From Bdellovibrionota bacterium (lineage in GTDB: Bacteria > Bdellovibrionota_C > UBA2361 > JBGSMV01), in assembly GCA_041739995.1 (NCBI GenBank), contig JBGSMV010000024.1, positions 28,355 to 92,354 on the forward strand: a stretch of 64,000 nt of DNA, given 5' to 3'. The notes beneath the pieces are model-generated. The model saw nothing but the letters and a program-made list of their open reading frames with translations. It made no database searches and was not told the origin of the DNA. Shown in pieces: positions 1 to 64,000 of this stretch. Every line of letters begins with the position of its first letter. Positions within the stretch are counted from its first letter, which is position 1. The translations under genes and the position numbers were made by a program.

Positions 1-1488
1 GTCTTAAGCGCGTTGGCACGCGTGGGATTTGTGAAGCCGACACCGGTTCAAGGAGAGTCGTTGCGCTACTCGCTGGCTGGCGAAGACCTCATGCTACAGG
101 CCAAGACCGGCAGCGGCAAAACTCTTGCATTTGCACTCCCCATTCTTGCCACACTCGCCAAGACCACGAAGAAAGATTACACCGCGGCGCTTGTGCTCGC
201 TCCAACCAGAGAGCTGGCCTCTCAAATTTGCGAGGTATTTCGAACAATTACTCCTGATGTCGCCCCATGTTTAGTGATCGGTGGTGTCAGCATCGCCAGC
301 CAACTCCGCGACCTCGATAAGGACCCACGAGTGGTCGTTGGCACTCCGGGTAGAATCCTAGACCTCATGCGTCAGCGCGAGCTTCGTTTGCAACAGTGCG
401 CATTTTTCGCGGTGGATGAAGTGGACGAAATGTTCTCCATGGATTTCGCTGAAGATGTTCGTGCAATCCTCTCTCACTTACCCGCGAAGCGGCAGGGCAT
501 ATTTGTAAGCGCTACGATCTCACCGAAAGTCGAAATGCTTGCGAACAACTTCTTAACCAACCCACGTAAGATCGTGATTTCTAGTCCTGGGGAGGCACTC
601 CCTCCGGTTGAGCATCTCTACCTTGAAGTATCAGGTGAACTTACCGCTAAAACCACCGCGCTTTGCGATCTAATCGAGAGTTATAACCCTCGCTCGGCTA
701 TCATTTTTTGCAATACAAAGTCTGATACCGAGCTGCTCGAAGTTTACCTTCGACGCCGGGGCTATGACGCTCGATTGCTCAATTCAGATCTTAACCAAAA
801 ACAACGCGACGCAATCATGTCACAAATGCGATCAGGGGATCTGCGCATTTTAGTTGGTACCGATCTCGCCGCACGTGGACTCGACATCGCCGAGCTCACG
901 CTGGTTGTGAATTATGCGCTGCCTGACCAGCCAGAAGTCTATGTGCACCGCACCGGACGTACTGGGCGCGCAGGTAGAAGCGGAAGAGCAGTGAGTTTGA
1001 TCGGCCCGCAAGACTTCATGGCGTGGATGAACATCAAGCGCTTTGTCACCATGCCGATTCAGGCACTCACTCCGCCTACTGAAGCCGATTTAGTGACCGC
1101 ACGGGTGGCACATTTACACGCGCTTATTCGAGAGACCGAATCCCTCCCAAATGCCAAAGATATTGAGATGGCGCAGAAGTTTCTTTCTGATCTTGGCGTT
1201 CAAACACCAGACGAAGCAGGCTGTGCGCTCTTGGCAAAATTATGCCTTTCTTTCGTTGAGCAAATCGCCGCCGCCAAGAAGGACAAGCTCATGGCACTGA
1301 GCGAGAAGACTCAATCTGACGGAGACCCGTCTGCTCAAGATGCACCACGCACCCAGGACCGTAGAGATCGTGGCCCTGGTTCTGGCACAGGCTCAGGCCA
1401 TCGTGGTCGAGACTCGGGAAGGTCGGGTGGGCAGCGCTCGTCCGGCCCAAGACATAATGATCGCGGGGATCGAAGAGGACGCCGCTAG
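1..1488 (+). CDS. DEAD/DEAH-box RNA helicase, probably 5'-partial
   Basis: Q motif GFVKPTPVQ, AKTGSGKT, PTRELA, TPGR, DEVD (motif II variant), SAT, ARGLD, HRTGRTGR; RG-rich C-terminal tail. Frame is open back to base 1. Confidence 0.95.
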   Translation, partial: VLSALARVGFVKPTPVQGESLRYSLAGEDLMLQAKTGSGKTLAFALPILATLAKTTKKDYTAALVLAPTRELASQICEVFRTITPDVAPCLVIGGVSIASQLRDLDKDPRVVVGTPGRILDLMRQRELRLQQCAFFAVDEVDEMFSMDFAEDVRAILSHLPAKRQGIFVSATISPKVEMLANNFLTNPRKIVISSPGEALPPVEHLYLEVSGELTAKTTALCDLIESYNPRSAIIFCNTKSDTELLEVYLRRRGYDARLLNSDLNQKQRDAIMSQMRSGDLRILVGTDLAARGLDIAELTLVVNYALPDQPEVYVHRTGRTGRAGRSGRAVSLIGPQDFMAWMNIKRFVTMPIQALTPPTEADLVTARVAHLHALIRETESLPNAKDIEMAQKFLSDLGVQTPDEAGCALLAKLCLSFVEQIAAAKKDKLMALSEKTQSDGDPSAQDAPRTQDRRDRGPGSGTGSGHRGRDSGRSGGQRSSGPRHNDRGDRRGRR

Positions 1489-1513
1489 CGAGAAGATCTT
1501 GCCACTTGAGAGA

Positions 1514-2476
1514 CTATTCGCCAACAGTCTCGAGAAAGCTCATCACTCGCTGGCTGTACCAGCGTGGCTCAGACCTTGATGCCCTTCCAAACGAAGCATG
1601 GCCCCCGTGTGCTGGAAGTTCCAGCCAAAGGTGCGGATGCCGCTCAGCCAACTCGTGCGGATTACTCTCAAAATGGAGGAATGGATCGTCTTTGGCGTTC
1701 AGAATAAGTGTCGGCACTCTGATGCCGTCAAGAAATTGGCCAGAGGAGCATTTTGAATAATAGTCGAGTGCGCCGTCGAATCCGTGCAGTGGCGCAGTGT
1801 AGCGCTCATCATATTCGTGAAATGTTTGAATTTCTTCAAATCCGGCCAGTGATATCTCGGCAGGAAACCGCGTCTGCTTTTGGCGCAATTTCTTCTCCAG
1901 GTTTCGTAGAAAATAGCGCATATAAACTCGATTGCTAGGGCGAGCCAACTGAGTAGCGCAAGCAGCAAGGTCACAGGGCGCCGCTACCACCGCGATCCCC
2001 TGTACCGCGGGAAGCAAATCCTCTCCCTGCTCTCCCGCAAGCTTCAAAGTGAGATTTGCTCCGAGGCTAAAGCCAGTAAGCGCGATCGAGCGATAACGAG
2101 CCAATGCATGCTTTAACACCAGCCCCAAATCCTCAGTCTCGCCACTGTGATAAAAACGCAGGGCTCTGTTCGGTTCACCACTACACCCTCGATAATTCCA
2201 AGCCAAAACATCCCAGCCATGCCTCACTGCCGCTGCCGCCAACGACAAGACCGGCTTGCTCTTGGTGCTTCCCTCCAAGCCATGGCTGATGAGCAGCAAA
2301 CGCTCCTTTCCGCTCACGGACCAGTCGAGGTCCAGAAAATCATCATCAGGCGTAGCTATTCGCTCCCGTGTCCATGGCAGCCGGTCAGAAACCGGCATGA
2401 AAGACCCAAAAATGGTGTTGAAGTGCCGATTGCGTAACAGCAATGGAGCACGATAGGAGGAACGCACTACAGGCAT
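1514..2476 (-). CDS. YheT-like alpha/beta hydrolase
   Basis: HGLEGS, RGCSGEPN, nucleophile GFSLG, DDP and HGGH motifs. Confidence 0.9.
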   Translation of the reverse strand: MPVVRSSYRAPLLLRNRHFNTIFGSFMPVSDRLPWTRERIATPDDDFLDLDWSVSGKERLLLISHGLEGSTKSKPVLSLAAAAVRHGWDVLAWNYRGCSGEPNRALRFYHSGETEDLGLVLKHALARYRSIALTGFSLGANLTLKLAGEQGEDLLPAVQGIAVVAAPCDLAACATQLARPSNRVYMRYFLRNLEKKLRQKQTRFPAEISLAGFEEIQTFHEYDERYTAPLHGFDGALDYYSKCSSGQFLDGIRVPTLILNAKDDPFLHFESNPHELAERHPHLWLELPAHGGHASFGRASRSEPRWYSQRVMSFLETVGE

Positions 2477-2505
2477 AACAATCTCAAGCTTAGCGAGAGA
2501 GTAGG

Positions 2506-3150
2506 CTACTTCGGCTTATACAAACCTGCCTTCGCTGCCCCAAGCAACCCAGCCTGCAAGCTACGCTCATCAACTCTACACAAACCGCGCTCTATCGCGG
2601 GTGAAATGAGATTAAAATGTCGAGAGCTATCAAGGGCGGCGACCAAGTCGTCGAGTTGCTTGGAATCCACTCGCCAGTTTAGATAGTTGAAACGTCGTAA
2701 ATCCAAAAGCACCGAATACTCCCTAAGAGTCTTCTCGCGTGCCACGTTGAAGTAAAGCTCGAAGAATGACATCGCCAGTTCGCGCAAGGACTTGTAGGCC
2801 GGCTCACGAAATCGCAGACCTGAAAAGTTTGAAGCACTAACCGCCCCATAGCGACCGTGCTGTTTATAAACTGCGATGACGTGATCATCGTCGCGTCGGG
2901 CGCGCAGATCCATGACTTGAGGACGAAAGCCTAGCTGCTCCAACGCTGCTGCCGCAAAGAGCGCTCCGTCCATACAGTGGGCGCGCTTGTGGCGTAGCAC
3001 CTCTCGCGGACTCAAATATATCGGCTTTGTGTTGTAGCTAGTCCTATCAAGAAAGCCTTGCACCCCCTCAGGCGACTTCAACGCTTTCAGCAATTTAATT
3101 TCAGAAGAAGTGAGTCCCGTCGAAGAAACTCGATCTTTGCTCTTTACCAC
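2506..3150 (-). CDS. conserved hypothetical protein with transglutaminase-like Cys/His motifs
   Basis: SPREVL..AHCMDGALFAAAAL and DDDHVIA; in an operon-like run of minus-strand genes. Confidence 0.65.
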   Translation of the reverse strand: MVKSKDRVSSTGLTSSEIKLLKALKSPEGVQGFLDRTSYNTKPIYLSPREVLRHKRAHCMDGALFAAAALEQLGFRPQVMDLRARRDDDHVIAVYKQHGRYGAVSASNFSGLRFREPAYKSLRELAMSFFELYFNVAREKTLREYSVLLDLRRFNYLNWRVDSKQLDDLVAALDSSRHFNLISPAIERGLCRVDERSLQAGLLGAAKAGLYKPK

Positions 3151-3192
3151 CTGATATTCCTTGTTTGCTTATTCCTTCTCACGCTCGCTAAA

Positions 3193-3951
3193 CTATTTGC
3201 TCCGTTCTGCCCAAACGAGCAAACGCGGAGCGTCGGGCGACCAGTCAACTGTGCCAAAGTCCCCTTGCACGTGAACAATTCGCTGGCCACTCTTTTCGAG
3301 CAAACTTTCTATGTCTTCCCGCGCGTACAGCCGAACAGATTCGGTATAGACGCTAGTTTTGCCAGTTCCCCTATCCGTAACTTTGATGCGCTTCTCAACT
3401 CTCAGCCCATCTGGCGAAAAAGTGCGAGACTCGTCATAAATCGCGCTGGCCGTCTCCTTTCGCGACTCTGGCACAAGCGTATCTCTCACTCGCTTCGGAT
3501 TTAGGTAGTCAAGAAATAATACTCCGTCGGGCTTCAGTGCCCTTGCCCACTCCCTCAATAACGCCACATGCTCAGCATCTGAGGCAAGGTATCCAAAAGT
3601 AGTAAAAAATGCGCTCACGAGATCAAAACTATCAGACGCGACCGGCAGATGACGCATGTCACCTTCAACCGCTACACACGGCGAGGAATAATCTTGCAAG
3701 GCACGCACCGCCTGCTTCAACGCTTCGTGCGATCGATCCACCCCCACGCAACAGACCTTGCGCCTCGCAAGGGCGTGAAGATGTCTTCCCCGTCCACAGC
3801 CGATATCAAGTGCAAGTTTTGGCAACTGAGCGCGCAGTATTCTGAAACGGGCCAGCACCTCCTCAACCTGCATATTCGCTTCATCATTCGAACGATGGGC
3901 ATACAGATCAAGATACTCAGAACCAAACCAGTCGACGAACCACTCATTCAT
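3193..3951 (-). CDS. class I SAM-dependent methyltransferase
   Basis: LDIGCGRGRH, GVDRS, GDMRHLP, FTTFGY, LKPDGVLFLD. Confidence 0.92.
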   Translation of the reverse strand: MNEWFVDWFGSEYLDLYAHRSNDEANMQVEEVLARFRILRAQLPKLALDIGCGRGRHLHALARRKVCCVGVDRSHEALKQAVRALQDYSSPCVAVEGDMRHLPVASDSFDLVSAFFTTFGYLASDAEHVALLREWARALKPDGVLFLDYLNPKRVRDTLVPESRKETASAIYDESRTFSPDGLRVEKRIKVTDRGTGKTSVYTESVRLYAREDIESLLEKSGQRIVHVQGDFGTVDWSPDAPRLLVWAERSK

Positions 3952-3997
3952 ATTATTCTAACTCGACGCGATCGGCACTTGCGTACCCAAAGATCTT

Positions 3998-5002
3998 CTA
4001 TGTCGACAAAGAGCTAGGCCGATGGCTATGCGCCTTCAGATCTGCCTCCCTCCCGCTTGAGGGGCTGACTGCTGTTACCTGACTAAGTGCCAGCGCTCCA
4101 AAAACGGCAAAAATCGCTACGGTCACGTCCGCTACTAAAAGGTGCATCAGTTTCAATACTAGCACCTTTCCAAATACCAATGTCACAGCTCCCAAAGTCA
4201 CCTGAGCACAAAGCACCGCCCAAAGCATCCTATGGACTACTCTGAATTCTGCTCTCAGCGCAAAAGTTGCAGATGACCTCGTCGCTGTAAGCAACCAGAA
4301 GAGGTATCCCACGGAAATTACTGAGATCAGCGGATGAAGAATTCGAAGGCGCACCAACAAAGGAGAGCTACTTTCGAAGTCGGCCTGCACACCCGCCCAA
4401 AGTGAGGGGAATGGGTGCAACATGCTCGACAACGCCGCGACTACACCTGCTACCCCTGAGAGACAAAGCAGAAAAAAGCCAAGCAGTATCAACGCGCAGG
4501 TTTTGGATCTAAGCGAGAATTTTTCGATCGAATCGACACGAGCAAAGTGAGCCGTCAGAGACAGGCTGGAAACTAAGAAGAACGTGTTGACCAGGTGGAG
4601 GGTAAGGGAGACGATCCTCTGTAACGATTGATTTTGATCTACCCATCCATACAGCACCAATACTGCGCCAATGCCCGCCTCAATAACCATGAATCCGAAA
4701 CTACAATAGGCCGCATATCGAGCTGGGTGATGTGAAGAGAAATTTCGCCTGGCACCCCAGGCCAGTACAAGTGCCAGCAAAAAGACTGCCCCTGAGGAAA
4801 GACGATGCATGAATTCAATCGCGGTCTCCAGTGAGGCCGATCGAGGAAAGATCGCCCCATGGCAAAGCGGCCAGTTCTCCCCGCACCCATCTCCTGAGCC
4901 ACTCAGACGAGTAAATGCACCCCACAGAATAACCAGTAAGGAGAGCACAAGGGTGGAAATGGCAAGGCGCGAAAATCCGACTCGCGTTTTCGGGACGATC
5001 AT
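3998..5002 (-). CDS. ctaA: COX15/CtaA family heme A synthase
   Basis: About 8 hydrophobic segments, GSGDGCGENWPLCHG loop, IEFMHR, conserved His residues in TM helices. Confidence 0.85.
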   Translation of the reverse strand: MIVPKTRVGFSRLAISTLVLSLLVILWGAFTRLSGSGDGCGENWPLCHGAIFPRSASLETAIEFMHRLSSGAVFLLALVLAWGARRNFSSHHPARYAAYCSFGFMVIEAGIGAVLVLYGWVDQNQSLQRIVSLTLHLVNTFFLVSSLSLTAHFARVDSIEKFSLRSKTCALILLGFFLLCLSGVAGVVAALSSMLHPFPSLWAGVQADFESSSPLLVRLRILHPLISVISVGYLFWLLTATRSSATFALRAEFRVVHRMLWAVLCAQVTLGAVTLVFGKVLVLKLMHLLVADVTVAIFAVFGALALSQVTAVSPSSGREADLKAHSHRPSSLST

Positions 5003-5090
5003 GAAATGAACGCTAGCAAGATATCGAGGTCGAGCGCAAAGATCTCGGCAGAGAAATCTGAGTAATCGGAGTTCCTGCGCGAATGAGAAT

Positions 5091-5408
5091 CTAAGAGTCG
5101 CCGCCCGAGTGAGGTTCCTGTTTGTCCTGAAGCATCTTCTTAAGGGCGCGCGCAGTTTTTAGGTGAGCATCAATCTCACTCTGGGCTTTAGTTAAGACGG
5201 TAAGGGCATGCTGAGCGTCGGCCTTGGTAAGTAGCGAAGTGGTCGGGAGCGGTTGAATGCGGGAGTACTCCTCCATAAACTCCCGAACATAAGAGAGCAC
5301 ATCGGGGTCGGTTGAATCTTCGCCCTTCGGATAATCACGCTGAATCTCAACCTGACGATCAAGGTGGGAGCGAACTTGCAATTTTTTCTTGCCTCTTCTG
5401 GCCGCCAT
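5091..5408 (-). CDS. hypothetical protein
   Basis: ORF with basic N-terminus and helical C-terminus; ATG at 5408 preferred over GTG at 5447. Confidence 0.5.
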   Translation of the reverse strand: MAARRGKKKLQVRSHLDRQVEIQRDYPKGEDSTDPDVLSYVREFMEEYSRIQPLPTTSLLTKADAQHALTVLTKAQSEIDAHLKTARALKKMLQDKQEPHSGGDS

Positions 5409-5653
5409 ATATCTCTTCAGATGCGCGTCATGCTCGCATGGCCGCACTTCAATTAAAAATCGTAACTAGTCAGCATAACCCGCACGCTGTGCCCCTCAGG
5501 GGCCAATTTGCGGAGCAAATTGGGGGTGACAACAACTAACTGGTCACAAAATAGAGCTGCCCCGTTTAGGGAGAAATATCAGCTGCAGTATGGATTATAC
5601 GCTTCAACCTTGTGACGACTTACGATACGGATTTAAAATATGGTGACGAGTTA

Positions 5654-6697
5654 CTAAAAATCAAACACCGGGCTTGGTCCGATTACGGGGGCATCGGGGA
5701 AAAGAGAGCTATTCTGAGAACTTAGGCTCTCCGCCGATGGCTCCTGCTCCTTGGCCTTAGGCGGATCCACCAGCTCTTCTGGCGCAGGAGGCGGGAGCCT
5801 GAGCTTTAGCTCAATACGCCGATTTCCAGCCGCCTCTGTGCGCTCCGGGAACTTTGGCGCACGATCAGCCTGTCCCACCACTCCGCGAATTCGCTCAGTG
5901 GGAATCCCCTCGCGCTCCAGAAATCTCCTGGCAGCATTGGCGCGATCTGTTGAAAGCTCCCAGTTCGTGTAGGTGTTGAAACGACTGGAGAACCGTTTGG
6001 AATCGGTGTGGCCCAAAATATCAATCGGATAGGGAACCGCTCTGATAAACTGCGCGATTTTGGAAAATGCGTCTTCCGCCTCGATTGAAATTTGCGCACT
6101 TCCACTAGAGAACATCGAGGCTGTTTCGGTATCTCCAATTTCAATGCGAATCCCATCAGGCTCGAGCGTGATGTCGACTTCGCCAAGTACGTTTTCAATT
6201 TCTGGTGCAAGTGCGAGGGCCTCGGCGAGTCGACCGGCATATTTTTTGAGCTTCTCGGCTTCACCACCGAGCCCTTCCTCTATTGAGGAAAATTCTCCCG
6301 GGGGCATCTCTTCTGGGATTAACAACTTAGAGGCGCCATCGGCCGGGTTTTCCGCTGGTTCCTGGGTTGGATCCGGACTTTCGTGACCGGTTACCTTTTT
6401 TGCTGTACCGCTCTCAATGCCAGGGTCCTTGGAAGGTGCCACCTCTTCGCTGAAAATTCCGGCACCTCCTACTTGCAATGGTTTTCCAGTTCCGGTTTCA
6501 AAAATACCGGGCTTTCTGAAATATGCCGCAACCGCTTGGCGAGTTGGATTTTCTGCCGTACCGACCAGCCACATAACCATGAAGAAGGCCATCATCGCCG
6601 TCACGAAGTCGGCGTACGCAACTTTCCAGGCACCACCATGGTGGCCGCCATGGTGCCCTTTCTTCTTTACTACGATAATTGGCTTTTCATCGGCCAT
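5654..6697 (-). CDS. motB: flagellar motor stator protein MotB (OmpA-like domain)
   Basis: HHGGAWKVAYADFVTAMMAFF, GHTD, NWELSTDRA, NRRIEL. Confidence 0.95.
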   Translation of the reverse strand: MADEKPIIVVKKKGHHGGHHGGAWKVAYADFVTAMMAFFMVMWLVGTAENPTRQAVAAYFRKPGIFETGTGKPLQVGGAGIFSEEVAPSKDPGIESGTAKKVTGHESPDPTQEPAENPADGASKLLIPEEMPPGEFSSIEEGLGGEAEKLKKYAGRLAEALALAPEIENVLGEVDITLEPDGIRIEIGDTETASMFSSGSAQISIEAEDAFSKIAQFIRAVPYPIDILGHTDSKRFSSRFNTYTNWELSTDRANAARRFLEREGIPTERIRGVVGQADRAPKFPERTEAAGNRRIELKLRLPPPAPEELVDPPKAKEQEPSAESLSSQNSSLFPDAPVIGPSPVFDF

Positions 6698-6740
6698 GGT
6701 TCACCATCTTCCTTGAGGGCGACGACTCGCTTCTGCCGGA

Positions 6741-7598
6741 CTATTTCTTAGCTTCCTTCATAATCTCTTCGACCTCTTCCGACGTCGGCCGCATGCTGGA
6801 CGGTATGGTTTTTCGTGCGAACTCGAGCGCCACTTGTGGTGGAGCACCACCAGCAAAGGAAACTAATCCGGCCTGCACGCACTTAAGGACCGAGGTTTTA
6901 TCTCGAACAATCGACTCCATCTTGCTCCCGATCGGGCCGACGATACAGTAGGACAAAAAGATTCCCAACATCGTTCCCACGAGAGCAGCAGCAACGTGAT
7001 GTCCGATTTCTGCAGGAGGGCCATCCAAGAATTGCATCGTGATGATAATTCCTAGCACGGCTGCAACAATACCTACCGCGGGAAATGCGTCAGCAGTATT
7101 TTTCACCGCACCGGAATAGAGTAATTCTTCCTCATGATGAGTTTCAATTTCAGTATCAAGCAGTCGCTCAAGGTCAAATGCATTCACCACGCCGTCGACG
7201 AATAGTCGAAGGGCTCCGGTAAATGTATCCATCAAATGGTGATCGTGTGATGCCCGCGGATACTTGTTAAATCGCGCGCTCTCATGCGGATTGGAAAGAT
7301 CCCCTTCAATGCCAAGCACACCTTCTTTTCGCATGGTATCGAAGACGCTTGCCATCAAGCCCAGTAACTGACTGAACAGCTCTTTATCGACACCGCTGCC
7401 TTTGACAGTCTCAAGCATCTTGGGAATTATTTTTTTCAGAACGTAACCAGGTTGCGCGGTCAACGTAGAGAAAATACCGCAACCCATGATGACGAGATAT
7501 TCATAGGGCTGGAATAGAATGCCGGCAGGACCACCGGGTCCGACTAGTCCTACGACTGTACAAACGAGAACGCCGATTAATCCAACAATTACGCTCAT
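6741..7598 (-). CDS. motA: flagellar motor stator protein MotA
   Basis: RKEGVLGIE, DAFPAVGIVAAVLGII, GHHVAAALVGTMLGI, EFARKTI; start set to the ATG at 7598 (MSVIVG). Confidence 0.95.
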   Translation of the reverse strand: MSVIVGLIGVLVCTVVGLVGPGGPAGILFQPYEYLVIMGCGIFSTLTAQPGYVLKKIIPKMLETVKGSGVDKELFSQLLGLMASVFDTMRKEGVLGIEGDLSNPHESARFNKYPRASHDHHLMDTFTGALRLFVDGVVNAFDLERLLDTEIETHHEEELLYSGAVKNTADAFPAVGIVAAVLGIIITMQFLDGPPAEIGHHVAAALVGTMLGIFLSYCIVGPIGSKMESIVRDKTSVLKCVQAGLVSFAGGAPPQVALEFARKTIPSSMRPTSEEVEEIMKEAKK

Positions 7599-7980
7599 GG
7601 TCGAAAACCTTGGCCTCGCGAGCCCTCTTAACCGGCGCCCAAACTGCACGCGTGGAGGGTGGTAAAAACACTCCTGAGAGAATGATGCTACGCAGTATGA
7701 TGAATATTGCTGAGGAGTTGATGCAAATACTGCTGAGACGTCGTTACATGAGAGAGCGCCTCCTAGGCGGCTCCAAGCCCCTTTTCCCCCTCCACCGCAG
7801 GGGAAGAACTCCAACATTAGCGGAACCCGAGTTCTCCGGGAGCCTCGACCCTCATTGTTTCGGCCCACACAGCTGGTAAATAGCCATTCGAGGGCTCTTG
7901 GTTCGACGCCGCGTTGAGCCCAGCGCTGGCGCATAGTAACTTCGGCCGGCAGACCTCGTGCATATTAAATTGGAGCACTG

Positions 7981-8742
7981 ATGATCCCAGAAGGCCAAGT
8001 CACCACCCGTATCGACAAAGCGGTTGCCCACGTTCATTTTGGACATCCTCGCAGCAACTCCCTTCCGGGAAAGGTTTTGAATTCGCTCGCCGAGCAAATT
8101 TCAGCGGCTGGAGTCGATCCCGCCGTACGCGTGGTCCTGATCCGAAGTGAAGGCGACCGAGCATTTTGCGCCGGCGCTTCCTTTGATGAACTTGCCGCCA
8201 CCACCGAGCCAAAACCTGCTCACGAATTTTTTATGGGATTCGCTCGAGTAATTCTTGCGATTCGAAACTGCCCTGCTCTGGTAGTCGCACGAGTTCAAGG
8301 AAAGGCCGTAGGTGGTGGAGTGGGGCTGATAGCCGCATGCGATTATGCACTGGCCTTGGACAGCGCTTCGATTCGCCTAAGCGAATATGCGCTTGGCTTT
8401 GGCCCCTTTGTCATCAGCCCGGCGGTTCAACGCAAAATTGGCCTGGCTTCATTTAGCGCTCTTACCATTGATAGCGAGTGGCGAGATGCAGCTTGGGGGA
8501 AACAAGCTGGACTCTACGCCGATACTTTTTCGTCTCTTCCCCTGCTCGATGGCGCAGTTACCAAGCTCACCGAGAAGCTCGCCGCTTCGAACAAAGCAGC
8601 ATCCGAAAAAATCAAGGCAGTACTGTGGGCGGGAACCGAGCAGTGGGATACTCTGCTTGCAGAACGTGCCCAGATTAGCGCCGAACTACTTTGCTCACCC
8701 TTTGTTCAGTCTGCTATTAAGGTAGCGTTGAAGAATAATTAA
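7981..8742 (+). CDS. enoyl-CoA hydratase/isomerase (crotonase) family protein
   Basis: FCAGASF, VQGKAVGGGVGLIAACD, LSE motifs. Confidence 0.92.
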   Translation: MIPEGQVTTRIDKAVAHVHFGHPRSNSLPGKVLNSLAEQISAAGVDPAVRVVLIRSEGDRAFCAGASFDELAATTEPKPAHEFFMGFARVILAIRNCPALVVARVQGKAVGGGVGLIAACDYALALDSASIRLSEYALGFGPFVISPAVQRKIGLASFSALTIDSEWRDAAWGKQAGLYADTFSSLPLLDGAVTKLTEKLAASNKAASEKIKAVLWAGTEQWDTLLAERAQISAELLCSPFVQSAIKVALKNN

Positions 8743-8951
8743 GAAGGTAATCCCTTACGGCTCCCCACGTTCACTTGTGCCAAAAAAGCTCCCGCCGCTT
8801 GAGTGTCTGAGCGTGCTTAACCCAACTTCGATGATAGGTGCTTGATATCTAAGTGCTTTTACTCTTCAGTTGAATCTTAGGTACTGCGCAACCTTCGCCG
8901 ATAATAGTATGAGCGATTAGAGCACAACCTTATTGAGAGGCCTTCAACACC

Positions 8952-9902
8952 GTGTCGACAGAAGTTCAAGGGTACATCGATCAGGGCTCCGAGCCTGATT
9001 CGACCTGGGAAATCGCACGCCTCTCGGTACAGAAGCATCTGCAAATCCCCCCGACACTTCCGCGCGTAGTTAAAACAGGCTGGGAGGGCCTAACCTCTCA
9101 AGATGATTTTTTAAAACTTGTCGGCGGCGCTCGCGTCAATGCAGGCTGCCTCCTTTCCGCCGCTCAAATCATGAACGATGGGAGAAAGCCTAACTTTGGC
9201 GATGTGGTAAATGCGCTCAATACGCTGGGGATGGGTTACGCCTCGGTTGTCATGGCAGTGAATACTCTTACTCGACGCTTTCTCAAGTCTAAACCAGCTC
9301 CCCTTTGGAAGTCTGTCCTTAAGGAAATGATGTCGTCAATCGAGATTGGCTACATCCTTGGTTCTAAAGTATCAGGCTTTGGGTCGGCTGCTGGCGCACT
9401 GATGGGTTTTGCCGAACACGCCGGCCTACTTATGCTTTGTATGGATGACCCTAAAGCCTTCAAAGAGTGGCGCTTTCAAAGTCAACGCGCAGGACGCCTG
9501 GGAAGAAAAGTTGAGGTTGGATTTTTTGGCTGTGAGCCCTACCAAGTAGCGGCGCTCACCATTCAAGCCCTTGGATTCGGAGTTGAAAGTGCCGTGGGCA
9601 CGGCCCTCGGCGTGGGTCGCCTGTCCCCGGAACATCTTGCGAAAGACGACAGAATAAATTGCTGGCGCGCAGCCGTGGTGTGGATCGACTCCCTTAAACG
9701 TGGTCGTGATTTTCCTGCACAAAGCTCAATGCGAGACTTTTTTAAAGAAATCACACCGTCAAAAGACAGTGCGACAAAAAATCTGACGCTCGGCGTGCTC
9801 TACACTGAAGTTGCAAAGGTCAAGAATAACGGCTCGGATTGGACCTGGCACCTTCCACTCCCGTCCTATGACGCTACTCAAGAAGAGTGGAAGCTGAACT
9901 GA
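8952..9902 (+). CDS. hypothetical protein, degenerate HDOD-like
   Basis: VVNALNTLG, GALMGFAEHAGLLML and GCEPYQVAALTIQALGF resemble HDOD helices, without the HD residues. Confidence 0.5.
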   Translation: MSTEVQGYIDQGSEPDSTWEIARLSVQKHLQIPPTLPRVVKTGWEGLTSQDDFLKLVGGARVNAGCLLSAAQIMNDGRKPNFGDVVNALNTLGMGYASVVMAVNTLTRRFLKSKPAPLWKSVLKEMMSSIEIGYILGSKVSGFGSAAGALMGFAEHAGLLMLCMDDPKAFKEWRFQSQRAGRLGRKVEVGFFGCEPYQVAALTIQALGFGVESAVGTALGVGRLSPEHLAKDDRINCWRAAVVWIDSLKRGRDFPAQSSMRDFFKEITPSKDSATKNLTLGVLYTEVAKVKNNGSDWTWHLPLPSYDATQEEWKLN

Positions 9903-10092
9903 GTGTAAAACGCTCTCGTGGAAGCGCTCCTCAAGATAAGTCGCTGCGATACGCCATCACAGGCTTACTTCATAGATACTTCTTGCTCTCTCCGCTCCCT
10001 CTGGGGTCTCCGCGTAAATTGAAACTAACCAGAAGGCGCGAAGAATCTGAGAGATTACTCGATCGAGGGTCGATGCCCGCCCGCTGAATGCG

Positions 10093-11796
10093 CTAGCTCA
10101 CGACCTGAAGTTTGTATCTCCTTCCCTCGAGGCCTTTGAAGCGCACTTGCCCTGCGTCGTTTGTGGTCCGAACATTTCGGACTCGCAATTTACGAATTCC
10201 AAAGCGAGATCTTCTCACCTCCACTAAACGCACTGCGACACCTGGTACGATCTCTCCTGCCTCGTTGACCACACGAGCAACGATTCGTGTACGCCCGCTA
10301 GAAAGTCGCATCGTTTTGCGTTTTACTCTGAGGCGTGGCTCAGGACCCATTGGCGGAGCAATGGTTGGTACCACTGTCGGCGCTGGAGTGTTGATCTGAG
10401 GTGTCGGGCTCGGCATCATTGGAGTAGAAGTAGCGACCGGCGTAGCCGTGGCACTTAAGGTGGTAGACGCGGTCGGGGTCCGCGTCGGGGTTCTGGTGGG
10501 AGTACGCGTTGGTGTTCGTGTGGGAGTTATTGTCGGCGTGGGGGTCGGGGTAGACCCTCCAGACTCGGTGGCTAGGCAAGATCCATAGGTCGCCACATGA
10601 CTATCAATTTGATTTCGACTACCACTCGAGAAGGAGGTCTGAGCGCTGGAAACCGAGGGGTACATTACAGAGCGTGGCAATGAGGTGTCGTGGGATGCTG
10701 AAAAATTGTGCCCCACTTCATGCGAAAATATCAGATAGTCCAGAGATCCAAGACTACCCGTACCACGCATAGTGATACCAGTATTAGAAGACGAGGAACG
10801 ACAGACTACGCCCACCCACGCGATGCCAGCGACTCCGCTTTGTAGCGCCCTTCCCGTAAAGAGATGATTCAGATCTCGGCTGCCAGGATGTGGATTCTGC
10901 GCCAGAAAAGTTCCGTATTGTCCCAGAAGCGTCGAGGCGTTGTCGCTTGTCAGAATCGTCGAGGGCGATGTGAGAGATCTAATGCTGGTGATACTAAAGG
11001 TCAGTCCCAACTCAGCCCGGTAAATCGCATCAGCTAGATTTACGGCGTGCGCCATTTGAGTATTAGTGTTGTCGCCATGTCTCTGAAAGTATTCGTAGTC
11101 AGCGTCAGTGGCTAGATCGACTACTCGCAAAAGTGTTGCCGCCAGAACAATAGGACCACGGTTCGCGCTCTGTCCGCTACCAAGAAGCTGCAGTGGCTTC
11201 GAGTTTCCAAAACTATCTTCTGCTCCGCATCCACTGGTGGCAAAGGCCGTGCTTGGCAAACGAGACACACGACGCTCCAGGATCTTTCCCGCACGGTCGA
11301 CCTTCAGAATGATGTCATAGAAGCGCTTTGCTCCTGGCAAAAACCGGTTGCTCGACAGAAAGCTAATACGAACAATGCGATGCGTCTTGCCCTTCACTAC
11401 CGAAGCAGCAATCGGCGCATATGCACCACCGCCCCGTATTCGATGCACGATAGTTCCCTGATAGAGTGTCAGATCAGTGAGATCGCTGATCGCGGTTCCC
11501 TTATCAATAAACTTTGCCGCCCAGTTCTTTCGGAGCACACGATTGAGATGAATTGAGAATCTGCCAAGTCCGGCAGTCCTTCCGCGAAAGCTAAGCGCAA
11601 CGCGCCCTTCGTGCCTGCGCTGTCGCGCGAGCTCTCCAGGTACTTCGTCAGTGAGACGATGAAGGTTCGGCTGCACAAAAGTTATTCGAGTCTCAGCAAA
11701 AGATTCGCGGATCCAAAGAGAAGCGCATAACAAAATAAGCGCGAACGAAAGGCAGATTCGCTGAAAAGCAAAGGGGGGAGTCTTAATAAATGCCAC
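10093..11796 (-). CDS. secreted M12 (reprolysin-like) zinc metallopeptidase with Pro/Thr linker
   Basis: Signal-like N-terminus, GIAWVGVVC, HEVGHNFSASHD, Met-turn SVMYP, PTRT repeats. Confidence 0.88.
   Translation of the reverse strand: MAFIKTPPFAFQRICLSFALILLCASLWIRESFAETRITFVQPNLHRLTDEVPGELARQRRHEGRVALSFRGRTAGLGRFSIHLNRVLRKNWAAKFIDKGTAISDLTDLTLYQGTIVHRIRGGGAYAPIAASVVKGKTHRIVRISFLSSNRFLPGAKRFYDIILKVDRAGKILERRVSRLPSTAFATSGCGAEDSFGNSKPLQLLGSGQSANRGPIVLAATLLRVVDLATDADYEYFQRHGDNTNTQMAHAVNLADAIYRAELGLTFSITSIRSLTSPSTILTSDNASTLLGQYGTFLAQNPHPGSRDLNHLFTGRALQSGVAGIAWVGVVCRSSSSNTGITMRGTGSLGSLDYLIFSHEVGHNFSASHDTSLPRSVMYPSVSSAQTSFSSGSRNQIDSHVATYGSCLATESGGSTPTPTPTITPTRTPTRTPTRTPTRTPTASTTLSATATPVATSTPMMPSPTPQINTPAPTVVPTIAPPMGPEPRLRVKRKTMRLSSGRTRIVARVVNEAGEIVPGVAVRLVEVRRSRFGIRKLRVRNVRTTNDAGQVRFKGLEGRRYKLQVVS
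10465..10552 (-). repeat. coding Pro/Thr tandem repeat (12-bp units encoding PTRT)
   Basis: TPTPTPTITPTRTPTRTPTRTPTRTPT in the translation; boundaries approximate. Confidence 0.8.
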
Positions 11797-12279
11797 TAAA
11801 TACCTCTATTTCCAGTGGGCCCACCCGCTTAACTGCAAGAAGCAGGCTAGGCGCCACACTGAACGGAGGTTTGAAGGGAACCCAAATAGCGCTCGTTGAC
11901 GACTGGGAGCCGCCGCGTCTGGCAAATCTTGCTAACCATTTGAAAGAATGAGAAATCTGCGTAGGTACGCAACTCGCCATTGGCTGCGCAACGGACGAAG
12001 GAGCTGCGGGAATGGCCTCCCATACTGGGGGAGTGCAGTCTTCAAGCAGAAGCGCCTTCCCCGCGAACTGTCGCTCTCACAACCTGCCGTCACCTCCCCT
12101 ATTCTCGGCGGGCCGACTAAGTTAAGAACCGTTGATGCGAGGCAAGAGAGAAGGCATTAGAATTTTAGCTGCGCAAGCGTTCCATCGACTATCGTCTCAC
12201 GTTGGGCGAGCCGCTCCTTGCGTTTCTTCGCAAGAGACGAAGGAAATTTAATCTGCAAATTTACAACTAGGAGAAGCTT

Positions 12280-12927
12280 GTGTTCACAGGAATCGTATCC
12301 ACAACAGGCAAAGTCATTCAGGTTGAGAAGTCCCATGGGCTTTCGCGCATTACCGTTTCCTTACCTGCTGGCCTCGAAAGCGCCCTCGCTATTGGCGCGA
12401 GCATCTCGATCGACGGTGTCTGTCTAACGGTGACATCCTTTTCCGGGCAAAACGTATCCTTTGATGTAATGCATGAAACCTTAGTGCGAACCACGCTCGG
12501 CACGCTTACACCTGAGGCTTCGGTAAATATCGAACGCTCCACTCACTCTGGACAAGAAGTAGGTGGCCACATTTTATCAGGTCACGTTGACTGCACTGCG
12601 GAAGTTGCAGAGATTCGATCACCTGCGAATAACTACGTGCTCACTTTTCGCGTTCCTCAGCAGTGGATGAAGTATATTTTCGCAAAGGGCTTTGTTGCGC
12701 TCAACGGCTGTAGCTTGACGGTCACCGATCCAGACTATTCCCTCTACACTTTCCAGGTTTGGCTAATTCCCGAGACACTTCGTGTTACCACCTTTGGTGC
12801 CAAGAAATCGGGAGATCAAGTGAACCTTGAGGTAGACCGAACGACCCAGGTAATTGTGGATACCGTCCACTCCTTTCTTGCAACCAATCTGGATGCTCTA
12901 ATCAAGGGGCATCGGCCGGGCCCCTAA
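12280..12927 (+). CDS. ribC: riboflavin synthase alpha chain
   Basis: MFTGIV N-terminus, DGVCLTV, GGHILSGHVD, NGCSLTV, LIPETL, VNLEVD. Confidence 0.96.
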   Translation: MFTGIVSTTGKVIQVEKSHGLSRITVSLPAGLESALAIGASISIDGVCLTVTSFSGQNVSFDVMHETLVRTTLGTLTPEASVNIERSTHSGQEVGGHILSGHVDCTAEVAEIRSPANNYVLTFRVPQQWMKYIFAKGFVALNGCSLTVTDPDYSLYTFQVWLIPETLRVTTFGAKKSGDQVNLEVDRTTQVIVDTVHSFLATNLDALIKGHRPGP

Positions 12928-12962
12928 GGGACGAGAGGCCCCAACACCCCTTCTGCCGCAGT

Positions 12963-12999
12963 CTCCTTAGTAGGCTCCTTAGTAGGCTCCTTAGGTAGG
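12963..12999. repeat. intergenic tandem repeat, about 3 x CTCCTTAGTAGG
   Basis: ctccttagtagg ctccttagtagg ctccttaggtagg, followed by a partial cttttagg. Confidence 0.85.
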
Positions 13000-13170
13000 C
13001 TTTTAGGGCGTCTGATGTTACATATAGCGGCGGCTAATTCGAGTGGCCTGTTAGATAGGGCAGACCGAAACTGTCTCCCCTAAAGGCTGCTTTGCTTCAG
13101 GGAAGCACCTCGGGTCAAGGCCATCAAATTCGACTGCGTGAATTTTACAAGAGAACTGCACTACCCGCTC

Positions 13171-14301
13171 ATGAACGCCCCACAGTTTCAAATTCTTAGT
13201 GGCACGGGTAGCACTACAAGCTTGGTAGTCTCAGGTGTTTGGAAACTTTCCGAAGCACCCCCTACCGCCGAGCTGATGCTTGAGGCTATCAAGGCCAGTT
13301 CGTCAACGCCTGCAAAGATTTCTATCGCTGCTGAGAATCTCGGATTCTGGGATAGTTCGCTTTTCGCAGCGCTCTACACCACCGCACGCGAAGTCCTGCA
13401 CTTAGATATCCCCCTGGAGTACTCAAAGCTTCCCGTTGGCCTGCGCGGACTACTCACCCTCGCCTTGGCAGTTCCTCGCCGAGAAAGTCCGCCCACTGTC
13501 TCAAGCGGAACCTGGCTGTATCGGCTTGGTAAACGAACATTGAGTATTATCGATACCTTTCTTTCCGTTGCCCAGTTTATTGGCGAACTCTCTGTTGCTG
13601 TCGGGAGTCTTCTCACCGGGCGTGTGCGAATGCGTCGAAATGACTTCCTAGAGGTGCTACAGCAAGCGGGGCCCGCCGCTCTCCCTATCGTGTCTCTGAT
13701 AAGCGTGCTGGTTGGCCTCATTTTGGCATACATTGGCGCGATTCAGCTCAATCAGTTCGGTGCCCAGATTTACGTGGCAAACCTGGTTGGACTTGCCATG
13801 TCCCGCGAGATGGCAGGAATTATGGCTGGAATCATTCTCGCAGGGAGGACCGGAGCTGCGTTTGCCGCCCAACTTGGAACAATGCAGGTGAACGAAGAGA
13901 TTGACGCCCTCAAAACGCTTGGCGTTTCCCCGATGGAATCCTTAGTTCTTCCTCGCATGATTGCTCTGGTCGCCATGATCCCATTGCTATGCATGTACGC
14001 AATGTTGGCCGGCATCATTGGAGGTTTGATCGTAGGCACCGGAGTACTTGGCATTTCACTTCCTCTCTACTTCGAGCAAACCATCAAGGCCGTCAGACTG
14101 ATGGACATGTTTGTAGGGGTCGGAAAGAGCGTGTTCTTCGGTGCATTGGTTGCACTATGCGGCTGTTATCACGGAATGCGTTGCGGTCGAAGTGCCTCGG
14201 CAGTGGGAGAGGCCACCACCGCTGCGGTAGTTAGTGGCATTGTATGTGTAGTCGTTGCGGATGCGGTGTTCGCGGTGATTTGCGATATTATTGGGATATA
14301 G
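13171..14301 (+). CDS. mlaE: MlaE-family ABC permease with N-terminal STAS-like domain
   Basis: WDSS, QLNQFGA, GRTGAAFAAQLGTMQVNEEIDAL, VLPR, VGEATTAAVV. Confidence 0.92.
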   Translation: MNAPQFQILSGTGSTTSLVVSGVWKLSEAPPTAELMLEAIKASSSTPAKISIAAENLGFWDSSLFAALYTTAREVLHLDIPLEYSKLPVGLRGLLTLALAVPRRESPPTVSSGTWLYRLGKRTLSIIDTFLSVAQFIGELSVAVGSLLTGRVRMRRNDFLEVLQQAGPAALPIVSLISVLVGLILAYIGAIQLNQFGAQIYVANLVGLAMSREMAGIMAGIILAGRTGAAFAAQLGTMQVNEEIDALKTLGVSPMESLVLPRMIALVAMIPLLCMYAMLAGIIGGLIVGTGVLGISLPLYFEQTIKAVRLMDMFVGVGKSVFFGALVALCGCYHGMRCGRSASAVGEATTAAVVSGIVCVVVADAVFAVICDIIGI

Positions 14302-14514
14302 TAAGTGGCGTAAGTTATACGACTTACTGCATCCGCCGAGCAGACGCGAGGCCCAGCGACAAATAGTGTTTAAAATGAAATAAGATAGGAAAATGGTCGA
14401 CTGCCAAAATGAGAGACCCAGAATAGAAGCTTTAAGCCATTTTTCAAGAAACCAAATAAATGATTCGTAGCACCCGCTGAACTTAGAACTCGCTTATATT
14501 TTGTTAGACACTAA

Positions 14515-15285
14515 ATGAGTACAGCAATACGCGTTGATAATCTCACCATGGCCTACAGCGGGCGAGTGATCCAACGCGACTTGAACTTTGAGATCTCTCA
14601 AGGTGATATTTTTATCATTATGGGCGGAAGCGGCTGTGGGAAGAGCACCTTGCTGCGACATTTGATTGGTCTACAAGATCCTGCTGAGGGGAAAGTTTGG
14701 TACGGGAATGTCAGCCTAAGCGAGGCCGAGAGCGATGCGCGTGCGCAAATCATGCGCTCGTTTGGGGTGCTGTATCAGAAGGGTGCCCTGTGGAGCTCCC
14801 GAACCTTGGCCGAGAACGTGGCCTTCCCCCTTGAGGAGTACACTACTCTTTCGGCCTCAGCGATTTCAGAAATAGTCTCAGCAAAACTCGCGCTGGTAGG
14901 CCTTGCTGGCTTTGAAGAATACTATCCGTCTGAAATCAGCGGGGGCATGCAAAAACGCGCTGCGCTTGCACGTGCTATGGCGCTAGATCCTGCCATTCTG
15001 TTTTTTGACGAACCCTCCGCAGGGCTGGATCCAGTCAGCTCGCGTCGCCTCGACGAGCTTATCTTAGAGCTGCGTGACTCTCTCGGTGCTACCATCGTAA
15101 TTGTCACACACGAGTTGGCAAGCATCTTCGCCATAGGGTCCAATAGCGTTTTCCTTGATCCTGAAACCAAAACTATGTTGGCACAGGGCAGCCCGCGAGA
15201 GTTGCTCGACAACTGTCGTGACCGAAGCGTTCAACAGTTTTTAAGACGTGGGGAAGCTTCCTCAGAAATTCACGGTGAAACATGA
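14515..15285 (+). CDS. mlaF: MlaF/Mkl-type ABC ATPase
   Basis: GGSGCGKST, ISGGMQKR, FFDEPSAGLDP, VTHE. Confidence 0.93.
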   Translation: MSTAIRVDNLTMAYSGRVIQRDLNFEISQGDIFIIMGGSGCGKSTLLRHLIGLQDPAEGKVWYGNVSLSEAESDARAQIMRSFGVLYQKGALWSSRTLAENVAFPLEEYTTLSASAISEIVSAKLALVGLAGFEEYYPSEISGGMQKRAALARAMALDPAILFFDEPSAGLDPVSSRRLDELILELRDSLGATIVIVTHELASIFAIGSNSVFLDPETKTMLAQGSPRELLDNCRDRSVQQFLRRGEASSEIHGET

Positions 15286-16199
15286 GCAAGAAAGTAGACC
15301 CAACTAAACTTGGAATTTTTGTAGTGGTTGCTTTTGTTCTCGTCGTCGTGGCGGTGGCGCTGTTCGGGAGTGGACAGATGTTTAAGCGCCCGAATCGATA
15401 TGTGATTGTCTTTTCGGAGTCGGTGCAGGGCTTGAATATTGGCTCGCCAGTGAGACTTAAAGGAATTCAACTCGGCACCGTCGTTGACATACAAGCAATA
15501 TTTCAAGGCCAGAGTAATAGCGTGGCGATCCCTATATATGTGGAGATCGACCGCGAACGAATCAAAAATCTCGGAATTCTCGCGCCTTCTGCAGTAGAGC
15601 AACAAGCAACACTCTTAAAGGCGGGAATTCGCGCACAGCTAGTGACCGATAGCATTGTTACCGGGCAACGTGCGATCTCTTTGGACTTCAGACCGGAAAC
15701 TCCGGTTCGCCTCGCCAATATCGATCATACCGTCCCAGAAATTTCCTCGATCCCTTCTCCTCTAGAGGAAATTTCTGAGACCCTTCAAGCTCTGCCTATT
15801 CAAGAAATTGTCTCTAAATTTCATGCGACTCTAACCGCAGTCGAGCAAACAGTTTCGAGTCCTAGCTTCACCGAAGCAATTCAAGCCCTGGGACCTACGC
15901 TTAATGAGGTGCGGGAAAGCACCGCAAAAATATCAACTGAGTTGCAACCCTTGATAAGAGACTTGCGCAGCAAAGTTGATGCCTTTGATGCCGAGCGAAT
16001 ATTTCGACGACTGGAAGACAGCCTCGCTGCCATTGATACTGCCGCATCTGATGTAAGTTCATTAAGTAAAAAGGGATCTACATTCGATGTGAATCTGAAT
16101 CGCGCCTTGCTTGAAGTGGCCGCTGCCGCCCGGGAACTTCGAGAACTCGCCGAAATGTTACAGCGACGTCCTGAATCCCTCTTAACTGGAAAACAGTAG
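15282..16199 (+). CDS. MCE (MlaD/PqiB-like) protein
   Basis: N-terminal TM, FSESVQGLNIGSPVRLKGIQLGTV, helical tail ending RPESLLTGK. Confidence 0.9.
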   Translation: MSKKVDPTKLGIFVVVAFVLVVVAVALFGSGQMFKRPNRYVIVFSESVQGLNIGSPVRLKGIQLGTVVDIQAIFQGQSNSVAIPIYVEIDRERIKNLGILAPSAVEQQATLLKAGIRAQLVTDSIVTGQRAISLDFRPETPVRLANIDHTVPEISSIPSPLEEISETLQALPIQEIVSKFHATLTAVEQTVSSPSFTEAIQALGPTLNEVRESTAKISTELQPLIRDLRSKVDAFDAERIFRRLEDSLAAIDTAASDVSSLSKKGSTFDVNLNRALLEVAAAARELRELAEMLQRRPESLLTGKQ

Positions 16200-16207
16200 G
16201 AACGTAT

Positions 16208-16819
16208 ATGATAAGATGTCTTCTTCTTGCTACTTTGAGCGCAAGTCTGGCTGGTTGCCTTGGCGCTTCTCAACCATCACATTATTACGTACTCACCCCG
16301 ACTAAACCTGCCACCAGCCTTGAGTCGCCGCCCCTAAAGGCTGCTTTCAACTCTCGCCGTACTATTGGAATTGGCCCAATTGAGGTACCCAAATATCTTG
16401 ATCGTTCTAATTTGGTGACACTCAGCGGCACTAACCAGCTCAACATTTCGGAATTTGATACCTGGGCGGAGCCGCTCAACGAGGGACTACAGCGCGTCTT
16501 CGTACAAAACATCGGTCAATCATTAAAATCCAATGGAGTGCTGGTCGTCCCTCACCAGAGCCTGGACGCCCAAGAGCTTCAAGTTTCTGTTGCGATAGAT
16601 CGCTTCGAATGTGATTCCATGAAAAAATGCTTCTTTCAGTACCGGTGGGGCATACGAAGTGCCAACACTGCAAATATTTCTCAACCAAGCATGTCGACTC
16701 GTGAAGCAACTGCGCCTTCAGCAGTGGCTTCACAACAGGTAGAAACCTTAAATCTGCTCGTCGCAGAAGGCAGCAGAGAGATTGCAGAAACACTCTTACG
16801 GCATTACTCCTTGCCTTGA
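16208..16819 (+). CDS. PqiC-like ABC transport auxiliary lipoprotein
   Basis: Lipobox LAGC, YYVL, PKYLDR, WAEPL. Confidence 0.88.
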   Translation: MIRCLLLATLSASLAGCLGASQPSHYYVLTPTKPATSLESPPLKAAFNSRRTIGIGPIEVPKYLDRSNLVTLSGTNQLNISEFDTWAEPLNEGLQRVFVQNIGQSLKSNGVLVVPHQSLDAQELQVSVAIDRFECDSMKKCFFQYRWGIRSANTANISQPSMSTREATAPSAVASQQVETLNLLVAEGSREIAETLLRHYSLP

Positions 16820-17000
16820 AGATTCCTATCAGAACGCGCGCGAAGCAAAGTTCCACCAGAAGAATACTGGCTACGAAGTTTCCCTACTCGTCTCTCATAG
16901 ACCCTCGCTTGATTCCTCGTACATTCTCCCATGGAGCAAGGTTGTCACTAAGAGGACTAGGGGGGAGAAAAGAAACTCGCCCTTGTAATAGCTAAACTCT

Positions 17001-17315
17001 ATGAACACTCTCAGAAGATCCGCCCCAGACCGCCTGCACTCAGCTGGCACAAGCATCATCGAGGCGCTGCTGCTGATAGGTTTTTCCGCACTCTTCGTGG
17101 TTATGGGTTTAAACATATTTTCTGATGGTGTCACTCGCTCATACTGCAAAGCTTCAGTCGGGATAGCTGTGGCCGATCAGGGAGGTGGCACTGATGAAGT
17201 ATCTGGCGGCGGAGGGCAAGCTGTCCGCCCCAAACCGTCAACTAGGCGCCCTGGAATGACTAACTCGCAGATATTGATTGAGAGCTGCGTAGCAGTAGCT
17301 CGAGGTCCAGGCTAG
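17001..17315 (+). CDS. small Flp/Tad-type prepilin-like protein
   Basis: Basic leader, G|TSIIEALLLIG (Gly-1, Glu+5), hydrophobic helix, two Cys. Confidence 0.55.
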   Translation: MNTLRRSAPDRLHSAGTSIIEALLLIGFSALFVVMGLNIFSDGVTRSYCKASVGIAVADQGGGTDEVSGGGGQAVRPKPSTRRPGMTNSQILIESCVAVARGPG

Positions 17316-17410
17316 GCCTCCGGAAGGCGAAGGCCCCGGAAGGGGCCAATGTGGTGGCAAGTCACCCTGCTAAACGCAAGAAGCGTGTCTCCTCGCGGTT
17401 AACTTCCTCC

Positions 17411-18526
17411 TCAAGCACATTCCACGCCCTTCTCGCTCTGTCTAAGCTCATGCAGCTCATTGAAAAGAATTTGCCCCGACTCGCCTAGGAGCGCGCACTC
17501 ACCTTCCAATCGCCTTAGTGCCTCTAGATTATCCAAAGACATTTGCAACTTTCTATAGGGAGTAAAGTCTCCCGCGTGGGGGCTGACAGAGACAAAACCA
17601 AAGTTGACACATCTCATTGCGTGCTCAGATGCATGCGATGAGCGAATAGTTATCTGCGTGCTCTGCTCGCTTGAACAAAAAGACACTGCCGATTCTCTCT
17701 CCCAGGCCCATTTACGAGCCGCAATACCATGCTCACCCGCCGTGTATTCCAGAAATAGGCTTTGAACCTTAAATGGGAGCGCCGCTGCCACCTTTTCCAA
17801 CGCATCTGTTATCGAGGATTCGAATCGTACAATCACGGTCCAGCCAGAAAGCGCATCCATCACCTTAAGCCCACTGATCTTCGCTCCAGACTCTGCGCCT
17901 TCCAGGTTCACTTCTTGAGCGAAGAGGTGCCCCAGGCCGAATGGCTTTAGTAGAGACATGGAAGCGCTCACAGGCTTAAACAGGGCCGCGTAGCTGGATC
18001 TGATGCTCGAGGGGTCGAAATCTTGGTCCAATCTGGAAATGAAGCGCGTCAGCGTCGCATGACTAGCTTTCTTTAAGCGCGCTACGTCAGCCGGACTAAG
18101 ATCAGGATGTGTGACCTGGTATGACGGGAGCCACTCCGGAATCACTACACGGAGCCTCCTCGCACCCTGCATCCCCGTCACTTTTCGTAGAGTCCCTAGC
18201 GCAGCCAGAAGTTCGTTGGAGGGCTTTCTCGATTTTCCGGTAGCATTGAGCCGAACTTGTCGAACGGTACTCATCAGGCGCGTGGCATGTTTGCGGTGGT
18301 AGTCGAACTGATAGCAAAGCGCAGTGAGAATTTGTCCGCGCTCTTTTCGCCCAGCTTTGTGGTACCGCTCTCGCGCCTCAGAAATAATGCTGAGCTTTTC
18401 CGCTCCGGAGCGCTTACGAGCCTGCGTCCTATGAAGCCTATTCTCAAGCTCAATTCCCACAGCCTCACCAGAGGGCAGTCCCGCGTTGGTATTCGTTAGC
18501 AATTCCACAAGCAACCTCTTTGTCAT
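17411..18526 (-). CDS. transposase/integrase-derived protein, catalytic motifs degenerate
   Basis: RERYHKAGRKERGQILTALCYQFDYHRKHATRLM, RRLRVVIPEWLPSY, SHATLTR, DALSGWT and LPF match a DDE integrase-core transposase family in order. Confidence 0.7.
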   Translation of the reverse strand: MTKRLLVELLTNTNAGLPSGEAVGIELENRLHRTQARKRSGAEKLSIISEARERYHKAGRKERGQILTALCYQFDYHRKHATRLMSTVRQVRLNATGKSRKPSNELLAALGTLRKVTGMQGARRLRVVIPEWLPSYQVTHPDLSPADVARLKKASHATLTRFISRLDQDFDPSSIRSSYAALFKPVSASMSLLKPFGLGHLFAQEVNLEGAESGAKISGLKVMDALSGWTVIVRFESSITDALEKVAAALPFKVQSLFLEYTAGEHGIAARKWAWERESAVSFCSSEQSTQITIRSSHASEHAMRCVNFGFVSVSPHAGDFTPYRKLQMSLDNLEALRRLEGECALLGESGQILFNELHELRQSEKGVECA

Positions 18527-18770
18527 AAAGTCTATGAACTGGTATTCATTCCCAGTTTAAAGACGCAACATAAGGTTACCCTACGCGTTTCTTCTAGAAT
18601 TTGAGCTTTAGCCAAACGAGATCAAAATCGATATATATTTCGTTAATACAAGTGGTTATCTCTACTCGTACCAGCACTTTTGAGGCCGTTTCTACGAAAT
18701 GTCAAAATCAACCTATAGAATGTTTATTATCCCCATTTATAGGACGATAGGTAGAAGGTAGGAATACTCT

Positions 18771-19601
18771 ATGGTCTTAAAGCCTGAACACCTCAAACGT
18801 CTAATGCGCCCCATCGTGCGGGCCTTCCTCAGGCACACCTACTCAATTCATGACTTTATGGCATTAGCCAAAAGTGTCTTTGTCGAAGTTGCGGAAGAGG
18901 AAATCCTCAGTTCAGGAGGCAAACCAAACGTGAGTCGTCTCAGCGCTATGACCGGAGTCTACCGTAAAGAGGTCTCTCAGATATTTACCAAAAATGCGCC
19001 GCCCCTCTACCAAGGTGCAAGCTTGATCGCCCGCGTGCTGTCCGCATGGGAGAGCAACAAAAAGTTCAGCAGCTCTCCCGGGAAACCGCGTTGCCTCACC
19101 TATGGCACAAGCGACAGTGAGTTCAGCGCATTGGTCTCCTCTGTAAGCACCGACATTCATGAGGGGACTGTTTTAAACGAACTAAAACGTGCGCGCATGG
19201 TTGAGATTACAGAGCAAGGTGCGTGCATGAGCAAACGTGAAGCCTATGTACCAGGAGATGTAGATCGCGCCGTCTCTATCATCGCGGGGAACATGGAAAA
19301 CTGTCTGCGTTCAGGCGAGCAAAACGCACTTTCGAACCCACAGCCAAGAAACCTTCATTTGCGCACTGCATACGACAACTTATACCTCGACAAGTTGCCA
19401 GAAATTCGAGCCTGGGTACTAGAGCAAGGCAGGGATTTTCACCGGCGCATCAGAGAATTCGTTGCGCCTTTCGATTGTGATCTTGGGATTGATCAAGAGC
19501 CCGAGCGTCCAAGCAGGGGACATCTCGTGGTGTCCTCGTTCAGTTATAGCGCAACACCCCCTGAGCAATCGTCGTCCGAGCAGACTCTTCCGGCCGAGTA
19601 A
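18771..19601 (+). CDS. DUF6502 family protein (putative DNA-binding)
   Basis: LMRPIVRAFLRH, FVEVAEEE, NVSRLSAMTGVYRKEV, RVLSAW, FSALVSSVSTDIHEGTVLNEL. Confidence 0.78.
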   Translation: MVLKPEHLKRLMRPIVRAFLRHTYSIHDFMALAKSVFVEVAEEEILSSGGKPNVSRLSAMTGVYRKEVSQIFTKNAPPLYQGASLIARVLSAWESNKKFSSSPGKPRCLTYGTSDSEFSALVSSVSTDIHEGTVLNELKRARMVEITEQGACMSKREAYVPGDVDRAVSIIAGNMENCLRSGEQNALSNPQPRNLHLRTAYDNLYLDKLPEIRAWVLEQGRDFHRRIREFVAPFDCDLGIDQEPERPSRGHLVVSSFSYSATPPEQSSSEQTLPAE

Positions 19602-19677
19602 GTACATGAGTTTTCGGTTTACGAAAGGCAGCTAGAGCAACACTCGAGCGCTCTGTTCTCATCACAAGAGGGGCAGG

Positions 19678-21186
19678 TCACTCACAGTTAACTGAGGAGA
19701 GCTCGTCGCGTCGTGACTGGAAGTATTCTTGCTTTACCCACACTGAAACACGCGCCCTCTGAGGACCGCTTTCATGCACCAAGCACCAATGATTCTCTGC
19801 CAAAAGCACTGTCCCTAAGGGGCTATCATCTCTCCATAGAATAGTACCGGGGTTTACGGCGTCAATGTATTCGCGCCAATTCCGCTTTGCTCGCGCGGCA
19901 GCAAGGTATTTCTTCCAGTAGTCCTTAGCTATCAGGTTCGTACGCCCATCAATCGCAACTCGCTCAAGCGGCTCACCGTGCTCGTCACTGAAGCGATAAA
20001 TAAGGTACCCCCCATGTCCAAACACATTTGCTATCGGTCGGGGGAGATCCTGCTCCTGTATAAAATCTACCGCCTGTTTCGGCACTACTTCGAGCGCTAC
20101 CGGGCTGCTCCAAACCTTGTATACACTCACAATTGAAAGACACAGGAAGACAAACGCAAGCCCTTCTTTCGGAATTTGGTCCGAACCACTTCGCAAACGA
20201 CGCAGTCCTTCGATCACATTTTTTAATCCCACTGCATCGCCGACGCCCTCTCGTTCTACCTCACGCAACGCCCGCGCGAGCATGGCGACAGTGAGAATGA
20301 GAGCGAACGGTAGAAACTTAACTACGGCAAGCCCCGCGAGCACAAAGCTCACCCAGATGAGTAGTCGCGCCACCGAGTCCAACCTTCCTCGACCACTGAT
20401 CAGAAAAATCAGTGCCATTGCAGCGAGCATTAAAAACGCCGTTGGAAACTGCATGATCGTCGCAGGTTGAAACTCAGCGATCACGTTGAACGCGGCGGGA
20501 TGCGACGTTTTAGAGAGAAAGGTGATCCACTCTCCTCCAAAATAAGGAGTGATCAACGTGCCCAGAAATGTCAGGGCTGCAACCTCCGCAGAGCGTCGAA
20601 TCGCTGGTTGAAGCGGAGCGCCTCCTTTGCCAAAACTCCACGCGGTTGCTGCAACAATCCCCAAGAGAGCAGTGAGGTGAGTGTTTGCCCAAAGCGCCAT
20701 CAAGCCAACTAGAGCGAAGCGCCTTGAGCGATTCATGCCATGCCTTTCAACTTGATCGGAAACGAGCAAGAGAAGCGCAAACCAAATCCACACGAGGGAC
20801 TGAGGACGAAGCGTGAAATGATTGTAACATCCGGCGGTGACGAAGATGCCAAGCAGTAATCCGAGAAACCAATCTTTCGCGAGCCGCGAATAGGTCACTG
20901 AAAAGCTAGCGGCAAGCGCTACAGAGAGCACCAGTTTCAACGCGAGCAAACCGTGATCACCCCACCACCGATCGGCTAACGCGAATACGATTTCGCAGCT
21001 CCACGAATACGCTCTCCACAGCTGCCCATGCGAGAACATGCCCCAGACGTCCTCATGAGGCACTCCACCGTGGGCCAATATCCAGCGCCCTGCCGCGATA
21101 TGCCACCAAAGGTCAGGATCCTGAATCGGGCCGGCAATGTAGAGCCCCACTGCCAGCACCACACAGACCCATACGATCATCTTCAT
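19678..21186 (-). CDS. polytopic membrane protein, GT-C-like glycosyltransferase candidate
   Basis: DPDLWWHIAAGRWI after TM1, LRPQ, LWANTH, GGYLIY, IDGRT; more than 10 hydrophobic segments. Confidence 0.65.
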   Translation of the reverse strand: MKMIVWVCVVLAVGLYIAGPIQDPDLWWHIAAGRWILAHGGVPHEDVWGMFSHGQLWRAYSWSCEIVFALADRWWGDHGLLALKLVLSVALAASFSVTYSRLAKDWFLGLLLGIFVTAGCYNHFTLRPQSLVWIWFALLLLVSDQVERHGMNRSRRFALVGLMALWANTHLTALLGIVAATAWSFGKGGAPLQPAIRRSAEVAALTFLGTLITPYFGGEWITFLSKTSHPAAFNVIAEFQPATIMQFPTAFLMLAAMALIFLISGRGRLDSVARLLIWVSFVLAGLAVVKFLPFALILTVAMLARALREVEREGVGDAVGLKNVIEGLRRLRSGSDQIPKEGLAFVFLCLSIVSVYKVWSSPVALEVVPKQAVDFIQEQDLPRPIANVFGHGGYLIYRFSDEHGEPLERVAIDGRTNLIAKDYWKKYLAAARAKRNWREYIDAVNPGTILWRDDSPLGTVLLAENHWCLVHESGPQRARVSVWVKQEYFQSRRDELSSVNCE

Positions 21187-21205
21187 TGTTATCGAGTCTC
21201 CCTAC

Positions 21206-21392
21206 TCTCTAGCAGGCTGGTGAAAAAATGCCCTCCTTGGCATTTTTTCACTCGCTCCAAGCTCCTTTCGCGCGACAAGCGGCGCGAAGTCCGCGTCGCT
21301 TCGCGTACTTACGCGTTGCTCCAGTCCGCGGTCGGACATCCTGTCCTCCCTAACAAGGTCGTGCATAGAGTTTTTCACAACCTTGTTAGAGA
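21206..21392. mobile_element. MITE-like element with imperfect 22-bp terminal inverted repeats
   Basis: Left TCTCTAGCAGGCTGGTGAAAAA vs reverse complement of right TCTCTAACAAGGTTGTGAAAAA (18/22); hairpins at both ends; no credible ORF. Confidence 0.6.
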
Positions 21393-21449
21393 CTACGTCC
21401 TGGACAGAGATCGTGAAAACATGGTTTCTTTGAGAGGATATTTAGTCCC

Positions 21450-22523
21450 ATGAGTTGCATGACGATAATCCACAGGGCAAAATGGCCGATAGTTATGTTT
21501 CAACATTCTAAACAGTTAGGTGCGGCATTACGTGCTTCTTGGCCTCCGAGAGAGCTTTCAGCCGTCAGAACGTCCTTACGAGCGTCTCTCCGTGCGGGAG
21601 TCCTCCTTGTCGCCGTACTATGTATAGCCAGCGGTGTGATTTTCCCCTCCTTGAGCGAAGCCTGTCCAAAAATTAGACGCCTGATTGATTTTAACTGTGA
21701 CCGAGAGCTCAAAATCGTGGTCGTAGGCGATAGCATTGTCTACGGGAAGGGAGACCTCGACAATGGCAATCGCGGCGGCTGGGTAAAGCGCCTAGGCCCC
21801 CTTCTTAGAATCTCATCCGTCCAGAACCTCGGCATCCCTGGAATTACCACTTCTCGTCTTTATTCACGTTTGGCTCGAAAGCTCGGCAAGGAGAATGATC
21901 CTCTTCGAGCACGCGCCCTGAACGCCGATATCGTCATCGTTGCGGTCGGTACAAATGACTTTTATGACCATGGCGACCCGAGTCTCGCCGCTCGTAATAT
22001 TAAGCGCATCGTCGCCCTGTTGCGTAAGCGTCTTGGACGGGGAGATTTGGTAACGCCCTACGTCATGATTGCGAAACTCACTCCTACCACAAGATCTTTC
22101 CAACGCTCGTTCGTAGAGAATGTTAACCGCATACTGGCTCGATACCGCTCAGAAGCACTGCCCTCCTATCTGCGCTTTGACTTGATGTCAGAGAATTTTG
22201 TTTCAGTCGATGGGGTCCATCCCATCTCGTCCGGGTATGATGAGATCTCCCAAATCGCCTTCTCCTACATAAAGGACGAAGCGACGAAGGATATGAAATC
22301 ACGGCGCGCAGATAAGGACCGTGACGGAGTGTTCGACATGTTCGAGCGTGGGCAGTTTCTAAGCGATCCTGCAGTGAAAGACACTGATGCCGATGGCCTG
22401 AGTGACGGTAGAGAGATTTTTCGATATCGCACCGATCCGCTGAATCCAGATTCAGACATGGATGGCCGATCCGATGGTGAGGAAATAGCAGCTGGCACAG
22501 ATCCACTCGATCCGACCTCTTAG
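21450..22523 (+). CDS. SGNH/GDSL hydrolase with C-terminal Asp-rich (bacterial TSP3-like) calcium-binding repeats
   Basis: VGDSI, GIPG, GTND, DGVHP; DTDADGLSDGRE, DSDMDGRSDGEE, TDPL. Start uncertain. Confidence 0.85.
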   Translation: MSCMTIIHRAKWPIVMFQHSKQLGAALRASWPPRELSAVRTSLRASLRAGVLLVAVLCIASGVIFPSLSEACPKIRRLIDFNCDRELKIVVVGDSIVYGKGDLDNGNRGGWVKRLGPLLRISSVQNLGIPGITTSRLYSRLARKLGKENDPLRARALNADIVIVAVGTNDFYDHGDPSLAARNIKRIVALLRKRLGRGDLVTPYVMIAKLTPTTRSFQRSFVENVNRILARYRSEALPSYLRFDLMSENFVSVDGVHPISSGYDEISQIAFSYIKDEATKDMKSRRADKDRDGVFDMFERGQFLSDPAVKDTDADGLSDGREIFRYRTDPLNPDSDMDGRSDGEEIAAGTDPLDPTS

Positions 22524-22607
22524 CCAAAGCCAATCCTGTGTGCTGGGTCAAAAGTTCCTTTAAGTTTTTTTCTCGCTGAACTCATTGTGTAATTCATTAA
22601 ATATATT

Positions 22608-22741
22608 CACAAAGAGAGCCTCGAGCTCGGCGAGTGTTCTTCATCGAACTCTTAGTGGTCTTTGTGTGCTTAGTGGTGCAAACAAACTCTAGAAATTGGG
22701 CTAAATTTGATTAAACCACAAAAGCCACTAGGCTCACGAAG
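22608..22741. repeat. cluster of 3 x 9-bp periodic repeats in alternating orientation
   Basis: cacaaagag|agcctcgag|ctcggcgag (22608-22634); cttagtggt|ctttgtgtg|cttagtggt (22651-22677); accacaaaa|gccactagg|ctcacgaag (22715-22741). Confidence 0.6.
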
Positions 22742-22768
22742 ATAGAAGCACGGGGTTTCAGAGGTTTC

Positions 22769-23731
22769 CTAGTTCGCCGTGCTCGCTACCCAGCGGCGCA
22801 ACGCCGCTTCTACCGCAGAAGTGACCTCGCCCTTGTTCCATACGAACGCTTGCCCAGTCACCAGCTCATAGGCATCAATGTAGTGCCTCGATATTTCTAC
22901 GCGCTTTTCCGCACTAAATTCAGGGATCTTTCCATCGCCCTTGAACCCTTGAGCAAGCAACCATTGGCGCACGGGCTCCTTATCAAGCATTTCTGGTAAC
23001 TCACCGCGCTCGAAGCGCTCAGCGTAAGAGGAAGCCTTCCAAAAACGAGAAGAATCGAGAGTGTGTATTTCATCGACCAGAAGTAATTCTCCGTCCACAA
23101 TTCCAAACTCATATTTGGTGTCTACAAGAATGAGCCCTCTACGTGCCACCTCTTCTCTTCCAAATGCAAATAACTTAAGTGCAGTCTCCCGCATCTGCTC
23201 CCATAAAGCCGGCGCAACTATTCCACGCGAGAGCACTTCTGCCTCAGAAATTGGTTCGTCGTGTGTGCCTCGTTCAGCCTTGGTCGACGGCGTAACTATC
23301 GGGGTTTGTAGTCGCTCAGACACCCGCATGCCTTTGGGTAATACGACGCCACTGACTGGCTTCCCTTCGACATAGTCGCGCCAGGCGCTGCCCGCCAAGT
23401 ACTCGCGCACCACCACTTCGATTGGTAATACTTGCGCCTCACGCCCGATCAAAACATTCGGATGCGGGGACTCGAGCACATGATTAGGAGCGATCTGCAC
23501 TACCTTCTCAAACCAAAAGCGCGCCAAATCGTTCAGCACCTGCCCCTTAAAGGGAACCGTAGTGACCACTCGATCGAAACAACTTAATCGATCTGTGGTA
23601 ACAAGAACTCTCCGCTTTCCAACCACATAATTATCACGAACCTTTCCTTCGTAGCGCTCCCCGAGGAAGTCAAAGTTAGTGCCTGAAAGCACAAACGGAA
23701 GTTGTGTAAGAATCTCTTGATCTGAAATCAT
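22769..23731 (-). CDS. purC: phosphoribosylaminoimidazolesuccinocarboxamide (SAICAR) synthase
   Basis: YEGKVRD, TDRLSCFD, TPSTKA, LVDTKYEFG, DEIHTLDSSRFW, DKEPVRQW. Confidence 0.97.
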   Translation of the reverse strand: MISDQEILTQLPFVLSGTNFDFLGERYEGKVRDNYVVGKRRVLVTTDRLSCFDRVVTTVPFKGQVLNDLARFWFEKVVQIAPNHVLESPHPNVLIGREAQVLPIEVVVREYLAGSAWRDYVEGKPVSGVVLPKGMRVSERLQTPIVTPSTKAERGTHDEPISEAEVLSRGIVAPALWEQMRETALKLFAFGREEVARRGLILVDTKYEFGIVDGELLLVDEIHTLDSSRFWKASSYAERFERGELPEMLDKEPVRQWLLAQGFKGDGKIPEFSAEKRVEISRHYIDAYELVTGQAFVWNKGEVTSAVEAALRRWVASTAN

Positions 23732-23763
23732 GTCCGCTACTTCACCTCACCTGAATGAACCGT

Positions 23764-25047
23764 TTACTGTACAAGCTTCGCTTCGGCGCTCAATTTGCGC
23801 GTCCCTTTTCGCTTCAATCTCTTACCCTTGCCGACCTTCCCCGATCCCTGTGCCAGCCCCCGAGCCTTCCTCTTCTTGTTCCCCAGTCGTGCCTTTTTCA
23901 GACTTCCTCGCCCCCCGAGAGAACCAGCCAAGACCATACGCAAGTTCGCTCTCGCAATCTTGCCGGCCCTGTAAGTTACCCCGTATAGGTTACGCTCTTT
24001 TATAGTGAACGCCGCGGCCTTGAAGCCTCTTTTCACCATGCGTCGCAGTCCCTTACTTCGACTCACGACCGACTGAATCGACTGCGCAATTGCACGATTG
24101 TTGAGTGCCGCGGCGAGCAATTCCGGATTATCACCGGCCCTCAGAAACTTCCGCGCTCGAGTATAGGCTTCAATAGCACAGCGGAGTTCTCCCATTTCAA
24201 CTCCACCATCTCTCAGAGCTTCAAAGAGATGAAGGTTGCCGAGCAGCCACCAGGGGTAGGCACGATGCGCAAAGGAATTCCAATGAGATTCCTGATGGGC
24301 CACATAAGACAACTCATCAAAAGCCCACTGCCGTGACTTACGGGTGCCCGGACCATACTTATAAGTGAGCGTCGCTCCGACTAGCCGCGCGATAAACTCC
24401 GCAGTTGCCTGCTGAGGCTCCAACGTGAGCCCCACCACCGGTGCCGACTCAACTAGTCTCAACTTCAATGAAGAAATCCATGCGGCAGCACTCTTCGGTA
24501 TCGGGAGTGCGGTCCTCTCCGGGTGAAAAGAAACGGTAATCCAACGCAAAGATCCCCATACCAACACCGGGAGATGTTCTGAACGTGCAAGAAACTTCTG
24601 CGCTTCGGCATGCGAAGTAAAGGTTTCATGGGAGCGCTGAACGGCAAAAGCTCTCGGGGGCGTTACGCGTCGCAGCTGCGTGGCGATCAGCTGTCGAAAT
24701 TGCCTTGAACCTGCTTCAAAGTTGTCACCCTTAAGATAGCTCACCACGAACGACAGAGGCGCATCACGAAGATACAGATATGAATACCCAATCGCGAGGA
24801 CTCCGGCGATCATGCCGGGGATAATCACTGCTCGAGGAATGCGTTTCCCTAAGATGCGAAGTTTCCAAAATAGGAAGACCACCAGTGGAAACGCAAGCAG
24901 TTGAATTTCAGAAAGGTGAATTCCTGAGAAACCCTCAGGTCCGCTCAGTGCCAGCCTAAGCGCCGCGACTGCAAGCGCCACCGCTGCCCATACAAGTGCA
25001 GTCCTGGCTCGAGCAGGAATTGAAAAAATGAGAAGTTCCTGGGTCAT
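23764..25047 (-). CDS. membrane-anchored hypothetical protein with TPR-like helices and Lys/Arg-rich tail
   Basis: Three N-terminal TM segments; WWLLGNL..AIEAYTRA..AAALNNRAIA. Confidence 0.6.
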   Translation of the reverse strand: MTQELLIFSIPARARTALVWAAVALAVAALRLALSGPEGFSGIHLSEIQLLAFPLVVFLFWKLRILGKRIPRAVIIPGMIAGVLAIGYSYLYLRDAPLSFVVSYLKGDNFEAGSRQFRQLIATQLRRVTPPRAFAVQRSHETFTSHAEAQKFLARSEHLPVLVWGSLRWITVSFHPERTALPIPKSAAAWISSLKLRLVESAPVVGLTLEPQQATAEFIARLVGATLTYKYGPGTRKSRQWAFDELSYVAHQESHWNSFAHRAYPWWLLGNLHLFEALRDGGVEMGELRCAIEAYTRARKFLRAGDNPELLAAALNNRAIAQSIQSVVSRSKGLRRMVKRGFKAAAFTIKERNLYGVTYRAGKIARANLRMVLAGSLGGRGSLKKARLGNKKRKARGLAQGSGKVGKGKRLKRKGTRKLSAEAKLVQ

Positions 25048-25117
25048 ATCGCGCGGGCGATACTATCGGAATTTGGGGAAGAACAAAATCAGGCCCGACA
25101 AATACAGACTTCGCCTC

Positions 25118-25570
25118 TTAGGCTACCCCCTGCTCCAGGAGCTCAAGCCTAGCCTCAAGAAAATCGGCAAGTCCGTACGCATACTCAGGATCGATAATAT
25201 CCTGGAGCTCCTCAGCTGAAATGGTCACATAATGCACTCCCGCGGCAGAGAGTACCGGCGCCATATAGCGTCTTCTTACCAACTCACGCACATCAACTAC
25301 TTCTCGAAAGTCCTCGAAAAACTCTATGACCAATCGCGGACTATCGTCCTCGTTCACCACGGTAAAAAGACAGCGACTTGCACGCGCCCATTTACTGGCA
25401 CTCGTCTGGGAATCTCGCTCGATGGCATTAGATTGTTCTGAAGATAGCCTTGAGGGAAGGGCCCCACCGCACACCGCGTTCAGGCTCATGAAGGGCACCA
25501 CACGATCCTCTCCGAAGAAGGAGACCAGCAGTCGAAATAATAGTGCCTCTTGAGCATCAAGCAGGGACAT
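25118..25570 (-). CDS. DUF2726-like hypothetical protein
   Basis: LLDAQEALLFRLL, FTVVN..PRLVIEF, VLSAAGVHYVTI. Confidence 0.55.
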   Translation of the reverse strand: MSLLDAQEALLFRLLVSFFGEDRVVPFMSLNAVCGGALPSRLSSEQSNAIERDSQTSASKWARASRCLFTVVNEDDSPRLVIEFFEDFREVVDVRELVRRRYMAPVLSAAGVHYVTISAEELQDIIDPEYAYGLADFLEARLELLEQGVA

Positions 25571-25860
25571 ACCGGTAATTCTCTCACAGAATAACAAAAT
25601 GAAAAACGACGCTCTCGTCTCTCACCGAATACTCCTACTCTTAAGATCAAGTTCGGACCAGAATCGCTTCGCTCTAAATCTGTGGAACATGCGTATTTTT
25701 TAGCTTGACAGTCACCGCGCTTCTGGGGCCGGCAGAAATTTTGCCCGAAGACGCGCTCTACGCACACGCCTCGAGAACTCGCTTTTCCCACGCCACTAGC
25801 TATGATAAATGGCTCGGGATATTATTAGCACTTAACGCCCTGTGCACCCTACGAGCAATC

Positions 25861-26367
25861 ATGCCACTGCGAGAAATTCTGATCTATCCCGACCCCCTTC
25901 TGCGCGAGCAGTGCGCTCAGGTAACTGACTTTGGAAAGGATCTCGCCACCCTCATAAACGACATGTCGCTTACCATGTACGCAAGTTCAGGGATTGGGCT
26001 TGCCGCTAGTCAGATCGGAATCTTGCAAAGAGTAATAGTGGTCGACGTATCCGAAGATCAAGCCCAACGGCTTGCACTGGTAAACCCGGAAATAATTGCA
26101 CAAGAAGGCGCAGTCTCCTCCGAAGAGGGATGTTTAAGCATCCCTGAGTTTAGAGACACGATTAAGAGAAGTGAGAAGATCTTGGTTAAGGCACAAGATC
26201 CAAATGGCAAGTATCTTGAGTTCGAGGCAGACGAAATTCTTGCGATTTGCATTCAACACGAGATCGACCATCTTAACGGAGTGCTTTTCGTAGATCATTT
26301 GAGCCGACTGAAGCGAGAATTCTTCGCTCGTTGGCTGAAGAAGCAAGGCCTCATCCCCTCAAAGTAG
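25861..26367 (+). CDS. def: peptide deformylase
   Basis: GIGLAASQ, EGCLS, QHEIDHLNG; start set to the ATG at 25861 (MPLREI). Confidence 0.97.
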   Translation: MPLREILIYPDPLLREQCAQVTDFGKDLATLINDMSLTMYASSGIGLAASQIGILQRVIVVDVSEDQAQRLALVNPEIIAQEGAVSSEEGCLSIPEFRDTIKRSEKILVKAQDPNGKYLEFEADEILAICIQHEIDHLNGVLFVDHLSRLKREFFARWLKKQGLIPSK

Positions 26368-26374
26368 GCCCTAC

Positions 26375-27367
26375 ATGTCTTCTATTCGCCGCATACTTTT
26401 TTTTGGGACACCTACTTTTTCTGCAAAGTCATTGTCCACGCTGCTCGATCCAAAGATTTCAGAGATAAGCAGCTCCAAAGTGGTGGGCGTCGTCACTCAA
26501 CCAGACAGACCCGCAGGTCGAGGACACAAGCTTCTTCCCTCTCCCGTGAAGGAACTCGCACTTTCACACAATCTCCCTGTGCTGCAGCCAAACTCACTTC
26601 GCAAAGAACTCTCTGCATTTAAGGAATTTGCACAGGCACTCGGACCCATAGATCTTGGGATTGTGGTCGCCTTCGGGCAGATCCTTCCTAAAGAAGTCTT
26701 GGAGCTTCCCCGACGGGGCTGCGTAAATGTTCACGCCTCCTTGCTTCCGCGCTGGCGTGGGGCTGCACCGATTCAACGTGCGATCATGTCGGCGGACCCT
26801 CAGTCAGGCGTTTGCTTGATGCAGATGGATGAGGGCCTCGATACCGGCGCCGTCTATGCTCAGGCTGAGCTTGATATCGACGCCAAAGATACTTTTTCTT
26901 CCCTACACGACCGTCTCGCTGACCTAGGCGCTTCCCTACTTGGAGAGCGCCTTGCAGGAATTCTTAGTGGCTCTCTGCCTGCGGTACCTCAGTCAGGTGA
27001 CGGAGTTACCTATGCTAAGAAAGTGAGCTCCGCTGAGGCAGAACTCAAGTTTCAACTCCCCGCAGCTCAACTTAGTGCAACGATCCGCGGACTCTCTCCA
27101 CATCCCGGGGCCTACTGCTTTTTAAAAGGTCAGCGTCTTAAGTTACTGATGGCGCAGGAATCCCCGCATCGCGAGCCCGACAAGGCTACGCCTGGAACTA
27201 TTCTTCGTGCGGACGCGAGCGGAATCGAGATACAGTGTGGTACTGGGTCGATTGTATGTAGCGAATTGCAGCTCGAGGGCAAAAAGCGTCTCTCTGCGAC
27301 GGACTTTTTACGCGGCACCCAGATAACGGCCGGTGAACGTCTTGAAGATAGCCCGCCCCCTAGTTAA
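26375..27367 (+). CDS. fmt: methionyl-tRNA formyltransferase
   Basis: FFGTPTF, TQPDRPAGRG, NVHASLLPRWRGAAPIQ, MDEGLDTG. Confidence 0.97.
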   Translation: MSSIRRILFFGTPTFSAKSLSTLLDPKISEISSSKVVGVVTQPDRPAGRGHKLLPSPVKELALSHNLPVLQPNSLRKELSAFKEFAQALGPIDLGIVVAFGQILPKEVLELPRRGCVNVHASLLPRWRGAAPIQRAIMSADPQSGVCLMQMDEGLDTGAVYAQAELDIDAKDTFSSLHDRLADLGASLLGERLAGILSGSLPAVPQSGDGVTYAKKVSSAEAELKFQLPAAQLSATIRGLSPHPGAYCFLKGQRLKLLMAQESPHREPDKATPGTILRADASGIEIQCGTGSIVCSELQLEGKKRLSATDFLRGTQITAGERLEDSPPPS

Positions 27368-27397
27368 GTGCAGCGTTTCCGAAGGAGCTGAACCCTG

Positions 27398-28066
27398 ATG
27401 TCGAGCGCAAATTCAAATCGTATTGTCGTTGCGCCGTCGATTTTGGCAGCCGATTTTGGCAATCTTTCCAACGAAATTCAGTCAGTCGTTCAAGCAGGTG
27501 CCGACTGGCTGCATATCGATGTGATGGACGGGAAATTCGTTCCTCCGATCACTTTTGGGACCAATATGGTGTCCCTCGCCAAAAGCATGTGCACTATCCC
27601 GCTCGACGTGCACCTCATGATTGTCGAACCTGAAAATCATATCGAAGCCTTCAAAAAAGCTGGTACCTCACGCCTGACTGTTCATCAGGAGACCTGCGCC
27701 GATCTGCATGGTGTGCTCACTGAGATTCAAGCCCAGTGCATGTTCGCCGGCGTTTCGGTTAAACCAGAAACACCGATTCAATCGATTTTTGATGTGCTTG
27801 AAGTTTGTAACCTTGTCCTCGTGATGACGGTAAATCCCGGATGGGGTGGGCAGCCCTTTATCGAGAGCTCATTGCAGAAAATTTCTAGTCTTCGAGCGGA
27901 GATCTCCCGGCGCAACCTCTCGACCTGGGTAGAAGTGGATGGGGGGATTAATGCAAAAACTTCAGCCGCATGCCGAAAAGCAGGTGCGAATGCTCTGGTA
28001 GCTGGAACCTATGTCTTTGGATCCCCAGATAAGCAGGCGGCGATCCATAGTTTACGTGGAGAATAG
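27398..28066 (+). CDS. rpe: ribulose-phosphate 3-epimerase
   Basis: APSILAAD, HIDVMDG, DVHLM, VMTVNPG, VDGG. Confidence 0.97.
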   Translation: MSSANSNRIVVAPSILAADFGNLSNEIQSVVQAGADWLHIDVMDGKFVPPITFGTNMVSLAKSMCTIPLDVHLMIVEPENHIEAFKKAGTSRLTVHQETCADLHGVLTEIQAQCMFAGVSVKPETPIQSIFDVLEVCNLVLVMTVNPGWGGQPFIESSLQKISSLRAEISRRNLSTWVEVDGGINAKTSAACRKAGANALVAGTYVFGSPDKQAAIHSLRGE

Positions 28067-28264
28067 AAACGCTTGATATCAGGCCACGATTCTCAGTTTT
28101 CAAATCCTTAGTGGCTGCGGGACAACGGTTGAGATGAACAGTTTCGCGCCGCTCCAAAGCCTGGCCAATCAAGCCGGTTATAAGGAGCGAAAGCTGTTCG
28201 ATCCGTTTGTTAGCCAGCCCGCAACAATTCTGTAAATTCCCCGAATATCACCTGGGGGAATATT

Positions 28265-28783
28265 ATGCCTACGAATCGCACATCACTGGAAAAGGAAATC
28301 GCGGAATTAATCTATCTGATTCGAGGAAAGCGAGTAATGCTAGATTCCGACCTTGCTGAGCTCTATGGTGTTGAAACCAAGCAGGTCAATCGGGCGGTAA
28401 AGCGAAACCCAGAACGCTTCCCTGAAGATTTCTACTTTCAATTGTCAGAACAGGAGGTTACAGACTTGAAGTGCCAATTTGGCACTTCAAGTTCTTGGGG
28501 TGGCCCAAGAAGAGCTAGGCCACACGCTTTCACCGAGCAGGGTGTGGCAATGCTTTCAAGTGTTCTTCAGAGTAAAGAGGCCGCTGTAGTAAACGTGCAG
28601 ATCATGCGAACGTTTGTCGCCATGCGAGAAGCAATCTCGGTACACAAGGAACTAACTTTCAAGTTTGAGCAACTTGAACATCGATTGGGGAAACACGACG
28701 ATGAAATTGCAGCGCTGTTTGAAGCCATCAAGCAGCTCATGCTGCCGGTCAGATCGCAAAAGAAGCAACGGATCGGATTCTGA
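28265..28783 (+). CDS. ORF6N domain-containing protein
   Basis: IRGKRVMLDSDLAELYGVET, KRNPERFPEDF, AFTEQGVAMLSSVL, C-terminal RIGF. Confidence 0.92.
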   Translation: MPTNRTSLEKEIAELIYLIRGKRVMLDSDLAELYGVETKQVNRAVKRNPERFPEDFYFQLSEQEVTDLKCQFGTSSSWGGPRRARPHAFTEQGVAMLSSVLQSKEAAVVNVQIMRTFVAMREAISVHKELTFKFEQLEHRLGKHDDEIAALFEAIKQLMLPVRSQKKQRIGF

Positions 28784-28915
28784 CCGCCACTATAGCTTCG
28801 CTGGCTAACGGCAAAGCCTGTGCCGCGGTACTCCGTCGGTACGAGGCGTTTGTTCTCCCTGCATTCTACGCGCCCTCGTTTTGTAAGCAACTTTTGTCTT
28901 AGATTTCCGATTATC

Positions 28916-29366
28916 AATTGTAACGCGGAGTACGCGGTGGACGCGGAGGGGAAATGTTGTACGAAGAACTTACTGGGGAAACTATTGAAGCGGCCATGAA
29001 GGTTCATAGCGCCCTTGGAGCAGGCCTCTTCGAAGAGGTATACAAGGTATGCTTGCGCCATGAACTGACCAAGAGAGGAATTATGGTGCGCTCTGAGGTA
29101 GGAGTGCCGGTAATCTATGACGGCGTAAAACTTGATCTCGGCTACCGTATCGATTTACTCGTCGAAGATAAGGTAATTGTCGAACTAAAGTCTGCTGAGC
29201 GTATAGCTCCTGTTCACAAGGCTCAACTACTGACCTATCTGAAGCTTGCAGGGCTGCAAGTCGGACTGCTACTTAACTTCAACGTGCCACATCTTAAAGA
29301 CGGGATTTTACGAGTCGCTAACACCATTCCCCACTCCGCGTCCACCGCGTACTCCGCGTTATAATT
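28916..29366. mobile_element. candidate GxxExxY element: gene bounded by 33-bp inverted repeats
   Basis: Left arm 28916-28948 AATTGTAACGCGGAGTACGCGGTGGACGCGGAG; right arm 29334-29366 is its reverse complement with one mismatch. Mobility is inferred. Confidence 0.65.
28954..29364 (+). CDS. GxxExxY protein (PD-(D/E)XK-like nuclease fold)
   Basis: VHSALGAGLFEEVY, YRIDLLVEDKVIVELKS, QLLTYLK, GLLLNFN. Confidence 0.95.
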   Translation: MLYEELTGETIEAAMKVHSALGAGLFEEVYKVCLRHELTKRGIMVRSEVGVPVIYDGVKLDLGYRIDLLVEDKVIVELKSAERIAPVHKAQLLTYLKLAGLQVGLLLNFNVPHLKDGILRVANTIPHSASTAYSAL

Positions 29367-29650
29367 CGTTCAATGTGACACAGCAGGGAGAACATATCTA
29401 TTAGCGGGGCAGCTCGCCTCAGCCGTTCTACCGATACCCCGAATATTATACCTAGTCGTCAAACCAAAACCTCTTGCGAACTTGCCAAGATAGCGATGGG
29501 CATTCCATGAGATCAAAGATCTATGGGGGACACAAAACTACCCCTCGCCGTTATCGATTCAAGCTATCGAATGGGATATGCGAAGAAGATAGATCAGTAT
29601 GAGTCTTCTTTTAAAATAGGCTCACACGAAACAAAGGAATGCTTGCGCGC

Positions 29651-29854
29651 CTACCCTTCAACCAACTCAAGCGCATCAGGGCTAAGATACGAGAGGGTCC
29701 CGTTGTCCCAAAGAACATTCACCAGTAGGCCGTTCTCGGGAGATTCAACCTTTGAGGCCATCACCTCATCACGAAGCTCCTTCACCACCCCGACGCAGCC
29801 TTGGCCACCAGCTCGCTTAACTCGATCTGAGACTTTTAATGTACGCTTCGTCAT
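29651..29854 (-). CDS. small hypothetical protein (possible SH3-like barrel)
   Basis: GGAG RBS before ATG 29854; LKVSDRV..GVV..VNVLWDNGT..LELV pattern. Confidence 0.6.
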   Translation of the reverse strand: MTKRTLKVSDRVKRAGGQGCVGVVKELRDEVMASKVESPENGLLVNVLWDNGTLSYLSPDALELVEG

Positions 29855-29964
29855 ATCAATCACTCCCAAAGTTGCTTGAACGATATCGCCTTCCTGGCGC
29901 TGCAACAAGCACTCGCTATAGTTGTACTTCTGCATTTCGACTGCTAGCTATCACTGTATTGATT

Positions 29965-30636
29965 ATGAAGCATCAAACGCCATCAAGGGTTCCGTGGCGA
30001 AAATTCATCGCTATCAGCTACGCCCTCGCTATTTTTACCCTGGTCTTCATTGGACGCAAGGTTGAGGCCTGGGTGCTTGACACAGTGCACCCGCTCGTCC
30101 TCGCAACTCCTCCCGCGGTCCTTGTCCCAGCCATTTGCCTTTTTGGCTTGTCTGTTGGTCTCCTAGCATGGCGAGGGTTCTCGCGTCTTTTCTCTTCGCT
30201 AGGTTTGGCCACCGTTCTCCCTGCAGCCTTCCCCCGGGTGCTAATTTGTCTTGGCGCGTTTTGCCTACTAATTTTTTTCAGCGTGTCGATACCGGGCACT
30301 CCTGCGGAGTATGCCCACCTCCCAATCTATGCCGGGTTGAGCATGCTCACCGCAGTCGCCCTGGATGAGAAATCAAACCTCCTCTCTCTGAAAAATTCTT
30401 GTCATGTTCTTGTAAAAATTGTGTCCCAACCTATGTCTTTCGCTTTTATACTCTCGAATTTGGTGAGCTTCGGCGACGAGGCTCTGCAGTGGCTGCACCC
30501 ACAACGCTTCTTTGATATTCGGGACCTCGTCCTCAATTTTATCGGAATTCTCTGGGGACTACTCTTATTCAGCGGCTCCGCTGGTAGAGGCCTCAAAGCG
30601 AAGGTCCCTCCGCCTAGCGCTCCGTCCCCCACCTAG
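29965..30636 (+). CDS. VanZ-like membrane protein
   Basis: EYAHLPIYAGL, DEALQWLHPQRFFDIRDLVLNFIG. Confidence 0.75.
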   Translation: MKHQTPSRVPWRKFIAISYALAIFTLVFIGRKVEAWVLDTVHPLVLATPPAVLVPAICLFGLSVGLLAWRGFSRLFSSLGLATVLPAAFPRVLICLGAFCLLIFFSVSIPGTPAEYAHLPIYAGLSMLTAVALDEKSNLLSLKNSCHVLVKIVSQPMSFAFILSNLVSFGDEALQWLHPQRFFDIRDLVLNFIGILWGLLLFSGSAGRGLKAKVPPPSAPSPT

Positions 30637-30666
30637 GAGTCTGTGAAAAAGGCACAGACTCCTAGG
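30632..30666. repeat. minimal palindromic copy of the MITE ends
   Basis: CCTAGGAGTCTGTG-AAAAAGG-CACAGACTCCTAGG; same termini as the elements at 34726 and 40677. Confidence 0.85.
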
Positions 30667-31034
30667 ATCCAGGGCCAAAAAGTGGGGTATCGCCCACGGG
30701 GAACGAATAAAAGCCGCTCTCAGGACAATACGAGGAACGCCTAGAAGCGCTCAAGGAACCTAAAAAATCGGTCGAAGCTTATAAGTATGCCAGTAAGGCA
30801 CCCAGGCGAACGACCGGGCTAGGTTCTGAAATTCCTCAGTCTCGAAGTCGCGCCTGAAACACTCCTTACTGCATCAAACTTAAGAAGGAAGGGAGTCCTG
30901 AGAGGGCGAACTGCCTCTCAAATTGAACAATGCTAGGAAGGCCCAAGAGCGAATAGCAGCGTTTTAGTCCCGGTGGGGACACGGTTAATTCGGGTTCAAC
31001 GCGTTAGGTTGAATCCCACTTTGCGAGGGTTGGC

Positions 31035-32294
31035 ATGCCACGTGAGTTCGGAAAAAGCGGTGGTGCTCAGTTAGTTTGCTCCTTCTGTGCAAAAACTCAG
31101 GACGAGGTAAAAAAACTAGTCGCGGGTCCAGGAGTGTACATCTGCGACGAGTGCGTCGAGCTGTGCAATGACATTCTTGTCGAAGAGCTCGCACAAGGCG
31201 TCGGGAAAACCGCACGCGTGCCAGTTCCTACCCCAAAGGAAATTCGAGCAACGCTGGACGAATATGTAATCGGCCAGGACCATGCCAAGAAAGTGCTGTC
31301 GGTTGCGGTTCATTCTCACTTCAAGAGAATCGAAACGAACTTCAATCCAAAGTCAGATGTCGAAATTCAGAAATCAAATATTCTGTTGATTGGACCAACC
31401 GGGTCAGGCAAGACTCTCCTCGCGCAGACTCTCGCCCGCATCCTTGATGTGCCGTTCACCATTGCTGACGCAACCACGCTGACCGAAGCAGGCTACGTCG
31501 GTGAAGATGTCGAGAACATCATCACCAACCTTCTGCAAGCTGCGGACTACGACGTGGAAAAGGCTCAGCGCGGAATTGTCTACATCGACGAAATCGATAA
31601 GATCGGAAGAAAGAGCGACGGCCCTTCCGTGACACGCGACGTCTCTGGAGAAGGCGTACAGCAAGCGCTGCTTAAAATCATCGAGGGTACTCGTGCAAAT
31701 GTGCCGCCTAAAGGCGGGCGCAAACATCCTCAGCAGGATTTCATTACGGTCGATACCTCAAATATCCTCTTCATCGTAGGAGGCGCCTTTGATGGTGTTG
31801 AGAAAATCATTCAGCGTCGCGTCGGGAAGAAGAGCTTGGGCTTTGGCGCCGCGCTAAGCAATGCTGACAAGGTTACCGACAGCAACGTACTGCAGCACCT
31901 AGAAACTGGAGACTTAATGAGCTTTGGGATGATCCCTGAGTTCATCGGGCGTATTCCAGTGGTCGCCGCCCTTAGCCCGCTAGACGAAGCTGCTTTGATC
32001 GAAGTTCTCACCAAACCTAAGAACGCATTGGTGAAACAATATCAGCGCTTGATGAGAATCGACGGGGTTGACCTGTCATTTGCTGACGAGGCTCTCACCG
32101 CCATTGCGCACCAAGCCGTGGAAAAGAAAACTGGCGCCCGAGGACTTAGAGGGATCCTCGAAACCGCCATGCTCGAAGCGATGTACGACATTCCGAGCAA
32201 CCCGTCGGTGAAGGAAATCATAGTGACTGAGGAAGTTATCACTGAAGGCAAACAGCCAGTTCTGGTGCTGCACAAACAGGCACTCGCGAGCTAG
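31035..32294 (+). CDS. clpX: ATP-dependent Clp protease ATP-binding subunit ClpX
   Basis: [13 protein letters not shown] zinc finger, [35 protein letters not shown]. Confidence 0.98.
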
Positions 32295-32340
32295 TATTAG
32301 TCGTTCCAATGGCTAACAAAGGGCGTTAGGGGATCCAACC

Positions 32341-33372
32341 GTGCAACAAGAGATTCAGGATGCCCAGAACACTCTCGCGCGCGAGCCCAGTCTCGCCGAC
32401 CGCTTTGAGGTAATGCGCATCCTAGGCCACGGATCTTCTGCTGCGGTCTACCAAGTGCTTGACCGCAATCGCAATAAGCTGATGGCGCTTAAAGTGCTTA
32501 CCAACCCCAAGGCATTTCTGGAGTCCACCATTCAGCGCTTCATCGAAGAGTTTCATGTATGCCAGTCAATTGAGCATGCGAATCTAGTACGCGCCTACGA
32601 TCTCTTTGAAACAAAGAATATTATCGCATTCACTACGGAGTATGTAGACGGTGCTGACCTTGGTCGCATTATGGAGACGCGCCAGCTCTCCACCGCGGAA
32701 ATTGACCTGATCTTTGAGCAGCTTCTCTCCGCCCTTGAGGAACTACACAAGCGCAGCATCGTGCATCGAGACATTAAGCCTGAGAATTTGATTTTAAGCC
32801 GAGACCTGTGGGTAAAAGTCGTGGACCTTGGGCTCGTAAAGCGAATGGACGAACCAGGCATTACAAAAAGCGGCGTCATTCTAGGCACCGCTCAGTATAT
32901 GCCCCCTGAGTACGTACGTACCGGTACCCATGACAGTCGCGGCGATATTTATGCCTGCGGCATGGTGCTGTTCGAGTTAGTCTCAGGCAAACGCCGCCTT
33001 AAAAACTACCGCGGCACCGAAGTGCTCGAGCTTCTTGACCGCACGGACTTCGCGCTTCCTCCCATTGCGCTTCAAGGATTGCCCAAAAAATATGCAGAGA
33101 TAATCAAGCGCGCCATTGCGGTGGATCCCGACCGTCGCTACCAGACGGCTGCGGCCATGCGGGATGCGTTTGCCTACCACTTTGACGATGGAAGCGTCGA
33201 GATCGTACAGCAGCTAAGCCCCTCGATTGAGATTGAGCGTTATTCCACCGAGATGACGCAACAAATAACCATGAAGCGTAAAGCTCACCACTTTGTCTGG
33301 CTCATTGTAGCTGCAGTGGGGATCATGCTAGCCGCCGTAGCTTTCCTCTACTTTCGTCTGCAGAACTCCTAG
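32341..33372 (+). CDS. Hanks-type Ser/Thr protein kinase with C-terminal TM anchor
   Basis: LGHGSSAAVY, ALKVL, HRDIKPEN, DLG, GTAQYMPPE. Confidence 0.93.
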   Translation: MQQEIQDAQNTLAREPSLADRFEVMRILGHGSSAAVYQVLDRNRNKLMALKVLTNPKAFLESTIQRFIEEFHVCQSIEHANLVRAYDLFETKNIIAFTTEYVDGADLGRIMETRQLSTAEIDLIFEQLLSALEELHKRSIVHRDIKPENLILSRDLWVKVVDLGLVKRMDEPGITKSGVILGTAQYMPPEYVRTGTHDSRGDIYACGMVLFELVSGKRRLKNYRGTEVLELLDRTDFALPPIALQGLPKKYAEIIKRAIAVDPDRRYQTAAAMRDAFAYHFDDGSVEIVQQLSPSIEIERYSTEMTQQITMKRKAHHFVWLIVAAVGIMLAAVAFLYFRLQNS

Positions 33373-33603
33373 TTCTCCAAACCCCACCCTGCCCGACCAT
33401 CACCTCCAAATGGCTTGTCACGAACAACTGTGCTACGACTTCCATAGAAGCCTTTGGGTTCTTTATCGGAGAGAGTCAGGGGACAGTTTTTATACCCCTC
33501 GTTACCCATAGTGGAGAGCTTAGAGAGGCGCACAGCGCCTCCTCGTCATTAAGCCCACGCCCGACTCGGCGTTTTTGAACACTCAAAACTTACGGATAGG
33601 ATA

Positions 33604-34713
33604 ATGATTATAGTTGAGTCACAGAGTTTTACTGAGCGATTTGTGACTGCGTTTCAGTCGGTTCCTGTTCCTCTCGTCCTCACGTTTGCTGGCGTCACCC
33701 TGACCTGCATCGGATTTTTGTGGTTTCTGCTCTCGCGGATTAGGAAGCGCTTTGGATCTGCAAATGGAAACAGCATGCTGCTTGTCGAAGCGGTGCGTAC
33801 CGTTGTGGATTCAACATTCCCCTCAACCATTGTGCTGTTGTCCGTATTAGTGGGGCTTTCTTCGGTCGGGCTTTCTGCTGACGCAAACCGCTATCTGTTC
33901 CTCGCGTTAATTGCCCTCGGAATAGTGCAAATAGCCCACTGGCTGAGCCAGGTGAGTCTGGTGTGGTTGAAAAGTAATCTGGGAAACTCCCAACACTCTT
34001 CGCTACACTCTGCATTAGGCCTCATATCTTTCGCCACTCGCCTAGTCATATGGTCGCTCGCCTTCGTCGTATTACTTAGCAATCTAGGGGTCGATGTTAC
34101 CGCTCTCGTCGCTGGACTCGGCATCGGCGGTGTCGCAGTTGCATTCGCACTCCAGAATATTCTGAGCGACCTTTTCGCTTCTCTTTCGATCGTGCTCGAT
34201 AGGCCATTTGAGGTGGGAGACTTCATCATCGTCGGCGATGTGCAAGGCAACGTCGAGCACATCGGTGTAAAGACCACCAAAATTCGAAGCCTTTCAGGAG
34301 AGCAAATTCTCCTCGCAAACTCAGATCTACTCGGCAGCCGCATTCGTAATTTCAAGCGCATGCGCGAGCGTCGAGTCGTGTTCAATGTGGGTATCGTCTA
34401 TGAGACGCCTAGGGAGAAAGTCGCCCAGGTTCCCACCTGGATTAAGGATATTATTCTGACGGACCCCCTCGCTCGCTATGACCGGGCCCACTTCAGAAGT
34501 TTTGGTGATTTTTCGCTTAATATTGAAGTCGTTTATTTTGTGCTTTCAGCGGAATTTCTGATTTACATGGAAACTCAGCAGTCAATGAATCTGAAAATTA
34601 TGGACAAGTTTGCAGCCGAAGGAGTTGAGTTCGCCTACCCTACTCAGGTCGTCCACGTTACGGGTAGCCCTGCCACCGACACAAATCAGTCTGAAGTCTC
34701 TAACGCCGCCTAG
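33604..34713 (+). CDS. MscS-family mechanosensitive channel
   Basis: AGLGIGGVAVAFALQNILSDLFAS, DRPFEVGD, GVEFAYPTQ. Confidence 0.93.
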   Translation: MIIVESQSFTERFVTAFQSVPVPLVLTFAGVTLTCIGFLWFLLSRIRKRFGSANGNSMLLVEAVRTVVDSTFPSTIVLLSVLVGLSSVGLSADANRYLFLALIALGIVQIAHWLSQVSLVWLKSNLGNSQHSSLHSALGLISFATRLVIWSLAFVVLLSNLGVDVTALVAGLGIGGVAVAFALQNILSDLFASLSIVLDRPFEVGDFIIVGDVQGNVEHIGVKTTKIRSLSGEQILLANSDLLGSRIRNFKRMRERRVVFNVGIVYETPREKVAQVPTWIKDIILTDPLARYDRAHFRSFGDFSLNIEVVYFVLSAEFLIYMETQQSMNLKIMDKFAAEGVEFAYPTQVVHVTGSPATDTNQSEVSNAA

Positions 34714-34725
34714 GAAAGCAAGCCC

Positions 34726-34904
34726 AGGAGTCTGTGACACAGCCCTGTTTATGAGGGTCCGCCTTCGCTCACATGTGCCGGTCTTGCTATTTAACTCTAG
34801 CAGGCTTCCCCCTTCGCTCTCTCCGTCGCCACGGCTGCGGAGGACAAGCAAGCTTCGGGGGACAAGTCGGCGGGACGTCGTCTGTGCCTGTGTCACAGAC
34901 TCCT
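34726..34904. mobile_element. MITE-like element, copy 1
   Basis: Perfect 17-bp TIR AGGAGTCTGTGACACAG; near-identical in reverse orientation to 40677-40861. Confidence 0.85.
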
Positions 34905-34915
34905 CGAAGCGCGGC

Positions 34916-36814
34916 CTAGCCGTAGGCCAGATAAGTATATCCTTCGAGCGCTTCGCGAAATCGTTTTTGAATTTTAGCCGCCTCTTCACCCGTCATGCGA
35001 CCAGCACTAAGCTCGCGCTCTATAGTGCCGCGTAGGCGTTCAACCAGGTCCGGCGCCTCGTATTGGACATACCCCAGTGCCTCGCGGACGGTGTCTCCCT
35101 CAACTACGTGCGTGAATCGGACAGCGCCCGAAGCATCAAGATCGACATGCACTGCGTTGGTATCGCCAAACAAGTTATGCAGATCTCCGAGAATCTCTTG
35201 ATAAGCTCCAACCAAGAATGCACCAAGATAGTACGGATCAGGATTCCTCAACGAGTGCAGCGGAAGGTACGGCTTTACATCTTTCAGATCGATAAACTTG
35301 TCGATCTTTCCGTCACTATCACAAGTCATATCAGCCAGAATCGCGCGACGACTGGGCTGCTCGCTATGGCGATGAATCGGAAGGATCGGAAACAGTTGCT
35401 CAATAGCCCAGGAGTCAGGCAAAGACTGAAACAATGAGAAATTACAGAAATAAGTGTCTAGTAAAGATTCATCTAGACGCTCGATTTCTTCTGGAACATA
35501 GCGCAGCTCTGAGGCCTCTTTACGAACCTTCGCCAAAAGATGCCAGTAGGCGGAATCAGCATAGGCGCGTTCAACCAAAGATATCCCACCTTGAATAAAG
35601 CGCTCGATCACCTCTTCACGTAGAGAATTTGCATCATGCAAAGTTTCAAGTGCATTCTTTACGGTGAGTTTGCGATAGAGTTCTCGAAATTCGCCGATTC
35701 GCTCATTGTCAGTCGGGGGATCACCAAGATCTCTAAGAACCTCTGCGGTAGGCGCCACATCGACCACTTGGAATACCAGAACAGAATGATGAGCGGTAAG
35801 CGCTCGGCCCGCCTCAGTAACGATCGTAGGTGCCGGAATATTCTCTGCCTTGCAGGCTTCGCTGATGGCGTACACCACATCACGAGCGTACTCACCGATG
35901 GTGTAATTCATTGAAGATTGGAAGTTGGTCTTCGATCCGTCGTAATCGACGGCAAGTCCGCCGCCAACGTCGAGAAAACAGAGCGACGGGCAAAGCTTCG
36001 CAAGCTCAGTGTACATCCTGGTCACTTCACGCAGAATCTTCTTTACCGCTCCAATCGCAGTAATCTGACTTCCCGCATGGTAGTGTAGAAGTTTTAGCCA
36101 ATGCTCCTTGCCGTGTTCTCGAAGCTTCTCAATGCCCTCGATTATCTCAGAAGAAGTAAGTCCAAACTTTGCCCTGTCGCCGCCCGAAGTCTCCCACCTG
36201 CCCACACCCTTACTGACTGGCTTCATGCGAAAGCCGACCTCAGCCTCAATGCCTAAGCGCTTGGACATTTCTAACGTCTGAGCTAGCTCGCTAAGCTGTT
36301 CAATAATGATGATGGAACGTTTACCAAGCCGACGCGCAAGCAATGCGAGTTCTATATACTCGTTGTCCTTGTAGCCATTACAAAGAAGTAGTCCGTCTTC
36401 CAGGTCGTGCACCGCGAGCACAGCGCAAAGTTCTGGCTTACTTCCCACCTCGAGACCGAGACGCGAATCCCTGCCGGCAGCGCGAATGGTGTCGACCACA
36501 TGCCGCTGTTGATTAACTTTGATCGGAAATACTCCGCAGTAGCTTCCTTCAAAACCAGATTCCTCAATCGCCTTAGAGAAAGCTTGGTACAGAGTATGGA
36601 TGCGGTTACGGATGATGCCGTCAAAACGAATCAGTACCGGAACGTGAATACCGCGCTGTACAAGTGAACGCACTACTTCGTGCAGATCGATAGCCTTTGC
36701 GCCTGGTTCAGGAGTGACAGTGACGTTGCCATCGGCATTGATACCGAAATATCCCTCTCCCCACAGATCTACACCGTAGGCTTGCTTACTGCGGGAGACG
36801 TCCCATTTTTCCAT
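34916..36814 (-). CDS. speA: biosynthetic arginine decarboxylase
   Basis: FPIKVNQQ, LEVGSKPEL, CNGYKD, DVGGGLAVDYDG, CNFSLFQSLPDSW, TCDSDG, GAYQEILGDLHNLFG. Confidence 0.97.
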   Translation of the reverse strand: MEKWDVSRSKQAYGVDLWGEGYFGINADGNVTVTPEPGAKAIDLHEVVRSLVQRGIHVPVLIRFDGIIRNRIHTLYQAFSKAIEESGFEGSYCGVFPIKVNQQRHVVDTIRAAGRDSRLGLEVGSKPELCAVLAVHDLEDGLLLCNGYKDNEYIELALLARRLGKRSIIIIEQLSELAQTLEMSKRLGIEAEVGFRMKPVSKGVGRWETSGGDRAKFGLTSSEIIEGIEKLREHGKEHWLKLLHYHAGSQITAIGAVKKILREVTRMYTELAKLCPSLCFLDVGGGLAVDYDGSKTNFQSSMNYTIGEYARDVVYAISEACKAENIPAPTIVTEAGRALTAHHSVLVFQVVDVAPTAEVLRDLGDPPTDNERIGEFRELYRKLTVKNALETLHDANSLREEVIERFIQGGISLVERAYADSAYWHLLAKVRKEASELRYVPEEIERLDESLLDTYFCNFSLFQSLPDSWAIEQLFPILPIHRHSEQPSRRAILADMTCDSDGKIDKFIDLKDVKPYLPLHSLRNPDPYYLGAFLVGAYQEILGDLHNLFGDTNAVHVDLDASGAVRFTHVVEGDTVREALGYVQYEAPDLVERLRGTIERELSAGRMTGEEAAKIQKRFREALEGYTYLAYG

Positions 36815-36948
36815 CTATTATCCTTCCTCTCGCTCTATCGGAGCCAAGCTGCCTAGCGCTAGTTAGGCCGCATTTAGATATGTCGAATATGCTTGTATCC
36901 TAAACCCGTCAAGATTAGGAGAGTTTAGGTAAGAGAAACGGGGCACCT

Positions 36949-37884
36949 ATGACAAGGCAGACACTAGACTTTGAGGCGGCCACGCGACTGCCTGAGAGGA
37001 TCAAGTTTGGCACGAGCAGCTGGAACTACTCCGGCTGGCAAGACCTGGTGTACGTCAAAAAATACTCCAACGATAAGGACTTCAAGCGCTCGTCGCTCTC
37101 GGAGTACGTAGAATGTCCTTGGTTTCGAACCGTGGGCATCGACAGCAGCTTCTACGGCCCACTAAAAGCCTCTACCCTCTCAGACTATGCCTCGCGGGTG
37201 CCAACGGGCTTCCGCTGGGTGTCCAAAATTTGGGAGCGCCTCACCATTCCACGCTTTCCAAACCTGCCACGCTACGGGCCAGATGCCGGCAAAGATAACC
37301 CTGCCTTCTTGGACGCAGAGCTCTGCAAAAAAACGGTGCTCACCCCTTTAGAACAACCCACGATCGCCCCTCACGTGGGCCCAATAGTCCTGCAGTTTCC
37401 CTCAATCTCGCCTTCAACGCTCTCATTTGAAAGCTTTCTCGCTCGCCTCGATTTGTTTCTGGCCAAGTTGCCCACGCACTTCCAGTACGCGGCGGAAATT
37501 CGTAACCCTGAGTTTCTGCAAGCTCCTTACTTCTCGGTCTTAAATGCTCATGGAGCCACTCACTGCTTTAATCACTGGCACCGGATGCCGACGCTCAAGC
37601 AGCAAATGCAGGCGGCAGCCAGCGCGGGGGGCTTGAGTGCGAAGTTCTTTGTGGCAAGGATCCTCACTCCACTTGGAGTAAGTTACGAGGGTGCGGTGAA
37701 GCTGTTTCAACCGTACGCAGAAATTCGCAGACCAAACGCGGAAATGCGTGCTGACGTGGCTCGACTGGCGCACCGCGCCCTAGAACGGAATGTGGATGCC
37801 TACATATTGGTCAACAACCGCTCTGAAGGGTGTGCGCCTCTGACCATCGACGCAATCGGCAAATCGATTGTAGCTACCCTATGA
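36949..37884 (+). CDS. DUF72 domain protein
   Basis: FGTSSWNY, TVGIDSSFY, VLQFP, AEIRN, VNNRSEG. Confidence 0.88.
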   Translation: MTRQTLDFEAATRLPERIKFGTSSWNYSGWQDLVYVKKYSNDKDFKRSSLSEYVECPWFRTVGIDSSFYGPLKASTLSDYASRVPTGFRWVSKIWERLTIPRFPNLPRYGPDAGKDNPAFLDAELCKKTVLTPLEQPTIAPHVGPIVLQFPSISPSTLSFESFLARLDLFLAKLPTHFQYAAEIRNPEFLQAPYFSVLNAHGATHCFNHWHRMPTLKQQMQAAASAGGLSAKFFVARILTPLGVSYEGAVKLFQPYAEIRRPNAEMRADVARLAHRALERNVDAYILVNNRSEGCAPLTIDAIGKSIVATL

Positions 37885-37942
37885 AGGGAGTGGACGAGAG
37901 ATCTCACCTGTCCACCGCACGATACGCTGTGCCTTTTTTAGA

Positions 37943-38449
37943 TTAGCGATAGAGCCAAGACCGGAAGCTCTCAAGGATGTCCTGCACGCGAGTGGCCTTC
38001 TTAGAAATGTCGTCAAAAGCTCCAATCTGAGCCGTGAGGGAATCTCTTCCAACCATTGGTCGAAGATCGGGGGCAGAAAAGAAATCATCGGCACAAAGCT
38101 CTGAGTGCGGGATGTGGGCAGTCTCAATTAGGTACTGAGCCTCGGGGGCCTGCTCGTTGGTCAGACGCCAAAAGGCATAGCGCCCGCAAGCGGAGGTAAA
38201 GTTACAATTCAGGAAGAAAACCCCTTCAGAAACCTTAGATTCTACGCAAACTTCGTAGTCGTGACCGGCCTCCAGGAGGAAGTTAGAGGACAAAGTCTCC
38301 ACCCAAATCTTACGGGCGCGATAGGCCGAAAGCTGGTCTCGGTAGACCCCTTGGAGAATTACCTGCTCAGGGTCAAAACGAACGTCCCCCGGAAAGGCAA
38401 TTTCTCTTGTTAATTCAATGCTTTGAAGCTCTGCCCGTTCTAACTGCAT
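37943..38449 (-). CDS. hypothetical protein
   Basis: 168-aa ORF with GAGG RBS and protein-like composition; no recognised motif. Confidence 0.65.
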   Translation of the reverse strand: MQLERAELQSIELTREIAFPGDVRFDPEQVILQGVYRDQLSAYRARKIWVETLSSNFLLEAGHDYEVCVESKVSEGVFFLNCNFTSACGRYAFWRLTNEQAPEAQYLIETAHIPHSELCADDFFSAPDLRPMVGRDSLTAQIGAFDDISKKATRVQDILESFRSWLYR

Positions 38450-38854
38450 GATGACAACCTCATCCCCGAAACCTTTTTCTGAAACCTAGTAGAGCTATCG
38501 ACGTTTTCCTCAGCATGCTTAATAATCAACGCTGTCGTTTCTATGGGGGTACCCGCCTAAAGAACGGTGCCTGCGGAGTTGTTTCTTTGCGAACTCCCCA
38601 GCACCTGACTGAGTCTGCTAAGAGGTCCAGTCTTTTCAGGACTATTGACCAAAGAGACTTAAACACTGCAGAGGATATAGCGTCCTCTTTTAGTGACCGG
38701 CTGCGTCGATCGAGGCCAGAATTTCTGGTGATGAACACCGCAATGCCGAGTGCGCCGAGCAGTCCAGAGGACTTTCTCGGTGATTGGGCGGATGTCGTAA
38801 TTTTGCGCATCTCTCCGGAAGCGACTGAGAACATACTTAAGGATTTAAAAGACT

Positions 38855-39577
38855 ATGAGAGATAGATATTCACGTGGTGGTCGCGGTGGCGGCGGCGGTG
38901 GTGGACGAGGCGGTCGTGGTGGCGGAGGTAGCGGTGGCCAACGACGCAATAACGGACGAGGCCGAGGTCGTGGCGGACGACGCGTTGAGCGTGGCACTGC
39001 CCAAAGCGGAAATCTTCGCGAACGTATTACCGTAGAAAGCGGCAACATGGTCTTGATTGATCAATTCATGCTGGCTAACCCGCAATTCATTGATCGCTTA
39101 GCAACAATGGTTGACGCAGAACCTGAGGCCAAAGACGAGGTAGTGCGTGAGTTCGGCGGACAAGTGGTCGCACTTGAACCTGGCACTTATCGTATTGAGC
39201 GCGATCCCTATGCGTTCTCAATCATCGTTCACCCTGAAGGATTTCAGATGGGGGACGTAGAGCTTTCGAAGACTACTACTACCGCGCAAGGTCAGGTCTT
39301 TATCGACACCCGCTGCTTGGCGATGATTGATCGTGAGTTGTTGGATGATGCAAGCTTGCTCGAAAAGTATCAGCAGCTTTGGTTCTCCGGACAGGACAAG
39401 GCTTGCCGTGATCTTATTCGCGATAATGGCGGCGCCGTTCGCTACGGGTTCCAGCGCTCTGGTGACGAGCTTGGTGTTTACGCTCAAGTTGAAGAGGGCG
39501 TTATCTGCCTCTGGCCAGATGTGATCGAGACCGACAGTCCAATGGAAGAGGCACCAGTAGAAAGCGCTCCTGCCTAG
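38855..39577 (+). CDS. hypothetical protein with RGG-rich N-terminus and acidic globular domain
   Basis: SRGGRGGGGGGGRGGRGGG..GRGRGRGGRR, followed by about 180 aa of ordered sequence and a terminator. Confidence 0.75.
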   Translation: MRDRYSRGGRGGGGGGGRGGRGGGGSGGQRRNNGRGRGRGGRRVERGTAQSGNLRERITVESGNMVLIDQFMLANPQFIDRLATMVDAEPEAKDEVVREFGGQVVALEPGTYRIERDPYAFSIIVHPEGFQMGDVELSKTTTTAQGQVFIDTRCLAMIDRELLDDASLLEKYQQLWFSGQDKACRDLIRDNGGAVRYGFQRSGDELGVYAQVEEGVICLWPDVIETDSPMEEAPVESAPA

Positions 39578-39605
39578 GACTTTTTGTAAGTCTCGCAAGC
39601 AAGAG

Positions 39606-39637
39606 GGCCGTCGTGAGAACATCACGGCGGCCTTTTT
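39606..39637 (+). terminator. intrinsic terminator
   Basis: GGCCGTCGTGA-gaaca-TCACGGCGGCC followed by TTTTT. Confidence 0.85.
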
Positions 39638-39782
39638 GCTGTGGACTTGCCCATTCCCTAGCGCCGCCCCCTATCCAGGATTACCTTGATCTCAAGATTC
39701 CGCGAGCGTCGCTCCAAAGCGCATAGACACATCAGCGCGTCTTCCATTTGTCATTTCTCCCCTCAGCCTTTAAGGTTTACAA

Positions 39783-40679
39783 ATGATTCACGGACTTCGC
39801 GTCGCTTCGATGCAGTATTTCATTCGCCCGGTACGAGCCTTCTCTGACTTTGCGGACCAGGTCGAGGGCCTGGTCGGCACCGCCGCCGACTATAAATGCA
39901 AGTTGGTGGTATTCCCCGAATATTTCACCGTGCAGTTGCTTACCCTAGGAGACGTACACCGCCCTATTCGAGAGCAGATTCGCCATCTATCGAAGCAGCT
40001 TCCGCAGTATTTGGAGCTCTTCGAGCGCGTAGCCAAGAAGTACAAGCTTTACATTGTTGCGGGCTCAATCCCGGTTGCTGACAGCAACAACGATGATCTT
40101 ATTTACAATAACTCCCATATCTTTGGTCCCTCAGGCACACACGACGTGCAGTCAAAGCTGCACATGACTCGGTTCGAGGCAGAAGATTGGAAAGTTTCGC
40201 CTGGAAACAGCCTAAAAATCTTCGAAACCGACTTCGGAAAACTTGCCATCACCATTTGCTATGATGTTGAGTTCCCTGAGCTCGCCAGAGCGGCCGCACG
40301 AAAGGGCGCTTTGATTCTCGTCGCTCCTAGCTGCACCGATGATCGTCAGGGCTACTTGCGCGTTCGTTACTGCGCCCATGCGCGCGCTATCGAGAACCAG
40401 ATGTACGTCATGCATGCGTGCACTGTCGGGTCTTTGCCGAATGTCCCGGCCGTTTCTCTTAATTACGGCCAAGCGTCGATTCTCACCCCGAGTGATTTCC
40501 GTTTCTCACGTGACGGTATTTTGGCCGAAGGGGCAGTTAATCAGGAGACCATGGTCATTGGAGAGCTCGATCTGAAAGCAATTGAAGAGTCACGCATTAG
40601 CGGCACTGTTCTGCCCCTGCGAGACAGCCAAACTACCGCTTCGGTTATGGCTTCGATTGAGGAGGTCGCTCTTTCCTAG
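39783..40679 (+). CDS. carbon-nitrogen hydrolase (nitrilase) family protein
   Basis: Glu-Lys-Cys triad in FPEYF, SKLH, ICYDVEFPE; ARAIENQ. Confidence 0.92.
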   Translation: MIHGLRVASMQYFIRPVRAFSDFADQVEGLVGTAADYKCKLVVFPEYFTVQLLTLGDVHRPIREQIRHLSKQLPQYLELFERVAKKYKLYIVAGSIPVADSNNDDLIYNNSHIFGPSGTHDVQSKLHMTRFEAEDWKVSPGNSLKIFETDFGKLAITICYDVEFPELARAAARKGALILVAPSCTDDRQGYLRVRYCAHARAIENQMYVMHACTVGSLPNVPAVSLNYGQASILTPSDFRFSRDGILAEGAVNQETMVIGELDLKAIEESRISGTVLPLRDSQTTASVMASIEEVALS

Positions 40680-40861
40680 GAGTCTGTGTTACAGGCACAG
40701 ACGACGAAGTCCCGCCGACTTGTCCCCCGAAACTTGCTTGTCCTCCGCAGCCGTGGCGAAGGAGAGCGCGAAGGGGGAAGCCTACTTCGAATTAAATGGC
40801 AGCACAGGCACAGGTGAGCGAAGGCGGACCCTAATAAACAGGGCTGTTTCACAGACTCCTA
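40677..40861. mobile_element. MITE-like element, copy 2
   Basis: TAGGAGTCTGTG...CACAGACTCCTA; the left end contains the TAG stop of the nitrilase gene. Confidence 0.85.
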
Positions 40862-40942
40862 ATCCCTCGCAGTACTTGCATATTTCTCAACTGCTAACGG
40901 GCGCTCCCTCTTCAAGCCCATAGCGTCTCTTAAAAACCATCG

Positions 40943-43219
40943 TCACTGGCGAATGGCGACCGTGAATCGATCACATCCGGCACCGCTCACGATTGCGAGC
41001 ACTCGCTCGAGCAACGGTGGGCCAAATGGGGGGAGAGTCCCTGAACTGACTGCAACGGTAATCCCGCGAGACACACTGCCTCCGGCCTGGTCAGAAATTG
41101 TTCCTGATACAGAATGAGCACCAACTAGGCCAGTAGTAACGTCAGCCGCAAAACCCACTGATGACATGAAGCAAACTGCTGAACCTGCGCATGATTCAAT
41201 TGAAACATTGTAGGGGGCGACTCCTCCCACCGCACTCACAGATCCACCTACGCTAAACAAAATGGTTTCCGAAGAGTTCACCTCTGCAGCGCACGATGAG
41301 AAAGTCGTGAGCGGCACTCCCGCTGGTTCGACCACACGAACGCTTCGGACTCCAAACTTGCTTGGCTGCGCTGTACTGGTAGCGCGCACTTGAAAGGTGC
41401 CGGTGACTTGACCTGCAGTATACAGTCCGTTGGCGTCGATAGTCCCACCAGTAGCACTCCAGCTTACACCCTCAGAAATGGGCCCGACTCGGTCCACTAG
41501 CGGATTGAATTGTTGGGTTCTTCCCTTCTCAACCTCAACTTCAAATGTTGGGTTCACGCGAACGTCAAGAATATCAGCTACCGAAATGATAGTTTCTCCT
41601 TGTATTCGCGGTGCGCTTATTGCATCGGCCGTGATCTTATAGAATCCACCTCTTGTCCCAGCCACCAGAAGTCCGGTCTGATCGATTGTTGGTGTGGTCC
41701 CACCTGGGTCGAGACTGCTAAAGGGCGCCACGTTCCATGCTAAATTAGTGTCGAATAGATTTACCAGCTGCCCCGAAAACCGCAGCTGCGTGAGCGGGCT
41801 AAGGCGAACCGCATCGGGGCTAATGAGAATGCCTGAACCGCAGCTCTCATAAGCTTGGTCAAGCTGCGTTCGGAGTGTCGAAGACGTGAGTGTTTGCTCA
41901 GCGAAGAGAACTTCAGCGAACTGGGCAAATTGCATAGCGGTACTGACTGCCGAAGGGCAGAAGATTTCCACTAGGCGAACAACCTCTGCACCGGCTGCAA
42001 GAATACCTTGCTCTGCTCGGATAACCAGTGCGGTAAGACCTAGGCGCTGAAACTTCGCGTTAAGGTCAAAAATTCGCTCGAAGCGCTCCTGGGTGGGAAG
42101 GCTGATTGCCCTGGCGATAGCTTCATCCAACACTCGCCCGTAGATAGCCTCCGCACAACCAAAAGGATTAACGATCGGGAGTGCTAGTTTTTGAGCGGCG
42201 TCTAACAGAGAAATAACTTCATCAGCGTCTATTTCACTGGAAGAGCTCGAAGCTTGTCCGTTTGGACAGAGGACCGCGAGTCTCTGCGTGACGGCTTCTT
42301 CACTCTTAATACGCAACGCATCGCACAACTTTTCCCCCGCAGCTCCTTCACACAGATCAGGAAAGAGCGCGATCATGGAGCTAAATATTTCAGCCAGATC
42401 GTTTATTTGAGTTGGGGAAAGAACGCCAGTTTGGTTGATGATAGATTGAACTGCGAGGACAAAATCGCTCTTAGACACAGCTCCGGCACCTCCACCGCTA
42501 AACCCTGTGAGTTCGAGGCGAAGCTGGGTGTCATCAAGTGTAAGCGCACGGTAGGAATACCCTTTTGATCCACTAAAATGAAAAGCAAGAATTTTCCCAG
42601 TTGGTTTTTTTGGAACGGTGATTCGTAGTTCTACGGGAACATTAAAGGTCAGACCACTTGGCTCGAACTTTGCTGCAGCGACAATGCCCTTCGAGAACGG
42701 GATTCCTGCAATTTCCCTTAAGGGGGTTATCGCAATGTTCGTGTCGCTCGAAAGTGCTCCTGTAGGAACAATAAGGGAGTAGATGAGGCCAGAAGGCAAT
42801 GTCGCCTCAAGACTTCCACCCTGACGCCCAATTACTTTTTGAGTCTTTACGTTACTGAACTCTTTGAAAGCAACATCTTGTGAACATCCGACACGAAACA
42901 TCCTGCGTCCGATGCGCTTTCCGCCTGAGAATATATTGATCTGTGAAAAGCCGCCCTTTAGCTTGGAGGGCAGCTTGAATCGCAGCATTTTGTTGGTGCG
43001 ACGGAGCAGTCTGACTGACTTCCCTCGAATCGACACGGCATCGATCAGTGTAAGGTTCTTGCCCGTCAAGGAAAGCGTCGTTTTGTTACTACCACAGGTA
43101 GGGTCAATCGATTTTACTACCAGACGTGGCTTCCTCGCTTGAGCATAAGCCAGCGGCAGCGTTTGGTGCGTGGTATAGAGCAATACAAAAAGCAGCCCGA
43201 CGAACTGTGCAACTCGCAT
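40943..43219 (-). CDS. secreted multi-domain Ig-like protein (IPT/TIG-, ZU5- and Big_2-like regions)
   Basis: Signal peptide; LSLTGKNL; IGRQGGSL..VPTGAL..FEPSGLTF; TQQF..VSWSATGGTIDANGLYTA. Confidence 0.7.
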   Translation of the reverse strand: MRVAQFVGLLFVLLYTTHQTLPLAYAQARKPRLVVKSIDPTCGSNKTTLSLTGKNLTLIDAVSIRGKSVRLLRRTNKMLRFKLPSKLKGGFSQINIFSGGKRIGRRMFRVGCSQDVAFKEFSNVKTQKVIGRQGGSLEATLPSGLIYSLIVPTGALSSDTNIAITPLREIAGIPFSKGIVAAAKFEPSGLTFNVPVELRITVPKKPTGKILAFHFSGSKGYSYRALTLDDTQLRLELTGFSGGGAGAVSKSDFVLAVQSIINQTGVLSPTQINDLAEIFSSMIALFPDLCEGAAGEKLCDALRIKSEEAVTQRLAVLCPNGQASSSSSEIDADEVISLLDAAQKLALPIVNPFGCAEAIYGRVLDEAIARAISLPTQERFERIFDLNAKFQRLGLTALVIRAEQGILAAGAEVVRLVEIFCPSAVSTAMQFAQFAEVLFAEQTLTSSTLRTQLDQAYESCGSGILISPDAVRLSPLTQLRFSGQLVNLFDTNLAWNVAPFSSLDPGGTTPTIDQTGLLVAGTRGGFYKITADAISAPRIQGETIISVADILDVRVNPTFEVEVEKGRTQQFNPLVDRVGPISEGVSWSATGGTIDANGLYTAGQVTGTFQVRATSTAQPSKFGVRSVRVVEPAGVPLTTFSSCAAEVNSSETILFSVGGSVSAVGGVAPYNVSIESCAGSAVCFMSSVGFAADVTTGLVGAHSVSGTISDQAGGSVSRGITVAVSSGTLPPFGPPLLERVLAIVSGAGCDRFTVAIRQ

Positions 43220-43455
43220 GAAAGACTCCCGATTACGTCTACCTTGAATGGTTGTATCTTTTCCCGGGAAAGTAAGAAACCCCACCTCGCTCCCGACTTC
43301 TCCGCCTTTCTCTCAGGGGGGAGGGAGGACGGGGGCCAAACGCCGCGTGAGAGGGCCAGCTTTGAATAATCAAAACCAGATTGAGTTCTTGAGTGTCTTT
43401 GCCGATCTAGACCCCTCACAGATTGAAATTACTCTTCTCTTAAAGGGATATCATC

Positions 43456-43827
43456 ATGAAAGTGCAACATTTGATCTCGGCTGTTCTCGCAAGCGTTTCA
43501 ATCTGCGCCTCGGCGCACGCGCTTACTCTTGAGTTTAAAAATGACAGCAGCTGGGAGATTCATGAGCTTTATTTCTCATCCGCAGATGAAGAGGACTGGG
43601 GGCCCGATCAATTAGAAGAAGAGGTAATTGAGCATGGCACTACATTCTCTCTAAACATGATTGAGCAGGGCGTGTACGACGTAAAGATTGTCGATGAGGA
43701 CGGTGATTCGTGTGAGGTCAACGATGTCGACTTTGAAGATTCAGAGCACTTTGCGCTTACCGACGAAGTCCTGATTGGCTGCCAAGTCGCTACTGCAGCA
43801 GTGAACGAAGAGGACGATGAAGCGTAG
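43456..43827 (+). CDS. small secreted, highly acidic protein
   Basis: Signal peptide ending AHA; NDSSWEIHELYFS..WGPDQL..YDVKIVDEDGDSC. Confidence 0.8.
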   Translation: MKVQHLISAVLASVSICASAHALTLEFKNDSSWEIHELYFSSADEEDWGPDQLEEEVIEHGTTFSLNMIEQGVYDVKIVDEDGDSCEVNDVDFEDSEHFALTDEVLIGCQVATAAVNEEDDEA

Positions 43828-44035
43828 GCGCCCACAAGCTCCCTTAGGCAGCGGTTCTCTGAGTGACTTCTGCAGGGGGGAGCTGGCGGAAATCTCCCCT
43901 GAGGGAAGGGCACTTGGAGTAGAAGCCACGCGGTTAAGGCTTGAACCGAAGTTTTTGAAGAAGCTTCCGCGTGCTTCGCGAAGGCGGCTCTACCTACCTC
44001 CCAAGGTCCTACTTCCCAAGGTCACTGAGGCGAAG

Positions 44036-45628
44036 TTAGGAGCCGGGGGGAAGAGCTGCTATGGCTTGCGCGATTCTTTGGTGGTTGATCGCAGCTGAGT
44101 AGGCGGGACCTGCATTGGAAGAAGTAAATGTCATGGCCACCGCGAGACGACCATTTACCAGATAGAAACCAGGATGCCCGCTGTCCCCTAAGACGCCAGA
44201 TTGAAAAAGAAATGAGGGCAGTAACGCATGCCTATTCGTCAGTAACATATCTCTTCCCGCTCCCATGTAGCTGCTCAGCGAGTGAATAGATATCCGGCGG
44301 AAGGACGTCGCAAGAGGATTATGTGTCATGATGAGCGGAGCGCCTATCACCGTCTGGTGGTCGCCTATCTCTGCCAAGGGATATACGGTCCAATCTGCGG
44401 GCAGACAAGGATCAAGTAGCCCTACCGCAATGTCCGCTCCCTCTGTTCGCTTGACTCGAGAAACAATCGAGCGAAACATGCGGCCATCTTTGCGATGAAA
44501 TTTAATTGGCTTGTCATCGTTTCGAAGGTAATGAGCAGCAAAGACTATGTGGCATCGTGTGATGGCAGTACCCCCAGTCGACACATCCCAAGCCACTCCC
44601 GATAGATCCAGCGCACTGTTCGCCCAGTTGTTGGCCCAGTCACTCGTACCTACTGAATTGTAGCTGTCGAAGAGTCCTACATCTGCCTCGTTCCACCAGG
44701 CTGGCTGTAAGGCCGCGAACTCATTTCTAAGCATTGTTAGTGGCGTCTCATTCCGCGCTGCCGCTAATGCTTCAATGTTGACCGTCGTAAAGGAATTCAG
44801 CGCCTTAAACGGTTGTGCGGAGACCTCTGCATGCACAGGAATCACGATATGATTACTCTGAGCGCTTTCATCTAATACATCTTTGTAGATCACCGAGATC
44901 TGCGCATTCACTAATCCAGGTGCTACGGCATGGACGCGGATAAAGATAGAACAGAAGGCTCCAAGATCTCCCTCACAGGGAACCCCACCATTTCCCAACA
45001 CTTCCTCTGCAGGCAAAAGCTCCACCCGCTCATCGCCGGCGATCTCTATTCGCTCAATCCGAGCTGTTCCCTGCAAGGGTTTAAGGATTACTGATGAGAG
45101 CTGATGCTCTTCAATACCGATGGTTCCAAGCTCCGCGGAAGCGCGGCTTACCCCGACTATCGCTGGCCCCTCCGGAACCACAGGATAGTGCGGCCCTTCC
45201 GGCGCCGCGGGAGAATGCGAACAGGTGTACCGAACTCGGAACTGCGGAACCTCAAGTGTGAGAGGATTATACTGCAAGCAAAAGCGTCGCAGCCTACGAA
45301 ATCGACTTCTCAAGTCTTCGACTGAAAGGCGATCTTTTCCCAATTTTACTGCCCGGCGACGCTTCAGAATTCTTTCGCGCCCACTTCTGTTTATCGTGAA
45401 CAGATGTCGGTCAGCGGAAAGATCACATGCAAGGCGTAACCCTTCCGGCAAAATCTTCGGCCTTCGAACCCAGTCCAGTTGACAATCTGACGCCGATGCG
45501 ACGCTCGCACACATCGCAACCCAGAAGACTAGAAGTGGCAGACACTGACTCACACGCTTCAGAGTCATATTTTTGAATCTAGGACCGAACGACGAAGCAA
45601 CTGCCAACAAACGAAGCTCCCTTGCCAT
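44036..45628 (-). CDS. secreted protein with C-terminal trypsin-like serine protease domain
   Basis: TAITRCHIVFAAHY (His), ADIAVGLL (Asp), GDSGHP (Ser); AAGGAG RBS upstream. Confidence 0.72.
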   Translation of the reverse strand: MARELRLLAVASSFGPRFKNMTLKRVSQCLPLLVFWVAMCASVASASDCQLDWVRRPKILPEGLRLACDLSADRHLFTINRSGRERILKRRRAVKLGKDRLSVEDLRSRFRRLRRFCLQYNPLTLEVPQFRVRYTCSHSPAAPEGPHYPVVPEGPAIVGVSRASAELGTIGIEEHQLSSVILKPLQGTARIERIEIAGDERVELLPAEEVLGNGGVPCEGDLGAFCSIFIRVHAVAPGLVNAQISVIYKDVLDESAQSNHIVIPVHAEVSAQPFKALNSFTTVNIEALAAARNETPLTMLRNEFAALQPAWWNEADVGLFDSYNSVGTSDWANNWANSALDLSGVAWDVSTGGTAITRCHIVFAAHYLRNDDKPIKFHRKDGRMFRSIVSRVKRTEGADIAVGLLDPCLPADWTVYPLAEIGDHQTVIGAPLIMTHNPLATSFRRISIHSLSSYMGAGRDMLLTNRHALLPSFLFQSGVLGDSGHPGFYLVNGRLAVAMTFTSSNAGPAYSAAINHQRIAQAIAALPPGS

Positions 45629-45727
45629 GCTCACTCACTCCTTCAGTAAAACCAGCACCGATAAGTTTCGGCACTAAGTGAATTCTCGCCCACCGAGAAT
45701 CCACGAAAAAACAATTATCTCTAAACC

Positions 45728-46963
45728 CTATTTAAACCCTATAAATCTGCAGTTCCACCCGTTGGCGTAAGCATGTCGTGCGGTAAATGTAGTGCCTGAT
45801 AGACTTACCAGAAATTGGCTATTCTGATCAGAATACATCCTGACGAAACTATCTCCAGGCGTAACCACTGAAACACCGGACAGAAAGGAACCCGGGCTCA
45901 GACATGAGAAGATCACATATGCAGGCGCGAAGGCAAAATTGACTGTTGTAGTTGCAGTCGCATGCACTGAAGCGCTTCTGTAGTCGGACACTGCACCCGC
46001 TGCAAGTTTTGCTGAGCTAATTGCCCCGTCTTGAATATCGGGCGACGTAATCGCTCCGTTTTGAATCTTATCTGAAGTGACCGCATTCGCGCCGAGCTTT
46101 GCCGAACTAATCGCCCCGTCTTGAAGATCTATCGTTCCAATCGTTCCGTTCAAAATCTTCTCGGTAGTAACCGCGCTATTGACGAGTTGTGTGGTTCCCA
46201 CGGATCCCGGTTGAGTGGTTCCTGCTGGCCCGGTCGCCCCTGCGGGACCTGTTGCTCCAGTTGGGCCTCTTAATCCGATTAATCCTTGTGCTCCAGTTGC
46301 ACCCACTGGTCCGACCGGACCAGTTGCCCCGGCGGCACCGCTTGGACCCTCGGGTCCAGTTTCACCTTGCTCTCCCTGAGGTCCTTGTGCGCCTTCTGAG
46401 GCTGCTGTTCCTGGAATCCCCTGCTCACCTTGTGGGCCCGTCACTCCTTGAGGACCCACCTCGCCTTGCAGACCTTGCACTCCTGTCGGTCCAGTCATGC
46501 CGACAGGACCTGTCGGTCCTACTTGACCATCCTGCCCCGCGGGGCCTACTGGTCCAGTCGCTCCACTCGAACCCGCCCCGGGAATCACCGGCATATCACC
46601 ACCTTGTGGATTGTTCGGATCAAGCTGCAAGAATGTATAAATTGCATTGAGAAGATCGTAGTTCCGAGAGGCTTCGGTAGAAAGCGTATTTACTGAACCA
46701 CCAAGTGCCGCGACACTCAACTGAAGTTCCTCTACGCCTTTTGCTGCATTCGCCTGTCGCTTTCGTAAACGTCGAAGCCCAGCGCGCGCCTTCTTGTCGA
46801 TGGAATAGCCAGTGGCCTGTTGAGCGAAAACTTCAGTTGAAATAGGCGGTGCAGCAAGAAACAGCGCACCGACACACGTCAATGTGAGCGTTTTGACATG
46901 CGACTGTCGAACAAAATTTGAGAATCTCGAAAACTTGCCTGCTTTAATCTCTACGATACCCAT
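45728..46963 (-). CDS. collagen-like surface/fibre protein
   Basis: Signal-like N-terminus, coiled coil, about 40 G-X-Y triplets, then [15 protein letters not shown] repeats and a small C-terminal head. Confidence 0.85.
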
Positions 46964-47374
46964 GGCTTAGTGCTCCCTCTGACCCCTCAAATTTCAACGC
47001 GACTTCCCGTATGCACACGAATGAGGCTACGCGAGTAACTTAAAAGGGTTATGGGTCGCTGACTGCTTTGTTGACTTAAAATGCTTAATATTAGGCTATC
47101 TTCTCGTCTCAGGATGTATCACTAACTAATTGTATTAATTAATTTTAACTGCCTTATATGCATCGAATCCAGATATTGATGAAGAAATATGCCGACTTTT
47201 TTAAATATCCCGGCACCCTGCCGTTGGCCTAATATTCGCGCAAGGTCGTCGCCACGCAGGCAAGAAACTGGCGCGAGATGTTGTTCCCACACTTCTCAGT
47301 GGAACTTCTCAATATTCCTGGGTGCAAGAACCCGCCCGGATCATTTTACTAGATCGAGTAGAGCGGTTCCTTAC

Positions 47375-48352
47375 CTAGGAGTTCTCGAGCACATATTGAA
47401 AGATAAGCGGGGCAACGATGGAAGCATCGGACTCAATCACGAAGCGCGGAGTGTTCGCGCCGAGCTTACCCCAACTAATCTTCTCATTCGGAACCGCACC
47501 GCTGTATGAGCCAAACGAGGTGGTACTGTCACTAATCTGGCAGAAGTATCCCCACAGTGGACAGTCTGCCTGCTGCAAATCTTGAATGATTAGCGGAACG
47601 ACACAAATCGGAAAGTCTCCCGCGATGCCACCAGCTACTTGAAAGAATCCAATCGAGCTCTTCGCTGAGTGCTCTTGATACCAGGAGACAAGCGCGGCCA
47701 TCTGTTCAGTGCCGCTCTTTACCACCGTGTGCCGAGATACATCTCCCGTAATGGTGTGCGCCACAAAAATATTGGCCATGGTGGAGTCTTCCCAACCAGG
47801 TGTCCAGATCGGTAGTTTCTTCTCACAGGCCGCGATCATCCACGAATGCGCGGGATCAATTTCGTAGTACTTCTTGAGCGTGCCTTCCTCAATCAACTGA
47901 TAGAAGTACTGGTAAGGAGCATAACTCTTTCCTTCCTTGTCGGCCTTCTTCCAAAGTTTAAGCATCTCGCCTTCAATGCGTCTGACCGCTTCATGCTCGG
48001 GAATACAAGTGTCAGTCACCCGATTCATGCCGCGGTCCCTAAGCGCCAGCTCTTCTTCGGCCTTAAGCGAACGATAGTCGGGAATGCGCTCATAGTGCGT
48101 GTGCGCCACGAGATTAAAAATATCTTCCTCAAGGTTGGCGCCAGTGCAGCAAATCCCATGCACCTTGCCCTTACGAATCATCTCGGCAAGAGAAATACCA
48201 AGCTCGGCGGTACTCATCGCACCAGCGAGTGTCAAAAACATCTCCCCACCCTGCTTAAGGTGAGTGACCCATGCCTTGGCAGCATCAACCACCACAGCCG
48301 CGTTAAAGTGCCGATAATGCTTCTCGATAAAGTCTGAAATTTTCATGGCCAC
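47375..48352 (-). CDS. deoxyhypusine synthase-like protein (probable homospermidine synthase)
   Basis: HFNAA, LAGAMSTAELG, TGANLEED, NRVTD, SYSGAVPNEKISWGK, ESDASI. Confidence 0.9.
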   Translation of the reverse strand: MAMKISDFIEKHYRHFNAAVVVDAAKAWVTHLKQGGEMFLTLAGAMSTAELGISLAEMIRKGKVHGICCTGANLEEDIFNLVAHTHYERIPDYRSLKAEEELALRDRGMNRVTDTCIPEHEAVRRIEGEMLKLWKKADKEGKSYAPYQYFYQLIEEGTLKKYYEIDPAHSWMIAACEKKLPIWTPGWEDSTMANIFVAHTITGDVSRHTVVKSGTEQMAALVSWYQEHSAKSSIGFFQVAGGIAGDFPICVVPLIIQDLQQADCPLWGYFCQISDSTTSFGSYSGAVPNEKISWGKLGANTPRFVIESDASIVAPLIFQYVLENS

Positions 48353-48477
48353 TCACAGTAAAATGGTAGATTCCTAGACCCCATGTAATGATCTGAGACT
48401 CTGCTGTCAAATGGCACAAGCCAAAGGCGCGGAGAAAAATCCTATTTCCGGTTTTCTCCGTCTTTAGCCTATACTAC

Positions 48478-50148
48478 ATGATCATGCACCTTTGCCGTCC
48501 AAACAAGTGGCACCGCACCCTTCTCGTCGTCCTTGGACTGGTACTGTGGATTTCTGGAGTGTCTGAGGCCAGCGCCTCCCCTCGTTCGCCGTTCTCGGGC
48601 ACATTGCGTCAAATCGGCGGTCTCTCCGTCGCTGAATTGCCAGCACGAGAGCCCGCTACGGTTCGCCTTGCCATTTGGTCGCCGCAGCTCGGCTCAGTCA
48701 GTGTATGGCTTCATTCAAGGCAGGGGCGCCAGGCTCCTGGCGATTCAACCCTAGCTTCTGACCCCACACTCCTTAGAGGAATCGCCCGGGTTCCCATTCG
48801 TGGGTCTTTGAGCATGCCGGGAAATTCAGGAACCCGCATCACTCGCCTCGCCACCATTCCCGTAGCAGGCGCGCTCTACCAAGACCCCCAAAGTCTAGAG
48901 ACCCGCCTCTCCGTGACGCTGAAAACCAGTGGCCTCAGTCCACGTCGGGCTCTACGGATATTCAGATTTGAGACTTCCTTTACCGGAAGCAAGAAGGATA
49001 GGCCGTCACCGTCCAAACGGTCGGCACATGTGCGCACCGTAAGCACCAGAGCACTCGGTCAACGTGAGTGTCAGGCTGACCACGCCGCGCTGGCTCAACA
49101 GTCGGCGAGTGCTTCTGCCCACCAAAACTCTGGCAACCAGAACTCTGGCCACAACAGTCCACGAGTGGCTTTCGCGCAAGGCGACTCGTCAGCAGCTACT
49201 CAGCGTGCCATTGAACTAGTTACCGACTGTGACTCAGCCTGCTCTCAATCCCTTGGGGGATCTCGCGCGAACGGGCGGATCGAAGAGTTCGTAAACGAAA
49301 TAAACACGATTTACCCCGAGGAACTTGGTCTGACACTTGTCCTTAAGGATCAGATGCGCCGCACTTCTGACGAGGCCTACCCCCGCAGCATCTCCGTAGC
49401 CTTTGACCTCCTCAAACGTTTTCAGACTGTTGGGGCCGATCTTCCTAGGGCTGACGTAAAGCACCTTCTCACCGGACGCAGCTTAGATTTTGATGTGCTT
49501 GGCCTGGCATTTATCGATGCAGTCTGTGACTCACGAGAGTTCTTCGCCTATGGCCTGACCGCTCACGCAAACAGTCTGCTCCTCCCCATAATTATGGCCC
49601 ACGAGATCGGACACAACCTTGGTGGACGACACGATCCTTCAAATCAGGGCATCATGTCTGCACGTCTCGGACTTCCCCCACCCACCAGCTTTTCCACTTC
49701 CAGTCGTGCTGAAATTAACAGCTATGTTTCCAACAACGCTCTCTCCTGCCTTGATGAGGTACTGCCAGAACTTACTTTTCAATCTTCATTTCGCGGCACC
49801 CGCTTTCGCTCGGCAATTACTCTCCCTTCGGGGTACAGCGGCTGCACTTTGCAACTCTTTTCTGGCCTAAGCCGTTCGCGTCAGCGCAAGCTGCTCTACA
49901 CGCGCGACCTTTCGAGCGGACAGTCTCAGAGCAGTATTGAGCTGTTCGAAGTCTCGAGAGTGCGCCCCCAGACGACTGGCGAGGCCATTCGAGTCTTTCT
50001 TTACCCGCGCGCTTCGTGTACTAGCGGAGGTGATTTGGCGGGCCCATTACGCTCGGTGCGAGTAAATGCCAAGCGTTCATCCCGATCGCTGCTCAAGGGA
50101 GCGCGTCGCTGGATAGGACGTTTGTCGTCCAGACTTGAATCTGAATGA
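48478..50148 (+). CDS. secreted M12 (reprolysin-like) zinc metallopeptidase
   Basis: Signal peptide, HLLTGR, GLAFIDAVC, HEIGHNLGGRHD, GIMS Met-turn. Confidence 0.87.
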   Translation: MIMHLCRPNKWHRTLLVVLGLVLWISGVSEASASPRSPFSGTLRQIGGLSVAELPAREPATVRLAIWSPQLGSVSVWLHSRQGRQAPGDSTLASDPTLLRGIARVPIRGSLSMPGNSGTRITRLATIPVAGALYQDPQSLETRLSVTLKTSGLSPRRALRIFRFETSFTGSKKDRPSPSKRSAHVRTVSTRALGQRECQADHAALAQQSASASAHQNSGNQNSGHNSPRVAFAQGDSSAATQRAIELVTDCDSACSQSLGGSRANGRIEEFVNEINTIYPEELGLTLVLKDQMRRTSDEAYPRSISVAFDLLKRFQTVGADLPRADVKHLLTGRSLDFDVLGLAFIDAVCDSREFFAYGLTAHANSLLLPIIMAHEIGHNLGGRHDPSNQGIMSARLGLPPPTSFSTSSRAEINSYVSNNALSCLDEVLPELTFQSSFRGTRFRSAITLPSGYSGCTLQLFSGLSRSRQRKLLYTRDLSSGQSQSSIELFEVSRVRPQTTGEAIRVFLYPRASCTSGGDLAGPLRSVRVNAKRSSRSLLKGARRWIGRLSSRLESE

Positions 50149-50228
50149 GCCCCTCGGTCTCAACTTCGGTGTTACCGGCATTGAGACCTTCCTTCTTAGA
50201 AACCAGAGATTAGTAAAGCAACAACCAT

Positions 50229-51083
50229 ATGGAACAAGTCCCACATAATTTTCTTGGCATCCCTGCAGAGTTTTCGAACTACGACTCAAGCAAGTGCGTC
50301 ATCCTTCCTATTCCCTTTGACGGCACCAGCACGTTCATGAAAGGCGCAGACCAGGGCCCTGCTGCCCTCATTCGAGCCTCTCAACAGGTTGAGTTCTACG
50401 ATATTGAAAGTGCGCGCGAGCCCTACCGAGTTGGCATCCACACAGCTGCCCCGGTGGATGAAAAAACGGGAGTCGCGGTGAATAGAGAAGCTGAGCGACG
50501 CGTCTCGAAGTATCTCGGGGATTCGAAATTTGTCCTTGCGCTCGGTGGTGAGCACTCCGTCTCGCTTGGCCCGGTGCGTGCCCATGCGGCGCGCTACAAG
50601 AATCTCTCAATCCTCCAGCTTGATGCACACGCAGATCTGAGAGAGCAGTACCATGATGATCCGCTAAACCACGCCTGCATTATGGCGCGCTGTAAGGAGT
50701 TTATTCCTACGATTGTACAAGTGGGAATCCGCAGCATGGATGCCACCGAGGCGCAGGCCAACCGGGCAGATCACGTATTCCTTGCCGAACAACTTAACCA
50801 GGATTCTAACTGGATCGAAAGAGCAGTAAGTCTTCTCACTGATGAAGTCTACGTGACGATTGACCTCGACGTTTTCGACCCTTCGTTGATGCCTTCGACC
50901 GGCACCCCAGAACCAGGTGGCATGGGCTGGTATGAGGTGCTTCGATTGCTCAAACGAGTGTCGGAGCGAAAGCGCATTGTCGGCGCCGATATCGTTGAGC
51001 TTTGCCCAGGAGAAACACAGGGACCCGATTTTATCGCTGCCAAGTTAGCCTATAAGCTACTAAGCTACGCGACTAAACCTTAG
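50229..51083 (+). CDS. speB: agmatinase
   Basis: GGEHS, LDAHADL, DLDVFDP, TGTPEPGG. Confidence 0.93.
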   Translation: MEQVPHNFLGIPAEFSNYDSSKCVILPIPFDGTSTFMKGADQGPAALIRASQQVEFYDIESAREPYRVGIHTAAPVDEKTGVAVNREAERRVSKYLGDSKFVLALGGEHSVSLGPVRAHAARYKNLSILQLDAHADLREQYHDDPLNHACIMARCKEFIPTIVQVGIRSMDATEAQANRADHVFLAEQLNQDSNWIERAVSLLTDEVYVTIDLDVFDPSLMPSTGTPEPGGMGWYEVLRLLKRVSERKRIVGADIVELCPGETQGPDFIAAKLAYKLLSYATKP

Positions 51084-51109
51084 TTTTCGTAGCTAACGTG
51101 GGACGCTCG

Positions 51110-51529
51110 ATGCGACACGACCTTGCCTCCGCTAAAGCACCCTCTACTCGCAAAAAGTCCTCACGCTCAGCGTTTCGTACGAATCCGCGCAGCTCGTATA
51201 TTTTTGCTGGCCTGGCGCTCTGGGCGTTGGTCTATCTGGGTACTGTACAGTTCTTAGAGCTCAGCCTGCTCTATGCGGTCGCCGCCTCACTCAATATCGC
51301 CACCTTTATATTAGCTGCTTTTGACAAAGCCATCTCGCCGACCAAGCTGGTGCGTGTTCCCGAATCGATTTTTTGGGGGGCGGCCGCCCTCGGGGGAAGT
51401 GTGGGGCTGCTGCTTGCTATGGAACTGTGTAGACATAAAACGTCAAAGGCGAAGTTTCAATTGATCCTCGCCATAGTAGCGCTGGCTCAAGTTGCTCTAT
51501 TCTCCCACTTCTTTGGTCACGAGGCATGA
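51110..51529 (+). CDS. DUF1294 family membrane protein
   Basis: DKAI..RVPE..LGGSVG..RHKTSKAKF. Confidence 0.85.
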   Translation: MRHDLASAKAPSTRKKSSRSAFRTNPRSSYIFAGLALWALVYLGTVQFLELSLLYAVAASLNIATFILAAFDKAISPTKLVRVPESIFWGAAALGGSVGLLLAMELCRHKTSKAKFQLILAIVALAQVALFSHFFGHEA

Positions 51530-52554
51530 TCGACAACAAACCCCGCTCAACTGCTCCGCAACAAACTGCACCGCAACAAATTCACAAACCAAGTAGAGCA
51601 GGCCTCATCTCTCTAGTGGTCGGACTGATAGTGCTGGGCGTTAAGTTCTGGGGCTACGCTCTCACCAACTCTCAAGTAGTTCTCTCTGATGCGCTCGAGA
51701 GCATTGTCAACGTGATCGCTTCTGGCGTTGCACTCTTCGCGCTGCGCTATGCAGCCACACCTCCCGACCAAAAGCACCCCTACGGTCACGGCAAGGGGGA
51801 GTTTTTCTCTGCGGCATTTGAAGGCGGCCTCATCGTTTTCGCCTCGGTAATGATAATTGCTGATTCAACCCGTGCGCTGATTCTAGGGCATGAGTTACGG
51901 GCAATTGATTTCGGCATGTTGATTGTGATCGTCGCGGGGACGCTGAATCTTATGCTTGCACTATACTTGTTACGTGTAGGCCGTATGGCGGGTTCCGCTT
52001 CGCTGGAAGCGAGTGGACAGCATTTGCTGTCAGACGTGTGGACTACTGGTGCCTCACTGGTGGGGTTGCTCGTCGTTCGTGCTACAGGGGTTAGCGCTCT
52101 TGACGCCCTTCTAGGGATCGCTGCTGGCGCCTACCTGGGAATTGTTGGTGCAAAAATATTGCGCGGCTCTATCGGGGGCCTTCTTGACGAGAATAATCGA
52201 GACGTTCTCTCCTCCCTGGCACAAGCGTTTAACGTGGTGCAACACCCCGGCATTATCGGTGTGCACGGCGCCCGCATCATGCGTGCCGGAAACTACCACT
52301 ACATAGATGCGCACGTGATTGTGCCCGAATTCTGGGACGTGCAGAGATCTCACGACGAGGTGAATGCCTTTGAACGCAAGGCAATTGAGCACTACCGCTA
52401 CTCAGGAGAGATCCATTTTCATATCGATCCCTGTCGACGCGACTACTGTCGAAAGTGCATATTGGCGAACTGCCCCGTGCGTCAAGAAGAGTTCTCGGAG
52501 CGGATTCACCATTCGCTCGAAGAAGTTTCGGCGAAGTCGTCATCGAAAGAATAG
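51526..52554 (+). CDS. cation diffusion facilitator (CDF) transporter
   Basis: LSDALES, PPDQKHPYGHGKGE, HLLSDVWT, HIDPC with Cys-rich tail. Confidence 0.93.
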   Translation: MIDNKPRSTAPQQTAPQQIHKPSRAGLISLVVGLIVLGVKFWGYALTNSQVVLSDALESIVNVIASGVALFALRYAATPPDQKHPYGHGKGEFFSAAFEGGLIVFASVMIIADSTRALILGHELRAIDFGMLIVIVAGTLNLMLALYLLRVGRMAGSASLEASGQHLLSDVWTTGASLVGLLVVRATGVSALDALLGIAAGAYLGIVGAKILRGSIGGLLDENNRDVLSSLAQAFNVVQHPGIIGVHGARIMRAGNYHYIDAHVIVPEFWDVQRSHDEVNAFERKAIEHYRYSGEIHFHIDPCRRDYCRKCILANCPVRQEEFSERIHHSLEEVSAKSSSKE

Positions 52555-52572
52555 TTTTAGGACGTCTACCAG

Positions 52573-53121
52573 TTAGGCAGCTTTCTTTACGTCTGAAGAC
52601 GTTGAGGTTGAAGGCTTCGAGCGCGGAAGCTTTATCCATCCGAAGGCCGCACCACTCTTTCGCTGCGAAGCAGCTTGGGCGGTTACGTATGGGTTTCCTC
52701 GAATGGCAATTGCCCAAAATGCAGAGCCTACAACCGCTGTGTAGATCAGTGTAGGAATTGCCATCATGTAGACAAAGTAGAACATTCTAAAATCACTTAG
52801 TGCCGCACCAAGATTAATAGAAGGGGCGAAGTGAACGAGTAGTTCTGTCGAAGCAGCCACCATCAAAAGCGCGGAGATGCCGCACAACACGGAAGCCTTA
52901 AGGAACTGCGAACGGGACAGCAACGAATCTCTGCGAGCGACTTCAAGAACCAGCCACAAGAAGGCGAAGGTGGTCACTACCAGCGGGAGTACCATCAATC
53001 CAGTTACAAATAGGTTGCCCCCAGAGTAGGCGAGAAGCCCAAGAAGCGGGGCAATAAAGCTAATGCTGATATATCCAAATGCTAACCGTATCATTGAGCC
53101 CTCATCGATGTTCGACAGCAT
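52573..53121 (-). CDS. hypothetical membrane protein
   Basis: Four hydrophobic segments; no recognised motif. Confidence 0.65.
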   Translation of the reverse strand: MLSNIDEGSMIRLAFGYISISFIAPLLGLLAYSGGNLFVTGLMVLPLVVTTFAFLWLVLEVARRDSLLSRSQFLKASVLCGISALLMVAASTELLVHFAPSINLGAALSDFRMFYFVYMMAIPTLIYTAVVGSAFWAIAIRGNPYVTAQAASQRKSGAAFGWIKLPRSKPSTSTSSDVKKAA

Positions 53122-53283
53122 ACCGATTACTAAAACCTCTTACAGCCTGAAATCTACACCCTCTATTCCCTCACTCTCCAGCTCCTGCTTCCACCAAACT
53201 TTATAGTGGTTTCTCGTAGGCTTCCCAAGGTATGGTTCATTCTAGTAAATTCACAGCGTTGCATCGCCTTCTATCAGTCCATC

Positions 53284-54024
53284 ATGACCAGCAGAACAGA
53301 TATATCTGGCAAAATGGCAAGCAAACAGCCCTTCGGGGCGGGCACATTCGAGGCGCTTATCGTGGTCGGGCTCTTCGCTGCGGTACTGGCGGCAACCGCC
53401 TACTATCTACGAAGCGTGCTTCCAAAGTTACAGGCCCAGGCCAAGCTTAACTTTCAGCTCGAGGTGGGAGCGATGAACAAGGCCAAGCTTGGGCTTACCG
53501 TTGGCAGCCCCCGCCCACCTTCCACCGATCCACGCGACTGGCTGATTGGCAACAGTTCATTGCCGGTGATAGGCCCGCGTTCTTGGTTTTCCTTCCCCTA
53601 CACCCCTGACGGCGAGAATATTCCCAACTTCGAAGATGAACTGAATGGCCTAATCGGTATTCTCTCCGCCTCCACACCTCGCACTGAATCAGATACTCGG
53701 CATTGGTGCGTCGCACTGATTGACCCGTTCCTGGATTTGCTCGACAACGAATGTGCGATCAGCGAGAAGCACCTGCTCCCCGGCGGAGACGCGCTTAGTC
53801 CCAATGGACAATGCAACATTGGTCCCTCATTGCCCTGTCTCAGACGTCGTTCCCAGTGGATACTGCAAAGATACGGCTGTGTGAGCGCGAACAACGCAGG
53901 CGAACGACCTCTGTTAGTAGGGCTGTACCCGACTCAAGATGGAATGGAATCGCTGTCAGCCACAGATGCGTGCGTGGTAAGGGAAGTTTCCTCCGAGTGG
54001 ACTTGGGATGTTCGAGATCCGTAG
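53284..54024 (+). CDS. Tad-type pseudopilin-like protein
   Basis: G|AGTFEALIVVGLF (Gly-1, Glu+5), TM helix, Cys-rich C-terminal domain. Start uncertain (53284 or 53314). Confidence 0.55.
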   Translation: MTSRTDISGKMASKQPFGAGTFEALIVVGLFAAVLAATAYYLRSVLPKLQAQAKLNFQLEVGAMNKAKLGLTVGSPRPPSTDPRDWLIGNSSLPVIGPRSWFSFPYTPDGENIPNFEDELNGLIGILSASTPRTESDTRHWCVALIDPFLDLLDNECAISEKHLLPGGDALSPNGQCNIGPSLPCLRRRSQWILQRYGCVSANNAGERPLLVGLYPTQDGMESLSATDACVVREVSSEWTWDVRDP

Positions 54025-54032
54025 GAAAAGTA

Positions 54033-54926
54033 ATGGTGATTGATTTGAATTATACACCGCAACGTCGACCGACTCGCTCGACCGCGCCCCTCACAGCGAT
54101 CGTATCAGGAACAACATCAGTGACTGGATCAGAGACACAACGCGGTTCGGTTTTTCTTGAGCTACTTTGGACGCTGCCGGCGTTTGCGGCGGGCCTTGCC
54201 TTGATTCTCTTTCTTGGTGTCCAGATCAATGCTCGCTCGGCACTCCAAGATGCAGTGACGAGCGGTCTTGGTCTTGCGGTAACCCGCGCACACGGGATTG
54301 AAGGGAGACCCGGCGCACTGGAAGCAGTCGACAATTACGTAAATTTGGTGCACAGCAAAGAAGCCCCCGCGGGAAGTCAAGAACTCACTTCGCTCAGCCG
54401 CTTGATTGTTTCACGCGAACACGCCGACTGGATTTCGTCACCTGAGCTTGAAACAAATCTATCTTCAGCCTACGCCTTTACCTTTTACGATCCGGACTAT
54501 AACCCTGCGAATCCTGGTGCCATTCCTCTTTTCTCCTCCCCTTCTCCTACCCAGCTCTATGCGCTTGCCTACATCTTTCAGGCGATGGAACTTCATACAC
54601 TTGGAGACGTAGTGTTCCCCTGTGATCCGCGCGCTATGCGACCCGGATGTCTTAGCTGTAGATTTTTCCCCGGTGGTGATGCTGCTCGCGCCTCTGGCAA
54701 TCCGAATCAGTTTTCTAATCCTGGAAACACGTCTTTTGATGAAATATTTAACAGAGCTTCTCCTAATCAACGGATTACTTTAAAGGAGCGCCGCATTTCC
54801 ATCTCCTGTTTTTATCGCCCTAAACATATATTCATCGACTTGCTTGTTGCGATAGCCGAACCCCTCGGGCTTAACGTTTCAAGCTTTGGAACCGTAGGCG
54901 CGGTGGCTGCGATTGATAACCGGTAA
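54033..54926 (+). CDS. TadE-like pseudopilin
   Basis: QRG|SVFLELLWTLP, TM helix, ARSALQDAVTSGLGLA. Confidence 0.7.
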   Translation: MVIDLNYTPQRRPTRSTAPLTAIVSGTTSVTGSETQRGSVFLELLWTLPAFAAGLALILFLGVQINARSALQDAVTSGLGLAVTRAHGIEGRPGALEAVDNYVNLVHSKEAPAGSQELTSLSRLIVSREHADWISSPELETNLSSAYAFTFYDPDYNPANPGAIPLFSSPSPTQLYALAYIFQAMELHTLGDVVFPCDPRAMRPGCLSCRFFPGGDAARASGNPNQFSNPGNTSFDEIFNRASPNQRITLKERRISISCFYRPKHIFIDLLVAIAEPLGLNVSSFGTVGAVAAIDNR

Positions 54927-54933
54927 AGGTACA

Positions 54934-57504
54934 ATGATGTTTCCTTGTTGGTTCACACAGAGGGCATGCAGAACTCGCAGCAACACATCGCGTAGCGGTG
55001 AGCGTGGCGTGTTCGTGCCTTTGGCCTCTGTTATTCTTGCAGGCGTGGTCTCTCTTCTGTTCGCTGCAGGAGTGGACTCCACCCTAGCGCGCATCACTCG
55101 ATCCTCTCTGCAGAACATTGCCAATACGGTGTGCCACTCACTCGCCTACGAGGCTGTGTCGCCCGACATCGTGGCACCTGCCTTTAGGATTGGCATGCAG
55201 GCTCATGAGGCCGATCTGCAGTTTGGGAAGTTCTCAGACGTGACGTTGATTATGGCGCTCCCGAATGAGAGCACACTCCAATCAGTCGACCTCTCAAAGA
55301 TATGCTCCAACGAAGATGTTACTAGCCTCGACGATCCAGATGACCCAATCGCCGCTTCAGCCGGCGGCGCACAGTCGCCCCCATTTGGAAACTTCGAAGA
55401 CTTTAGATTACCGAAGTGTACGTTTCAGGGCGACCCCGACCTCGATTGCATACTGTGGGCCTACCCCAACTTACAACTTCCGGCTGGAATTCCTGTAGCA
55501 TTCAAGGAGGCCCTGATTCCTGGACGCGGCCTGGGCTGTTCGCTCTCCGCGGAGGTTCAACGTTACTCTTTCGGTGAACCGATAACCGTTTCCGCCCAAG
55601 CCATTTACTCATCTCTGCATATAGACGATCGCTCTCCGAACTCTCCCCGAGCTCCTCTGGGGCTACGTATTGCCATCTCTACCCAACTGACCACTCCATC
55701 GTTAGAATTAGGTTCGCCGACAGACGACTTTGATGTAGAGACATTTCCGCTCACTTTCGGAGCTATGGTCAGAGAAATCGGCAGCTCATCTGCACTCGAT
55801 CCATGGATAGTGAACTACGATCCGTTTTGTGCACCTCCTCCTGATGACGCCAGTCCGTGGTGCAAAACTTATCGCAATGCCACAACGCCGCCTTCAATCG
55901 AAACGAGTCACCTTCGTGCCTTCACCGCGCCTCGTCCGAAAGACCCTTTGAGCAGCGATGCATTCTCTCGGGGAGGGCCCGCCTTGAGTGAGACGCAGCG
56001 TCAAGAGCTGCTGATAGGTTGTATGAACCCTCCGGTACTAATTCGAAACATCATTTCAAGCACGCTTGTTTCGCTTGCGGCACGCGACTCTGTACTTCGA
56101 CGACACACTGAGATTGTGCACATCAATCCTATGGATATTCTTGTGCAGCAGGACACCTCGAAATCTTGGCTGGCAGACAATCGTCCAAGTACCGTTCTTG
56201 TTCCGATGGGTACTGACATCACTCGCCGAGAATTCCAGATTCCTTTTGTGGAATTTCGACAAGATCCCGTTTTCAAGGAGGGAAACTTGGTGCGCCTAGG
56301 CATTGGCCCGATCGACACGAAAAAAAATCGTTCTGCTGGTGAAATATTTCCATTTTATGAAACTTCTCCATCTGAACCTCATCAACTGTATACTCAAGGC
56401 AATCAGCTCGCTCACTCCGAACTCTCCAACCAACTGCGACGCTGCCTCCATCTCTATGTCGGCGCTAATGACGGGGCTCCTACCCAAACAAAGGACAGGC
56501 GCGGCATCGGGGCACTCTTTGATTCTAGACTTTCCCCGTCGCCCTACGGGCTACTTAGCGCGCTAGACAATGGGGCCTTTAGTTTCGATCCAGTGCTGTA
56601 CCACGGGTCGGGTGACACCGAGAATAGCGGGCGGTACCGCGGACTACCGGGGGCAGAAACGGGGCGAATTCTTGAGGAGATAGATCCCGAACATAGCGCG
56701 GTATCAGGTCCTCTTGCTCAGGCACAAGGGCCAGAAGAGGCCTGGAATCCAGTTCCCCCATCGGAAATGAATTCTCGACGTCTTAACGCGGTGGAGCTTG
56801 TCTCAGTACTGGGAAGTTCTCAGCGTTGTCCGTATACGAGTATAAGTAACCCTGGCGGAGCATCTCTCTGCCCCCCGGAGGAATCTCGATCGGCAACTGA
56901 GTATTCAAAGGAACTTCTCTACTTTTACAACTTACACGATCTCAAACCTGATTACGCCTCTCTGCTTTTAGCAATCACCCCACCCCTCTCCACGGACCGG
57001 GCCTCAATAAACCCTCTTTCTCCAGCCGCCTCTCCACAGCCGGCATTTGGACATACCCCGCTCACGGCCTCCAATGTTCGGTGTAATGATGCTGCCTTGG
57101 TCGTCATCACTCACCAATTTTCAGTTGCGGGCTCCCCCGATTCGGTATTCAGCAACACCGATTCTGGGGAGAGTCTCTTCAGTAGGTTTCGCTCAGATCC
57201 AGATAAGAGTGGCACCCCGCTCACTATCGCCCTCGTGCCCACACGCTCCTCGTCGCCTGAAATTGAAAAACTTCGAGAGTATATCTTTCATGGCGGACTC
57301 GAAGACGATCCGATGGTAAACGTCCTTGTCTTTGCCCCAGCGGGGTGCCTCGACAAGTCCAGCCTCACCACCTGCACCGATTCCGACTACCACAAGTACT
57401 GGGGCGAGATTTTGGACCCTGATTCTCCCAATTACTTGCCAACGTTCATTCGACGATTTTTTATACAGCGCCTCAGCCGACAGGAGGCAAAGCGAGTTCT
57501 ATGA
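54934..57504 (+). CDS. large TadG-like protein (putative pilus tip adhesin)
   Basis: ERG|VFVPLASVIL..GVDS..RSSLQNIAN N-terminus; about 850 aa, Cys/Pro-rich. Confidence 0.65.
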   Translation: MMFPCWFTQRACRTRSNTSRSGERGVFVPLASVILAGVVSLLFAAGVDSTLARITRSSLQNIANTVCHSLAYEAVSPDIVAPAFRIGMQAHEADLQFGKFSDVTLIMALPNESTLQSVDLSKICSNEDVTSLDDPDDPIAASAGGAQSPPFGNFEDFRLPKCTFQGDPDLDCILWAYPNLQLPAGIPVAFKEALIPGRGLGCSLSAEVQRYSFGEPITVSAQAIYSSLHIDDRSPNSPRAPLGLRIAISTQLTTPSLELGSPTDDFDVETFPLTFGAMVREIGSSSALDPWIVNYDPFCAPPPDDASPWCKTYRNATTPPSIETSHLRAFTAPRPKDPLSSDAFSRGGPALSETQRQELLIGCMNPPVLIRNIISSTLVSLAARDSVLRRHTEIVHINPMDILVQQDTSKSWLADNRPSTVLVPMGTDITRREFQIPFVEFRQDPVFKEGNLVRLGIGPIDTKKNRSAGEIFPFYETSPSEPHQLYTQGNQLAHSELSNQLRRCLHLYVGANDGAPTQTKDRRGIGALFDSRLSPSPYGLLSALDNGAFSFDPVLYHGSGDTENSGRYRGLPGAETGRILEEIDPEHSAVSGPLAQAQGPEEAWNPVPPSEMNSRRLNAVELVSVLGSSQRCPYTSISNPGGASLCPPEESRSATEYSKELLYFYNLHDLKPDYASLLLAITPPLSTDRASINPLSPAASPQPAFGHTPLTASNVRCNDAALVVITHQFSVAGSPDSVFSNTDSGESLFSRFRSDPDKSGTPLTIALVPTRSSSPEIEKLREYIFHGGLEDDPMVNVLVFAPAGCLDKSSLTTCTDSDYHKYWGEILDPDSPNYLPTFIRRFFIQRLSRQEAKRVL

Positions 57505-57779
57505 GACGAATTCCCCAACGAGGCGCAGCAATGCTCGACTATGTACTTGCATCTTCAGTCCTGTTCTTTCTCGCCGCCTCTCTGGTGACCCTGATCGACA
57601 AAATGGCCGCTGGGTACTATCAAGCTGCTCGCATAGCGGCGGGAAATCCTGCGAATGCTGTTGGCCAACCAATAGAGTCGATAGGTTTTCATGGTGGATT
57701 TGCTCCCTGCGGACCACACAGCGCTCTTGGCAATCCAAATGAGGCCGGCGTGCTTCAGAACCCAGAAGAGTGCCTTTAG
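57501..57779 (+). CDS. Flp-like small prepilin
   Basis: QRG|AAMLDYVLA (DY in place of EY), hydrophobic helix; ATGA overlap with the upstream gene. Confidence 0.65.
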   Translation: MRRIPQRGAAMLDYVLASSVLFFLAASLVTLIDKMAAGYYQAARIAAGNPANAVGQPIESIGFHGGFAPCGPHSALGNPNEAGVLQNPEECL

Positions 57780-57987
57780 AAGGTAGAGAGTCGTTACCTG
57801 CATCCCGCTTGATCGAGCGGCTTCATCGGCCAGTTTCATGGGCCGGCCGCACCGCTCTCTTCAGTGCGCGGTAGCGCTGCTCTCCCCGGATCACCTAGCC
57901 TCCTCACCAGCATCTTATTGCGAACTTTGCACTCAAGAGACTTCGCGGGTACTCTAACCACCAGTTATTCGCGGGTTTTATATCGAT

Positions 57988-59241
57988 ATGGGAACAAGTT
58001 CAGATTCGGGAAACAGAGGTCCTCGAAACACGCGCTCGGATACTGCAACCTCCGGCAATAGAGCCAACGCTGCTATCCCGTCTGGCAATCGGTTTTCAAG
58101 CGCGACTCAGTCCAACAAGATACTCTCGGACGACATCCCCTCAGGTAATCGAGCTTCCGGAAACGCCACTCCTGGAAACTCTGCTCCTACAAATTTCGCC
58201 AGCAATCAACATCTCGGCGATCAATCTGCCACTACGCAGTACTTCTATGAGGTAACACCTGAACGAATTCTTCGCGCAGTTGAGGCGCTCGGGGTCGCGT
58301 GTACTGGTCGAGTTCTGCAGCTCAACAGTATGGAAAACAGAGTATATGAAGTTGAGCTCGACATTGATCCAGATTCAGTAAGCTCCCCTAGCGAGCGATT
58401 CCTTGTGGTGAAGTTCTACCGACCCGGGCGCTGGAGTCGGGAGCAAATTCTCGAAGAACATCGGTTTCTATTCGACCTAAGACAAGAAGACATCCCCGTT
58501 GTTGCACCGCTACGTTTTTCAGATGGAGAGTCGCTCCACACTGAGAAAGACAGCGGTATTCTTTACTGCTTGTTTCCCAAAGCAGGTGGTCGCTCCCCTG
58601 ACGAGCTCAAGGATGATCAGCTCGATCAACTCGGTCGTCTTCTGGCTCGAGTGCACATGGTCGGCGGCCGCAGTGAGTCTCCATCCCGCTTACGTCTTAC
58701 CCCCGAAACCTATGGTTTAAGGAACGCTACGTTTCTTGCACAATCCGGGGCCCTTCCTGCTGAGATCTCTGCCGCCTATCAGTCGGTTGTTCAACAGTTA
58801 GTGGATCTGTGCACCCCGTGGTTTCAAGAGGCTCGCACTCAACGCGTGCACGGTGACTGTCATTTAGGGAATGTGATTTGGGGCCGCGAGGGACTTTGCT
58901 TTGTTGATTTTGATGACATGGTGGTTGCTCCTTGCGTTCAAGACGTGTGGCTAATGCTACCGGGGAGAGATGAGGAAGCAAGGCGACAGCTCGGAAGAAT
59001 ATTGCGTGCTTACGAAACCATGCGGGCGTTCGATCACAGTGAAATTCGCTTGATTGAACCTTTGAGAGGGTTGCGTCTTGTTCATTACAGCGCCTGGGTT
59101 GCGCGCCGATGGGAAGACCCAGCTTTCCCGAGGTCGTTCCCGCACTTTGGCTCGAATCAGTATTGGCGGGAGCAGCTCAGCGACATTTCAGAGATTGTGC
59201 AGATTTCTCGTGCCGATCCTTACTACTTCAGCGCCCCGTAA
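57988..59241 (+). CDS. srkA: SrkA/RdoA (YihE) stress-response kinase with low-complexity N-terminal extension
   Basis: LNSMENRVY, VKFYRPGRWS, HGDCHLGN, DFDD, RRWEDPAFP. Confidence 0.92.
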   Translation: MGTSSDSGNRGPRNTRSDTATSGNRANAAIPSGNRFSSATQSNKILSDDIPSGNRASGNATPGNSAPTNFASNQHLGDQSATTQYFYEVTPERILRAVEALGVACTGRVLQLNSMENRVYEVELDIDPDSVSSPSERFLVVKFYRPGRWSREQILEEHRFLFDLRQEDIPVVAPLRFSDGESLHTEKDSGILYCLFPKAGGRSPDELKDDQLDQLGRLLARVHMVGGRSESPSRLRLTPETYGLRNATFLAQSGALPAEISAAYQSVVQQLVDLCTPWFQEARTQRVHGDCHLGNVIWGREGLCFVDFDDMVVAPCVQDVWLMLPGRDEEARRQLGRILRAYETMRAFDHSEIRLIEPLRGLRLVHYSAWVARRWEDPAFPRSFPHFGSNQYWREQLSDISEIVQISRADPYYFSAP

Positions 59242-59593
59242 ACTAAGGACCGAAAATGCAACCTCTGAAGCATATCGAGGGAATTTTTCATGGGGCTAGG
59301 GCACAAACCCATTGAAATTAGCCAAAAAATAGTCCCGTAGTGGTTCGCGCGAAGGAGGCTACTCGTTTCGTAAGTAGTTGAATTTTATGTATCTACGGAA
59401 ACGCGTAAGCAGATTCCCCGGAACTAGAGCTAAAAATTATTAGAAGCAAAACCTAGCCTCTCTGCGAATGATACCTAGATGGTTTGAGTAGCATAACCAT
59501 GCATGAGAGTGTTGCGGCTCGGGTGGTCGGTTTCGCAATCGATTTCGAGTCTGTGTAGGGTGTAAGCGTTTCGAATTTAAGGGGATTATTCAA

Positions 59594-60289
59594 GTGAATA
59601 TCAAAGACTCAACTAAATTACTCGCAGTTGCCTTGTTTTGTGCCTCGATGACTTCGGTCGTGCCCCAAGACGCTTCGGCTCTGACTGAAAAACAGTGCAA
59701 ATCGCAGAACTCTATCTATAAGCGCGCCGTATCGACTGAGCGTAGAGCGATTTCTAAGTTTGACCGAGAAGTTCGCAAGCTTGATTCCGTTGTTCGCCGA
59801 TATGAGCGCGATATAGAGAAAAAAGAACGCGACGATTACAAGTGTGTCGACAAGATAAATGACACTGAGTATTCAAATCAACGAAGGCTCGACAATGAGG
59901 AGCGCAAGCGTGCGGCCTACCTCTCCAAGGCTGCCGGCCTCACTGCCCAAGCTTTACAGTGTGGCTTTGGCTTTTTCAGCAGTCGTTCTTGTAACGCAGA
60001 TCGTTACCAAGCCCAGGCCAATCGCTTGCTTCAGCAAGCAATTAAGGTTGAGGCGCGGATTCCTCAGATTCGTGACCAAAACGACAAGAAGCTGCAGAAC
60101 GTGAAAGAAAGCTGCATCCAAAAGGCCGCTCAAGGCTCTACTAAAGTTGCCCGAGCCCTTACCCGAGTGGAAGTTCAAACTCCCCTCGTGGACAGAGCTG
60201 CGGTAGCTCGCGATGCCGCCATCGCCCTACGTGTGGCAAAGGAAAATGACTATAATCAGTGTTTAGCGACTCCTCCGCCTGCACAATAA
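59594..60289 (+). CDS. secreted basic coiled-coil protein with six Cys in the mature part
   Basis: Signal peptide ending ASA; AAGGGG RBS; helical, charged sequence. Confidence 0.75.
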   Translation: MNIKDSTKLLAVALFCASMTSVVPQDASALTEKQCKSQNSIYKRAVSTERRAISKFDREVRKLDSVVRRYERDIEKKERDDYKCVDKINDTEYSNQRRLDNEERKRAAYLSKAAGLTAQALQCGFGFFSSRSCNADRYQAQANRLLQQAIKVEARIPQIRDQNDKKLQNVKESCIQKAAQGSTKVARALTRVEVQTPLVDRAAVARDAAIALRVAKENDYNQCLATPPPAQ

Positions 60290-60346
60290 GGAGAATGTGC
60301 ATTTACGAGCTCGACTTTGTCGGTGCTCGTAGAAAATAACTACTAG

Positions 60347-60388
60347 AAAATCCCGACCAGTCCTTAAATGGACTTGGTCGGGATTTTT
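60347..60388. terminator. intrinsic terminator, possibly bidirectional
   Basis: AAAATCCCGACCAGTCC-ttaaat-GGACTTGGTCGGGATTTTT. Confidence 0.85.
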
Positions 60389-60888
60389 GTTTGTGGAAAC
60401 CGTACGTCGGTCGGACGCCATTCGAGGTTCACCACAAGGAATCAGAGCTTATAAGCGGTGGGAACATTTTCCTATCCTCCGTAGCCGCATTCCTCTCCGC
60501 GGCCTCGGTGTTAAAATTCTTGTCGCATATCCCCCACTTCCCGACATAAGCAAGCAAGTTCACCGCTCAAGGAACTCCACTCGATCAAAAACTAAGAAAA
60601 TTTCGCACGTAATTTGCCTTAAGCCCCGTGCGTAAGCTCCTCATTCTGCAATTGTGATGAATTTTCAGTGCACTAGCTGAAAGGTTTTGCTCAAGAGCGC
60701 CGTGGCTCCTGCCGACTTTCTAACATTGAGTCGGGTAGCTTAGGTCGTGTTCTTGGACGGGGGTCTTCAGGAGCACATTGAGACTTCTGTGCGTTGCAAC
60801 GAGGTGCAGGCACTGCGGTCCTCAAGTCGGTCTGCATTCCTAAGCAGGTAATTTCGTTCGAAGCCTATTCCGCCTTTTTTGCGGGGAG

Positions 60889-63093
60889 ATGTTCATGAGC
60901 AAGTTGACCATTCACCTATGTATTCTGGCAGTAGCGTCTTTTTGCTTCAGCGCGATCGCAAGTGCTCAGACTAAGTCTACTGAGCCCGTTTCCAAGGTCT
61001 CCGACCTGGCTGCGGAGAGCGGGGATTGCCTCAACTCTAACAATCACACACACGTTCTCGATATCTATGGCAATGAACTCAAACCTTGCTCGACAGGAGG
61101 CGGGGGCGGTGGAGCAGCCAACGTCTCGAGCGCTACCGCAGCTCTGAATGGCGCGCTCATGGAGACTCTTGTAGCAGTGGGGGGGAATCAGCTCACCACT
61201 CTCGCGATTATCGCGTCAGATCAAATTTCTCCTGACAGAGTGAGCTTCAACTTGATTCCTGGATGGTCTGGTCCCGCGGGTACAAGCCCAATCAGCGATA
61301 TGCGCTTTGCTTTGAAGCTTTCTTCGCCGTTTGAACTTTTCAACCCTCTATCGAGTTTCGTTTCATACAGGGCTCCAGCAAACTCATCTATGGGCGAGAT
61401 TAATGCTCCCCAAAGCATCGTATGTAACCTTCCGCAACAGTTGGTATGGGTTTCTGCTCCAGGACAGGAGCATCTCGAAGCTGACCACGTTGGGAATTGC
61501 GCGCAGGTACCCGGTTGTCGAAACGCCTCTCCCGCGGGCGGTGGGTCAAGCATTGAATCCTACTACACCTACTACAACTACAACTTCGGTAATGCGCTCG
61601 CGGTTCTCTCGTGTAGTGATGTCATCGTGGCAGGCGGCGGATATAAAACCTACGGGAGCCCTACGTCATACTTTTCTAAGAATGCTTTCGCGTGGCGGTC
61701 ATCCAGAGCCGAGGGTGATCGAACCCGCTTCTTGAATAGAGACGTGGGGTGCCAAGTCGGTGGAAATCTGTGGACTGTTAACTCCAAACAATGCCCAGGT
61801 GGAAGTTCGGGCACCTGCGGTTCAGGCACTTGCTTGAATCACAGGGCCCGCTTCGCCGAGGCGACCGCTATCTCTGCCGATGCCTCCAATAGTTCCTTTA
61901 ACATCGTTGGAGAAATGACCTGGAAGAGCTCTGGGTTAACTGAAGATGCGAGTCGTGATGGGTACTTGCGCGCTGAGCGAGCTGGATTTTTATGGCGCGG
62001 AATATTCACTTACCCTAGTAACACTGGTAACGTAAGCGAGCTATCGACCAACACCGTAGCGACGGACCGTCTCTCGGACTCCTTTCACCTACTTAGCGCA
62101 CATGGTACTGGTACAAATCACTTCGCGATTGCTAACCAGGTTCTTAGAACCTCGCCAACTGGAGGAGATTCGATTGAAGTTCTTGGAGTGAATCGTGAAT
62201 ACTCATACATCCCCGCTCCAGATCCTCTCCCCACTCATATGTATGGCGCTCATTGGCAACTGACGTCCTATACACAAGGGCAGCCGCGCTTCTTATCCCC
62301 ATTAACAAGTTTAAGAGATGCGCAGGACCCCGAGTTCTCCACGACACTTGCTGCAGCAATTCCCCAGGGTAGCGAAACCATGACCGCCCGTGGGGTCAGC
62401 GGCTATTTGGGAACTCAAGGACAATGCCAGAACCAAGGCTGCGATCACGCTGCGAGTCGCTTCTCTCTGGTTCCCGGTCAACAGGCTTCAATATCACTTC
62501 TCAATGGTGAGTTTAACTGGGGTGCAATACCGAACTCGGAAAACTATCTCTGGAACAAAGCAACAGCAATTTCAAAGGACGGTCGTTTTACTGTCGGACA
62601 TGCCTACGACGCTCGCCAACCAGAAGTTGGCTTTACGAGTGGGACCACCGGCGACAGTATAAAGTACGGTTTTCATCCCGGCGTACCAACCATTTGGAGC
62701 GACGATCGACAGCCGCGCGCCATTGCTCTACCGGCCAACTACGCTGGCGGGATTGCACTTGGAGTTTCCTCTTACGGGACCTCTCAAGCAATCGTGGTCG
62801 GCACAATGGTTAGAAATGGCGTGGAACAGCTCCCTGAGGGCTTTGTGGCGGTGTGCACTCGTGGCGCAAGTACAGGGATATGCTGCAGCGATGCTACACC
62901 CACAACCTCTTACCTTGCATCAAAAAACGTTACCATCGGTGCAAATGTAAAGATGTTTAATACCACTGCGGTCGAAACGGTCGGCAATCGCGTATACTTT
63001 ACCGGAACCGGACGCGAAGTCTCCTCCACAGCAAAACCATATGTGGCAAAAGTCGAGTTCTCCTCGATGTGTTCAGTGAATACTTGTCAGTAA
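60889..63093 (+). CDS. large secreted Cys/Gly/Ser-rich protein with HAF-like extracellular repeats
   Basis: Signal peptide; ATAISADAS..IVG, ATAISKDGRFTVG, ALGVS..IVVG. Confidence 0.7.
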   Translation: MFMSKLTIHLCILAVASFCFSAIASAQTKSTEPVSKVSDLAAESGDCLNSNNHTHVLDIYGNELKPCSTGGGGGGAANVSSATAALNGALMETLVAVGGNQLTTLAIIASDQISPDRVSFNLIPGWSGPAGTSPISDMRFALKLSSPFELFNPLSSFVSYRAPANSSMGEINAPQSIVCNLPQQLVWVSAPGQEHLEADHVGNCAQVPGCRNASPAGGGSSIESYYTYYNYNFGNALAVLSCSDVIVAGGGYKTYGSPTSYFSKNAFAWRSSRAEGDRTRFLNRDVGCQVGGNLWTVNSKQCPGGSSGTCGSGTCLNHRARFAEATAISADASNSSFNIVGEMTWKSSGLTEDASRDGYLRAERAGFLWRGIFTYPSNTGNVSELSTNTVATDRLSDSFHLLSAHGTGTNHFAIANQVLRTSPTGGDSIEVLGVNREYSYIPAPDPLPTHMYGAHWQLTSYTQGQPRFLSPLTSLRDAQDPEFSTTLAAAIPQGSETMTARGVSGYLGTQGQCQNQGCDHAASRFSLVPGQQASISLLNGEFNWGAIPNSENYLWNKATAISKDGRFTVGHAYDARQPEVGFTSGTTGDSIKYGFHPGVPTIWSDDRQPRAIALPANYAGGIALGVSSYGTSQAIVVGTMVRNGVEQLPEGFVAVCTRGASTGICCSDATPTTSYLASKNVTIGANVKMFNTTAVETVGNRVYFTGTGREVSSTAKPYVAKVEFSSMCSVNTCQ

Positions 63094-63158
63094 ACATAGA
63101 ACCCGGAAGGGTAATGCGGGCCGAAAGCGAGCAATGAGGGAACCATTTAAAGCCGCAC

Positions 63159-63204
63159 CCTGGAGCCCTTCCGATTAGTCTTCACTAAAAGGAAGGGCTC
63201 CAGG
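63159..63204. terminator. strong hairpin between convergent genes
   Basis: Perfect 14-bp stem CCTGGAGCCCTTCC/GGAAGGGCTCCAGG; no flanking U-tract. Confidence 0.6.
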
Positions 63205-63230
63205 AGTAACGACATACCACCGAACGCCTA

Positions 63231-63875
63231 TCACGCACGCCTCCGACGAAAGAAGCCGATCCCGAGAGTGGTCAGGACCATCGTGGCGGGTTCAGGAACA
63301 GTCAGAATTCGATCAGACTGGTACGGGTAAGTCAACGCTCCTGCGGGCAGCGGATATGGCTGCGGATCTCCCAAGCCCCAGTACCACGCAGGTTCGGTAC
63401 CGACGTCTCCGAGACCACCCACCGCTGCGGGCGTCGCAATCATGTGTGGCCCCAACGGATGAAGAGGACCGGTTGGGCCCGCTTGCATGAAATGCAGAGC
63501 TCCGGGGCTCGTCTCGATATTGAACGGCCTCAGATCGAAAATAGCTCGGTAGAGATAGAACTGATTGGACGGCGGCCCGACCACGCTAATTGGCGTGTTC
63601 CAGTCGACATTGTCAGGAACGTCGAAGACCAGCCGCCGATCCAGTGCCCCCGGAGTTTCGAGCAGCGGATCGCTCATCATGCTGGCCTGGGTATTCCAGA
63701 AGCGCAGCGTGAAATCCACATTGCTCCAGTCGGCAATGCCTCCATTGAACTGATACAGGTGCACCTCGTACGAGTGCAACGAGTTGCCATCGCCGCGGAA
63801 CCCCGAGATGGGAAAGGCGATCTCGGCGGTGTTCCCAGTAGGGTCCTCGAAGTTCCACAAGCCGGAGAGCCTCAC
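63231..63875 (-). pseudogene. PEP-CTERM sorting domain protein, apparently 5'-truncated
   Basis: C-terminus VPEPATMVLTTLGIGFFRRRRA; no signal peptide; in-frame stop at 63885-63887 just upstream. Confidence 0.65.
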
Positions 63876-63933
63876 AATTAGGTGTTACCGAAGGAGCCTT
63901 GATCTGAAGCCTCGTAATTGGATGTTACCGAAG
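63868..63933. repeat. 26-bp imperfect direct repeat, period 40
   Basis: AGCCTCACAATTAGGTGTTACCGAAG (63868-63893) and AGCCTCGTAATTGGATGTTACCGAAG (63908-63933), 22/26 identical. Confidence 0.8.
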
Positions 63934-64000
63934 CATGCTTAAGCACCTGTCTTAACTGGGAGCGAAGTTGCTTCCGAAGTTTGATGGGTTTGAGAGTAGC

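Follow-up and report, generated by a model that had tools for sequence, protein, structure and literature searches.

Within the window, by which we mean the whole 64,000-nt stretch of Bdellovibrionota DNA analysed here, we read the segment at approximately 28850-29394 as the protein-encoding member of a family of long palindromes that are dispersed in the genome, with a gene of the GxxExxY family lying exactly in the loop. The arrangement seems to be selfish DNA of an undescribed kind. The explanation that we favor, at a probability that we put slightly below even, draws on the analogy with REPIN/RAYT and posits a repeat-plus-nuclease system in which a PD-(D/E)XK enzyme would act, at the DNA level, on hairpins formed by word arrays.

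The gene (28954-29364, plus strand), which encodes a protein of 136 aa and is intact, is enclosed by two 36-nt arms, at 28916-28951 and 29331-29366 (both assigned to the plus strand), the right arm being the reverse complement of the left one with 94% complementarity and 379 nt lying between the two. Both arms are recognized by the nhmmer arm model, with E values of 1e-7 and 2e-7 for the left and the right arm, respectively. The earlier note on this DNA described an inverted match of 32 out of 33 nt with a perfect 28-nt core; the core is indeed perfect, at 28921-28948, and the match extends over the full arms. Aligned locally with the reverse complement of the sequence downstream, the upstream flank of the cassette scored 68; 200 shuffles scored 15.5 on average and at most 24 (z 24.8). 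From its outer edge inward, the left arm consists of an A/T-rich end, three words of the form CRCNRAG (28922-28948) and GGGG. The words are carried by three 9-nt units (28922-28930, 28931-28939 and 28940-28948), as originally described, and their 7-nt cores in each arm are CGCGGAG, CGCGGTG and CGCGGAG. Gene and arms interlock: the ribosome-binding site GGAGG (28945-28949) lies inside the left arm, 4 nt 5' of the ATG (28954), the nine C-terminal residues of the protein, SASTAYSAL, together with the TAA stop codon (29362-29364), come from the right arm, and the stem pairing extends inward past the ATG. All three of these features had been recognized from the outset, and the looser inward pairing is now borne out by both the flank alignment and the RNA fold.

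The conserved sequence does not end with the arms. An additional, perfect 12-nt inverted pair (28851-28862 and 29383-29394) encloses them and also forms in the RNA fold; its left partner overlaps the conserved block TTGTTCTC, and its right partner terminates a right outer module (29367-29394) that, in flank comparisons, resembles the right flanks of other family members. On the 5' side of the left arm, blocks at 28850-28858, 28884-28896 (TAAGCAACTTTTG) and 28908-28913 (CGATTA) are conserved across five cassettes from three genomes (the window cassette, L009, L020, L024 and L016) despite the differing arm words, and outer modules similar to the plus-strand segment 28884-28913 flank gene-less copies as well. 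More generally, the outer flanks are partly palindromic and similar among the members of the repeat family. Judging by these comparisons, the conserved palindromic unit spans approximately 28850-29394 and is thus larger than the self-contained unit of about 450 bp that was initially proposed. The upstream blocks may serve as a promoter or leader, or may belong to the outer portion of the element; in this genome, they were not seen as a dispersed repeat when up to two mismatches were allowed (TTGTTCTCCCTGC, 125 matches compared with 59 for the reversed control; GTAAGCAACTTTTG, 22 compared with 26). In L009 and L020, visual inspection did not bear out a sigma-54 site in the upstream block, the GC at -12 being absent. 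The outer edge of each arm carries AATT, for which a 4-bp target duplication had been considered as one possibility; other copies of the repeat have the A/T-rich ends TTTTAAC and GTTAAAA, and the AATT continues such an end, so it is best taken as part of the repeat. Because these ends are themselves palindromic, a TTAA or TA duplication would be indistinguishable from the repeat.

The encoded protein matches PF13366 (PDDEXK_3; E 2.7e-41, 141 bits with a cut-off of 22) and TIGR04256 (GxxExxY; E 1.9e-42, 144.3 bits with a cut-off of 35). The signature residues G24-x-x-E27-x-x-Y30 and the catalytic D67 and E77-x-K79 are all present; among 88 sequences, G24, E27, Y30, D67 and K79 do not vary, and E77 is conserved in at least 90%. 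The AF2 model (pLDDT 91.7) adopts a restriction-endonuclease-like fold, in agreement with the PD-(D/E)XK-like fold expected for this family in the earlier note. The best structural matches are all PD-(D/E)XK proteins, if modest ones (Foldseek top E 3.8e-3, to the Cas4 protein SSO0001; top Z 7.9), and sequence searches of the PDB, with either the single protein or a profile, yielded no match. Besides PDDEXK_3, the single Pfam match was to Cas4, below the threshold, and no known transposase family was matched. The homodimer prediction for the GxxExxY protein yielded no verdict (score 0.00). We infer that this protein binds or cuts the arms.

The arms are not confined to the cassette. A search of this genome (3.8 Mb in 81 contigs) with the nhmmer profile of the arm detects, at E<0.01, 36 arms at 24 intergenic loci. 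Apart from the cassette and one pseudogene, these comprise 22 gene-less loci: eight complete hairpins, each about 75-90 nt long, and others that are solo arms or arm-spacer-arm arrangements. One such hairpin, L008, folds with -26.7 kcal/mol (z -5.05), whereas lone arms fold no better than shuffled sequences (z -0.62 and -0.76); because a lone arm does not fold, the stem must form between two arms. The pseudogene, a second GxxExxY copy located on another contig, shows 67% identity and has 4 stop codons; it retains degraded versions of both arms, that is, the arms have decayed along with the gene. With the caveat that the ORF calls are crude, none of the 24 family loci falls within a credible gene, and the 22 loci that could be classified divide evenly between convergent and tandem neighbors, 11 in each case; a divergent gene pair flanks none of the 22 (p 0.0025). 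The hairpins of the family are thus sited at the 3' ends of genes. Elsewhere in the window, at 60478-60517, a right arm of this family, including CTCTCCGCGGCCTCGGTGTTAAAA, occurs on its own, with a weak nhmmer match (E 0.62).

A separate count in this genome gives 81 triple-word arrays compared with 21 for the reversed control, and other word families, namely CACGAAG/CACAAAG, CACTAAG/CACCAAG and CACAGAG, are found here without a matching gene. The window itself harbors, at 22650-22773, a different word-array element in which inverted arrays (of the CTTAGTGG type and then of the CCACAAAG/CACGAAG type) face outward from a common center, ending in TTCAGAGGTTTCCTAG; the two arrays pair imperfectly, with a systematic difference at the variable position of the word. 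Arrays of this type number about 35 genome-wide, five of them occurring as back-to-back pairs on other contigs. A further repeat, at 22550-22645, adjoins this element and has copies beside word arrays on contigs C7, C27, C33 and C81, and upstream on C77.

Is the enclosure of the gene peculiar to this locus? Among the homologs of the GxxExxY gene found in genome records, which by record title span at least a dozen phylum-level groups, 55 of the 79 testable ones are bracketed by an inverted repeat at z>=6, and 60 of the 79 at z>=4. In metagenomes, 46 of 67 testable loci are bracketed at z>=6 (13 of the 80 loci had too little flanking sequence and were left out), and 39 of these 46 have two or more words. 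Displaced control windows from the same loci reach z 6 in just 2 of 143 cases, that is, 1.4% compared with 69-70% for the GxxExxY genes (Fisher p 2e-30). Among relatives from the same order, near-full-length loci number 13, of which 11 are bracketed, with z of at least 6.9; of the remaining two, one has no such repeat and the other has the left arm alone. In the best-matching genome record, which is also from Bdellovibrionota, the arms are identical to those of a genome of the same genus, G001. A bracketing repeat is not detectable around 24 of the 79 genome-record homologs and 21 of the 67 metagenome homologs. The gene and its arms thus form a recurrent unit, as had been conjectured from the single locus. 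Conceivably, an ordinary gene could have acquired two copies of a common repeat inserted beside it by coincidence, a notion to which the abundance of the family in this genome lends some appeal; we nevertheless consider this to be very improbable, given that homologs in unrelated phyla are bracketed with different words while the control windows almost never are, and that the pseudogene copy, too, has both arms.

The words vary from locus to locus (CACAGAG, CACGGAG, CACGAAG, CGCAGAG, CGCAAAG, CGCCAAG, CACAGAT and others), the two arms of any one locus being in agreement. The distance between consecutive words over the 55 loci is 8 nt in 18 cases, 9 nt in 17, 10 nt in 9, 11 nt in 8, 12 nt in 2 and 13 nt in 1, so that 52 of the 55 fall between 8 and 11 nt. 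The constant feature, therefore, is the 7-nt word rather than the 9-mer: the expectation that homologs would have inverted repeats in their flanks holds for most of them, in the form of inverted word arrays, whereas the 9-bp period that was part of this expectation is found, exactly, in 17 of the 55. When word type is mapped onto a tree of 48 proteins, which is poorly resolved and omits three loci because of internal stops and four that have at most one word, 26 changes are required, compared with a mean of 30.5 upon shuffling; a count this low was reached in 4 of 500 shuffles. The protein phylogeny is thus tracked only weakly by word type, so that the anticipated co-variation of repeat and protein can be seen as slight tracking but not as strong coupling. 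It follows that, if the protein reads the words, what is read would be the constant positions or the fold.

Across genomes, the gene and the arrays go together. Among 31 genomes of the order, triple-word arrays are present in 13 and PF13366 in 10; nine genomes have both, one has the gene only (as a 33-aa piece), four have arrays only and 17 have neither (Fisher p 3e-4, with the proviso that Fisher tests of this kind overstate significance because related genomes are not independent samples). The number of arrays per genome ranges from 2 to 806, with 0-3 for the reversed-pattern control, and many of the PF13366 matches in these relatives are fragments or contain stop codons. Array number differs very strongly within a single genus: G001 has, in its 4.7 Mb, 806 triple-word arrays and 7 PF13366 matches, and the present genome, in the same survey, has 34 arrays and 2 matches.

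Under the REPIN/RAYT-like interpretation, the small PD-(D/E)XK nuclease would act on the DNA of the paired or folded arms, be it a hairpin, a cruciform or a single strand, and this action would copy, maintain or mobilize its own cassette as well as the hairpins without a gene, which are far more numerous. In a stronger version, which we regard as possible but rather doubtful, GxxExxY would be the only enzyme of a new class of DNA, mobile or self-copying, that is represented in many bacterial phyla, with a nuclease of about 125 aa recognizing CRCNRAG hairpins or cruciforms and spreading the cassette along with hundreds of gene-less hairpins per genome, unlike elements that depend on DDE, HUH, serine or tyrosine recombinases. 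The evidence includes observations that run contrary to a model of one nuclease for one repeat, namely, the gene-less word families, the four relatives with arrays only and the weak tracking of the protein tree by the words. These same observations would fit a parasite of a parasite, an alternative that we hold to be unlikely. In such a case, the hairpins would spread by some other means, and GxxExxY would be a selfish gene of the homing type; it would cleave hairpins that lack the gene, at the loop or close to it, and repair that uses the arms as homology would then copy the gene into the site. The position of the gene exactly in the loop, with the stem reaching the ATG and the last codons, is what such a gene would be expected to show; the arms of the cassette are typical of the resident family; the near lack of coupling between word type and the protein tree is as expected if the gene hops between hairpin families; and there are several word families, as well as four genomes, in which arrays exist without the gene. 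However, no pair of occupied and empty sites that are otherwise identical was found, the arms offer merely some 36-65 nt of homology per side, and the co-occurrence of gene and arrays is equally well explained by the REPIN/RAYT-like interpretation.

That interpretation places the relationship between enzyme and repeat at the level of DNA. The arms could instead function in RNA, as a long double-stranded stem around the reading frame that keeps the ribosome-binding site inaccessible until processing takes place (RNase III being one candidate, by analogy with the intervening sequences of 23S rRNA), in which case the gene-less hairpins would be 3'-end stabilizers or insulators and the role of the nuclease would be unrelated. 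The arms pair in both the minimum-energy and the centroid RNA folds (z -6.15), with the GGAGG buried, and the cassette gene is co-oriented with its upstream neighbor in 36 of 46 cases (p 1.6e-4) and, within tandem contexts, in 20 cases against 6; a scan of 28200-29700 detected no sigma-70-like promoter. These are some hints that the cassette is expressed by read-through. Given the co-orientation, the lack of a promoter-like site in the scanned region and the buried ribosome-binding site, an RNA-level layer is possible, and the siting of the hairpins at the 3' ends of genes would accord with it. The mismatches in the arms speak differently. The count over 55 arm pairs gives 1792 Watson-Crick positions and 27 gaps; 50 mismatches would be G:U in the sense RNA, compared with 54 of the A:C type, which would be G:U in the antisense RNA only (p 0.77), and a further 84 mismatches are of other kinds. 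There is thus no G:U bias and hence no sign of pairing being kept on one RNA strand, which favors either a DNA-level relationship or a recent origin of each copy. Furthermore, the same scan of 28200-29700 revealed no intrinsic terminator or T-run, L001, L002 and L008 have no Rfam match at E<=1, selection would leave any inserted DNA at the 3' ends of genes as well, and a device of this kind would fail to explain why one particular gene family is enclosed. On balance, we consider an exclusively RNA-level function to be improbable.

The context of the cassette is itself fluid. The cassette lies downstream of rpe and is flanked by an ORF6N gene and a small reading frame; the interval 28066-29650, from rpe to this small minus-strand ORF, holds the ORF6N gene (PF10543, E 3.2e-36) and the cassette. 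In G001, the same interval contains two unrelated ORFs, of 473 and 217 aa, with word arrays between them, and a further pair of arrays lies between rpe and fmt. The distance from rpe to clpX is similar in G001, and the gene content is wholly different, with neither ORF6N nor GxxExxY. The region downstream of rpe is a variable spot; given this variability, no clean empty site is to be had there, and the empty site with a single AATT that the earlier note envisaged downstream of rpe was not found, the G001 interval being occupied by other genes. The same applies to the gene-less hairpin L008, the flanking genes of which are 6.6 kb apart in G001 and therefore not comparable. The wholesale difference between the two rpe-clpX intervals, and the arm-spacer-arm junctions that are seen between unrelated genes in both this genome and G001, would be accounted for if the word arrays were sites for a host recombinase, in the manner of integron attC sites, with GxxExxY as a frequent cargo. 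We give this scheme little credence because the bracketing of 69-70% of the GxxExxY genes, compared with 1.4% of the control windows, and the co-occurrence of the arrays with GxxExxY are too specific for random cargo.

In contigs of 4 public runs from one study, the element is found in its place with 100% identity, in pieces, no one of which spans the whole stretch, and these contigs contain no excision joints; six public runs are listed with the element, none of them RNA. The metagenome collection contains no near-identical copy in another context, and the closest relative there is 62% identical, so there is no sign of a recent spread of the window copy. Altogether, the comparison with G001, the contigs of the public runs and the flanks of the family yielded neither an empty site nor an insertion polymorphism, and neither excision joints nor target duplications were seen; that copies of this repeat move at all we infer.

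Should the nuclease indeed act on the hairpins, a very common family of 'hypothetical' proteins, with at least 596 relatives detected in our genome scan, would gain a function. If this is the case, families of intergenic repeats, represented in one relative by as many as 806 word arrays, would gain an origin, and a second, independent partnership of repeat and enzyme, built on another enzyme fold, would stand beside REPIN/RAYT. There are practical implications as well: gene calls acquire false N-terminal and C-terminal extensions owing to the arms (in the present gene, the repeat encodes the last 9 residues), and the hairpins may break assemblies.

How does this arrangement compare with known systems? 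No description of the GxxExxY-repeat pairing was found in Rfam or in the literature searched, outside subscription journals and supplements. Among PD-(D/E)XK enzymes of mobile DNA are TnsA of Tn7, the Rpn/YhgA-like proteins and the homing endonuclease I-Ssp6803I. They share the fold class with GxxExxY and provide a precedent for this fold serving selfish DNA; unlike them, GxxExxY has no sequence match to solved structures, and its structural matches are generic. TnsA works with a DDE partner, whereas the GxxExxY cassette includes no second gene. In one published tabulation, PDDEXK_2 is entered as 'putative transposase' and PDDEXK_3 as 'unknown' (PMC3424549). The intervening sequences of 23S rRNA that contain an S23p (PF05635) reading frame (PMC4990558) resemble the cassette in that a small, selfish-looking reading frame is placed inside a long stem; the differences are that the cassette is located between protein-coding genes rather than in rRNA and that the protein family is another one, PF05635 having no match in this genome, G001 or G004, and a single sub-threshold match in G019. 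Miniature elements (MITEs) accompanied by an autonomous IS are similar in having terminal inverted repeats around a coding version, many short non-coding derivatives and an intergenic location. They differ in that the protein of the cassette belongs to no known transposase family and in that, here, nearly the whole of the short element is one hairpin, with palindromic ends that would hide any target duplication.

The closest parallel in layout is with REPIN/RAYT, where, as published descriptions have it, the RAYT gene is flanked by inverted copies of the extragenic repeat of the genome and is accompanied by many gene-less hairpin doublets (PMC3116915, PMC3337134); in the REPIN/RAYT literature since 2018, the titles and abstracts that were found do not mention the GxxExxY family. 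The enzymes are distinct, a PD-(D/E)XK nuclease of about 125 aa in the present case and an HUH Y1 transposase of the IS200/IS605-like type in the case of RAYT. Each REP is a short imperfect palindrome, whereas the lone arm here is not palindromic (z -0.6 and -0.8) and consists of an array of a 7-nt word. RAYTs are described, furthermore, as single-copy genes that are mostly inherited vertically (bioRxiv 10.1101/2022.05.22.493013), unlike the GxxExxY gene, which is sporadic, multi-copy and often decayed, and for which no transposition intermediate was seen. These differences notwithstanding, both systems comprise one gene that lies between inverted copies of an extragenic repeat dispersed in the same genome, along with gene-less inverted doublets, which number tens to hundreds and can fold into hairpins, and singlets and more complex arrangements, all with extragenic siting. 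The analogy with RAYT/REP drawn at the outset is therefore apt as far as layout is concerned, because the arms recur without the gene, at 22 loci in this genome, and the arrays track the gene across genomes.
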